Shown piece after piece: positions 1 to 64,000 of a DNA stretch of 64,000 bases. The DNA lies in assembly GCF_963921235.1 (NCBI RefSeq), contig NC_086097.1, forward strand, positions 18,044,001 to 18,108,000, written 5' to 3'. The position numbers and the translations under genes were made by a program. The stretch comes from Mobula hypostoma. Its lineage: Eukaryota. The stretch's first letter is position 1, and the number at the start of each line of letters is the position of its first letter. The notes below the pieces were generated by a model, which was not told the origin of the DNA, ran no database searches, and was given only the letters and a program-made list of their open reading frames with translations.

Positions 1-1075
1 GTGGGGAAGTTTTAGGAAGGTCTTCTAAGGGACTGGATATATATATAATAAATATTTGGATAGACAGGGTTTGATTAGGGATAGTCAACATAGCTTTTTA
101 TGTGATAAGTCATGTCCAACCAATCTTTTGAGGAAGTTACCAGGAAAGTTGATGAAGGCAAGGCAGTGGAGGTTGTCTTCATGGACTTTAGCAAAGCATT
201 TGACAAGGTCCACATGGGAGGTTGGTCAAGAAGGTTGAGTCGCTTGGCGTTCAAGATGAGGTAGCAAATTTGATCAGACATTGGCTTTGCGAGAGAAGCC
301 AGAGATTGGTAGAGATGATTGCCTCTCTGACTGGAGGCCCGTTACTAGTGGTGTGCTACAGTGATCGGTGCCGGCTCTTGTTGTTCGTTATCTATATCAA
401 TGATCTGGATGATAATATGATAAACTGGTTCAGCAAGTTTGCGGATGTCACCAGGATTGGGGGTGTATTGGATGGTGAAGAAGACTATCAAAGCTTGAGG
501 GGAGATTTGATAGAAAATTATGAGGGTAGGGGAATCATGAGAGGCCTGTGTCGGGCATTTTCATGCCTTACAAGGCACAGATTGGAAATCTGTGTGGGGC
601 GCCACTCCTCACACAGACTAGAGCAATGTGTGATCAAGTGCCTTGCTCAAGGGCACAAACACGCTGCCACAGCTGAGGCTCGAACTAGCAACCTTGAGGT
701 AACTAGACGAACGCTTTAACCACTTGGCCAGGGTATAGGTAGGGTAAATGCAAGTAGGCTTTTCCACTGAGGTTGTGTGAGACTACAACCAGAGGTCATG
801 GGTTAAGGTTGAAAGGTGAAAAGTTTAAGGGGAAGATAAGGGGAAACTTCTTCACTCAGAGGGCTGTGAGAGTGTAGAATGAGCTGCCAGCACAAGTGGT
901 GGATGCAAGGTCGATTTCAACATTTAAGAGAAATTTGGATTGGTATATGGATGAGAGGGGTATGGAGGGCTGTGGTCCCCAGTTTAGGTCGATGGGACCA
1001 GGCATATTAATGGTTCGGCACAGACTAGATGGGCCAAAGGTCCTGTTTCTGTGCTGTAGTGTTCTATGACTCTAT
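1..1075 (+). mobile_element. CR1-type LINE, degenerate 3' fragment (RT remnant and 3' UTR), split by a SINE
   Basis: Remnants of DFSKAFDKV and LFVIYINDLD..KFAD, 3' UTR 'gatgggccaaaggtcctgtttctgtgctgta' and a tctatg-type tail; frameshifts and an internal deletion. Confidence 0.9.
529..729 (-). mobile_element. tRNA-headed CORE-type SINE inserted in CR1
   Basis: Minus strand shows A box tggccaagtgg, B box gttcgagcc and CORE-like ccttgagcaaggcact; 6-bp direct repeat agggta at 523-528 and 730-735; same family as 61407-61638. Confidence 0.85.
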
Positions 1076-1094
1076 AGAGGCATGAAATGTTACA

Positions 1095-1207
1095 GCAACA
1101 CACATCAAAGTTGCTGGTGAACGCAGCAGGCCAAGCAGCATCTATAGGAAGAGGCGCAGTCGACGTTTCGGGCCGAGACCCTTCGTCAGGACTAACTGAA
1201 GGAAAAG
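1095..1207 (-). mobile_element. Penelope-like element terminal-repeat fragment, 113 bp, with 12-bp TSD
   Basis: Matches the PLE terminal repeat at 11878-11990; tgaaatgttaca duplicated at 1083-1094 and 1208-1219. Confidence 0.85.
1158..1193 (-). ncRNA. Minimal type-I hammerhead ribozyme motif (intact core)
   Basis: Reverse complement reads AGUC-CUGACGA-A-GGGU-CUCG-GCCC-GAAAC-GUC-GACU: helix I AGUC/GACU, CUGANGA and GAAA core, 4-bp helix II, loopless palindromic helix III (ACGU), GUC triplet. Confidence 0.8.
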
Positions 1208-1353
1208 TGAAATGTTACACCTGTTTTTGAGTCAGATTGCAAGTTAGAGTAGTTGAAACATTTCCAAAACTCATTAGTCTTCATGTGGAAAGAGATGATT
1301 GTTTTTCATTGATATGTGCCGGGTTCAAGCTTTGTCCCCAGTTCCAATATCAC

Positions 1354-1655
1354 GGGCGCCATGGTAGTGTAGCAGTCAGAACAATGCTATTACAACTCAG
1401 CACATTGGAGTTCAGCGTTCAGTTCCATCATCATCTGTAAGGAGGCAATACGTCTTCACCATGGAATGCATGGGTTTTCTCTGGGTGCTCCAGTGTCCTC
1501 CCACAGTCAAAAGACATACTGGTAGGTTAACTGGTCATTGTAAATTGTCCTGTGATTAGGCTAGAGTTAATTGGGTGTTACTGGGTAACATGGCTCAAAG
1601 GGCCAGAAAGGCCTGTTCTGCACCGTATCTCAATAAATAGATAAATAAATAAATA
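1354..1655 (+). mobile_element. V-SINE (HE1-like)
   Basis: V-domain 'gggttttctctgggtgctccagtgtcctcccacagtcaaaagac', CR1-like 3' end and (aaat)n tail. Confidence 0.8.
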
Positions 1656-2089
1656 GACTTACCACTCAGCCAACTTCTCACACTGAGGTTGTAAAATAAA
1701 ACTCAAGAGAGTCTGTGATCGAATTGTTTGGAAAATTCATCTGTGTTGGCACCAGACTCACTGGATGGTATTCGTGTGCTCCATCTAACGCACTGGGGGA
1801 CCCAGTTCGCAGAGCTCTGGTTCCTGTGCTCCTTTGAAAATTCCCTGTTTCTGTTTCCCATGCTCCCTTCAAACAAACTGGTTTCATTGGAAAATTTTAC
1901 TATACAGTTGTATTATATATAGTTAAATTAAAAATATGTTGGAGTGTGATTTGTCATAACATCCAATTTCCAGTACTTATTTCAGACTCCTAGTATTTAC
2001 AGTTTTTTTAAATGTTCATTATACTTTGTAGCAGCTTTTTGAAAAATCCTACATGATTAACGTCTCATTAGATAATAACTGTCTTCCAG

Positions 2090-2205
2090 CAACTACAGAA
2101 AATTTTGGAGAAGGATGAGTTCCTGAGGGTACAAGTGGAAGGAGGTGGCTGCTCGGGATTCCAGTACAAATTCGTACTAGATAATACAATAAACTCAGAT
2201 GACAG
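2090..2205 (+). CDS. ISCA2: Iron-sulfur cluster assembly 2 homolog, penultimate coding exon
   Basis: cttccag acceptor; translates [38 protein letters not shown](R) with the A-type carrier GGCSG motif; ag|gtaaaa donor, phase 2. Confidence 0.95.
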
Positions 2206-2309
2206 GTAAAAAATCACTAGAGTTTTGTTTGATAATGCCACAAAATCTTTTTCTGCTGGGCTGTAATAGTCATCCATTGTAGCAAATGCATGCGCAGTTA
2301 CAGAATAGA

Positions 2310-2520
2310 CTAACGCACCCAAAATGCTGGAGCAACTCTGCATATCAGCCACCATCTATGGAGAGGAATAAACAGTCAACTAATAGAGGTCCAGATGAAG
2401 GGTTTCAGCCCAAAATGTTGTCTCTTTATTCCTCTTAATAGATGTTATCTGACCTGCTGAATTCCTCCAGCATTTGGGATGTGTTGCTCTGGATTTCCAG
2501 CTATGCAGAATCTCATGTTT
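2310..2520. mobile_element. PLE terminal repeat in inverted arrangement, decayed hammerhead at ~2388-2422
   Basis: Arm 2310-2380 is complementary to ~2417-2490; central 'ccagatgaagggtttcagcccaaaatgttg' is a mutated hammerhead core. Confidence 0.75.
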
Positions 2521-2680
2521 ATGATCTTGAGTTACAAAATAGGCTTTGTGGGGCTCTGTATTTTGATGGAAGACATTGGAGGAAAGGGATTTTAAAATCA
2601 ATCAGTTAGTTTATCACCAACTTACTCAGTTTTTTGAGGCTGGAACTATGCTTGTGTATGTAGTCTACCAGGTGTATGTA

Positions 2681-3207
2681 CACTCATTGGCCACTTTATT
2701 AGGTACAGGAGTGGATCCCGGTGTGGTTTTCTGCTACTCTAGCCCATCCACTTCAAGGTTCAATGTGTTGTACATTCAGAGATGCTGTTTTGCACACCAC
2801 TGTTGTAATACATGTTACTGTCACCTTCCTGTCAGCTTGAACCAGTCTAGCCATTCTCCCCTGATCTCTCCCATTAACACGACATTTTCGCTCACAAAAC
2901 TGCCGCCTACTGGATGAGGTTTGTTTTTGCACCATTCTCTGCAAAATCTAGAGACTTTTGAGTGTGAAAACCCCAAGAGATCAGCATTTTCTCAGATACT
3001 CAAACCATCCCCGCTAGCACGAACAATCATTCCACTATCTAAGTCACTTAGGTCACATTTCTTCCTATTCTGATCTTTGGTCTGAACAACAACTGAATCT
3101 CTTGATCATGCCTGCATTCTTTTATGCATTGAGTTGCTACTACATGATTGCCTGATTAGATATCTGCATTAATGAGAAAATGTAGCTAATAAAGTGGCCA
3201 CTGGGTG
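2681..3207. mobile_element. Non-autonomous Tc1/mariner element
   Basis: TIRs cactcattggccactttattaggtaca / tgtagctaataaagtggccactgggtg, TA on both flanks, minus-strand transposase remnant ARLVQADRKVTV; second copy at 33713-35080. Confidence 0.85.
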
Positions 3208-3876
3208 TATTTTAAAATGGAATCTCAATACTTATTTTCAATGCTTTGAATTTTAAACTTTTACAAAAAAAGCTCAAAGAGAATTTGCCATCAAGGTTCA
3301 GTTGGACAGGGTAACTTCATAATAAATGTCAGTCTTATCTGGGCCTTTTCTCGAATTTCCATGTTCAACTCTAGGTTTTGTAATTGGTAATTAATCCCCA
3401 CAGTCATGTCTCCAAGCTTTCATAAATTTAAATGACTGTATTGGGCCAGCCAAAGTATGTGCTATGTTGTATTGTAACCAAGATCTCAGACTTTTGTGGT
3501 ATCTCATTTTCTTGTGGATGGCAATAAGTTATATAACTGTTACACAAAGAATCACTTTCAATCAGAAGATTCAAAAAGGAATTTTCTACATATTTTGCAG
3601 TACTGAACTTTGCAAAATGAGACATTATTCCTTACAAAGCTTGCAACAGTATCTGTGTATTGTTTAACCTAACCATACCCATTATAATACAAATTTTTCA
3701 CATTAGTTTATAAAGCATTTGTCTTAAGGGATACTGCATGTATATGTGACTTGATACACATGACAGCAAGCGTAGCAAGACCTAAATTTATAGTTTATTA
3801 ATGTGAATAAACATTTTTTTTAAACTGTTAATTTTCTACCCTGCAAGTTAATGGTATGCTTGTCTTTACAAATTAG

Positions 3877-4051
3877 GGTCTTTGAACAGGATGGCGTTTG
3901 TGTTGTCATTGATTCTGATAGTCTGGAGTACTTGAAGGGAGGCACAGTGGACTACAGCAAAGAACTCATCCGTAGTTCATTCCAGATATTGCACAATCCG
4001 CAAGCAGAACATGGATGTTCCTGTGGGAGCTCTTTCTCCATTAAATTGTGA
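3877..4051 (+). CDS. ISCA2: Iron-sulfur cluster assembly 2 homolog, last coding exon
   Basis: ttacaaattag acceptor; phase matches the previous exon (AG+G=Arg); [57 protein letters not shown] with the CxCGxSF motif. Confidence 0.96.
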
Positions 4052-4184
4052 AGTGAAGAAGCTTATCCTTTCCACCATGTTGAAAAGATGCTCACAAAAA
4101 CAAGCTTGGCTAAAGAAAAATGCAGAGCCAAGCTTAAAACAAAACAATGTCCGATATTACAGCCTTGCTGAAGATTACAAAGAA

Positions 4185-4279
4185 AATAAATAGGTACAGA
4201 ACATTGGAGTTACATTATTTATACTTGGCAATGCAATACAGTGAGATGTTTTGAAACACTATGTGCTACTAATAATAAA
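4185..4279 (+). terminator. Candidate ISCA2 polyadenylation signals
   Basis: AATAAA at 4185-4190 and 4274-4279, downstream of the stop codon; which one is used cannot be seen from sequence. Confidence 0.45.
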
Positions 4280-5239
4280 GGTTGCACAGTATCTTTTATG
4301 AAGGCCTTGTACTTTTTCAGATTGAAATAATAAGGGCAGACAAAGCATTAAGTAATTGGATCCACAGCCCAAGAAATTGGAAAACTAGGTTCAGTGTATC
4401 TGACCTGAAGAAATGTACGGCACTGTGTCTGTTGGGTTTGCAGCTTTTGGTAGAAGTGGCTGTGTAATAGACTCTTACCTGAACTATGTATCAGTGACCT
4501 TTACTAGTTATCATTGAGATCCCAGTAAAATACAAAGCAACAGCTAAGATTTAACTTTTTAATTTGGTTTGGTTAATCTTGTTTCCAGAGTTCTGTTTCT
4601 AACATTGAATATGTTGAAGAGCCACAAATTTTAATAATTTTCGGACATTTTATTCATCAGACAAAGTTTCATGAATCTTGAAGTGTTGCCCATTTAAAAT
4701 TCTACACTAATTAAAACCATAAATTACAGCAGAGGCCATTCAGCCCATTTTCCCTGTAGTAGACCTGTCCCATTATTCCAATTCCCTGCCCTTCACTCAA
4801 AGTAGTACAGAATTTACATAATTTATTTATTTGATTGCTATTTGGAAGCACTATTGAATCTGTTTGCAATCCTTTTCCACTTCTTTCCCTCACCATCTAC
4901 CAACAGTTTTTAGTCAATTACCTTAAATTTGTGCCTGCAAGGGAACTTTCCTGCTAGAATAAGTTCAACCTATATTTCTTTTAGAATCCCTTTATATTGT
5001 CTGCCTTTATGAACTCTTCAAAACCTTCTCTGCTTAATGAAGATCAATGTTAGCTTCTCTGGTTGCCACTTGTGTTCTAAAATTGATTAAAACCTTAATG
5101 TGGCCAGTTGCTTCCTATTACAAGATGGTAACTCCAATATAATCATGAGCTTCCATAACAGCTGAGTTAAGACTGGTTTTCACCAAATCCTGAACTACTA
5201 GAGATCCTTTTTCCAAGTGTTCCTTTTTTTCCTGAGTTG

Positions 5240-5480
5240 GTACTAGAACATAGGCCACCGGTGTCAGCTTGCCAAAGTCCTCTGTCCTGGGACAGTCTTT
5301 AATGGTGTCTCCAGGTGTAGTCCATCTTCTTGGCGTATCCTTCCTCTCCTCAGGATGAGGTCTTTGGAGCCTTTGTTGGTGTTTCTATAACTCTGGGTTT
5401 TTAAGGGATGTGTTGCTAGCTGTGTGTCAAACCCACCTCTTTTTGTAGCCGGGCTGAGGACTGTCCATGGCAGAGCTTCC
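5240..5480 (-). mobile_element. RTE-related non-autonomous retroposon fragment
   Basis: Shares cataggccacc and (t)gaggtc(t/c)ttggagc blocks with 20205-20365; clade assignment tentative. Confidence 0.5.
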
Positions 5481-6113
5481 CTTGAGTTGATCTCGCTAAA
5501 AAATAATAATGTAATTACCATGAAGAATACATTCATTGTTGCTTTTTAAATTTAAAAGAAATGGAATAAGGGGGTTGTTGGGATGGAGGGGTGTGGAAAT
5601 CTTGAACAAACTTTTCCTACCATTAGTTTGCATGATGCTGGGCAGCTCTGTGAAGACGAGTATGAAGCAAAATTATGAAACCCTACTTCCAGTATTATGC
5701 ATAAAGGAAGCACTGTCAAAGTGAACCCTTATTTTATCTGTACTGGCGACTCCTCATTTCAGATCTGCTTGTGGAGTGTTCTGTACTCTGGTCACTCCTG
5801 AGTTCAGGCCAACATGTCCTAGTACAGAGTTGACTTGTATTAAATTTAGTTAATATAAGAAAATACAAATGGTCTCTCAGATAAGAAGGGAGAGATCATT
5901 TATATTGAAGGTCCCTGAATGGTGTAAAATATTTTTTCCTCCTAACTTCTGCTTTCCATATTCCTTTCTTCATCATTGTGTCTTTAAAAAGAACATTTGT
6001 TATGAATTTTAAATGTTTTTTTCTCTCTGATACCACTTTTGTCCTTGGCGTTTGCTAAGCATTTGCCAACTGAGGTGGAACTCTGCAGCCCGCTCAGTTT
6101 TATGCTCTAAACA

Positions 6114-6127
6114 TTGCCCTCTAGTGG
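6114..6127 (-). promoter_or_regulatory. CTCF-binding motif
   Basis: Reverse complement CCACTAGAGGGCAA closely matches the CTCF core consensus; lies in apparently unique sequence ~2 kb past the ISCA2 stop. Confidence 0.5.
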
Positions 6128-6149
6128 CACATAGAATAATAGATATTTG

Positions 6150-7350
6150 AGACCATAAGACTCCAACGCAGAATTAATGTCATTTGGCTCATTGAGTCAG
6201 TTCCACCATTCAATCATGGCTGATTTACTTTCCCTCTCAACCATAATCTCCTGTCTTCTTCTCCCCATAACATTTGACACCCTTACCACGCAAGAACTTA
6301 TCAATCTGCACTTTAAATATACCAAAAACTCAGTCTGTGGCAATGAATTCCACAGAGTCACCACTATCTGGCTGAAGAAGTTTCTCATCTGCTCTAAAGG
6401 GTCTGTGCCCTCCGATCCTAGACTCTCCCATTATTGTAAACATCCTCTCCATCTCCACTCTGTCTAGGCCTTTCAATACTCAGACGTTTCAGTGAGATCC
6501 CCACCCCACTGCCCCCCATTCTTCTGTATTTTAGAGAGTACAGGCCCAAAGCCATTAAACACTTCCTTTCATTTTCAGATCATTTTTGCGATACTCCTCT
6601 GGACCCTCTCCAATGTCAACACATCCTTTCTTAAATAAGGGGCTCACAATAATTCAAGTAGAGTCTGAACAATGCCTTATAAAGCAACAGAATTACACCC
6701 TTGCTTTTATATTCTACTCCTCTCGAAATGAATGCTGACATTGCTTTTGCTTTCTTTATTACCAACTTAACCAACAAGTTAGCCTATAGGAAATCCTGCA
6801 CTAGGACTCCCAAGTTCCTTTCCATCTCCAATTCCTGAATTTGCTTCCCGTGTAGAAAATAGTCTATGCCTTTATTCCTTCTACTGAAGTGTATTTCATC
6901 TGCCACTTCTTTGCCTATTCTAATCTGTCTAAGTCCTTCTGCAGATGTCCTGCTTCCTCCACACTACCTGCCCCTCTACCTATCTTTGTATCCTCTTTAA
7001 ACCTGGCCACAGTAGTTTCAAAGGTTCATTTTTTTTCAGATTATACTACTATGAAATTGGTCAATTTGCCGGGTAGCCAGCAATTCCATCATTCAGATCG
7101 TTAACATATAACGTAAAAAGTAGCAGACCCAACACCAACCCCTGTGGCTACCACCAGTCACTGGTAGCCAACCAGAAAAGGCCCTCTTTATTCCTACTCT
7201 GTGCTTTCTGCCAGTTAGCCAATCTCCTCTCTGTGCTAGTATCTTTCTTGTAATACTATGGGCTCCTATCTTGTTTAGCAGCCTTGTGCAGTGCTTCATC
7301 AGTCCTTTTCAAAATCCTGATAAGCAACATCCACTGCCTCCTTTGTCTGT
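6150..7350 (-). mobile_element. CR1 LINE, degenerate 3' fragment
   Basis: Minus-strand remnants RNFFSQIVVTLWNSLPQ and RLLNKIGAHSIT..WLTGRKHRVGI; CR1 3' UTR. Confidence 0.85.
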
Positions 7351-9699
7351 CTTGCTCCAACATACCCCATAGGAGCATAAACAAATTTGACCTTATGCCA
7401 CATAACGAAGACATTGGAACAAATGATCAAAACCTTGATTGAAGAAACAAATTTTGTGGACAATTATGAAGACCAAATACCTTGTAATCCTAAATAAATC
7501 GTTTATTTTCCCCAGAGAATGTAAACTGTTTAGAACTGACTCTCACTAAAGGAGAAGAGGTACTCTTCAAGTGTCTAACGTCTCAGTACCTGTAATTAAA
7601 TGATATCTATAAATTAGCATAAACATGGTATTTTTGTTCCTCTGCTGCCTTTTGCTGCATTCAGAAGGACTGTGCATATATCATAACAAAAAGAGTTGGA
7701 GAGGTCTGCTTATTGATCTTTTTCAGGAAAAGCAAATGGTGTAAGATTAAATTTATAAAATGCAGGAAGAACTCAGCAGGTCAGGCTGCATTTGTGGTAA
7801 GAAGGTTTTGAGCTGAGACATCAGGAAATGCCCCTCCATCATTTTGTGTGTGTCACTCTGAATTTCTAGCATCTGCAGAATCTCTTGTGTTTAAGATTAA
7901 ATTTAGCAAGTTTTACACAAGCTATTTTGAAGTGCTCTTCCTGACAATGTATGTTGGTCCATGCACTCTAAAAAGGAAATTAAAGACATATTTTCAGCTA
8001 CTTTATAAAATGAAAATCAGGCAGAATATACAAACGGTACACCAGATTGTTGTTGCTTGCTTAAAGCCTGTGTTCATATTGAATTATTTTGCAAGTGTTT
8101 TAATTAGGGTGCTGTAGGGAAGATCAAAGCAAGAACATGCATTGGCACAAATAGAAAGTTAGCAAATGCCATTCTCTAAAGTTCAATATTTGAGTGCTTA
8201 TTTTCTTTTCCTTTCCAGTTAGTTATATAAAGTTAATACCGTTGGACAGCTGACAAGTGGAACATTCCATCCCTGCCTGTCCTCAATCGGGCCTCCCTTC
8301 AGATTCAGATTTGTTGACAATGAATCTATTTTCCTTTCAGAAATACGTTGCTGAGTGAGAGAATTTGTTCTGGTAAAAGAAGGTTAGCACGCCTGTGAAG
8401 TGGGATTGACCACAGTCTTGAGTTAAAAGCAGATATGAAAGCACTATGGCAATTTTCAGCATTTGTGCTTTCTTATGTTCAAAGATAAAGGTGAGATGAA
8501 TTGTTGCTTTGTATGCAGTAGTGCAGTGGTCATCATTTGTAATGTGGCAAAACTTGTAAATGCTTTATTTTATGATATAATAAATATTTTGCACTCTTCA
8601 AGCTGTTTTTATTAATGCACTCTGGTATATTGCCAGTAGGTTTTGGTGAAATAGCTTCCATACCTTAACAAGACCTTGTAAAATACATTATCCAGTTAAT
8701 GTAGCAGGACGTGTGGATGTACACTCTGTGTTTCATTGGGTGACAGCCTTGGCTTTGCACCAGGACTTTTGTTCTTTAGTTCAAGACCCTCTCCAGAGAT
8801 TTGAAGACATGTTCCCGCTAAGTGTAGTTATATGGAAATGTAGCCCTTACAGAAGAAGAATCATTTCACATGACAGAAGACAAAGTTCAGAAATAAACAG
8901 TGTAAAACAAAGCTCTAAAATCAGGAATTACCAAGGGAAAGTTCTATAGTTTCACTAGGAAGATGAGCACTTCTCCTTTTGATAATATCATCACCACATT
9001 TTCAAAGAGACTGGTTGCATCTGACAAGCTGTTGTTTATGGCTGAATCCCCAGAAGACTGCCTATGGAAGAACATGATTGTAAAAGTTCTTCCTTTGATT
9101 TTTCATCTCAGAAATATATTTGACAGCTTGGCCCAGCATCATACCTGTAATAATACAAGTTTTCTGAATAAAATGCTTCAACCAGGCCTGCCTTCAGATT
9201 CAGATTTGTTGAAAATGAGCCCATTGCCCCCTCTGTAATGTGCACATTTTTCCTACTTCCCATGCATACAAATCTTTTGTAGTGACAAAAGCTGCAAATG
9301 GTTTGTTACATGTTATACTGAGGTACTGCTACACTGGGAGATATTTTGAGTTATATAATTATCACTCTTAATGAGCTTTCTAATTAAAATTGTACTAAAT
9401 ACTTAAACTTACTTCATAAAGGCTGAAAGACCCGGCAATAGAAAGAAAATGTCTGAGAGTAACCAGCAAGTTCTTACTGAAGGTGTTGAAGTATGAAGTG
9501 GGCACATAGTGTGTATTGCTTCTGCTGTTAATTGGGATTAAAGAAATATTAGCTTTATTCATCACATCTACATCAAACCTATAGAGAAATCCGTCATGTT
9601 GTGTCAAATCAGATCAACGAAGATCGTGCTAGACAGCCTGAAAGTGGCGCCACATTTTTGGCGCCATCATAGCATACCCACAACATTCACAGCTGTGAT

Positions 9700-10245
9700 A
9701 AACAGGAGAAAGTCTGCGGATGCTGGAAATCTAAAACAACGCACACAAAGTGCTGGAGGAACTCAGCAGGTCAGACAGCGTCTATGGAAATGAATAAACC
9801 TGCTGAGTTCCTCCAGCATTTTGTGTGTGTTGCTCTGGATTTCTCTGCAGAATCTCCCGTGTTGATGACCTGCTGTGCCATGCGAAGTCTCTTCGAGGGA
9901 TGCCTACCCAGAAGAACTTTGAATCTTCTCTTCAATGGGCGTTGTGAAACCCTCCCTTGCTGCTCCCCCTCTGTGATCTCTGCTGTCTTCCTCTTCGCCC
10001 ATGTACTCACCCAGACCCGCTACCACAGCCTTCTTCTCCAGCCATTGACCTTTCCTACCCACCTAGCTTCACCTATCACCTTCTCTCCCCCCCACCCCAC
10101 CCAACCTTTTTATTCTGGCATCTCCCCCTCCCACCCTACCTTCTCAATCCTGATGAAGGTTCTCGGCCTGAAACATTGATTGTTTATTCATTTCCATAGA
10201 TGCTGCCTGACCTGCTGAGTTCCTCCAGCATTTTCTGTTTTGCTT
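9700..10245 (+). mobile_element. Internally deleted mini-PLE (inverted stub, partial repeat, ORF start, full repeat)
   Basis: Inverted stub 9700-9799; direct repeat starting at 9799 and 10211; ORF-start remnant ..HVLTQTRYHS shared with the 11131 ORF; hammerhead at 10145-10182. Confidence 0.8.
10145..10182 (+). ncRNA. Hammerhead ribozyme motif, partly decayed
   Basis: CAAUC-CUGAUGA-AGGUUCUCGGCCU-GAAAC-AUU-GAUUG: helix I covaries with other copies and the core is kept, but the helix III palindrome is broken. Confidence 0.55.
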
Positions 10246-10974
10246 CCCCGCTATGAGGTGCTACACGTAATGAACAGATGACGTGCATCGTGGGAAGAAC
10301 CTGATACTTGCTAACTAGCCTAGATGCTAACTTTGACTAAAACAAAAGGATGCTGAATTATAACCATGATATAACAAAAATGAATTGGAGGAGATACTGA
10401 ACTTTGTAGTGATCTGCTTAGCCCATGGTTTAAACATTTCTCCTTAATCGCTTAGGTAAAATAGTGAGGTTCAAATTCTGCAGATGGAGCAAAGGAAGAT
10501 CTACAGACCTGGTGCCTGATGTCAGAGATAGAATGAAGGCTGGTGAAACTTCATCCAGGGATATCACTGTATATCATCCGTGAGGTAACCACATGGACTG
10601 AGTAGACAGTAATAAGAAAAGATATACACTATGTACAAATCGAATGCCACCTATGGTTGGTAATTGTCACTGAGGTTGCATTGTGTTGACTCAATGAGGC
10701 CCATGGTACCAATCATCTCAGAACTTGTTCAAAATGGATTTATTCAAATTTCTGGCTCATGTGGACATTTTGATCTATAACTTCTAGTTACAGTAAACAA
10801 ACATTCAGTTTGAGGAAGAACTCCGATTGTGTTCTCTGCTCTACATAGGCAGTTGGTTCATTCAGAATGCCTTTTTCCTATGGAATGGAAGCTGCAGAAT
10901 GAACATGACTTACTTGCACTTAATGTTTACATTTGGTTGATATGAATATCTTCTGTAATGAATAATATCTTACT

Positions 10975-11571
10975 GCAACACACATAAAAGTTGCTGGTAC
11001 CTCTTCCTAGAGATGCTGCCTGAACCTGCTGCGTTCACCAGCAACTTTTATGTGTGTTGCTTGAAATTCCAGCATCTGCAGATTTCCTCGTGTTTGCGTT
11101 TTTAAATTTACTGCGAAGCCTCTTCCGCTGATGCCTACACTGAAGAAGTTTAAATCTTATCTTCGACGGGAGTTCAGTGAAACCATCTCTCACTCCTCCC
11201 TATCTTTAATTTCTTCGGCTCTTCAACTTTTCGACCACATTTTGACTCAGACTCGCTATCACAGCCATATATCCTTTCTTGGAACGTGTCTCTCCCTAGG
11301 CCTCCTCTCATAGCCCTTTTGCCGATCACCTGTCCAGCTCTTGGCTCCATCCCTCCCCCTCCTGTCTTCTCCTATCATTTCGGATCTCCCCCTCCCCCTC
11401 CCACTTTCAAATCTCTTACTAGCTCTTCTTTCAGTTAGTCCTGACGAAGGGTTTCGGCCCGAAACGTCGACTGTACTTCTTCCTAGAGATGTTGCCTGGC
11501 CTGCTGCGTTCACCAGCAGCTTTTATGTGTTTTGCTTGAAATTTCAGCATCTGCAGATTTCCTTGTGTTTG
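10975..11571 (+). mobile_element. TSD-flanked mini-PLE with terminal redundancy
   Basis: TSD aatat(c/t)ttact at 10964-10974 and 11572-11582; inverted stub 10975-10998; direct repeat 10997-11096 vs 11473-11571; ORF start MPTLKKFKSYLRREFSET..LTQTRYHSHISFLGTCL fused to the 3' repeat. Confidence 0.85.
11437..11472 (+). ncRNA. Minimal type-I hammerhead ribozyme motif (intact core, UUCG loop)
   Basis: AGUC-CUGACGA-A-GGGU-UUCG-GCCC-GAAAC-GUC-GACU; predicted cleavage after 11468. Confidence 0.82.
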
Positions 11572-11599
11572 AATATTTTACTGCAGGCAGTTTGAACTC

Positions 11600-11842
11600 C
11601 GGGCAGGTTGGTGGAAATACATATTTACCAAGGGAGGTGTAAGGCGCTCCTTCCCTCCACTAACCTGTAGGTCACCCTTGGAAAAGGTGTAGCACCTGCT
11701 TTGCTCCCTGATCAGGGTCACGTGAAGCCACGAGATCAGGTGGTGGATGGTCGTATGAACAGCTGATGCACATCACAAGTCTTGGTTATACAACCACTGA
11801 CGACAGGCAGACATTCCCTGAAGAGTATTGATAATGGCTGGG
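11600..11842 (+). mobile_element. RTE-derived non-autonomous element, 3' part missing
   Basis: Homologous to 32816-33040 (gaggtgtaaggcgctccttccctcc...gaagagtattgataatggctggg). Confidence 0.7.
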
Positions 11843-12412
11843 CAAACACGAGGAAATCTACAGATGCTGGAAATTCAAGCAACACACATAAACAATGCTG
11901 GTGAATGAAGCAGGCCAGGCAGCATCTATAGGAAGAGGTACAGTCGACGTTTCGAGCCGAGACCCTTCGTCAGGACTAACTGAAAGAAAAGATAGAAAGA
12001 GATTTGAAAGTGGGAGGGGGATGGGGAGATCAGAAATGATAGGAGAAGACCGGAGGGGGAGGGATGGAACTGAGAGCTAGAAAGTTGATTGGCAAAAGGG
12101 ATACAAGGCTGGAGAAGGGAGAGGATCATGGTATGGGAGGCCCAGGGAGAAAGAAAGGGGAGGGGAGCCCAGAGAATGAGCAAGGAGTTATAGTGAGAGG
12201 GACAGAGGGAGAAAAAAAAAAGAGAAATAAATAAATAAGGGATGGGGTAAGAAGGGGAGTAGGGACATTAACGGAAGTTAGAGAAGTCAATGTTCAGGCC
12301 ATCAGGTTGGAGGCTACCCAGACAGAATATAAGGTGTCGTTCCTTCAACTTGAGTGTGGCTTCATCTTGACAGTAGAGGAGGCGGTGGATAGACATATCA
12401 GAATGGGAATGG
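11843..12412 (-). mobile_element. PLE 3' end (GIY-YIG C-terminus and terminal repeat)
   Basis: Minus strand encodes SHSDMSIHRLLYCQDEATLKLKERHLIFCLGSLQPDGLNIDFSNFR*, homologous to the 60062-60382 ORF; followed by a pyrimidine-rich repeat and a hammerhead. Confidence 0.85.
11942..11977 (-). ncRNA. Minimal type-I hammerhead ribozyme motif (intact core)
   Basis: Reverse complement AGUC-CUGACGA-A-GGGU-CUCG-GCUC-GAAAC-GUC-GACU; one extra G-U wobble in helix II. Confidence 0.78.
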
Positions 12413-12790
12413 GACTTTTCTCAGCCTTCGCAGGAAGTAGAGATGCTGCTGGGCTTTCTTTGCTATGGAGCTGGTGTCGAGGGACCAGGTGAGATTCTCT
12501 GCCAGGTGAACACCAAGAAATTTGGTGCTCTTAACGATCTCTTCGGAGGAGTCGTCGATGTTCAGCGGAGAGTGGTTGCTCCGTGTCCTCCTGAAGTCAA
12601 CAACCATCTCTTTTGTTCACATTCAGAGACAGGTTGTTGGCTCTGCACCAATCCATTAGCCGCTGCACCTCCTCTCTGCATGCTGACTCATCGTTCTTGC
12701 TGAGGAGACCCACCACGGTCGTGTCATCGGTGAACTAGATGATGTGGTTCGAGCTGTGTGTTGCAGCACAGTCGTGGATCGGCAGAGTAT
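12413..12790 (-). mobile_element. Rex-Babar LINE RT fragment
   Basis: MVVDFRR..KFLGVHLAENLTWS..KKAQQHLYFLRRL remnant. Confidence 0.8.
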
Positions 12791-14091
12791 AGTCATAGTC
12801 ATAGTTATAGTCATACTTCATTGATTCCGAGGGAAATTGATTTTCGTTACAGTTGCCCCAACCAAGAATAGGGTATAAAATAGAGCATTGATTAGTGTAA
12901 GACTTCTAATATAACACAAGGGCAATTTCCCCACCCCTTTTGTGGGTGCACCGTGGTCTGGAAAAATGTTGTTTCACTTGATTGTATATATATGTACAGT
13001 AAGACGATGAACTTGACTTATAGTCTTTTTATTGTTGACCTCTGCAAGAAAAAAGTGTGTGAGTTATTGCGAACTTGTAAGCATAAACCTGTTGACATAC
13101 AGACCTAGCTTTTACAACTATTGCACAAGGGGAATCCAGATGTGAAAGTATTCATGATCTGTACAACTTAACAAATATCATAACTGACGGACAGAAAATC
13201 ACATGGGTTGTAGATCAGATAAGCCTTCTTTCACTTTCAAATCCTCCAGGTGTTCTCCATGTATCCAAATTTCCATGCAGATAATGTTAAATTATTAAAA
13301 GCGTATATTTGTCAAAAATTTATGTGAAATATTTATGGGAAATTGTAAGCAATACATGAAACTTTAGAAGGGGGAGGGACATGTTACTTTATCAGCTGTC
13401 AAAGCTCCTCTGAATTTCTTAAGCCATTCTCTTCACTTTGTGGAACAGTTGCATTGGTCACTGATAAGAGCCTGGTGTAAAGTGTAAAATGTCTATGTGT
13501 AAGATTGGATTTGAGCACTGTCACACTTAATTCAGCTTTGGGACTGCAAGGAAGAAGAGCTTCATTTACTAGTGATACTGGACATCTCTGGAACCTCCTC
13601 TAAAAAGCCTGGTTTACATTGAGTTGGATGCATGCCCTCAGAAAGCTATTGTTCTGTGATGCAGTGCAATAGCACATTCTATCAACATGCCGTTCCAGAG
13701 AGCTAGTTCTCTGCAGATGAGTATTAATTTGTCAGCTCATTAACTATCTAATTGGCTTCTCGTTGAAATTATTATCAACCTTCATATGATATTTGAACTC
13801 CCCCTTCTATAACAGAGCCCCATTATCCATTATACTATTTTTCACTTGCTCATATGGTCAAGACCTCAGCTTAATATCTCTACCTTAGGTATCACTGAGT
13901 ATCAGTAGCTACTTCCATCTGTGGAGGTAAGACTTGCAAGTAGACAGAAAACCAGCAAGTAAATTTAACAATCCTACTTTTCATCCATGTCCGCCCCGAT
14001 TCTTTGACGTAGAAAATCTTACATTAATGTGGAGTATGAGACAGTTCAAGCTTTGTAATATGTCAAGTATTTCTCAGAGATCCAAGACCTA

Positions 14092-14570
14092 GGCGCCACT
14101 GTAGTACAGCTAGTAGAGCTGCTGCCTCACGTTTCCAGCGATGCAGCTTAATTCAGACTTCCAGAGCTGTCGGTGTGGAGTTTGCACGTTCTCCCTGTGA
14201 CGACACGTCTTTCTTCTGGACGCTCTAGTTCTTTCTCACATCGTAAGAATGTACAAATTGGTAGATTAGTTAGTTTGTTTGTTTTGTGCTGTGTCGTATG
14301 ACATGGGTGATCATGGTCTTTCCATGACCATGATTGATCTTGGCAGTTTTTTCTACAGAAGTGGTTTGGCGTTGCCTTCTTCTGGGGGTAGATTAAGTAG
14401 GAACTGTAAATTGGGCCTAGTGTGTAAGTAAAGTGGTGACGGTAGAATCTGGGATCTGAGAGGAATCTGGGAAGGATAAAATGGGAGAAGTGTAAGTGGG
14501 TGTTTGATAGTTGGTGTGGATTCGTTGGAATGATAATTCTGTTTCTGTGCTGAATAGCTCTAAGGCTCTA
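14092..14570 (+). mobile_element. V-SINE carrying an antisense RTE-tail insert (~14281-14388)
   Basis: tRNA-like head and V-domain gtggagtttgcacgttctccctgtgac; the insert is the reverse complement of ~33062-33162. Confidence 0.7.
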
Positions 14571-14959
14571 CCGTAGGTTATGCATAATGCAAAGGATATC
14601 AGTGGCTCAACACGTCATGATTGTTTAACGTTATTTCCAGTGCACAAGCGTGAAGGAGAACAAAATAATTGTTACTCTAGATCTGACATTCAAGATGGCA
14701 TCAGTGACCAACACAACCAAAGCTGACATCCTGCAGACAGCTCACAAAATGACTTCTTCTTCCTTTATATATGCTTCTTCTCCTGAACTGCAATGAACTG
14801 CAGCCCTTAATCTCCATTTTGATGATGTATATTTGGGCCGACTGAGTGATCTGGTGCTTTTCCTGTTTCTGGGTGATTTCGACCAGGTTGGGAGCAAAGT
14901 GCGTGTCCATCGTTTCATCATAGCACCATTACTCCTCGCCGATTAAAGCGCGGAGTAAG

Positions 14960-16810
14960 GCTGAACTTGACGAGGATGAGAGCTGAAGGCAAGTGGGTAT
15001 TCAGTGCTGTCTGTCTGTGTTTGACTAGTTTGACTGCTGCCAGAGGAAGGTACGGGAATCGTGGGCTCCAGGCTGCAAGGTCTGATCGTGGCTCGTGGCT
15101 GTGGGACTCACACGTGTACTTTGATAATAGAAAAATGACTTTACTTGATGTTTAACATCTTCAGCATTGAATGCACTCTACAGCTGTGGACTTGTTTTTT
15201 GGAGACCTCTGCAGTTCATGTTCCATGTGTTTCTGGTTACTCTTTTTTGATTTCTGCATGATTTGATCGAGGTGCTTTGACGTGGAACTGTCTCTGTTTC
15301 TGAGGCCTGCACTTTGACACAGTGCTAAACTGAACTGACACAGTGGCTGTCACTCCGAGACAGTTTCAAGGACATGAACGTTTGATGTTTAATATAAGAA
15401 CATAAGAAATAGGAACAGGAGTAAGCCATCCGGCCCATCGAGCCTGCCCTGCCATTCAATAAGATCATGGCTGATCTGTCCGTAAACTCAGCTCCATCTA
15501 CCTGCCTTTTCCCCATAACCCTTAATTCCCTTACTATGTAAAAACCTGTCTAACTAAATATATTTAGTGAAGAAGCCTCAACTGCTTCCCCAGGCAAAGA
15601 ATTCCACAGATTCACCACTCTCTGGGAAAAGCAGTTTCTCCTCGTCTCCGTCCGAAATCTTCTCCTCTGAATCTTGAGGCAATGTCCTCCAGTTCTAGTC
15701 TCACCTACCAATGGAAACAACTTTCCTACCTCTATCTTATCTATCCCTTTCAAAATTTTGTATGTTTCTATAAGATCCCTTCTCATTCTGAACTCCAGAG
15801 AGTATAGTCCCAGGCGACTCAATCTCTCCTCATAGGTTAACCCCTTCATTCCTGGAATCAACCTGGTGAACCTCCTCTGCACTGCCTCCAAAGCCAGTAT
15901 ATCCTTCCTCAAGTATGGAGACCAGAACTGCACACAGTACTCCAGGTGCGGCCTCACCAGTACCCTGTATAGTTGCAGCATGACCTCCCTGCTCTTGAAT
16001 TCAATACCTCTAACATTCCGTTTGCTTTCTTAATAACCTGTTCTACCTGCAAGTCAACTTTTTGCCATTCATGCACAAGCACACCCAAGTCCCTCAACAC
16101 AACAGCATGCTGCAATCGTTCACCATTTAAATAATAATCTATTATTCTATTATTCCTTGCAAAGTGGATGATCTCGCATTTACCAACGCTGTATTCCATC
16201 TGCCACACCTTGGCCCGCTCACTTAACTTATCTACATCCCTCTGCAGACTCTCCACATTCTCTGTAAAATTTGCTTTTCCACTCAGTTTAGTGTCATCAG
16301 CAAATTTTGCTACGCTACACTCATTCCCCTCTTCCAAATCATCAATGTAAATGGTAAACAGCTGTGGGCCCAGCACCGACCCCTGCGGCACCCGACTCAC
16401 CACTGACTGCCAACCGGAGAAACACCCATTTATACCAACTCTCTGCCTTCTATCGGTTAACCAATCCACTATCCATGCCAATACACTTCCTCCGACTCCA
16501 TGCATCCGTATCTTATTTATAAGTCTCTTGTGCGGCGCCTTATCGAACGCCTTCTGGAAATCCAAGTATACAACACCCACCTGTTCTCCTCTATCCACTG
16601 CACTCATTATGTCCTCAAAGAACTCCAGTAAGTATGATTCTGTGTGTTATTCGCTCGCTTTTTGCTGTTTGCATGATTCTTTTTTTCACATGTTGGGTGT
16701 TTAATGTTTTCTTTCGATCAGTTCCATGGTGTTTCTTTGTTTTGTGGCTGCATGCAGGAAGACGAAAGGTTGTATATTGTATACATACTTAGGTAGTACT
16801 TTAAAACTTT
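14960..16810 (+). mobile_element. Non-coding LINE-derived element split by a CR1 insertion
   Basis: Flanks 14960-15394 and 16631-16810 join to match the uninterrupted copy at 17780-18280. Confidence 0.65.
15395..16630 (-). mobile_element. CR1 LINE, 5'-truncated, RT domain and 3' UTR
   Basis: ORFs 15954-16607 (YLDFQKAFDK, VPQGSVLGP, KFADD) and 15550-15981 (LVRPHLEYCVQFWSP); terminal (ttcttatg)-type repeat. Confidence 0.93.
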
Positions 16811-17720
16811 GATGCTGCACACAAAAAAACATAAGCTAAAGAACACAATAATAACAAACACAAGAAATACATTAGATAGCTAATATACATAGATTGATTA
16901 TATATCCATAAAGTGGCACTAGACACAGCAGTGACTGCATATAAGGTGACTCTGACAGGAAAAGATAAAGTAATGGTAATAGGGGTGTGGCGTGGTGGGT
17001 TAGTGGGTGGAGGTATTGATCAGCCTTACTATCTAAAGAAAGTAACTCTTTCTGAGTCTGATGGTCCTGGTGTGGATGCTACGTAAACTCCTCCCTGATG
17101 GGAGGACAAGCAGTCCAGGAACAGTGTGGGTGGGATCCTTCATGGCATTACTGGCCCTTTTCTGGCACCTTTCTGAATATACGTTCCTTATGGCAGGTAG
17201 GCTGGTGGGCTGGAGATGGAGTGAACAGTTGACACTTGCAAGTAAAGAGTATCTCTTTAAAATGCAGTTTATCATAATGCTTCTACACTATCCATTATGC
17301 AAAGCAGCGTCCCCTTTGTAGACCTTATCCGCACTTGTTGCCGCCTCGGGAAAGAAGCCAAGGATGCCTCCCATCCTGGTCATTCTCCCTTCACCTCTCT
17401 CCTGTCAGGCAGAAGATAGAAAAGCTTGTGAGCCACTAGGTTCAAGAACAGCCACGTCTTACCATCAGACTCTAGAACAGACTTCTCATCTGCCTTAGAA
17501 TGAACTCTTGATCTGCCCATTGACTTCATCACGGTCCTTGAGTGTTATTTGTCTACCTGCACTGCACTTTCTCTCTCACTATAACACTATGTTCTGTATG
17601 GTGTTTTCATTTTTACTCTCAGTGTGCTTGTGTATAGAATGATCTGTCAGCAGGCATACAAGCAAAAGTTTTTCCACTGTATTTCAGTACATGTGATGGT
17701 AACAAACCAACACCGCTAAA
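16811..17720. mobile_element. Two decayed Rex-Babar 3' fragments in opposite orientation
   Basis: LPSGR motif on the minus strand at ~17040-17200 and on the plus strand at ~17350-17460, each with a 3' UTR. Confidence 0.6.
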
Positions 17721-17779
17721 TGAAGGGGGTTCCCCTAATTTCAAGCTTGTTTGTGGAGGAAAGGTAATAAACAAGGCAC

Positions 17780-18280
17780 AGAAAGAGTGTGAAGGTGGCA
17801 ACAAGGTGGCAAACAGCTCTGTTCCTCTCGTTCACTGCTGCCAGAGGAGGGTGCAGAAATCTTGGGTCTTGGGCAAGGTTTGATCAACATGGTTTGTGGA
17901 TTGGACTAGTCTTTAGAGGACTCTGCAATTCATATTACATGTGTTCCTGGTTTCTGGTAACACATTTTTATAGCTTTCTTTTAATTGTAGATGCAGACTT
18001 GCTCTGTGGCCTGCAATCAATGAACGACACAAGCTGAATTGAACTACACTGAGTATTCCTCGACTGTTTCAAGGACTCTGCCATTTGATGTTTAATTTTT
18101 TTTATGTGTTATTCGCTTGTTTCTTGCCGTTTCTTAATTTGTTATTTTTTCACGTTGGGTCCTTGATGTTTTCTTTGAATGGTTTTCACGGTGTTTCTTT
18201 GTTTCGTGGCTTCCTGCAGGAAGACGAATCTCCTACTGCATATATACTTTGATAATACATGTACTTGAAATCTTTGCAAC
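17780..18280 (+). mobile_element. Non-coding LINE-derived element
   Basis: Homologous to 14960-15394 plus 16631-16810 (actgctgccagagga, gcaggaagacgaa blocks). Confidence 0.65.
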
Positions 18281-18920
18281 TTTGAAGAATAAACCAAGGC
18301 AGAACATAGTACGTAAGAATTTTGCAGCAAAGTACAGGGACTCTGGCCCAAAATGTGTTAACTTTTTAACCTACTCTAATATCAATCTAATCTTTCTCTA
18401 TTTTCATCTATGTGCCTCTTATGGTTTCTCTTAAATGCCCCTAATGTATCTGACTCGACCTGAGTCCCTGGCAGGGCTTTCCAATCTCTCACAACACTCT
18501 GTGTAAAAAACTTATCTCTGACATTCCCTCTGCCCATTCCCCCATACTTTGCTCTAACTACTTTAAAAGTATGCCCAGAGTACTGGGGAATTTTGTTCTA
18601 AACTAGTGACACCACAGGGGTCAGCATTTGTGGAATAAAACATGTCACTGAGGAAGATTACAATGAAATCATCACAGATTTTGTCACCACTGGATCATAA
18701 TCCTAGAATGTCTTATTCTCCTCTCTGACACAAATGGGATTCCTGTGATGACTTCACCAACACCATACGAACTGCAGCTTTTCAAGAAGTTACCTCCTCA
18801 TCACATTCTCAAGGCACTCAAAGGATGAAGAGTCTATTATAAACAAGAGAAGTTCTGTAGATGCTGCAAATCCAGAGCAATACACACAAAATGCTGGTGG
18901 AACTCACTGGGTCAGGCAGT

Positions 18921-19478
18921 ATAGAAACCATAGAAACTACAGCACAGAAACAGGCCTTTTGGCCCTTCTTGGCTGTGCCAAACCATTTTCTGCCTAGTCC
19001 CACTGACCTGCATACGGACCATATCCCTCCATACACCTCCCATCCATGTATCTGTCCAATTTATTCTTAAATGTTAAAAAAGAACCCGCATTTACCACCT
19101 CGTCTGGCAGCTCATTCCATACTCCCACCACTCTCTGTCTCTCTGTGTGAAGAAGCCCCCCCTAATGTTCCCTTTAAAGTTTCCCCCCCTCACCCTTAAC
19201 CCATGTCCTCTGGTTTTTTTCTCCCCTTGCCTCAGTGGAAAAAGCCTGCTTGCATTCACTCTATCTATACCCATCATAATTTTATATACCTCTATCAAAT
19301 CTCCCCTCATTCTTCTACACTCCAGGGAATAAAGTCCTAACCTATTAAACCTTTCTCTGTAACTGAGTTTCTCAAGTCCCGGCAACAACCTTGTAAACCT
19401 TCTCTGCACTCTTTCAACCTTATTTATATCCTTCCTGTAATTTGATGACCAAAACTGAACACAATACTCCAGATTCGG
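18921..19478 (-). mobile_element. CR1 3' fragment inserted in a PLE terminal repeat (18841-18920 and 19479-19540)
   Basis: ORF 19092-19409 QRRFTRLLPGL..LGLYSLE; PLE sequence gggtcaggcag|atctatggaaatgaataaac resumes across the insert. Confidence 0.85.
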
Positions 19479-19836
19479 GATCTATGGAAATGAATAAACA
19501 GACGATGTTTCATGTTGAGATCCTTCTTCCAGACAGTTTCTTGTTAGTCCTTCATCCCACAGATTGCAAACACTAAATTTAAGTTTTGCATGTTACATGA
19601 TTTAGGTGACAGGCAAGGTAGACAGAAGAGTTTAATCATTATCTTGTCAAAAATGTTCCAATAAAAGAGCGTTAAGGGCGGGCAACTGAAGTCATAATGC
19701 AGCATTTCAACCTGAAATATCAGTCGTTTGTCACCTACCGCAGGTGCTGCTCGACCTGCTGAGTTCCTCCAGCAGATTGTTTATTGCTTTAATTACAATT
19801 GCATGTGATCCCATTTTTGAACACCTTGCTGTTTGT

Positions 19837-19850
19837 CCAGTAGATGGCAG
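19837..19850 (+). promoter_or_regulatory. CTCF-binding motif
   Basis: CCAGTAGATGGCAG matches the CTCF core consensus. Confidence 0.45.
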
Positions 19851-21522
19851 TGAAGGTTTACTTATGTCCAGACGCAAGTAAAGCTGTATGTAGAATTGTT
19901 GCAGATTGTGTGTATTATTCCCCTCTGGTTCTTCATCCTTGGAATATATCAAGGTCAAGATGGATGACAGGTCAGAAGCTTGGACAGAAGCAACAAAAGA
20001 ATAAAGGATTGATTAAGATGGAAAAATTAAAATATTAAATAAAGCTAAACATAAATATAAAAAGACAGTAATATAGTCTATCAATATTTGAAAAGGAAAA
20101 ATTAGCAAGCCAATTGTTGGTTCTAAAGAGGAACAATCTGCAGAATTAATAATAAGATACAAAGAGATGGCAACTAAATTAAATCAGTCATTACTTCAGA
20201 GCCCCCTTACGTAAACCCATGACCCCTAAAAGGGCATAGGCCACCAACAGCATCTTGCTAGAGTCTTGTGTCTTGGTGTAGCCCATGAGGTCCTTGGAGC
20301 TCCTTTTGCAGTTTCTGTAGCTCTAGGTTTTTACGCTAGCCCCATGCCCAGTCCTCCTCCTTGGGATCTATTGTGTATTGAATATTTCAGCAATATTTGA
20401 GTAACTTTGTAAATACTGTATATTCTTGAATTAAACATTCTTTGGTGCCTACATAATGCAATACAGGTTATATGTAAAAGTATGGGGACGACTAATGTCA
20501 CCATGCCACCATGTCATTTGTGTGTGCTGCACTATAGTAAGAATGAAATAGACACATGGATGAAATTCCCAAGTTCATAAACAGTGAGTACTGGGTGATA
20601 ATAATAATAAAGAAAGAAAGAAAAAGCATAAATGGCTGGCTTCATCAGAAAAATAGACATGCTTGATTGCATAACAGATAACTGGATTTTGTATAAAAGA
20701 GCAAATTGAACAGTATTTTAAAGCAAATGAAGTAGCGAATGAGAAACAAGTGCCAGTGTTACTGAATGCATTGGGTGGGAAGGTATGCAGTTTGTTTTGA
20801 AGTTTGACTGCTCCAACCAAACCAGCCAAAATGAGCTTTGCTGATATTGCGAAAGTAATGCAGGAACGTTTAGAACTGAAACCTTTTTGCTAGCAGAATG
20901 CTTTAGGTTTCATAAGTGGAATCAAAAGGAATGAGAGTCCATTTCAGCTTATGTGGCTGAATTGAAAAAATGTCTGAGCATTGTCATTTCAGTGAAGAGC
21001 TTAATGATGCACTGACAAATTGCTTAGTTTGTGGAAGGAGGAGAAGGTGGTGACGCGACGCAGCTTGCGCGGCCTCTCCGGTGAATGATATCTGTAATCT
21101 GTCAAGTAGGGTGCCATGCACAATTCTGATTTGATGGAGACAGACGTGAGAGAACGGAGGAACATCTGGAGAAACTTCTGAAATGTCTTTTTCACTGCCG
21201 CTGTTGCTGTGTGATCCAGATTCTCTGAAGGGAAGGCCGCGAATCCTTGGCTTTGCTTGTTGCTCGGCGGTCAGGACAGGGTCGAAGCGCTCGGCAGAGA
21301 TGGTGCTTGGTGCTCAGTGTCGAAGGGCTGGTCGGAGGCTCAATGTTTCTGGACAGACTCAGGGTCGGCTGTGGTTGGGTGCTTCCAATGCATCGACAGT
21401 TGTCGGTACCTGGAGGTTTATTCCAGAGAGAGTTTCTCCCTTCTGCCGCCTGCTATCGGTGAATATTGGGAGTCGATTGGAAGTTTGAGACTTATTTTTA
21501 CTGTTCCCATGGTCCGCTCTTT

Positions 21523-24500
21523 CTTTCTTTTTAAATCTTTTTATTGAATAAGTATACCAAAAGGTAAGCCATATAAACATTAATACAATGTTAAAATATA
21601 ATAAAATTACAGAAGGTATCAATACCAAAAAAATACTACAAACAATGTAATTTAAACATAAGAAACCAAGATAACATAATAGTATACTAAATTTTATATA
21701 TATATCAATAGAAACCCCCCCCCAAAAAAAAACCCACCGTGCAACTAACTAAAAGCAAAGCAAAGCAATGGGCTAACTTGAAACCAAACAGAGTTAAACT
21801 TAGAATCACGTCCTCAATCCCGACCTCCATTAAAAACAGTGACAAAAAAACAAGAAGGGTATATATTACATTAAATGAAAATATCGAATAAAAGATCCCC
21901 AAATCTGTTCAAATTTAAATGAAGAATCATAAAGGTTACTTCTAATTTTCTCCAGATTCAAACATAATATCGTCTGAGAGAACCAAAAAAAGGTAGTTGG
22001 AGCATTAAGCTCTTTCCAATGTTGTAAAATACATCTTTTCGCCATTAAAGTAAGAAATGCAATCATTCTACGGGCTGAAGGGGAAAGATTACTAGAAATT
22101 TTAGGTAGTCCAAAGATAGCAGTAATAGGGTGAGGAGAGATATCTATATTTAATACCTTAGAAATAATATTAAAAATGTCTCTCCAAAAAGTTTCCAAAG
22201 TAGGGCAAGACCAAAACATATGAGTTAAAGAGGCTATCTGCCCCGAACATCTATCACAAAAAGGATTAATATGCAAGTAAAAACACGCTAACTTATCTTT
22301 GGACTTATGTGCTCTATGAACAACTTTAAATTGAATTAGGGAATATTTAGTGCAAATAGAGGAAGTATTAACTAATTGTAAAATCTGCCCCCAATCATCC
22401 ACAGAAATGGTAAACCCCAATTCCTGTTCCCAATCTACCCTAATCTTATCAAATGGAGCTTTCCTAAGTTTCATAATAATATTATAAATCATAGCCGATG
22501 CACCTTTCTGACATGGATTGAGGTTAATTATCGAATCTAAAATATATGTAGGAGGAAGCATTGGAAAGGAAGAAAGTATAGTACTTAGGAAATTTCTAAC
22601 TTGTAAATATCTAAAAAAATGTATTCTTGATAAATTATATTTATTAGATAGTTGTTCAAAAGACATAAGGGAACCATCTAAAAATAAATCCAAAAACCGT
22701 AAAATACCCTTAGTCTTCCAAGTTTGAAAAGCGCGATCCGTAAAAGAGGGAGGGAAAAAATATGTTACCTAAAATAGGAATCGCTAACCCGAATTGATTA
22801 AGATCAAAAAATTTTCTGAATCGAAACCAAATACGCAAAGCATATTTAACTATCGGGTTAGACACCTGCTTAAGGCGTTTCGAATCAAAAGGGAGAGAGG
22901 AACCTAAAATAGAGCCAAGTGTATAGCCCTGAACAGATTGTAGTTCCAATGCTACCCATTTAGGAATAGATAGTATATCCTGGTCAAGTAACCAAAATTT
23001 CATATGTCGAATATTAATTGCCCAATAATAGAATCTAAAGTTAGGTAATGCTAAACCTCCATCTCTCTTAGCTTTCTGTAAATGTATTTTACCCAGTCTC
23101 GGATTTTTATTCTGCCAAATAAATGAAGAAATTTTAGAGTCAACTTTATCAAAGAAAGATTTTGGAACAAAAATTGGTAATGCCTGAAACACATATAAAA
23201 ATTTTGGCAAAAAAAACATCTTAACTGCATTAATACGACCAATCAAAGTTAAATATAAAGGAAACCATTTAGATGAAAGTTGAGTAATATGGTCTATTAA
23301 TGGTAAAAAGTTAATCTTAAATAAATCTTTATATTTACAAGTAATTTTAATCCCAAGATAAGAAAAATAGTTATCAATCAATTTAAATGGAAATTTATAA
23401 TATAAGGGAAGATGTTTATTAATCGGAAAGAGTTCACTCTTACTAAGATTTAATTTATAACCTGAAAAAAAACCAAATTGTGCTAATAACTCTAAAACAG
23501 CAGGAATGGATTTCTCAGGATTAGAAATATATAAAAGTAAATCATCAGCATAGAGTGATAATTTATGGGACTTTAATCCCCGAGTTATCCCAGTAATATT
23601 TGAAGATTCTCGAATGGCAATTGCAAGAGGTTCTAATGCAATATCAAATAATAGGGGACTAAGAGGACAGCCTTGTCGAGTACCTCGAAAAAGAGGAAAA
23701 AAAGGTGAGTTTAAAGAGTTAGTACGGACCGAGGCTACAGGGGAATGATATAACAGTTTAATCCAGGATATAAATTTCAAGCTAAAGTTAAACATTTCAA
23801 GCACCTTAAATAAATAAGGCCATTCTACTCTATCAAAGGCTTTCTCGGCGTCTAAAGAAATAACACACTCAGGAACATTTTGTGAGGGAGTATAAACGAT
23901 ATTTAACAATGTACGAATATTATAAAAAGAGTAACGACCTTTAATAAAACCCGTTTGGTCTTCCGAAATAATAGAAGGAAGTACTTTTTCTAGTCTATTT
24001 GCTAATAACTTAGAAAAAACTTTAGAATCAACATTTAATAGAGATATTGGTCTATAAGATGCACATTGAGCAGGGTCTTTATCCTTCTTTAATATTAAAG
24101 AAATTGACGCTCTATTAAAAGATTCAGGAAGTTTACCAAGTTTCAGAGAAGCCTCAAAAATCCTACAGAGCCAAGGGATCAATAAAGAAGCAAAACATTT
24201 ATAAAATTCAACGGTAAACCCATCCGGGCCAGGAGCTTTCCCCAAATTCATAGAAAGAATAACATTCTTAATCTCATCCATAGTAATGGAAGTATCTAAT
24301 ATAGAAGACATATCCTGTGAAATCTGAGGGAAGTCTAAATTATCTAAAAAATCATTCATATGTTTAGAATCTCGAGGAGACTCTGATTGATATAAAGAAG
24401 AATAAAAATCACAAAAGGTTTGATTAATCCCCACATGATCCAGTATCAATCGATCATTTTGGTTATAAATCTGATTGATTTGAGATTTAACATAATTAGA

Positions 24501-24694
24501 TTTCAATTGATTAGCCAACAGCTTGCCAATTTTGTCACTGTGAACATAAAATTCACTTCTTGTTTTCTTTAATTGGTTTACAATCGAGGACGAGAGTAGT
24601 AAACTGTGTTCCATTTGAAGTTCAGTTCTTTGTTTGTATAACTCCTCAGAAGGAGCCATAACATATTTCTTATCAATTTCTTTAATCTTGTCCA
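21523..24694 (-). mobile_element. 5'-truncated L1-clade LINE with 17-bp TSD
   Basis: TSD cccatggtccgctcttt at 21506-21522 and 24695-24711; AATAAA and A-rich tail near 21523-21545; TT|AAAG target site on the minus strand. Confidence 0.95.
21866..24694 (-). pseudogene. L1 ORF2 (RT and C-terminal CCHC knuckle), endonuclease domain missing, one frameshift near 22750
   Basis: GKAPGPDG, YRPISLLN, SLDAEKAFD, GTRQGCPLSPLLF, LYADD, YLGI in the 668-aa ORF; CDRC..HMFWSC in the 275-aa ORF. Confidence 0.93.
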
Positions 24695-25293
24695 CCCATG
24701 GTCCGCTCTTTAACAAATTATGGTATTGCTTTGCACTGCTGTAACTATATGTTATAATTGTGTGGTCTTGTCAGTGTTAGTCTTTGATTTGTCCTTTTTT
24801 TGTGATATCACCCTGGAGGAATATTGTATCACTTCTTAATGCATGCATGCATTTCTAAATGACAATAAACGAGGACTGAGCGTCCTCATAATCTAATCTA
24901 ATCTAATCTTCCTAATTGAAGCACAAATCATATTTAAAAGAGCAGTTGAAGTCGCTGTTTCCATGGAAACAGCGGACAGAGATACAATTGAGTTGCAGTC
25001 AGGAATGAAAGTGAGTGTGAACAAAATTGCAATGTCTAAACAGAAACTGGCTGGCAAAACAAATAGTGTTCTGTTGTGACGGGGGCTCACATACTACAGT
25101 ACAATGCAGGTTTAAATGTGAAACATGCAGAAAATGTGACAAAGTAGGACACATACAAAGAGCATGTCAGGCAGACTAAAATAAATGAACTGCACAGGAA
25201 AGAGAAAAAGCTAAAAAAGTCAAGTAACAGTTTCAAAAAGTGTACTCACTAACCTGCAAGCTGTTGACGAAAGTAATGAGAGTGAAACATGAT

Positions 25294-25937
25294 TAGAAAC
25301 ATAGAAACATAGAAAATAGGTGCAGGAGTAGGCCATTCGGCCCTTCGAGCCTGCACCGCCATTTATTATGATCATGGCTGATCATCCAACTCAGAACCCC
25401 GCCCCAGCCTTCCCTCCATACCCCCTGACCCCCGTAGCCACAAGGGCCATATCTAACTCCCTCTTAAACACAGCCAATGAACTGGCCTCAACTGTTTCCT
25501 GTGGCAGAGAATTCCACAGATTCACCACTCTGTGTGAAGAAGTTTTTCCTAATCTCGGTCCTAAAAGGCTTCCCCTCTATCCTCAAACTGTGGCCCCTCG
25601 TTCTGGACTTCCCCAACATCGGGAACAATCTTCCTGCATCTAGCCTGTCCAATCCCTTTAGGATTTTATACGTTTTAATCAGATCCCCCCTCAATCTTCT
25701 AAATTCCAACGAGTACAAGTCCAGTTCATCTAGTCTTTCTTCATGTGAAAGTCCTGCCATCCCAGGAATCAATCTGGTGAACGTTCTTTGTACTCCCTCT
25801 ATGGCAAGGTTGTCTTTCCTCAGATTAGGGGACCAAAACTGCACACAATACTCCAGGTGTGGTCTCACCAAGGCCTTGTACAACTGCAGTAGTACCTCCC
25901 TGCTCCTGTACTCGAATCCTCTCGCTATAAATGCCAG
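25294..25937 (-). mobile_element. Young CR1 3' fragment inside Gypsy
   Basis: YKALVRPHLEYCVQFWSP; (tttctatg)n tail; very similar to 53184-53875. Confidence 0.92.
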
Positions 25938-27499
25938 GTAGTCTTGAGGTTTACAATGTGAAAACTAACAAGAGGTAAGCAACACGGCTTTCACAAAATG
26001 TGAATTAATTAAAACGAAATTGGATGCTGGCTTGATTGTATCAGTCATTCACAAAATGAGTTTGAATGGTATTTCAAAGATACTGAGCTGAAGCCTGGAG
26101 ACATCTAACTAAGAATTTACACTGAAGAAAAGGTAATTCCTGTGGGAATATTTTTAACAGTGAAATACAACAACCAACAGGCCTCATTGCACTTGTATGT
26201 GGTAAAAACAGGACGGCCATCATTGTGGGGCTGTGATTGGCTGAGGCAACTACAACTTGATTGGAGATCCATCCACCACTTGCATGCCAGATCCCTTGGA
26301 ATAAAGTCAACCGAAAGCAAATTAAGAAAGGTATTGGATAATGCCACAGCATTGTCCAAGGATGACACTGGAGAACTCAACGTACCAAGGGTAAAATAGT
26401 GTTGACTTAAACTGTCACACTGAAGTTTTACAAAGCCTGTCCTGTTCCTTACACCATCTGTGATAAAGTAGCCAGTGAGCTAGATTGCATGGTAGAAGAA
26501 GGAATTCTTTCCTAGTTTGAGTGGAGCCATGGGTATCACCGGTGGTTTTGACAGCCAAGAAGAATGGGTCTGTTGGGATCTGTAGTGATTTTAAGGTCAC
26601 CGTGAACTCAGTACTGAAAGTAGATCAATACCCTCTTCCCTGGGTAGAGGATATATTTGTAGACCTTTCCGCAGAGGAACAACAACAAAGTTGATTTAGC
26701 TAATGGCCCAGCTACAAATGGACATGGAGGAAGAGTCCAAAGTGTTTCTCACCATAAACTGTTACAAAGGCCATTGTCAAAATAATTGACTTTATTTTTG
26801 GAATAGTATCTGCACCTGTGCTCTGGCAGAAAGCTATGAACCAGGTGCTGCAAGGCGTCCAGGCGCTCAGTGTTACCTGGATGAGATCATTGTTACCGGC
26901 AAGAACGACAAGGAATTCCTCCAAAATCTCAAGAGAGTGTTATAAAGATTAGAAGATTATGGGCTCAGGGAACAACATGACAAGTGTGAATTCTTTAAGT
27001 CAAACGTCACCTACACATCTTTTGACCTTGGATCATCCGCCACTGCTTGAATTTTCTCAGCACACAACAACTGCACAAGTGTGCTGAGAAAATTCAAGCA
27101 GTGGTGGATGATCCAAGGTCAAAAGATGTGTCACAGTTGTGGTACTTTTTAGGAATTATCAATTACTATAACAGATTCTTGACATATCTGACTACTGTGC
27201 TCCACTCTTTGAACTCATTACTACAGATCAGGAAGAAATGGCAACGGACAAAGAAGTGTGAGGTGGCTTTCCAAAATGTAAAGGAAGTGGTTACTTCAGA
27301 CACTGTGTTCACACATTATTATCCACACCGTCAGCAAAGCTTGCCCATGACACCTCACCTTATGGTTGGTGCAGTCATGTCACGTGTTATAAGTGATAGA
27401 ATTGAAAGCCCCTTAGCCTTTGCATCACTTTCCCTTAGCACTGCAGAGAAAAATTATGAACAGATTGACAAAGGGGCCTTGAGTTCCTGACAGAGTGGA

Positions 27500-28355
27500 C
27501 GATACAAAGATGGGTGGAGGAGTAGGTAGTGTTGAGGAAGCAGGGAGGATGTAGAAGGACTTAAGACAGCTTAGGAGAATGGGCAAAGAAGTGGCAGATG
27601 GAATACATTATTGGGAAGCGTATGGTCTTTGGTAGAAAGAATAAAAGCATTGATTATTTTCTAAATAGGAAGAAAATTCAAAAATCCTGGTGCAAATGAA
27701 TTTGGATAACTTGTAGGTTGAGTCAACGGTAAGGAAGGCAAATGCAATGTTAGCATTCATTTTAAGAGGACTAGAATATAAAAGCAACAATGTAATGTTG
27801 AAGTTTCATAAAGCGTTGGTGAGGCCTCACTTAGAGTATTGTGAGCAGTTTTGTGCCCCTTATCTAAGAAAGGATGTGCTGAAACTGGAGAGGGTTCAGA
27901 GGAGGTTCACGAAAATATTCTGGGAATAAAAGGGTTATTATATGAGGAATGTTTGATGGGTCTTTCTGTACTCCCTAGAGTTTAGAAGAATGAAGGGATC
28001 TCATTGAAACTTGTTGAATGTTGAAAGGTCTGGATAGAGTGGATGCGGAGAGGATGTTTCCAATGGTGGGGGAGTCTAGGACCAAAGGGCACAGCCTCAG
28101 AATAGAACAGAGATGAGGAGGAATTTCTTTAACCAGAGAATAGAGAATCTGTAGCATTCGTTACCACAGGCAACTGTGAAGGCCAGGTCATTAGGTGTAT
28201 TTAAGGTGGAGGTAGACAGATTCTTGATTAGTCAGGATGTGAAAGGATGACAGGAGAATGGGATTGAGGGGGAAAATAGATCAGCCATGATGAAATGCTG
28301 GAGCAGACTCAATTGGCTGCATGGGCTAATTCAACTCCAATGTCTTATGGTTTTA
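27500..28355 (+). mobile_element. CR1 3' fragment
   Basis: MLAFILRGLEYKS..LVRPHLEYCEQF and a CR1 3' UTR. Confidence 0.85.
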
Positions 28356-28705
28356 CCCTCTGCACCATGGAGGATGTCTTCAATGCCTCAAGAAGATAAC
28401 ATCCATCTCTAAGGACCTTCTCCATCTGGGACTTGCCCTCTTCTTGTTCCTACCATCTGGGAAGAGGTATAGGAGCCTGCAATTGCTCACTCACTGCTTT
28501 AGGAACAGCTACTTCTCCTCCACCAGCAAATTTCTTAACCCAGGGTAACTATGAACACTACCTTGGTTTTCCACTTTGGTTGCATTATTCAGTTATTTTG
28601 TAATTTATAGTGATTTACTGTATATTTCTCTGCTCTGTACTGTTGCTGCTGCAAAACAATAATTTTCATGTCATATAAGAAATAGACCTAATTCTGATTC
28701 TGTTT
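28356..28705 (+). mobile_element. Rex-Babar 3' fragment
   Basis: HLGLALFLFLPSGKRYRSL remnant and ttctgattctg tail. Confidence 0.7.
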
Positions 28706-28769
28706 CTGAGTAGCAGCAGTCTTAAAGCATGCCAACACACAAATGTTGTCTGCTTATTGAAGTTCAGCT

Positions 28770-28960
28770 AACCACCTTCCCCTCCCTCTTCCTTTTTATT
28801 CTGGCATCTTCCCCCTTCTTTTTCAGTCCTGAAGATGGGTCTTGGCCCGAAACATAGATTATCTATTCACTTCCATAGATGTTGCCAGGCCTGCTGAGTT
28901 CCTACAGCATTTTGTGTGTGTTGCTTTGGATTGCCAGCATCTGCACTTTCTCGTGTTTAG
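28770..28960 (+). mobile_element. PLE terminal repeat with partly decayed hammerhead (28825-28860)
   Basis: AGUC-CUGAAGA-U-GGGU-CUUG-GCCC-GAAAC-AUA-GAUU followed by the usual PLE tail. Confidence 0.75.
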
Positions 28961-29229
28961 AGGTTGGAATAACCTTTGTTTTAGAGTGGCAGAATAAAAG
29001 CAACATGCATTAACCTTTTTCCCACATTTCCTGTGGATTGGGTCCACATTGGCTGCAAGTTTATTGCAGAAGAGGTGTAGGTCTCAAGTGTGAATGATTG
29101 TGAGAATAACGCAGCCTTGCTTGATGAGAGTTTGTGCTAAGATTGTCTGCTCTGGGCTCACTGGTTAAAATCACAGTGTATGCTCCATGATTTAGCAGAT
29201 GCAGGATGGAGGCAAATTTCTGAGGGATT

Positions 29230-29770
29230 AGACTATAAGACATTGGAGCAGAATTAGGCCATTCAGCCCATCAAGTCTTCTCCATCATTCAATCAAGGCT
29301 GATTTATTTTCCCTGTCAATCCCATTCCTGTAATCTTTTATGCCCTGACTAATAAAGACACTATCAACCTCCACTTTAAATTACCCAATGACTTAGCCTC
29401 AACAGCCACCTGCGGCAATTAATTCCACAGATTCACCATCCTCTGGCTAAAAAAAAAATCCTTGTCACCCCTGTTTTAATGGACACCCCTCTATTCTGAG
29501 GTTGTGCCCTCTGGTCCCAGATCTTCCACTGCTGGAAATGTCCTCTCCACGTCCACTCTATCAAGGCCTTTCAATATTTGGTAGGTTTAAATGATCTCCC
29601 CCCACTGATTCTTCTAAACTCCAGCAAGTACTGACCAGAACCATTGAACACTCTCATATGTTAACTCTGTAAGTCCTGGAATTATTCTCATGAACCTCCT
29701 CTAGACCCTCTCCAACACCAGCATATCCTTTCTTTGATAAGGGGTCTGAAAACTGCTCACAATATTCCAA
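29230..29770 (-). mobile_element. CR1 3' fragment
   Basis: Reverse-complement CR1 3' UTR and ORF2 C-terminal remnant. Confidence 0.8.
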
Positions 29771-29789
29771 GTATTGAGTTGATTTGAAA

Positions 29790-30130
29790 CGTGCACCACT
29801 CTATTTCTGTTGTGATATCTCAAAAACATCATACATATGGTAGGTAGTGTTCCCTCCACTTCTTTTGGAGTTATTGTGTGATGAAGATCAAGATCACTTC
29901 TGGATAAACAGAATCCACACTGCAATTCAGGAAGCAGCACTCCAGCCATTGGTCAGAGACTGTTGCAGAAGATCCCAGAAATAATTCTCCTGTGGTAAAA
30001 AACAGGGTTTGTCCTCAGTAGCCAGAAGTCAGTAATGGAGCTAGGATTAGAGAGTTCCTTCAAGCAAGCACTGTCCTTGATAAACTCCCTTCTGTTCTTG
30101 GATCTCTGTGTGGTGGGTCCTTGACTATTT
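29790..30130 (-). mobile_element. Ancient RTE-clade RT remnant
   Basis: VLLPELQCGF resembles the RTE LPESQCGFR motif; otherwise highly decayed. Confidence 0.4.
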
Positions 30131-30142
30131 GGGCTATTGGTA

Positions 30143-30500
30143 ACAAACAAGAGAAAATCCGCAGATGCTGGAAATCCAAGCAACACACACAAAATGCTGG
30201 GGGATCTCAGCAGGCCAGACAGCATCTATGGAAAAAAGTATAGTCGACATTTTGGGCCAAAACCCTTCAGCAGGACTGGAGGAAACAAGATGAAGAGTAG
30301 ATTTGAAAGATTGGGGGAGGGGAGGGGGAAAACACCAGGAGATAGGTGAAACTTGAAGGAGGAGGGATGAAGCAAAGAGCTAGGAAGTTGATTGGTGAAA
30401 AAGACAGAAGGCCATGGAAGAAAGAAGGGGGCGGAGGAGCACCAGAGGGAGGGGATGGGCGGGCAAGGAGATAACATAAGAGAGGGAGAAGGGGATGGTA
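30143..30500 (-). mobile_element. PLE terminal repeat with mutated hammerhead (30242-30277)
   Basis: Homologous to 11843-12200; core mutated to CUGCUGA and AAAA. Confidence 0.8.
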
Positions 30501-32815
30501 ATAGGTTAGGGGCTACTGGTAATCTTAACGGTGTTGAAGAGCCTGGACGTGTCATGGATACCAACTAGTTGCTGGGCCTTTTGTTCTGTTTGGGCCTTTC
30601 AAACTGCTTCTTTTCCTACGAGGCATTCATTGACTGGGAACAAAAACATTCGGCAGTTTTTATTGGACTAGGTGAAGGTTATAGATGATTCTATTATCCT
30701 TCTCCCACATGGATCGTTGCTTGCATCACTGCCACAAAGATGATTCATGTCCAACAGGTCAAATAGGTGGGTTTCCGTCTAGTGTGGGTTAAAGAAGCAT
30801 TTTACTTAATCAGGAAGTTTTGTTAAAACAATAGTTCAAAATCATCCCTTAGTGCAATCTTGATTGTAGTGATCTAAGGAGATTTAAAGTGTGAACTGAA
30901 TAAGATGCAATCGCACGAGTATTCTAGAAGTCTCTGAGGAGTGAAAAGCAGAAACTAATGGATCCAATTAACCCTATGCAGCAGAGATGAAAGCACAGTG
31001 ACCAGAGGGTCATACCTCTCTTATCACCATTATATAATTTGTGTACTTAAAAAAAATGATAACCATCACTTCATTCTCGGGCAGTGATATACTTCATATA
31101 GTATGATTAAATTAATATTATGAGAATTCTGCAAACCAAACTGTTTTCTTTAACATTTTCCTTATATGGCTAAGTTACACTTTTCCCTGAAATAAACATT
31201 GAGCAAATTCCTGCAGTTACTTCTACTATAGATGACCAAGATGACAGGTAAAAAAAAGTTATTCCTATTCCAAAACCAAAAGTTATCTTGACTTGCAGAT
31301 TTTATTGATGCCAACTATGTGGTTAAAGTATAAATAAGAAGGCACCTAATGTGGGCAGATTATTCTTTCATTATTGCTGATACCCTTTCAGAGGGATGCC
31401 CTTCATTTATTGGGCTTATACACTACCCATTGCTCCACGCACTAAGACATCCTGGTTGTTCCAAATGAAATATTTTTATTCACTATAATTTGTTTAGACA
31501 GCCTTAATGATAGAAATTAATGTAACAGTACATCAATAACCAACAAGTGCCTTATACATTCTGAAAATCAATAATACTTTCCCAGTGCCTCCACTTAAGG
31601 GTAGGTTGAGGGCACATACACACAGAGTTATTCTCCTATGGTTGGTGTCACTCCTCGCTATCGGGTGTGGGTAAGTGTACCTGACAAGACTCGCCAGTTA
31701 GGGAAAAAAACAGGTGGTAAGCCAGCACAGCACATTAGTGCAAGGGTTTTATTTAGTGCCAGGTGTAAAAAAAAACGAAGCTGCTCAAAAGTTGTGAAGA
31801 AACAAAAGTATTTGCAAATAGACAAATGAAAATAAACATGAACCAAGATTTACAAATAGACAGGTTTTCTCCACACACGCTTTGTCATTAACTTTCCAAT
31901 ATAACTATTCGCCAGCCGTCAAATCCAACCTCCACACTTCTCAGTAAAGCAGGACTGGTGGTTTAAATCCACCTGCTAAGGGTATAGTGTACCTGATCTC
32001 ACTAACCCAGGCATTATTTTAGTATGCCCCAAACTGTCCCTTGGGTCTTTTGGGGCTGTTCTAACTGTCTACAAACCGATGTAACAGTGTGAGTGAAAAT
32101 GAATGAAACTGTTTGGAATGCCTGTGTCTAGAAACCTTATTTTTATGAGTTATAAGCCAATAGAGCACATTAGCTGAAAGGGCTGTTTTGATTAGCCAAG
32201 CTAGTGATTGTTTTATTGTTGAGGTGTGTAAATGGTGAACTCTCAAGAACTGCGGAACGGGAGGGCAAAGTGTGTGAACTACCGGGGAAACTAGACCAGG
32301 GACAGAATGAGGAGAAGTGACTAACCGGGCAAAGGGGCAAGGTTAGGGGGGAGAATTAGCATTGCCAACCCATTCTGTCTCAGTTGGGATATCAGAAACA
32401 GGACAGCAAAGGATAAAGGAGCAAGGAAGGAGTTTCAAAGAGAATTTAGAAATTTGTTTTACACAGACACTGATTGATATTTGGAACTCAGAAGGGGCAC
32501 AGGAGCCAGATTTAATCAATATAAAGTGTCTTTTAGACAGGCACTTAAATGAGGAAGGCATCGAAGAACTTAGTCCGAATGTGAACGATTGGGATTAGTG
32601 TAGGTAGACAAACATGGATGTGTTTGGCTGAAGGATCTGTTTTTATGCTGTACAGATTTATGATACTCAGTGAACAATCTAATCATGAATTAAATCACAT
32701 TGAATGTAGGGTATTCTTTTATACAATGAGTAACCCTGAAAATTAGAAGCCGAATAACAGGAATTTATCTAATAATATTTGATATGTTTTAGAGGGTGAT
32801 AATGTGCATTGAAGG

Positions 32816-33165
32816 TGGTGGGGTGGAGATATGTCTCTACCAAAGAGAGGTGTAAGGCGCTCCTTCCCTCCGCTAGCCTGCAGGTCATCCTTGGGCAAGG
32901 TGTAGCACAAGGTCACATGAAGCCACGGGGGCAGGTGGTGGATAGCCGTATGAGCAGCTGGTGCAGATCACAAGTGCTGGTTATGCGACCTCTGACGCCA
33001 GGCAGACAATCTCTGAAGAGTATTGATAATGGCTGGGGTCACCCGTCTTGTAAAGACACTGCCCAGATGAAGGCAACGGCAAACCACTTCTGTAGAAAAA
33101 TTTGCCAAGAACAATCATGGTCATGGACAGAGCATGATCACCCAAGTCATACAACATGGCACATT
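32816..33165 (+). mobile_element. RTE-derived non-autonomous element
   Basis: 3' end gaaggcaacggcaaaccacttctgtag resembles the RTE/BovB tail; related pieces at 11600 and 14281. Confidence 0.7.
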
Positions 33166-33229
33166 ACAAACAAATGTGCATTGGACAGATATGACAATTG
33201 TCATTGTAAAAGTGAAAGACTCATTGAGA

Positions 33230-33625
33230 TAGATAAACATAAAACAGTACAGTACATTACAGGCCCTTTGACCCACAATGTTATGCTGACCTCTCAACCT
33301 ATTCCACGATCCTATTCCCTTCCCTCCTATACAGCCCATAGCACTCCATTTTCCTTTCATCCATGTGCTTATCTAGGAGTCTCTGATATGTCCCTAATGT
33401 ATCTGCCTCAACCACCATCCCTGGCAGTGCATTCCACTCTCACACCTTCATCTGACATCCCCCCCAAGTTTTCCTCCACTCATCTTAGAAGAATGTCCTC
33501 TGGTATTGATCATTGCCGCTCTGAGTAAAAGGCGCTGGCTGGCCATTCTATCTGTGCCTATAATCTTATACACTTCTGTCAAGTTGCCTCTCATCCTCCT
33601 TCGCACCAAAGAGAAAAGCCCAAAT
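33230..33625 (-). mobile_element. CR1 3' fragment
   Basis: GLFSLVRRRMRGNLTEVYKII remnant and 3' UTR. Confidence 0.75.
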
Positions 33626-33712
33626 GAAATGTCAATACAATGGAGTCTTGTTGCTGTTACAATTCCGGATGTGTATCTGAATGGTTCTGCATCTCCTACC
33701 AATTCTGTAAGT

Positions 33713-35080
33713 GGACTCAGAGCTACCTTATTAGGCACCTCCTGTACCTAATACAGTGGTCACTGAGTATATGCTCATGGTCTTCTACTGCTGTAGCCCG
33801 TCCGCTTCAAGATTCAATGTGTTGTGCGTTCAAAGATGCTCTTCTACAGTCCATGTTGTGACGTGTGGTTATTTGAGTTACAGCTGCCTTTCTGTCAGCT
33901 TGAACCAGTTTAGCCTTTTTAGTCTGCTCTGCAAAGCATTTTTGCCCATAGAACTGCTGCTCACTGTTTCTCTCTGCTTTTTTTTTTGCCCCATTCTCTG
34001 TAAACTCTAGAGAATGTTGTGTGTGAGAATCCCAGGAGATCAGCATTTTCTGAGATATTTGAACAATCCTATCTGATGCTAACAATCATTCTAGGGTCAA
34101 AGTGACCTGGGTCACATTTCTTCTTGATGCAGATGTTTGGTCTGAACAGCAACTCAATCTTTTGACCATATCTGGACACTTATATGCATTGAGTGACTGG
34201 CACATGATTGGCTGACTAGACATTTGCATTACTAATCTCAAATAACGAGGCAGCCTACAGAGAAGAAGTCATCACCCTGACACAGTGGTGTCAAGAAAAC
34301 AACCTCTCCCTTAATGTCACAAAAACAAAGGAGCCGGTGTGGATTACAGGAGGAGTGGAGTCAGGCTCACCCCTATTGACACCAATGGATCCAGGGCTGA
34401 GAGGGTGAACAGCTTTAAGTTCCTCGGCATACACATCACAGAGGATCTCACGTGGTCTGTGCATACCAGCTGTGTGGAGAAAAACGCACAACAGCACCTC
34501 TTTCACCTCAGACGTTTGAAGTTTGGTATGGACACCCAAATCCTAATAACTTTCTATAGGGGCACAATTGAGAGCATCCTGACTGGCTGCATCACTGCCT
34601 GATATGGGAACTGTACTTCCCTCCATCGCTGGACTCTGCGGAGAGTGATGCGGACGGCCCAGCACATCTGCAAATGTGAACTTCCCACTACTCATGACGT
34701 TTACAAAGATAGGTGTGTAAAAAAGGCCCGAAGGATCATTGGGGACCTGAGTCACCCCAACCACAAACTATTCAGCTGCTACCAGCCGGGAAATGGTACC
34801 GCAGCATAAAAGCCAGGACCGACAGGTTCCGGGACAGCTTCTTCCACCAGGCCATCAGACTGATTCATTCATGCTGACACAACCGAATTTCTATGTTATA
34901 TTGACTATGCTGTTGTACGTAATATTTATTATAAATTACTATAAATTGCACATTGCATATTTAGACGGAGATGTAACGTAAAGATTTTTCTCCTCCTGTG
35001 TATAAAGGATGTAAATAACATTGTCAATTCAATACTGAGCAGCTGTACAGCTGTAGCTAATAAACTGGCCCCTGAATGTA
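33713..35080. mobile_element. Tc1-type non-autonomous element split by a Rex-Babar LINE
   Basis: Homologous to 2681-3207 (AKLVQADRKA remnant); right TIR gtagctaataaactggcccctgaatgta lies after the insert. Confidence 0.75.
34232..35032 (+). mobile_element. Rex-Babar LINE 3' fragment
   Basis: FKFLGIHITEDLTWS..FYRGTIESILTGCITA; (tcaat)n tail. Confidence 0.85.
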
Positions 35081-35081
35081 G

Positions 35082-35442
35082 AAACACAGGAGATTCTGCA
35101 GACGCTGGAAATCCAGAGCAACCCACACAAAATGCTGGGCGGAGGAGCTCAGCAGGTCAGGCAGCGTCTATGGAAGGGAACAAACATTCAATGTTTCAGG
35201 CTGAGACCCTTCATCAGGACTGGAAATGAAGGGAGAAGATGGTGGGGAGGGGAGGACTACAAGCCGCCAGGTGATGTGCAAAGCCAGCTGAGGAGGGAGG
35301 TGGGTTGGTGGAGGACACAGTATGAAGTAACAGGCTGGAAGGTGATAAGTGGATGAGGTAAGTGCAGAAGAAGGAGGAATCTGATAGGAGAGGAGAATGG
35401 ACTATGGGATAAAGGGAAGGATGAGGTGCACCATAGGGAGGT
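35082..35442 (-). mobile_element. PLE terminal repeat with hammerhead remnant (~35186-35221)
   Basis: Reverse complement AGUC-CUGAUGA-AGGGUCUCAGCCU-GAAAC-AUU-GAAU plus a purine-rich tract on the plus strand. Confidence 0.75.
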
Positions 35443-36537
35443 AACAAATTAGTGTGTCTATTTCTGCTCAATGTTTAGATCAATATAGCAGTATTATAAC
35501 TAAAATAATAAATTGCACTGCTGCTTACTGGAGAAACTTCCCTGCCATTTGCTTATCAACAGAAGAAAATATTAAATCAGTCAGTTTGTTATCTATATTA
35601 AAAACCAAGAAACTAATCCATCAAATTTTGTGCAGGAAATCAACAGTACTGAATACAGTACTTGCAGCTTGATGTAATTTCAGCATGTTGTACTGAGCTT
35701 TCAAAAGATATTTTAATGAAATCAATGTAGCACATCTCACACTACTGATTCAGAACAATTTTCTACGCACATGTTCCTTTTATATTGTCCTCAGTGTCAA
35801 AACAATGATTACATGTATTTGTGCTAACTCTCAGTGCAAAATTCTTAATACAGAATTACTACTTCTGTTCTGATTTGAACCACGAAACAGGAGAGCAAGT
35901 GAGGGTGTGGAGAGGTAGATAGAGGGGTGGAATTGAAATGGGAGGGAAAGGAATCATGGGAAAGGGAGATGTGGAAAATGATGTTTAGTGCTGTGAAGTA
36001 ATGCTGAGATTAGAGATAAGACAACACCTTACTGAATGTTGGAACAGACGGAAGGATTGATTGGAACACTCTTACTTCTATTTCTAATGTTCTAAGACAG
36101 TTTTTTTTTATATAGAACATAGAACAGTACAGTACAGGAACAGGCTCTTTGGCTCATAAAGTTGTGCTGAACCAATTAAATTAGTAATCAAATGGCTAAC
36201 TAAACTAAACTCTTCTGCCTACTCAATATCCATATTCCTCCATTTTCCTCTCATTGATGTGCCTATCTAAACCTCTATTAAAAACCCCTAATGTATCTGC
36301 CTCTACCACCACCCCAGGCAGTGCATTCCAGGCACCCACCATTCTCTGCATAAAAAATTTACTCCTTACATCTCCTTTGAAATTGCCCCCCCTCACCTTA
36401 AAATCATGCCCTCTTGTATTAGACATTTCAACCCTGGAAAAAAGATACTGTCACTCTACCTCTGTCTCTCATAATCTTATAAACCTCTATCGGATCTCCC
36501 TGAGCCTCTGCTGCTCTTGAAAAAATAGCCCAAGTTT

Positions 36538-36870
36538 CCTGTGGTGGGGGGTATTCAGAACTAGAGGGCACAGCCTCAAAATTGCGTGGTTACCTTTTAG
36601 AACAGAGGTAGAATGAATTTTTTTTTTAAGCCAGGGAGTAGTGAACCTGTGGAATGCTCTGCCACAGACAGTGGTGGAGGCCAAGTCTGTGGGTATACTT
36701 AATACTGCAGGTGATAGTTTCCTGACCAGTCAGGGCATCAAAGGATATGGTGAGAAGGAAGGAGTATGGGGTTGAGTGGGATCCAGGATCAGCCATGATG
36801 GAATGGTGGATCAGACTCGATGGGCTGAATGGCCTAATTCTGCTCCTATGTTTTATGATCTTATGGTCTT
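36538..36870 (+). mobile_element. Short CR1 3' end inserted antisense into CR1
   Basis: aagttt repeated at 36532-36537 and 36871-36876; (tcttatgg)-type tail. Confidence 0.8.
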
Positions 36871-37395
36871 AAGTTTGTCCCATCTCTTGTTACAATACAT
36901 GCCCTCTAATCCAGGCAACCTCCTGGTAAACCTCGTCGGCACCTGCTCCAAAGCCTCGACATTTTTCCGATGATGGGGCAGCCAGAACCATGTGCAATGC
37001 TCCAGATGTGGCCTAAACAGAGCTTTATAAAGTTGCAACATCCTGACTTTTGAACTCAAAGCCTCAACTAATAAAGGCAAGCATGCTATATGCCTTCTTA
37101 ACCACCCTATCAACCTGTGTAGCCATTTTCAGGCAGTTATGAACTTGGATTCCAAGATCCCTCCGCTCAACAACACTGTTAAGGGTCTTGGCCTTAACAG
37201 TGTATTGGCTCTTTACATTTGACCTGCCAAGGTGCAACATTTCACGATTGGCCAGATTAAGCTCCATCTGCCATCTCTCTGCCCATATCTGCAACTGATT
37301 TATGTCCCTTTGTATTCTTTGCCAGTCACTGCAGTATCTAGAGCACCACCAATCTTCAATCATCAATCATCTGCAAACTTACTAATCCACCCATT

Positions 37396-38010
37396 TAGAT
37401 TATGAAGACACGTAGTCCTCTTTTATTGTCATTTAGTAATGCATGTATTAAATGATACAATATTTCCTCCGGTGTGATATCACAAAACACAGAATAGACC
37501 AAGACTGAAAAAACTGTCAAAGCCACATAATTGTAACATATAGTTACAACAGTGCAACAACACCATAACTTGATGAAGAAGTCCATGAGCACAGTAAAAG
37601 TTCAAAGTCTCTCAAATGTCCTACATCTCACGCAGATGGGAGAAGGAAGAACTCTCCCTGCCACGCCGACCACAGTCCGACTCTAAGTCATCCGAAAACT
37701 TTGAGCTCTGATCAGCTCTCCGACACCGAGTACTGAGCGCCATCTCTGTCCAAACGATTTGACCTCAACCTCGGTTGCCAACAGTGGGCAAAGCCAGGGG
37801 TTTTGAGGCCTTCCCTCCAAAAGATTCCCGACCACGCAGTAACAACAGCAGCGAACGAGCGTTTCAGAAGTTTCTCCAGATGTTCCTCTGTGTTTTCACG
37901 TCCATTCTCCATCAAATCAGAATTGGCCATGGCCCCTATTTAACAGATACGATATCATTTTTTACCAGAGGGCTGCATACGCGCACGGTGCACTGCTCCC
38001 GTTCTCCTCC
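37396..38010 (-). mobile_element. Non-coding retroposon, same family as 21036-24910
   Basis: Shares gaggaacatctggagaaacttctgaaa and the ctaaatgacaataaa..gaggact..cataatctaa 3' end. Confidence 0.8.
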
Positions 38011-39942
38011 CTTTATCCTCCCTTTACATTTATATAATCACAAACAGCAGAGAACCCAGTACAGATCTCTGCAGAACACCACTAACCATGAACCTCCATC
38101 TAGAATAAGTCCCTTTGACAACTATCCTGTCTTCTATAGGCAAGCCAGTTCTGAACCCAAATGGCCAATTCACCATGGATCCCAAGCACCTTAATCTTCT
38201 GCATGACACTCCCATGAGGGGCCTTGTCATGGATGAGACCATGTGGATATCATCCAGAGCTCTACCTTCATCAATCACCCGCATCACCTTGTCAAAAAAC
38301 TCAGTCAAGTTAGTAAGACATGACTTACCTCGCACAAAGCCATACTGGTTCTCCCTACTTAGGCCATGGTTTTCCAAATGCTCATAAATTCTATCCCTAA
38401 GAATTTTCTCCAGTAACTCCCCTACTATTGATGTGAGGCACAATGGTTTATTGTTTCCACAACTATCCCTGGTTCTCTTCTTGAATAATGGAACAACATT
38501 AGCTACTTGTCAGTCCTTCAGGAGGACACAGAGATATTAGTCAAGACCCCAGCAATCTCTTCTCTTGCCTCTCTCAATTACCTGATGTATATCCCTTCAG
38601 CCCCTGGGGACTTATCCAACTTAATGCTCTTTAAGAGATCCAACTCTACCTTTTCCTTTATCTTGAAATGCTCTAGCTTATCAATACATTTGGCATTGTT
38701 CTCCCCATCTTCCACATCCTTCTCCTAAGGTACTCATTAATATTCTCACCTACATCCTCTACACCCAAGGAAATATTCTCACCTTTATCCTTGAATGGTC
38801 CACCATCTCCCTAGTTATCCTCTTGCTCTTGATATATGCTTAGAATGCCTTGGTATTCTCTTTAATCCTACTTGCAAAGGACTTTTCATGGCTCCCCCTG
38901 ACTTGCCTGATTTTCTTCTTGAGTATACCTCTCCTTTCTCTTCTTGACTAAATTCATCATCATTTCTTTTGACATCTAAGGTTCTCTTACCTTGCCATCC
39001 TTGCCCTTCTTCTTACTGGAACATACTTGTCCTGTGCTGTGTGCAGTTGGTCTTTAAACAACCTCCACATGTCAGAAGTGGACTTCCCAATTAACTCTGC
39101 CTAGTTCCTGAATAATACTCTCGTAATTTTCCCTGCTCCAATTTAACACTCTCCCATAGGGTCTATACTTATTCTCATCTATAGCTATCTTAGAATTTCA
39201 GGAGTTGTGGTCACTGTTCCTTAACTACTCACCCACTGAAAGTTTGGTCACCTGGCCGGGCTCATTAGGAAACACCAGGTCCAGCACAGCCTCTCCTCTT
39301 GTTGGGCTATCAACATATTGATTTAAAAAGTCCTCTTGGATGCACCTTATAAATTCTGCCCCATCTGAACCTCTTGCACTAAGAAGGTCCCAGTTTATAA
39401 AAGGCAAGTTGAAGTATCCATGACAACAACACTATTGTTTTACACCTGGCCTGCATATCTGTTCCTCGGTGTCCGTGTGGCAATTGGGGTACAGTCCCAT
39501 CAGAGTGATTGCACCCTTCCTATTTTTTGAGCTCTACCCATCTAGACTCAGTGAACAAGCCCCCCATTATATCCCCTCTGAGTATAGCTGTGATACTGTC
39601 CCGGATTACCAGTGCAACTCCCCCACCTCTTTTACCTCCCTCTTCATCTTTTCACCAAATACTACCTTGAGATTTAGTTTCTTGTAGGCATTTACAGGAA
39701 AATAAAGAAATACAACAGAATTTATGAAAAAATATACAAAGACTGACAAACAACAAACATGTAAAAGACAAATTGTGTAAATAATAAAAAACATAAATAA
39801 CACTGAGTGCACAAGTTGTCGAGTCCCTGAAAATGAGTTTATAGGCTGTGGAATCAGTTTTGAGCTGACACGAGTGGAGTTATCAGCACTGGTTTTGGAA
39901 CTTGATGGTTCTAGGGTAATAGGGACTTGGGAGTCCTTGTGC

Positions 39943-41290
39943 TAATGGCATCTTGGCCTTCATAACAAGGGGAGTTGAGTATAGGAGCAAAGACATCCTT
40001 CTACGGTTGTACAGGGCCCTGGTGAGACCATACCTGGAGTATTGTGTACAGTTTTGGTCTCCAAATTTGAGGAAGGACATTCTTGCTATTGAGGGAATGC
40101 AGCGTAGGTTCATGAGGTTAATTTCCGGGATGGCGGGACTGTCATATGTTGAAAGATTGGAGCGACTTGGCTTGTATACACTGGAATTTAGAAGGATGAG
40201 AGGGGATCTGATTGAAATATATATTATTAAGGGATTGGAAACACTAGAGGGAGGAAAAATGTTCCTGATGTTGGGGGAGTCCAGGACCAGAGGTCACAAT
40301 TTGAGAATAAGGCCATTTAGAACAGAGTTGAGGAAAAACTTTTTCACCCAGAGAGTTGTAGATCTGTGGAATGCTCTGTCTCAGAAGGCAGTGGAGGCCA
40401 ATTCTCTGGATGCTTTCAAGAAAGTGTTAGATAGAACTCTTGATAGCAGAGTCAAGGGATATGGGGAGAGGGCAGGAATGGGGTACTGATTGTGGATGAT
40501 CAGCCATAATCACAGTGAATGGCGGTGCTGGCTCGTAGGGCCGAATGGCCTACTCCTACAACTATTGTCTATTGTCTATTGCAGAACACCCTAAAGGTTA
40601 ACTTGCAGGTTGAGTCAGTTTTGAGGAAGGCAAATGCCATGTTAACATTCATTTCATGGGGTCAAGAATACAAGACCAAGAATGTGATGCTGAGGCTTTA
40701 TAAAGCACTGGTGAGGCCTCACCTTGAGTATTGTGAACAGTCTTGGGCCCCTTATTTTAGAAGAGATGTGCATGGCATTGGAAAAGGACCAGAGGAAGTT
40801 CACAAGGATGATTCCAGGAATGAAAGAGTTATCATATGAGGAATGGTTGATGGCTTTGGGTCTGTACTCGTTGGAGTTCAGAAGGATGAGGGGGGAACTC
40901 ATTGAAACCTTTTGAATGTTGAAAGGCCTAGACAGAGTAGATGTGGAAAGGGTGTTTCCCATGGTGCGGGAGTCTCAGACAAGAAGGCACAGCCTCAGGA
41001 TAGAAGGGCGCCCTCTCAAAACAGAGATGCGGAGAAATTTCTTTAAGCCAAAGGGTGGTGAATTTGTGAAATTTGTTGTCACATGCAGCTGGCCAGGTCA
41101 TTGGGTGTATTTACTAGCCGAGATTGATAGGTTCTTGATTGGACATGGCATCAAAGGTTACGGGGAGAAAATCGGGAACTAGGGTTGAGGTGGAGAAAAA
41201 AAAAGGATCAGCCATGTTTGAATGGTGGAGCAGACTTGATGGGCCAGATAGCCTAATTCTGCTCCTTTGTCTTATAGTCTTATGGTCTAA
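39943..41290 (+). mobile_element. Two tandem CR1 3' fragments (39943-40580, 40581-41290) inside a minus-strand Rex-Babar tail (39650-41460)
   Basis: ORF 39953-40489 and ORFs 40519-41182 repeat the same CR1 C-terminus with different tails, (tattgtc)n and (tcttatgg)n. Confidence 0.87.
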
Positions 41291-41989
41291 TAATAATTTC
41301 TGAACCTGGTGGTGTGGGACCTAAGACTCCTGTACCCCCTGCCCGATGATCATAGTGAAAAGAGAGCATGGTCGGGATGGTGGGGTTTGTTGATGGATGC
41401 TGCTTTCTTGTGGCTGCACTCTTTGTAAATGTGCTCAATACTGGGGAGGGCTTTGCCTGTTATTCTTCAGCCAATAGTAAATGCAAACTGATGCCTCGAC
41501 AGTGCCATCACATGCATTCAGTGGTGTAGTGACCAAGATTTTACACAATACACTGCCTGTGGACTGGCTGGTGTTTTTATTCTTGTGTGTTTTCCTTGGT
41601 CTTATATTCACTATCTGTCTATCTTCTAGGTTCCGTAGCTATATACTACAAGATTTCTCTATGCTCCTGCATTTTGTACTATCCACTCACTTGGTATGTA
41701 GTCCCTCACATGCATTTGCCTCCCCAGCTGCATTACATCAAAATACTTCTGACTGAATCACATTTGTCAGTTTTGTTCTTATCTACCAATCCAATTCTAT
41801 TTCTCAACTGTCTGAAACACTCTTCCTCACCGTAAAACTCTAACAGATTCAATCTCGTGCAAAACTCTTAAATCTTGGCTGCTAACATTAAATGCAACCA
41901 TAACAGAGGAAAATAAAGAACCTAGCAGAGACTCCTGTAGGACATCACAACCAACATCTCCCTTGTCGAAAAATTCCATTTTTTATTTA

Positions 41990-42270
41990 TTATTGATTTA
42001 TTTATTTGGAGATACAGTGTGCAACAGGCCCTTCGGGCACAAAGGGCAACATCACTCAGCAATCCACCTACTTAACACTAACCTAATCACAAGACAATTG
42101 CAATGACCATTTAACTTACTAACTGGTACGTCTTTCAAGCACTGAGGGGAAACCAATGTACTCACGAGGAGAGTGTAGAAAGCCCTAACGGACAGTTTCA
42201 GAATTGAACTCCAGAATCCAGAATGTCCAAACTGTAATAATGTCACACTAACTATTACACTGCTGTGGCC
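41990..42270 (-). mobile_element. V-SINE-related element
   Basis: Reverse-complement similarity to 1354-1655 including the (aaat)n tail. Confidence 0.65.
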
Positions 42271-42689
42271 TTTTGCCCACTGCCCTTTGCTTTATTCCAT
42301 TCAACCAATTTTTACTTTGCCTTAGATCTCATACTAAAAATCTATATTAACTGCTTCAGATGCACTTTCCTTATCAACTTTCCTTATATCACTTGAAAAA
42401 TATTCAACTAAATTAGTTAGGCATGTTGGACTTGGGTCCAGATTGTTGGTCTCATTATCTTTTTCTTTGTAGCCTTAGCTTGCTTTATACTTGCTTATAT
42501 TGTATGTTTATAAATGTCAGTAAACCTTTAGTAATTTATAGTATTTTTGCACCTATACTTCTACAGTTTCCTTGTCTGCAAAGATGAAGCATGAGTCAGA
42601 TTGTACCTGTACCTTCACATATACCTTATCTAAGCTGGTTTAGAGTGGTTTAAAGTATAAAGAGAGAGCATGTTCAATGGGACATCCCC

Positions 42690-45100
42690 ATCTCAATGGG
42701 AGATAGAAAATGCGTGTCAAATGGGCACTGTTACAATATACATGGGGGGTTTCAATATGCAGGTAGATTGAAAAAAATCAGGTTGGTGCTGGGTTCCAAG
42801 AGAGGGATTTTCTAGAATGCCTATGAGATAGCTTCTTAGGGTAGGGGATCAACTATTCTCGATTGAGTGTTGTGTTAGTGAACCAGAATTGATGAGAGAG
42901 TTTAAGGTAAAAGAACCCTTGGGGGAAAGTGATCATAATATGATCAAATTCACCCTGATATTTGAGAAGGAGAAGCTAAAGTCAGATGTATCTATACTAC
43001 TGTGGAGTAAAGGGAAATACAGGGGCATTAGAGAAGAGTTGGCCAGAATTGATTGGAAAAGAACACTGGCAGGGTTGATGACAGAGCTGCAATAGCTGGA
43101 ATTTCGGGAAGCAATCTGGAAGACTCGTGATATATACATCCCAAAGAGGAAGAAGTATTCTAAAGGCAAGATGATATAACCTTGGCTAACAAGAGAATCC
43201 AAAGTCAATATAAAAGCCAAAGAGAGGTCATATAATAGAGCAAAAATTAGTGGGAAGTTAAAAGGTTGGGAAGCTTTCAAATACCAACAGAAGGCAACTA
43301 AAAAAGTCATTAAGATAAAGATGGAATACAAAGGTAAGCTGGCCAATAATATTAAAGAGGATGCCAAAAGTTTCTTCAGATACATAAAGTATGAAAGAGA
43401 GGAGAGAGTGGGTATTGGACTGCTGGAAAACAATGCTGGAGAGGTAGCAATGGAAAATGGCGGTTGAACAGAAGAAGTATTTTGCATGTCTTCACTGTAG
43501 AAGACACTAGCATTATGGCGGAAATTCCAGGTGACGGGGGTATGAAGTGCATGAAGTAACCATTACTAGGGAGAAGGTTCTTGGGAAACTGAAAGGTAGA
43601 TAAGTCACCTGGACCAGGTGGTGTAAGCCCCAGGGTTCTGAAAGAGGTGGCTGAAGAGATCATGGAAGTATTAGTAATGATATTTCAAGAATCACTATTT
43701 CCTAGAATGGCTCCAGAAAACTGGAAAATTGTAAATGGCACTCCACTTTTCAAGAAGGGAGAGAGGTAGAAGGAAGGAAATTATAGGCCAGTTAGTTTAA
43801 ACTCAGTGGCTGGGAAGTTATTTGAGTTGATTGTTAAGGATGCGGTTTCAGGGTACATGGAGGTACAAGATAAAATAGGCCATAGTCAGTATGGTTTCCT
43901 CAAGGGAAAGTCTTGACAAATCTGTTGAAATTCTTTGAAGAGATAGGATAGACAAAGGTGAATTAGTTGATGCTGTCTACTTGGATTTTCAGAAGGCCTT
44001 TGACAAGGTGCCACACAGAAGGCTGTTTAACAAGCTATGAGCCTATGGTATTACAGGAAATATACTAGCATGGGTAAAGCAGTGGCTGCTTGGCAGGAGG
44101 CAAAGACTGGGAATAAAGGGAACATTTTCTGGTTGTCTGCGAGTGCCTAGTGGCGTTCTACAGGGGTTTGTGTTGGGGCTGATTCTTTTTACATTATATG
44201 TCAATGATTTGGTTCATGGAATTGATGGCTTTGTTGCAAAGTTTGCAGACATTATGAAGATAGATGGAGGGGCAGGTAGTTTTGAGGAAGTAGAGGGGCT
44301 ACAGAAGGACTTAGACAGATTAGAAGAATGGGAAAAGAAATGGCAGATGGAAAACAATGTCGGAAAGTGTATGGTCATGCACTAAATGGAGATAAACTTT
44401 AAAGTCCTTGTGCAGGATTTCCTAAAAGTTAACTTGCAGGTCGAGTCTGTGATGAGGAAGGCAAATGCAATGTTAGCATTCATTTCAAGAGGACTAGAGC
44501 ATAAAAGCAAAGATGTAATATTGAGACTTTATAAAGCACTGGTGAGGCCTCATTTGTACGATTGTGAGCAGTTTTGAGCCCATTATCTTAGAAAGGATGT
44601 GCTGAAACAGAAGTTTCAAAGGAGGTTCATGAAAATGATTCCAATTTTGAACAGCTTGTCATATGAAGAGCATTTGATCATTCTGGGCCTGTATTCACTT
44701 GAATTCAGAAGAATGAGGAGGTGACCTCATTGAAAGCTTTTGAATGGAGAAAGGCCTTGATAGAGTGGATGTGGAGATTTCCTGTGGTGTGAGAGTCTAA
44801 GTCCAGAGGACACAGCCTCACAAGAGGGGCATCCTTTTTGAACCGAGATGAGGTGGAATTTCTTTATCCACAGAATGGTGAACCCGTGGAATTCATTGCC
44901 ACAGGCAACTGTGGAAGTCAAGTCTAAATGTATATTTAAGGCAGAGGTTGACAGATTCTTGATTGGTTGGGGCATGAAGGTATACAGGGGGAAAGCAGGA
45001 GGTTGTGGCTGGGAGGAAAAATGGATCAGTCATGATGAAATGATGGAGCAGACTCGATGGGCCAAATGGCCTAATTCTGCTCCTACATCTTATGGTCATG
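42690..45100 (+). mobile_element. Long decayed CR1 LINE
   Basis: EPLGESDHNMI, NYRPVSL, YLDFQKAFDKVPH, KFAD and LVRPHL remnants; 3' UTR. Confidence 0.9.
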
Positions 45101-45224
45101 TTGCTTCTTTTTTTTTAGCAACACATACAGAATGCTGAACAAACTCACAGGTCAGGCACTATCTATACAAGGGAAGAAATAGTCGACCCTTCTGTTGTCA
45201 GCCATTGGTCAAACTGCGCTTCAA

Positions 45225-47775
45225 AGTTTAAAGCTCAAAGTAAAATGTATTATCAGAGCACATACATGTCACCACCCACAAGCCTGAGATTCTTTTTCCT
45301 GTGGACATACTCAGCAAACTTAAAAATAATAACTGTTGTTACGTAACCGGCAACAATGAATATTAATCAAGATAGGTTTTATAAAAACAACCAAACATTT
45401 ATTAAACGCGTATAAGCGATAAGGAAAAAAAAAACAAAGAAAAACTTTAACCGGAGGTTAAACAGGTACGCAGCCGTTCATCAACTCCACTTGGCTCTGG
45501 TTCTTAAAGCGTTAAATGCGGAAACAGTTCTTAAAGCGATATAGTCAGATATAGTTCTCAAAGCGATAACTTCAACAGTCCAACAGTTTTACGCATTCAA
45601 TTGGGAGAGACTTCGCTAGAGAATGATTTCTTCACTGACGCACCTTTACTGCCGGTTCTGTCCACAGGATTCCCGATGCCGAAAATAAACAGTTTAAAAC
45701 GACTGACCTTAAATTCCTTTTAGAGAGAGAGCCTTTTTGCATGAACTCATGCGCTTTTACAAGAGTTATCTCAATGCAGGTTCTCTTCAACGAAGGCTCA
45801 ATAAGGTCGATCCTTTATTAAACTGCCAACGATGCCGACTTCTCTCGATCCTTCACTTTGATGAATTCTTCACTCTCCCTTCAAAACTGTCGGAATTGAG
45901 TAAATTGGCACTTCCAGCCACAAATTCCCAGTCCAAGTAATATGGAATCTTTCAACAGAACGTACAACCGTTTTAAAAATGAAACTGCGTCACAAAAACA
46001 AACCTGGAAATCTACAAACTCAAAAACCCACTGCATCACCTGAGTCGACCCTTATATAGTCACGGGGGCAGGGGGGGGGGCACATGTCATGTCATCACGT
46101 GACCTCAAAACGGCAGGAAAATCACATCAGGTGACCTCCAAAAGACCGTTACAGCATTCTCACAAAAAGACAGATCTCCTTGAGCATGTAACACTGTAAA
46201 CAGAATCAAGGAAAGAGTGAGAATGGAAGACAACAAGCTGTTGAAAGGCAAATATAAATAAATAGCAATCAACAACGAGAGCATGAAATAACAAGATAAA
46301 GAGTCCTTAAAGTGGGATCATCGGTTGTGGGAACAGATCAATGGATAACTGTAATTATCCTCTTTTGTTCAGGAGCATAATGTTTGAGGGCAGTAACTGT
46401 TCCTAAACCTGGTGATGTGAGTCCTGAGGCATTTGAAACCTTCTGCCTGATGGCAGCAGTGAGAAACGAGCGTGGCCTGGGTGGTGAGGATCTTTGATGA
46501 TGAATGCTGCTTTCCTACAGCAGCGTTTCATGTAGATGTGCTCAGTTGTTGGGAGGGTTTTACCTGTGGTGTACTGGGCTGAATCCACTGCCTTTTGTAG
46601 GATTTTCTGTTCATGGGCATCATTGTTCCCTTACCAGGCCATAATGCTGCTAGTCAGCACGCTTCCCACTACACTTCAAACCTTGAAGTTTGTCAAGGTT
46701 TTTGATGTCATGCCGAATCTCTGAGCCTTCTAAGGAAGCAGAGGCTCTGTCAGGCTTTCTTTGAAATTCATTTATCTGATGGGTCCAGGACAGGTCCTCT
46801 GAGATAGTGGCATCCAGGAATTTAAAGTTACTGATCCTCCAATGAGGACTGGGTCATGTGCCTCTGGTTTCCCTCTCCTGAGGTCTACGATCAGTTTTGT
46901 AGGTCGTGCTGATATTGAGTGAGAGGTTGTTGTTGTGACACCACTCAGCCATATTTTCATTCTCCCTCCTGGATGTTGATTCATCACCACCAATGATGTG
47001 GCCCACATCAGTGGTGTCATCAGCAAACTCGAATATGGTGTTGGAGCTGCACTTACCTACACAGTCATAGGTGTAAAGCAAGTAGAGCAGGGGGCTAAGC
47101 ACACAGCCCTGTGGTGCACCTGCGCTGGTGGAGATTGTGGAGGAGATGTTTTTGCCTATCATAACTAACTGGGTTCTGCAAGTGAGCAAATCCAGGATCC
47201 AATTGCCCAGGGAGTATTGAGGCCCAGGTCCTGGAGTTTATTGATTAGTTTTGAGGGAGTGATGGTGTTAAATGCTGAGCTGTAATCGATAAAGAGCATC
47301 TTGATGTATGCATCTTTGCTGTCCAGATGTTACAGGGTTGTGTGAAGTGCCAATGGGGACCAATTGTTCCGGTAGACAAATTGGAGTGGATCCAAGTGGA
47401 CACTCAGACAGGAACTGATATGTCTTAACACCAGCCTCTCAAAACACTTCGTCATTGTGGATGTAAGTGCCAGTGGGTGATAATCATTGAGGCAGGTCAC
47501 CCCACTCTTCTTGGGCACTTCTATGATTGAAGCCTACTTGAAGCAGATGTGTACCACACACTGCCAAAGTGAGAGACTGAAGATACACCAGCCAGTTGGT
47601 CGGCACAGGTCTTCAGTACTCGGCCAGGTACTCCGTTCAGACTGGATGTTCTCCTTGGATTCACTCTCTTGACGGCAACCCACACGTCACCTTCAGATTC
47701 TGAGACCAAAGGATCTTTGGGAGATGTAGGGATGCACAATGGTTCCTCCATGTTCTAGTGTCAAAGCCTGCACAG
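45225..47775 (-). mobile_element. Rex-Babar LINE, decayed, containing a solo LTR
   Basis: [30 protein letters not shown] and LLPSGRR remnants. Confidence 0.87.
45337..46193 (-). mobile_element. Solo LTR, 857 bp
   Basis: TGTTAC...GTAACA termini; ctgt TSD at 45333-45336 and 46194-46197; minus-strand TATATAA near 46055 and AATAAA near 45400. Confidence 0.88.
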
Positions 47776-47782
47776 AAGGTGT

Positions 47783-48340
47783 TGTGAGTATTGTGAGCAG
47801 TTTTTGGCTCCTTATCTGAAAATAGATGAGCTTACTTTGGAGAATGTCCAGAGGAGGTTCATGAGAATGAGCCCAGGAATGAAAGGGTTAATGTGTGAGG
47901 AAAGTTTGATGGCTCTGGCCTGTACTCACTGGAGTTTAGTAAAATGAAGAGGTGATCTCATTGAAACCTATTGTATATTGGAAGATCTAGACAGAGTGTA
48001 CATGGAACAAATGTTTCCTATGGGGGTTGGGAGTCCAGGACTAGAGGATACAGCCTCAGAGTAGAAAGATGTCCCTCTAGAAAAGAGATGAAGAGGAATT
48101 TTTTCAGCCAGAGGGTGGTGAATCTGTGGAATTCATTGTTACAGGTGGCTCTGGAGACCAAGTCATTGGATATATTTAAGCAGCAGTTGATAGTTTCTTG
48201 ATAAGTAAAGATGTCAAAGGTTACAGGGAAAAGGCAGAAGAATGGGGTTGCAAAGAAAAATAAATCAACCACGATGGAATAGCAGAGCAAACTTAATAGA
48301 CCAAATGATCTAACCCTGCTCCTAATTTTAATGGTCGTTT
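47783..48340 (+). mobile_element. CR1 3' fragment
   Basis: KRNFFSQRVVNLWNSL remnant and 3' UTR. Confidence 0.8.
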
Positions 48341-48344
48341 GTTC

Positions 48345-48480
48345 TTGTCCTGATGAAGAGTCTCAGCCCGAAATGTTGACTTTATCCTCTTTCATAAATG
48401 ATGCCTGACTTACTGAGTTCCTTCAGTATTTTGTGTGTGTGTTGCTCAAGATTTCCAGCATCTGTGCTCTCTTGTGCTTA
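48345..48480 (+). mobile_element. PLE terminal repeat starting at a decayed hammerhead (48347-48380)
   Basis: GUC-CUGAUGA-AGAGUCUCAGCCC-GAAAU-GUU-GAC followed by the PLE tail. Confidence 0.7.
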
Positions 48481-48919
48481 TGGTTCTTTATTTAGTTGCC
48501 TTTCTTGCTGGTACAGGATGACCCTGTCTGACCTGTCCTATGGTGAACATCTAATAGAGTGGTTGTAAACATGAATTTTGTGCCTCATCCTTGACTTCTG
48601 AAGAACCTTATTTGCAACATCATCTCCAGAACTACAGACAGAGCCTTCCCTTAACAAATAGATGATCGTTGTTCTGCATTAATCTCTGCCCCCAACTTTG
48701 CTGACTTATGCTGTCTCTCACTTATTCCCCCAATAACTGATGTTAGGCTATTGTTACTTGACCTATTTCTCAAACATCACACCGCAGCCAAAGAATTTTT
48801 TTTTGTAATGTCCTCCCTTGCTTTACTTAAGAGCTTGGGAAACATTTTAGTTGAGCTATGTATAATGATATGCCCAATTTTAATATTTAAACCCCTTAAT
48901 CTACTAGGTTTATAATTGC

Positions 48920-49750
48920 CATACATAGAAGTACAGTGCAAAATTTGTCTCATGTACCATTTATAGAGATCAATTCATTACAATGGTGCATTCAGGAGTA
49001 CAAGTTAAAACAATGATAGAGTACAGAATAAAGTGTTACAGTTACAGAGGAAGTGCAGTGTAGGTAGATAATAAGGTGCAAGGTCATAACAAAGTAGATT
49101 GAGGTCAAGAGTTCACCTTCCCATACCAGAGAACCAATCTATAATTTATAATAGTATGATGGAAGCTGTCCTCAAGCCTGGTGATCGTGATTTCAGGCTT
49201 TTTTTATCTTCTGCCCAATTGGAAGAGGAAAAAGAAAGAATATCAAGGTGGTGGGGTCTTTAACTACAATAGCTGCTTTTCTAGGGCAGCAAAATGCGTG
49301 GATAGAGTCTATAGGGGGAGGTTGGTCTTCATGATGTTCTGATCTGTGTCCACCACTGTCTTAATTTCTTGTGGTCATGGGGAAGTGGTTGAGGCAGGTT
49401 CGATGTTGTCATTTAAAGTTAAATTGGATAGCTATATGGACAAGAAAGGAATGGAGGGTTGTGGGCTGAGTGCCGGTCAGTGGGACTAGGTGAGAGTAAG
49501 AGTTCGGCATGGACTAGAAGGGCCGAGATGGCCTGTTTTCGTGCTGTAATTGTTATATGGTTATATGGGCGAGCAGCTACCATACCAAGTTGTGATACAC
49601 TGATGCACCAAGATAGAATGCTTCCTTTGGTGCATCAATAAAGATTGGCAAGGATTAAAGGGGACAATGCCAAATTTCTTTAGCCTCTTGAGGAAGTAGA
49701 GATCCTGGTAGATTTTCTGGCCTTGGTGTCCTCATGCTTGGACCAGAGCA
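48920..49750 (-). mobile_element. Decayed Rex-Babar 3' fragment with a short CR1 tail insert (~49380-49567, +)
   Basis: Reverse-complement LYFLKRLKKFG remnant; the insert ends in (gttatatg)n. Confidence 0.6.
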
Positions 49751-49991
49751 ACAAGTTTTCTGCCTCTTCCTTGCCTTCTGAAAGAACCTTAGATCAAAAT
49801 GTCACAATCCAACACCATTGATTTCTGAATTATGATCACTGCCTGCAAGATGCTCCCTGGTGACACCATGGATTAATTTGAAAATAGTTCACATTAGAAG
49901 GAATGGAATTGAATGCTAGTGGCAGATTCAGTCAGTGTCAGGACTTTATTAGATAAAGTTAGGTCAGTGCATTATACAAATTACTCAATTT

Positions 49992-50810
49992 AGGAGTGGT
50001 ATAGTAGAATAGCGGTTAGTGCTTCACTCTACTGTGCTAGCTGATTGAAGTTCAAAACCCACCTGTAAAGAGCTTGTAAGTTCTCCCTGTGACCATGTGG
50101 GTTTTCTTCCAGGGCCCAAAATCCTTCTACATTCCAAAGACTTATGGGTTAGTGTTAGGTTTTGTAAGTTATGGGCATGCTATGTCACACCAGAGGCATG
50201 GTGATCGTTGCTGCTTTTCACTGTTTTGATGTACTGTATTGTATCTAGGGTGCCCAGACTTTTGCACAGTACTGTAGTAATTTTATATATTGCAGTGTAC
50301 CACTGCCACAAAGAAAAACAAATTTCATGACATACGTGAGAGATGATAAACCTGATTCTGATATGGGTCTCTATTGTGGATTGAGAGTGGGAAGGGGGGT
50401 GGCAGAGGGAACTCTTGGTTGGGAAAAGGGGAAGGGAGAGGGGAGGGAGCAGGAAGCACTAGAGAGACATTCAAGAGACATTCTGTAATGATCCATAAAC
50501 CAATTGTTAGGAATCAAATGCCCTTGCCTGGTATCTCAGCGCTGGGTGTGTCTGCACCTACCCCAACCCCGCCCCTGGTACTTCTTGTCAGCCACCTGTC
50601 CCACAGCTCCCCCACCCCCCGTGATGCTCCGCCTTCGCCCTTCGCAACATCCTTTGCTCCCACCAGATTTACATACCCGCTCTCCGCTCCATGTTGACAA
50701 ATACCCATTCTCAGGCACCCTAGCTATATCAGCAGTAAATGAGCTTAAGACTTTCGCACAGTACTGTACATGTGACAAATAAAGCTAATCTTCAATCGTT
50801 AATCTGAATC
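49992..50810 (+). mobile_element. V-SINE interrupted by a composite Tc1-MITE-like repeat (~50233-50768)
   Basis: V-domain gttctccctgtgaccatgtgggtttt; agactt(t/c)gcacagtactgta occurs twice (~50256 and ~50748). Confidence 0.55.
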
Positions 50811-53096
50811 AATTTTAGATCCTCAGCATAATTACTTAACTGACGGGCAAGAACAAAACCAGATGGTTTGCTAGACAAGATTGGTAATGGGAGATTTTGT
50901 GTGCAGAATATATTTTCCAGTTGTCTTCTAGATATGCTTAGCTATGTACTTTACACTGTGTTAGTAACAATCTGAACATTGTAAGTATGCTACCTTGTCA
51001 AACACAGGAGGACTTAACTATCTAAAGTTGAATTTACTCTTTTCCTCTTTTTTGGGGAAAATATAACTGAATTACAAAATGCTTCTAAACCATGTGGGGT
51101 CTGAATTGAATAGCCCCTTAAAACAGTTGCAGTGATCCACATTACGTTGGAATTCTGGAAGTGTACCATACACGGATGCTGGACTACTTGGTTAACTTTT
51201 GCACCCATTCAATTCTCACAGTGCTGTTAGTTGGCTGAGTGCTTAAGTAAAGGATCAACACTTAGTGGTAATAAAGTTTAAATTAGCCAAATCTGCTGTA
51301 ACTAAAATTAAAAAAAAATATTATGCTTTGTAGCTTCAAAACATTAAACTAAGTCAAAGGAAGACACAGGAGTCTGAAATGTGAGTCTCACTTTGGGTTT
51401 ACTTTAAGCGAGGCGTGTACGTGTCACATGGTAGTGGGATGATGTTTGCAGTTCACGTATTTATACATGTAACCCGTAATGAATTATTTAAACAAACAAG
51501 AATGCTTAATCAACCAATATGTATACAAGATTACACACATGTTACTGAAATATCAAATACACAACACTCTTTCCTGCTTAGCTAAAAACTCCAACTGAAT
51601 AGACAATGCATCAACTATGTACAGAGTATATTATATAATACAACTACTATATACAGACATTTACAGCATAGTAAATTTTAATTGTCTCATTCAGTCCTAA
51701 TGATTTAATTGCTGTGGAGGATTTTGTACTTTTGTGGGATAATATTTTTCCTGATGGGATGGGGGGGAATCACTCTGCCTGGCGGGTGAAAATTGCGGCT
51801 GTGAAAACAATCTCAGGTTCTGGATCCTCCTCCGTGGAGGTTGCAGGAGTTGACTCTGAGACTGCAGAAAGAGGTCTGACAGCAGTAGTGACCTTTCATC
51901 TTCTTCCTATTTTTCTAGTTTGTGCATCTTGATTTTGGGAAGGTGCATTTAGTTCACTGGAATATTCTCTTATAAATCCTTCTTTTGTTCCCTTTACAAT
52001 CTGATCATTCTTCTTGGTTTCCTCGTTCACAACATCATCTGACAAAACCTCTGTTTTCATATCTCCATTGACTCCTTTCTTTTTAGTCTTCCATTCATCC
52101 AGCTGGGCTTGGTCTTTGCATCTACTTTTACAAGCAGCTTTTTGTCTCCCACTTGAAGTTCATGCAATAACCTTAATGCATACAAAATATATTCTGGTTC
52201 TTTATATTCAGAAATGCTTGTAACTTTCCTGAAGCTCCTTGAACTCTCTTACAGCTTAAAGCTAAGCCCCATTTCGCAAGTAACTGCCTGATTAATGTAC
52301 CAGAGGCTTTCTCAGATTGGTTACCTACAAAAACTGTTGCGGTTGGATCACTGCATTTGTCACTTTCATATTTCCTCTGAGAAGCATGGTCCTTCCTTGG
52401 TCCAATATGCTTTCCAACCAGAGGCACAGAGGTTAGCACCAACATCTGTTTGTCCTCTGTTGGGCAATGGTTCATGGTGAACAGCATGGAGACAGTTACG
52501 ACGTCATCCAATACCTTTCCTAATTCACTTTCAGTTGAATTTATTGTAGGGGATGTGGCATGCAAATGGTGGATGGATCTCTAATGAAGTGATAGTTGTC
52601 TCAGCCAGTCATGCCCCCTCAATGCTAATCCTTCTCTTTTTACCACAAACAAGCTTATTGTGGCTTGTGGGTTGTTGTATTTCACTGTTAGGAACGTCAT
52701 CCCCACAGAAGTTATCTCTTCTCCAGTATAATTTCTCAGTTGGATATCTGCAACTTTCAGTTCAGTATCTTTGAAATGCTGTTAAAACTTATTTTGTGGT
52801 ATGGCTGAAACAGCTGAACTAGGTCCAATGCCATTTTAATTAATTTTCCATTCACTTATGCTATAAACCATATTGATTGTTCATTGTTAGCTTTCAAATT
52901 GTAAATCTCAAGGCTGTACAGCCCTGTGTCACTTTCGTTATCAGATTTTTCCTCAACAGAATGCAGATTGGTGCTCTTTTTGAAACTGTCCCTTAATTGT
53001 TTAGCTTTTCTGTCCTCCCTGTGCAATCCATTTATTTTTCTCTGCCTGAAATGCTCTTTGTATCTCTTATTTTGTTGCATTTTCTGTAAGCTTTGC

Positions 53097-54750
53097 CCTG
53101 GCTTCAGAGCTGTGTGTCAGACATGGCTATAAGCAGCACCGGGGCCTCACAGAGGACTGTACTGGCTCCCTTCCTATTTACCCTGGGCATGCAGGTACAG
53201 CAGGCGGTGAAAAAGGCGAATGGTATGCTGGCATTCATAGCAAGAGGATTCGAGTACAGGAGCAGGGAGGTACTACTGCAGTTGTACAAGGCCTTGATGA
53301 GACCACACCTGGAGTATTGTGTGCAGTTTTGGCCCCCTAATCTGAAGAAAGACATTCTTGCCATAGAGGGAGTACAAAGAAGGTTCACCAGTTTGATTCC
53401 TGGGATGGCAGGACTTCCATATAATGAAAGACTAGATCGACTAGGCTTATACTCGTTGGAATTTAGAAGATTGAGGGGGGATCTTATTGAAACGTATAAA
53501 ATCCTAAAGGGATTGGACAGGCTAGATGCAGGAAGATTGTTCCTGATGTTGGGGAAGTCCAGAATGAGGGGTCACAGTTTGAGGATAAAGGGGAAGCCTT
53601 TTAGGACCGCGATTAGGAAAAACTTCTTCACACAGAGAGCGGTGAATCTGTGGAATTCTCTGCCACAGGAAATAGTTGAGGCCAGTTCATTGGCTATATT
53701 TAAGAGGGAGTTAGATATGGCTCTTGTGGCTAAAGGGATCAGGGGGTATGGAGGGAAGGCTGGTACAGGGTTCTGAGTTGGATGATCAGCCATGATCATA
53801 CTGAATGGCGATGCAGGCTCGAAGGACCGAATAGCCTACTCCTGCACCTATTTTCTATGTTTCTATGTTTCTATGTTACCTCAAACTTTAGATACAACAT
53901 TGAGTCACGTCATCTGCAGAAATTCGCTGATGACTCAGCAATAGTTGGGTGTACAATGAGAGGACGGGAGGATGAATACAGGACCCTGGTGGAGGACTTT
54001 GTGAAATGGTGCAAGCTGAATTATCTGCAGATCAACAGCAGTAAGACAAAGGAGATGGTGATGGACTTTAGGAAGACTAAGCCTGCACTGCTCCCTGTTA
54101 CTACTGATGGTGAGGAAGTAGATGTGGTGAGGACCTACAAGTACCCTGGGGGTGCATCTGGATGACAGACTTGAGTAGGCACCAACACAGAGGCTATGTA
54201 CAAGAAGGGCCAGAGTCACCTCTACTTCCTGAGGAGACTGAGGTCCTTTGGAGTATGCAGGCCTCTCCTTCACATGTTCTACCAGTCTGTCGCCAGTACC
54301 ATCTTCTATACAGTGGTGTGCTGGGGAAATGGCATCAATGCAGCTGATGCCAACAGCCTCAATAAACTGATTAGAAAGGCTAGCCCTGTTAAAGGAGTCA
54401 AACTAGACACATTGGAGGCTGTGGTAGAACAAAGGACCCTACGGAAAATCCTGGCAATTCTGGATAATGTTTCTCACCCTCTACATGCCACCTTGTCACT
54501 TTTAGTAATAGACTAAGACAACCGTGCTGCTCCAAATAGCGCTATATGAGGTCATTCTTACCCTTGACCATTAGGCTCTATAATGAATCAACCTATAGTC
54601 GGGGAATTGAAGACCCCATGCTGTAGGATTGTTTGAGATAATTTAGTTTTTATTCTTTCTTACTTCTCTTCTAATATTTGTACATCTGTGTGCTTGTAAT
54701 GTTACTGTGACACTGTAGTTTCCTTTGGGATCAATAAAGGATCTGTCTAA
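53097..54750 (+). mobile_element. Rex-Babar LINE split by CR1
   Basis: SSTGASQRTVLAPFLFT continues after the insert as TSNFRYN..QKFADDSAIVG and LYFLRRLRSFG. Confidence 0.87.
53184..53875 (+). mobile_element. Young CR1 3' fragment
   Basis: Uninterrupted ~197-codon CR1 ORF2 C-terminus; (tttctatg)n tail. Confidence 0.92.
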
Positions 54751-54881
54751 ATAAGAACTGCATTGGTCTGGTATATGTGAGGCCCTGCCACAATGGTAAC
54801 ACAATTTGTTTGGACAGGCAGACCGCCATCTAAATGCTACAATTTTATTCAAGCTCACTTTCATTCCTGACTGCAGCTCTC

Positions 54882-55964
54882 TGTCATGGTCCGGTCCGTG
54901 AAGTCCGCATTCCGGTTCGCGGTCCGGTCCATCGACCCTTGCTCCAGGTTTTCCTGTCTACCCTGTTTCTGTTCCTGTTTAGCACTAGTTGAGGCAGCTG
55001 ATTCTCGTTGGGGCTGGCTGCATAAATACCTCCAGAGACCAGGGCGTGGGTGCTGGATTGTTCTTGTCCTTACTCCTTCTATCCCTTCCCCTGCCTTCTG
55101 TTTCCTCACCTGAAGCCTTGCCTTGTCTTGCCGGTAACTCTCGCCTTGCCTGAAGTTCTTGTCTCGCCTTGCATTGCCTGAAGCCTTGCCTTGTCTTGCC
55201 GGTAACTCTTGCCTCGTCTTGCCTGAAGCCCTGTCTTGGAGCCACCCTGGACCTAGCTCCCTTCCTGTCCCTTGCCTCTGTCGGGTAAGCCAGACCAGAT
55301 TGCCGTTACCCTGCAGTGGGTCCTGTCCCTTGCTGTCTCTTGCCTCCGTCGGGTGGTGATCCGCGCCCTGCCCAGGAGTACCGCGCCCTGCCCAGGAAGA
55401 GCTACAAGACCCCAAGTCCCTAGCCGAGCCTTGCCCCAAGCCAAGCTTCAAGACCCCAAGCCTCAAGCCTCTGGTCGCAAGCCTCACCTCAAGCCTTTGG
55501 TCACAAACCTTATCTCAAGCCCCTGGTCGCAAGCCTCACCTCAAGCCCCTAGTCGCAAGCCTCACCTCAAGCCTTTGGTCACAAACCTTATCTCAAGCCT
55601 CTGGTCGCAAGCCTCACCTCAAGCCCCTGGTTGCAAGCCTCTGGCCTCCAGCCTTGCCTCATGTCTCTGGCCTCAAGCCTTGCCTCCAGTCTGAAGACTC
55701 CTGCCTTGTCCTGCCTGCCAGCCAAGTCACGTCCTTGCCTAGTTCTGGGGTCTGAGCCATAGGCAAGACCCAGGTTCTGGGTCTTTGTCCAGTCTCTGGC
55801 TCGGAGTCCAAGCCCTGGCTCCTAACTCTCTTGTCCAGTCTTGTTCTGGGTTCCCGGTTTTCGTGTCCATGTTCTAGCCATCACCCTGTATCCTAGTTCT
55901 GTCCCTAGTACTTCAGTGTCTGTGTCTTGCACTTGGGTTCGTTCCCAGCCACCCCCTTATGACA
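54882..55964 (+). mobile_element. Solo LTR, 1083 bp, with internal tandem repeats
   Basis: TGTCAT...ATGACA termini; ctctc TSD at 54877-54881 and 55965-55969; TATA-like cataaata at 55021. Confidence 0.88.
55473..55630 (+). repeat. 26-bp tandem repeat, ~6 copies, organised as two 78-bp higher-order units
   Basis: Unit ggtcgcaagcctcacctcaagccyyt; the variant ggtcacaaaccttatctcaagcc recurs after 78 bp. Confidence 0.85.
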
Positions 55965-56645
55965 CTCTCAACTGCATCTCTGTTTGCGGTCTCCATTGAA
56001 ACAACGATTTCAACTGCTCTTTTAAATGTGAGCTCTGCTTCAGTTAGGAGCCATTTTTGAATCCTTTCTTATAAGATTCAACAAACGAAATGATCTCTCA
56101 GTGTGTGATTACTGAATTGACAATGTCAGACAATCTTTTCAATTCAGCTGTGTACACTGAAATGGACTCCCCTTCTTTTTGATTCCACTTATGAAACTTA
56201 AAGCATTCTGCAATCAACAATGGCTTCAGTTCTGCATGTTACTGCATTACTGTCACAATATCAGCTTGTATCATTGGAGCAGTCAAACTTCAAAACAAAC
56301 TGTATGACTTTAAACCCAATGCACTCAGCAAAATTGGTACTCGTTTCTCACTGGCTATTTCATTTGCTTCAAAATGCAGTTGAATTAGCTCAGTACACAT
56401 GAGCCAGTTACCCATTGAGCAATCAAATGTCAATATTTCTGATATAGTCAGACACTTCTGATTTATTTTATGATTATTATCACTTATTCTTTATGAACCC
56501 ATAAATTCTTCTGTTTACTGATTTTTTAAAACCTGACTGTCTCTGCAAGTGCTAGGCTGATGACATATGCTAGTTACATATTTATACATATAACCTATAA
56601 TGAATTATTGAAATGAACAAGAATACTTAACTAAACTATATATAT

Positions 56646-56647
<2 letters not shown>

Positions 56648-56686
<39 letters not shown>
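56648..56686. repeat. (CA)n microsatellite
   Basis: About 19 perfect AC units. Confidence 0.97.
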
Positions 56687-56691
<5 letters not shown>

Positions 56692-56852
56692 CCGGAAGCA
56701 CTCAGAGACTCAGACAACATCTGTGGACAAGGGAACAGAAATTCATGTTTCAGCACAGAGAAAGAAAGTTAAAAAAGATACTTTTGGGGGAATATCTGGC
56801 AGGATGAAGCTCGGGTTGATGTAGCCATGGACTGTTAATGGGGCCATTAGAG

Positions 56853-57373
56853 TAGGGTTGCCAACTTTCTCACTCCCAAATAAGGGACAAAAGTAACAGT
56901 CAAATATGGGACACTTGTGTTTACCCCAAGAAAGACTACAATGACCCTGAAGCCTTGTGTGCGCATACGTGATGTACGCATGCGTGTACGTGCTGATTTT
57001 TTTCTACAAATCGATTTTGGCTTAACCTTCCCGATTCTGATACACTGTACATACATTATTTCTACTTTATATAGGCTGTGTATTTATCATATGATTCCTG
57101 CTTTTACTATATGTTAGTGTTATTTTAGGTTTTATGTGTTATTGGTATGATTTGGTAGGTTTTTTTTGGGTCTGGGAACGCTCAAAAAGTTTTCCCATAT
57201 AAATTAATCGTAATTGCTTCTGCGCTTTACGCCATTTCGGCTTACGAACGGTTTCATAGGAATGCTCTACTTTAGGGGGGGAAATACGGGACAAGGGTGG
57301 TCCTGTACGGGACAAACCAATTGAGGCCAATATACGGGATGTCCTGGCTAATCCGGGACAGTTGGCAATCCTA
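56853..57373. mobile_element. hAT (Blackjack-like) MITE
   Basis: TIRs tagggttgccaact / agttggcaatccta; 8-bp TSD cattagag (56845-56852) and catcagag (57374-57381); subterminal gggac repeats. Confidence 0.88.
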
Positions 57374-58299
57374 CATCAGAGGGTAATAAAGAAGTGTGAT
57401 GTGTTGCCAATAGTAGGTCTGGGGGGACAAATGGAGAGGAAAGATAAACTGAGTCAATATCACAGATGAATAATTGGGTGCAAAAATGGCTAAAGCTGAT
57501 ACAGACAAGAACAATGAGTTATCGGATGTTGGAAAATTCAATACAGAGTCCCAAAAGCTGAAACATACTGTGAAAAGCATTGTTTTGCATCAACAACCAA
57601 GACAGTTCGAAAATTTACTGGAGGTGGCATGCAGGAAAATGAAGAGCTCTTCTTCAAGTTTGGATTGAGCCTCCTTTTTATAGCGTACCAGTCCACTGAC
57701 AGACACACTGTAGAATCATTGGCCATAGAGCACTACAGTACTGAAACAGACCATTCTGCCCTTCTAGACACTGCTGAACCATTACCTAGATGATGCAACT
57801 GGACCATAGCCTTCTATGAACCTGTCATCCATATACTTATCCAAATTCTCTTAAATGTTGAAACAGAACCTGCAGCCACCAATTGTGCTGGCAGTTTGTT
57901 CCATACTCCCGCTACCCTCTGAGTGAACACAGGTGCTCACCTGCAGACTGAACACAGGTACTCCACAAAGTGTTTATCAAATCTACAGTTGGTTTCTCCA
58001 ATGTACAGGTGACCACATTGTGAACAGCATGTGCTGTAGACTAGACTGTGCAATAAATTGTGGCTGTACTTGAAAAGATTATCGGTGTCCCTGCATAGTG
58101 ATAAGGCAGGTGCTGTATCTGCTTTATTGTCTGGGAAAGTTTACAGGGAAATGAATGTCCTGGCGAAAGATCACGGCCCAAAACATCGACTGCTTATTCA
58201 CTTCTGTGGATGCTGCCTGACCTGCTTGGTTCCTCCAGCACTTCGACTGCGTGTCTCTGCATTTGCAGAATCAGCAGGATCTCTTGTGTATAGGGGGTA

Positions 58300-58611
58300 C
58301 GTGGCCAAGTGGATAAGGCATTGGACTAGCGACCTGAAGGTCGTGAGTTTGAGCCCCAGCTGAGGGAACGTGTTGAATCCTTGAGCAAGGCACTTAATCA
58401 CACATTGCTCTGCGACGACACTGGTGCCAAGCTGTATGGGTCCTAATGCCCTTCCCTTGGACAACATCGATGTCATGGCGAGGGGAGACTTGCAGCATGG
58501 GCAACTTCTGGTCTTCCATACAACCTTGACCAGGCCTGCTCCCTGGAGAGTGAAGACTTTCCAGGTGCAGATCCATGGTCTCGCAAGACTAACAGATGCC
58601 TTTACTTACGT
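58300..58611 (+). mobile_element. tRNA-headed CORE-type SINE with an alternative 3' tail
   Basis: gtggccaagtgg A box, ccttgagcaaggcacttaa core; tagggggta repeated at 58291-58299 and 58612-58620. Confidence 0.85.
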
Positions 58612-58914
58612 TAGGGGGTAATTGTATGGGGAGTAGTTGGTTAGAAGAGCAGACCAGAGAACTATGATGGGTGTGCTCCAATTTGAATGCTGGAAGAGGA
58701 AGGAAAGAGGAGAACTACGATATCTAATGATGGAATCTCGTTGGAGTTGGCAGAGTCAAGATGACAGGGCAAGGAACAAGCCGATTTAAGCGCTGGGTGG
58801 TGGTAAGACTGGAGAATGAAAATTTGTCCGAGTGGTGTTATAACAACAACCTGTCACTCAATGTTAGCAAGATCAATGCACTGATTGTAGACCTCAGGAG
58901 AGGGAAATCAGAGG

Positions 58915-59665
58915 TCCGTCCTGAAATTCTTGTTCTTCGCAGACATCCACAAAAACAGAAGAGTGCCCCGAAGAGTGAGTGACGGTAAAAACGTTGGAAC
59001 CCCAAAGCCCTCCTACTCCCCCACCCACACACAAGCAGTAGCAAAGCAATGACCCTCCCCCACCCACACTTCCTTCAGCAAAAAAAGCAACAAAACCCGC
59101 CACCCACCAAAGATGCAATAGCAAGACCCGAAGATAGACCATGATCTGCAGTACAACAAAAGCAAATCATTCACCCAACAAATTCAACATGCTACAGGCT
59201 CTCTCTCCTCCTAATAAAGGGAAAGAGGGGTGTCCCCTTTCACAGCAAGAAGGGAGACAAACACAACAACTCTCTGATTTATGGTGATAAAGTCTGCCAC
59301 ATCGCTCTCTCCTGGAGATCTTCAATGTGAGAATCGGCAACAAACTCTCCTCCACCACTAAGAAAGAGAGTGCATAATCATCGAGTACAGAGCCTCCGAC
59401 AGCTGATTCGCTGTTCCCAATGTTCCATTTTCTTTCACGGTGCTTCAGTCACGGCATGGAATAAGCTCATCCATGGGGTCGTGAAGCCTTAGAACCCCGA
59501 AGGTGCATTTGTCTTCTACGCCGCGTTCTAGGGATTTTGAGAAGCACCCGGTTGTAAGCCCCCACCGGATTCCACCACAGCAAAGAACTAGAGTCTAATT
59601 ATAACTCCAGGACAGGGTCTCTGACAGATCCCCATGCACCCTGAAATGGAAAAAAGGTAGATATT
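58915..59665 (-). mobile_element. Non-coding LINE-derived element
   Basis: 3' end reverse complement ..gcgaagaacaagaatttcagg resembles Rex-type tails seen elsewhere in the window; no coding homology. Confidence 0.45.
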
Positions 59666-59667
59666 AA

Positions 59668-60420
59668 AGCAGCCCACACAAGACGCTGGAGGAACTCTGC
59701 AGGCCAGGCAGCATCTATGGAAAAGAGTAAACAGTCGATGTTTCGAGCCGAGACCTTTCACTGGAGAAAAAAGATGAGAAGTCAAAGTAAGAAGGTAGGT
59801 GGGGGTGGGGAGGAAGAAATAAAAGGTAGTAGGTGATAGGTGAAACTGGGAGAGGGGGAGTGGTGAAGAAAAGAGCTGGGAAGTTGAGTGGTGAAAGAGA
59901 TAAAGGGCTGGAGAAGGGGGAATCTGATAGGAGAGGACAGTAGGCTATGGAAGAAAGGGAAGGGGGAGGAATACCAGGGGGAGGTGATGAGCAGGTAAGG
60001 TGATAAGGTGAGAAAGGGAAATGTGAATGGGGAATGATGAAGAGGCAGGGGAGGTTGGCCATTACCGGAAGTTTGTGATGTTCGTGCCATCAGGTTGGAG
60101 GCTACCCAGATAGAATACAAGGTTTTGCTTCTCCAACCTGAGTGTGGCCCCATCGCGACAGTAGAGGAGGCCATGGACTGACATGTTTGAATGGGAATGA
60201 GAAGTGGAATTAAAATGGGTGGCCACTGGGAAATCCTGCTTTTTCTTGCAGACAGAATGCAGGTACTCGGCAAAGTAGTCTCCCAATCTATGTTGGGTCT
60301 CACCAAAATACAGGAGGCCACACTGGGAGCACCATACACAGTAGATGAGCCCAAAGGACTCACAGATGAAGTGTTGACACACCTGGAAGGTCTGTTTGGG
60401 GCATTGAATGGTAGTGAGGC
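59668..60420 (-). mobile_element. Penelope-like element 3' end with GIY-YIG endonuclease remnant
   Basis: ORF 60062-60382: GLIYCVWCSQCGLLYFGETQHRLGDYFAEY..PVATHFN..LRLEKQNLVFYLGSLQPDG; followed by a terminal repeat with a truncated hammerhead near 59733-59763. Confidence 0.9.
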
Positions 60421-60431
60421 AGGATTATGTT

Positions 60432-61860
60432 GGTCCATGACCTTTACTGCCATTTAATACCATCGTTCCCACAATCCTGATTGGGAAGTTGCAGAACCTG
60501 GGCCTTTGTACCTCCTTCTGCAATTGGATCCTCGATTTCCTAAATGGAAGACCACAGTCTGTGCGGATTGGTGATAACATATCCCTCTTGCTGACGATCA
60601 ACATTGGCGCACCTCAGGGGTGTGTGCTTAGCCCACTGCTCTACTCTCTATATACACATGACTGCATAGCTAGGCATTGCTCAAATGCCATCTATAAATT
60701 TCCTAACAATACAACTATTGTTGGTAGAATCTCAGGTGGTGATGAGAAGGTGTACAGTAGTGAGATATACCAACTAGTGGAATGGTGCCATAGCAACAAC
60801 CTGGCACTCAACGTCAGTAAGACGAAAGAACTGATTGTGAACTTCAGGAAGGGTAAGATAAAGGAACACATACCAATCCTCATAGAGGGATCAGAAGTGG
60901 AGAGAGTGAGCAGCTTCAAGTTCCTGGGTGTCAAGATCTCTGAGGATCTAACCTGGTCCCAACATATTGATGTAATTATAAAGAAGGCAAGACAGCAGCT
61001 ATACTTTATTAGGAGCTCGAAGAGATTCGGCATGTCAACAAATACACTCAAAAACTTCTATAAATGTACTGTGGAGAATATTCTGACAGGCTGCATCACT
61101 GTCTGGTATGGAGGGGCTACTGCACAGGACCAAAAGAAACTGCAGAAGGTTGTAAATCTAGTCAAATCCATCTTGGGTACTAGCCTACAAAGTACCCAGG
61201 ACATCTTTAGGGGGCGGTGTCTCAGAAAGGCAGTGTCCATTATTAAGGACCTCCAGCACCCAGGGCATGCCCTTTTCTCACTGTTACCATCAGGCAGGAG
61301 GTACAGAAGCCTGAAGGCACACACTCAGCGATTCAGGAACAGCTTCTACCCCTCTGCCATCTGATTCCTAAATGGACATTGAATCTTTGGACACCACCTC
61401 ACTTTTGTGTTGGGCACGTGGCCAAGTGGTTAAGGCGTTCGTCTTGTGATCTGCAGGTTGCAAGTTCGAACCTCAGCTGTGGCAACGTGTTTGTGTCCTT
61501 GAGCAAGGCACTTAACCACACATTGCTCTAGTGTCTGTGCAAGGAGTGCCGTCCACGCAGACTTCCAATCTGCGCCTTGTAAGGCATGAAAACGCCAGAC
61601 GCAGGCCTCTCATGGTCTGAGTCGACGTTCCCTCCCTCCCTCACTTTTTAAAAAATTATACAGTATTTCTGTTTTCGCATGCTTTTTTGATCTATTCAAT
61701 ATACGTTATTGATTTACTTGTTTATTTATTATTATTTATTTCATTTATTATTACCATTTTTTTTCTCTCTGCTAGATTTTGTATTGGATTGAACTGCTGC
61801 TGCTAAGTTAACAAATTTCACGTCACATACCAGTGATAATAAACCTGATTCTGATTCTGA
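60432..61860 (+). mobile_element. Rex-Babar LINE, 5'-truncated
   Basis: 291-aa ORF with [20 protein letters not shown]; catalytic FADD mutated to FPNN; (ttctga)n tail. Confidence 0.92.
61407..61638 (+). mobile_element. tRNA-headed CORE-type SINE, full length
   Basis: A box tggccaagtgg, B box gttcgaacc, core gtgtccttgagcaaggcacttaacc, (ccct)n tail; TSD cctcactttt at 61397-61406 and 61639-61648. Confidence 0.9.
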
Positions 61861-62325
61861 ACCTGATAGCATGAACATTGATTTCTCAAACTTCCAGTAA
61901 TGGCCTCCCCTTCACCATTCCCCATTCCCATTTCCCTTTCTCACCTTATCATCTTACTTGCCCATCAGTTCCCTCTGGTGCTCCTCCCCCCTTCCCTTTC
62001 TTCCATGGCCTTCTGTCCTCTCCTATCAAATTCACCCTTCTCCAGACTTTTATCTCTTTCACCAATTGACTTTCCAGCTCTTTAATTCACCACTCCCCTG
62101 CTCCCAGTTTCACCTATCGCCTACCATCTTATATTTCTTCCTCCCCTCTCCCCACCTTCTCACTCTGACTTCATCTTTTTTCTCCAGTCCTGATGAAGTG
62201 TCTCAGCCCCAAATGTCAACTGTTTACTATTCTCCATTGTCGCTGCCAGGCCTGCTGAATTCCTCCAGCAGTTTCTGTGTGCTGCTCAAATTTCCAGTGT
62301 CTGCAGATTTTCTTTTGTTTGTGCA
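61861..62325 (+). mobile_element. PLE ORF end and terminal repeat with decayed hammerhead (62186-62221)
   Basis: PDSMNIDFSNFQ* followed by a pyrimidine-rich repeat; inverse of 59668-60095. Confidence 0.82.
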
Positions 62326-62449
62326 ATGTAGAAATTAAGCTGTTTCTGCCAATGAGCTCGAAGGGATTGCTGTTAAGTGCCATTGTAGACTCTTTATCTT
62401 GTTATTTCATGTCCTCCTTATTTATTGCTATTTATTTATATTTGCACTT

Positions 62450-64000
62450 CAGAATCAGAATCAGAATCTGGATTATTATCACTGGCATGTGACATGAAAT
62501 TTGTTAACTTAGCAGCAGCAGTTCAATGCAATACGTAATATAGAAGAGATAAAATAAAATAAACAATAATAAATAAATAAATTACAGTATGCGTATATTG
62601 AATAGGTTTTAAAAATTGTGCAAAAAGCAGAAATATTGTATATTAAAAAGTAAGGTAGTGTCCAAGGATTTAATGTCCATTTAGGAATCAGATGACAGAG
62701 AGGAAGAAGCTGTTCCTGAATTGCTGAGTGTGTGTCTTCAGGCTTCTGTACCTCCTACCTGATGGTAACAATGAGAAAAGGGCATGCCCTGGGTGATGGA
62801 AGTCCTTAATAATGGATGCTGCCTTTCTGAGACACTGCACCCTGAAGTTGTCCTGGGTACTTTGTAGGCTAGTACCCAAGATGGAGCTGACTAGATTTAC
62901 AACCCTCTGCAGCTGCTTTTGGTCCTGTGCAGTAGCCCCTCCGTACCAGACAGTGATGCAGCCTGTCAGAATGCTCTCCATGGTACATTTATAGAAGTTT
63001 CTGAGTGTACTTGTTGACATGCCATATCTCTTCAAAGTCCTAATGAAGTATAGCCGCTGTCTTGCCTTCTTCATAACTATCGATATGCTGGTACCAAGTT
63101 AGATCCTCAGAGATCTTGACACCCAGGAACTTGAAGCTGCTCACTCTCTCCACTTCTGATCCCTCTATGAGGATTGGTATGTGTTCCTTCGACTTACCCT
63201 TCCTGAAGTCCACAATCAGCTCTTTCGTCTTACTGACGTTGAGTGCCAGGTTGTTGCTGTGGCACCACTCCACTAGCTGGCATATCTCACTCCTGTGTGC
63301 CCTCTTGTCACCACCTGAGATTCTACCAACAATGGTTGTATCGTCCGCAAATTTATAGATGGTATTTGAGCTATGCCTACCAACACAGTCATGTGTATAT
63401 AGAGAGTAGAGCAGTGGGCTAAGCACACATCCCTGAGGTGCACAAGGTGCACCCCTGAGGTTGATCATCAGCTAGGAGGATATGTTATCACCAATCAACA
63501 CAGGTTGTGGTCTTCCGGTTAGGAAGTTAAGGATCCAACTGCAGAGGGAGGTACAGAGGTCTAGGTTCTGCAGCTTCTCAATTAAGATTGTAGGAATGAT
63601 GGGATTAAATGCTAAGCTATATTCACCGAACAGCATCCTGACATAGGTACTTGTGTTGTCCAGGTGGTCTAAAGCTGTGTGGAGAGCCATTGAGATTGCA
63701 TCTGCCATTGACCTATTGTGGCAATAGGCAAATTGCAATGGGTCCAGGTCCTTGCTGAGGCAGGAGTTCAGTCTAGTCATAACCAACCTCTCAAAGCATT
63801 TCATCACTGTAGATGTGAGTGTTACCAGGTGATAGTCATTAAGGAAGCTCACATTATTTTTCTTGGTCACATATAATTGTTGCCTTTTTGAAGTGAGTGG
63901 AAACTTCCACCCATAGTAGTGAGATGTTGAAAATATCCTTGAATACTCTCACTAGTTGTTTGGCACAGGTTTTCAAAGCCTAACCAGGTACTCCTTCCGG
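62450..64000 (-). mobile_element. Rex-Babar LINE running off the window end
   Basis: [49 protein letters not shown]; (ttctga)n tail at ~62450-62470. Confidence 0.92.

Follow-up and report, generated by a model that had tools for sequence, protein, structure and literature searches.

What a hammerhead ribozyme does for the Penelope-like element (PLE) that carries it has been called unclear (PMC8557442, in the part available), and the locus analyzed here poses that question for a single copy: can a minimal hammerhead in the genome of Mobula hypostoma act where it now stands, and with what help? The motif lies at 11437-11472 on the plus strand of a 64,000-nucleotide stretch of contig NC_086097.1 (the window), where an initial annotation had described it as a hammerhead with a loopless helix III and an extra nucleotide after A9. 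On re-reading the sequence, we found the 36 bases and their coordinates to be as annotated. The core is complete (CUGANGA, GAAA, and UH in type-I order) and matches a strict descriptor. Specifically, the four pairs of helix I (11437-11440/11469-11472), extendable by one U-G pair (11436/11473), enclose the core segment CUGACGA (11441-11447), an extra A between A9 and G10.1 (11448), a four-pair helix II (11449-11452/11457-11460) with its loop at 11453-11456, the core segment GAAA (11461-11464), and C15.2-G16.2-U16.1-C17 (11465-11468), with the predicted cut between 11468 and 11469. Helix III is indeed loopless and palindromic, consisting of ACGU at 11464-11467 with no room for a loop. The motif is not a chance occurrence, because the strict descriptor had three matches in the window and none in any of 200 dinucleotide shuffles. 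A loose CUGANGA..GAAA pattern was weak (15 found against 8.2 expected, with 2 of 100 shuffles equally high). The Rfam search that had been proposed as a check returned no hammerhead family across the whole window at E up to 1, and no hammerhead match within 11400-11520 (121 bases) even at E up to 10.

The architecture corresponds to the minimal type-I hammerheads (min-HHRs) that were described, without helix III and loop 3, in the pseudo-LTRs (pLTRs) of metazoan PLEs (Cervera and De la Pena, 2014; PMC4209133), so that the initial assignment to PLE hammerheads was right. Both the missing loop and the extra base, which had been singled out in this copy, are present and are not special: a nucleotide between 9 and 10.1, a G10.1-C11.1 pair, and a palindromic 15.2-16.2 recur among the published min-HHRs. 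According to the same source, the focal copy also shares with them the type-I topology, the full core, a short helix I, and a setting of mostly solo copies from truncated elements and opposite-strand pairs, which in the published cases lie 100-700 bp apart. Helix II differs, with 4 bp in the focal copy versus 7-8 bp in the schistosome families. Its closing UUCG was read correctly at 11453-11456, but it is private to one of the 13 copies that we recognize in the window and is closed by a U-G pair. We therefore rejected the idea of a designed UUCG tetraloop: the family loop is CUCG, with C at the first position in 10 of 13 copies. An extra A between A9 and G10.1 also occurs in the (+) hammerhead of Chrysanthemum chlorotic mottle viroid, where the extra A10 lowers cleavage only moderately (PMC3705267, excerpt); this likeness implies no shared origin. 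Shark or ray terms were absent from two supplementary files of PMC4209133, and the focal family may be unlisted in that paper; our literature search on Penelope-element hammerheads in sharks found no paper that, judged from its listing, addresses the topic. The motif itself matters little: the 2014 paper already covered this class along with the absent loop and the additional base, and the focal motif is one of very many copies.

To which element does the motif belong? In the longer copies of the window, the end of a reading frame is followed by a pyrimidine-rich stretch and then by the motif (12271-12414 and 60065-60421). The endonuclease frame is 70-77% identical to three Mobula/Hypanus proteins among 23 candidates (P0002-P0004), which carry GIY-YIG at E 0.0005-0.002, slightly below the Pfam cut-off; Pfam returned nothing on the two endonuclease frames of the window itself. 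By eye, all three proteins have a CX3-4CxxC linker and two of the three have RT-like motifs. Neighbours of P0002 in the Atlas carry HTH_animal and GIY-YIG, and no solved structure matched P0002. The order expected of an endonuclease-bearing (EN+) PLE, with RT followed by a C-terminal GIY-YIG, is thus seen through these 70-77% identical relatives, the window having no RT frame. The linker falls within the CX2-5CxxC type ascribed to Neptune and Nematis (PMC8557442, in part). The same source gives partial tandems, inverted 5' arms, and tails as the anatomy of PLEs, and the focal family matches it with a partial tandem, an inverted 5' arm, a tail, 5' truncation, and target duplications of 14 and 12 bp. 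The motif also sits where a pLTR is expected, after the GIY-YIG C-terminus and 3' UTR, with the tail repeated at the 5' end. We are therefore highly confident that the motif is the min-HHR of a very abundant endonuclease-bearing PLE with a Neptune/Nematis-type linker, that a single motif would need refolding, and that the focal copy is likely inert.

The other end of the element is less directly characterized. The putative first 54 codons of its ORF (11131-11292, plus strand) match residues 1-54 of shark proteins at 56-65%, with nine protein matches at E up to 0.001; the five that we looked up come from Hemiscyllium, Stegostoma, Chiloscyllium, and Rhincodon. A word-index search and the Atlas gave no match to this frame. 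Only DNA context links it to the PLE, because neither RT nor GIY-YIG was matched on the shark proteins resembling it. That context consists of two blocks in the window and of contigs joining tail to ORF start in two sequencing runs (X19 and X2, among the rows listed). As a side observation, the gene models P0002-P0009, deposited publicly for sharks and rays under the names 'mucin-2' or 'uncharacterized', appear to derive from fragments of this PLE.

The insertion that carries the focal motif (10975-11571) is short and rearranged. It is flanked by a 14-bp target-site duplication (10964-10977 and 11572-11585, 13 of 14 bases identical), the last three bases of whose left copy also fit the adjoining inverted arm. 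This arm (10975-10998, minus strand) is a 24-base reverse copy of the pLTR tail from +44 to +67 relative to C17, and it is joined head-to-head, with two bases of overlap, to a 5' copy of the tail that lacks the ribozyme and starts at +5 from C17 (10997-11096; 92 of 99 bases identical to the 3' tail). The ORF start follows, and then an internal deletion junction (about 11293-11310) with the pyrimidine-rich 3' UTR (together 11293-11436), in which homology to the minus-strand copy nearby starts at 11311. The motif and the 3' pLTR tail (11473-11571) complete the insertion. Compared over motif and tail, the focal copy matches the two remaining young copies at 120 of 135 and 85 of 94 bases. Of 16 fragments inspected for target duplications, two have a clear one; a further 7-mer is likely due to chance. 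The focal copy is carried along at the 3' end of an insertion that is young, lacks an internal part, and does not code for protein, and it has no partner in cis.

Such a block could instead be the unit of a mobile non-autonomous family, retrozyme-like and with a period of 476 nt, rather than a one-off deletion. The target duplication does enclose the deleted form, and an older insertion at 9700-10243 shares its layout. Animal non-LTR retrozymes, reported as PLE derivatives, likewise are non-coding, a few hundred bases long, derived from PLE terminal repeats, and equipped with a type-I hammerhead; the excerpted preprint reports them in its one cartilaginous fish and may list the focal family in its supplements (bioRxiv 10.64898/2026.07.22.740005). 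Against this stand the single hammerhead per block and the absence of the unit from the eight tandem arrays found in the window. Moreover, the two blocks differ in the type and length of their 3' UTR and are therefore not copies of one unit. The focal block does not qualify as a non-LTR retrozyme, and we consider a mobile non-autonomous family quite improbable. Contig cover is lowest around the deletion junction and none of the listed pieces spans the whole stretch to which contigs were aligned, which leaves this cover neutral as to a family of deleted forms.

We next consider the copies with which the motif might cooperate. Those previously noted at 1158-1193 and 11942-11977 are present, with one and two mismatches respectively and both on the minus strand. 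They are far from the only ones, as an ungapped scan allowing up to 13 mismatches recognized 13 copies in the window. The extra base between 9 and 10.1 occurs in all 13 (A in 12), and the G10.1-C11.1 position is G-C in eight, G-U in three, and unpaired in two. The palindrome ACGU is intact only in the three young copies; the ten older ones all lack it, six having ACAU and four AUGU. Across the CpG columns, 28 of 30 changes are transitions. As judged from these alignments, the loss of the palindrome in older copies follows the pattern of methyl-CpG decay without selection, as in neutral decay.

This pattern bears on the idea that the host adopted the focal copy as a regulatory ribozyme. All core bases are intact, as adoption would require, but the youth of the copy, attested by the bases shared with the other young copies and by its near-perfect target duplication, explains this intactness, and older copies decay at CpG. 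We regard host adoption as very improbable indeed; most likely the focal copy is inert and heading for the CpG decay seen in its older relatives. An apparent excess of core conservation over the rest of the motif (p=0.001) was rejected once four edge or subfamily columns had been dropped (8/130 versus 25/208, p=0.09). Covariation among the 13 copies, which belong to one family and are too few and too close for such an analysis, gave one pair with two-sided change, no better than shuffles.

The annotation had further proposed that activity needs two copies, in tandem or in trans, which would make cleavage a report of tandem or abundant transcripts. Cleavage as dimers is indeed a published model for such hammerheads: in the accessible portions of the sources, a schistosome min-HHR monomer showed no cleavage while dimers and trimers cleaved at a low level (PMC4209133), and a review agrees on dimer cleavage (PMC6765202). 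The intact palindromes of the three young copies and the very large size of the family, within which trans partners could exist, also speak for an RNA-only dimer. The copies named as partners do not bear this out. The copy at 11942-11977 is antisense to the motif, 35 of whose 36 bases would be paired with it in a read-through RNA. The copies at 1158 and 11942, separated by 10,784 bases, belong to different insertions. On the strand of the motif, the closest copy (10146) is 1,291 bases upstream, and where the palindrome ACGU is expected it reads ACAU. Among the 13 copies there is no intact same-strand partner, either within 1.3 kb or farther along the plus strand.

Folding calculations point in the same direction. 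Computed for the monomer, the minimum free energy structure (-12.9 kcal/mol) is a rod with G5-A6-C7-G8 paired to C15.2-C17, and a monomer with helices I and II only (-8.9 kcal/mol) has a probability of 0.0007. Within the 10997-11571 unit, helix I forms with a computed probability of 0.02. Secondary structure on its own does not favour the dimer, because in the nearest-neighbour model the double hammerhead (-16.7 kcal/mol) lies 14 kcal/mol above the extended duplex (-30.7 kcal/mol); all of these energies ignore tertiary contacts. Published dimer activity is low, and in the portion available of the retrozyme preprint one of nine Xenopus dimers cleaved in vitro and the other eight were inactive (bioRxiv 10.64898/2026.07.22.740005). 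We consider it unlikely that the focal copy cleaves as a dimer of RNA alone.

Alternatively, the PLE protein might bind near the tail and ORF start and refold the RNA, with or without a second motif. The closest precedent is PAc (Poseidon, from Anolis carolinensis), whose hammerhead was active only with the PLE protein, an effect that persisted in endonuclease mutants (Frangieh et al., 2024; PMC11167929, in part). In PAc and in the focal family alike, the hammerhead sits in the pLTR just upstream of or near the ORF start, and a defined tail downstream of the ribozyme marks where insertions end. The predicted rod is, in addition, a trap that needs unfolding. The two systems are not equivalent, however: the PAc ORF starts inside the ribozyme, whereas the conserved Met of the focal family lies about 160 nt past the cut site, and the relatives of the focal element possess the Zn-finger-like linker that is attributed to Neptune and Nematis, unlike PAc, which is a Penelope/Poseidon element. 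The focal locus encodes no protein, so that any help would need to be supplied in trans. We give protein-assisted cleavage slightly less than an even chance.

Together, the folding numbers are in line with a motif dependent on a partner and, probably, on a protein. In an active element, the motif would lie in the pLTR between the 3' UTR and a 100-nt tail running into the ORF start. A single motif could not form helix III and is predicted to adopt the inactive rod. Cleavage after C17 would then require refolding, in which the two motifs carried by a partial-tandem transcript exchange their helix I strands and the ACGU of one pairs with the ACGU of the other, probably helped by the protein of the element. 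Cleavage, dimer formation, and protein help are proposed here by analogy with the literature, and the folds are computed. We also observed that core position 7 (11445) is C in the young subfamily and U in 7 of 13 copies. With C at this position, the core of the predicted monomer can form all 4 bp with C15.2-C17, and this C may act as an off-state lock.

The family extends far beyond the window. We aligned contigs to 504 bases at 85% likeness in 4 of 24 sequencing runs and obtained 29,390, 19,158, 5,966, and 2,639 aligned contigs, respectively; this PLE family is very large. Summed depth is far greater over the 3' part and is not a copy number. The first loop position is C in 97, 94, 66, and 86% of summed contig depth in the four runs, and the extra A is not among the 40 contig differences listed out of 78. 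At C11.1 (11460), T accounts for 55% (X1) and 48% (X2) of the summed depth, but for 14% (X19) and 7% (X20) in the other two runs; this split suggests that different subfamilies dominate in different organisms. None of the 24 matching runs is listed as RNA; the 'RNA?' labels of X1 and X2 are guesses and carry no information on expression. The family motifs had no matches in viral contigs and none in metagenome contigs. The many loose contig ends at 11437-11439 were rejected as truncation points: the ends are pyrimidine-rich and are read as the other 3' UTR of older subfamilies.

Being young, very large, and furnished with clean target duplications, the family is a possible test system for the role of the hammerhead, in which insertion ends near the cut site could be counted across the genome. 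In the window, we examined 11 fragment starts and dropped two (7826 and 19688, decayed copies still holding part of the motif). Four of the remaining nine 5' ends lie within -2 to +5 of C17, two at -2 (2380 and 45187) and two, from independent insertions, at +5 (9799 and 10997). Under a uniform null this clustering has P=0.004-0.023, for an interval chosen after seeing the data, and the ends of old copies are local-alignment ends and hence fuzzy. The first base of helix I is also where three of the 13 copies holding the motif start (2388, 58156, and 19535); their flanks are rich in purines. Four head-to-head inverted junctions are present (2312-2524, 7756-7895, 9700-9865, and 10975-11096), each with one arm starting inside the motif or at +5 from the cut; a fifth pair, with 150 bases between its arms, was left out.

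These ends raise the possibility that, in vivo, the point at which reverse transcription of this PLE halts is determined by the ribozyme, an idea that we hold tentatively and consider less probable than its opposite. Such ends could arise by run-off at +1 from RNA cleaved in vivo and trimmed at joining, or by stalling of the polymerase at the foot of helix I (+5). The +5 ends fit such a stall at least as well as cleavage, since cleaved RNA would end at +1, and the -2 ends include bases that would be missing from an RNA cut at this site. Thirdly, the clustering may reflect transcription that starts within the pLTR. In the available text of PMC11167929, hammerhead cleavage of PAc was dispensable for insertion in vitro and no reads ended at the cut site. 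A literature search on this idea found no paper covering all of its elements, which is weak evidence of absence. If the ribozyme does fix insertion ends, the tens of thousands of copies would offer the first genome-scale readout of PLE hammerhead action.

Several further PLE copies surround the focal insertion. A separate 5'-truncated copy (11843-12414, minus strand) is convergent with it and runs from the final 48 codons of the GIY-YIG endonuclease (12271-12414) through the 3' UTR and the hammerhead at 11942-11977 to the tail. These two independent copies form a 261-bp inverted repeat of 89% identity with a 270-base spacer (11311-12103), over which a read-through RNA would be predicted to form a long duplex. 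Between them, 11610-11842 is a different short repeat, 79% like 32822-33037. The hammerhead at 1158-1193 belongs to a 113-bp 5'-truncated copy (1095-1207, minus strand) flanked by an exact 12-bp target duplication (1083-1094 and 1208-1219). The older insertion at 9700-10243 (plus strand), of another subfamily, comprises an inverted tail (9700-9799, minus strand), tail, ORF start, deletion, 3' UTR, a decayed hammerhead (10146-10181), and tail, and its inverted repeat yields sub-threshold Rfam hairpin matches at 9737-9832. The longest PLE fragment of the window (59665-60460, minus strand) holds a GIY-YIG frame (60065-60421), the 3' UTR, and a decayed hammerhead at 59733-59768. More broadly, the window consists of vertebrate DNA rich in repeats and contains many disrupted retrotransposon frames, which we take to be CR1, L1, and RTE-like. 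A tandem array of a 26-base unit occupies 55461-55692 (about seven plus two copies, with a 78-base higher period), and two long adjoining frames of 686 and 300 amino acids at 21866-24770 (minus strand) presumably represent an L1-type ORF2.
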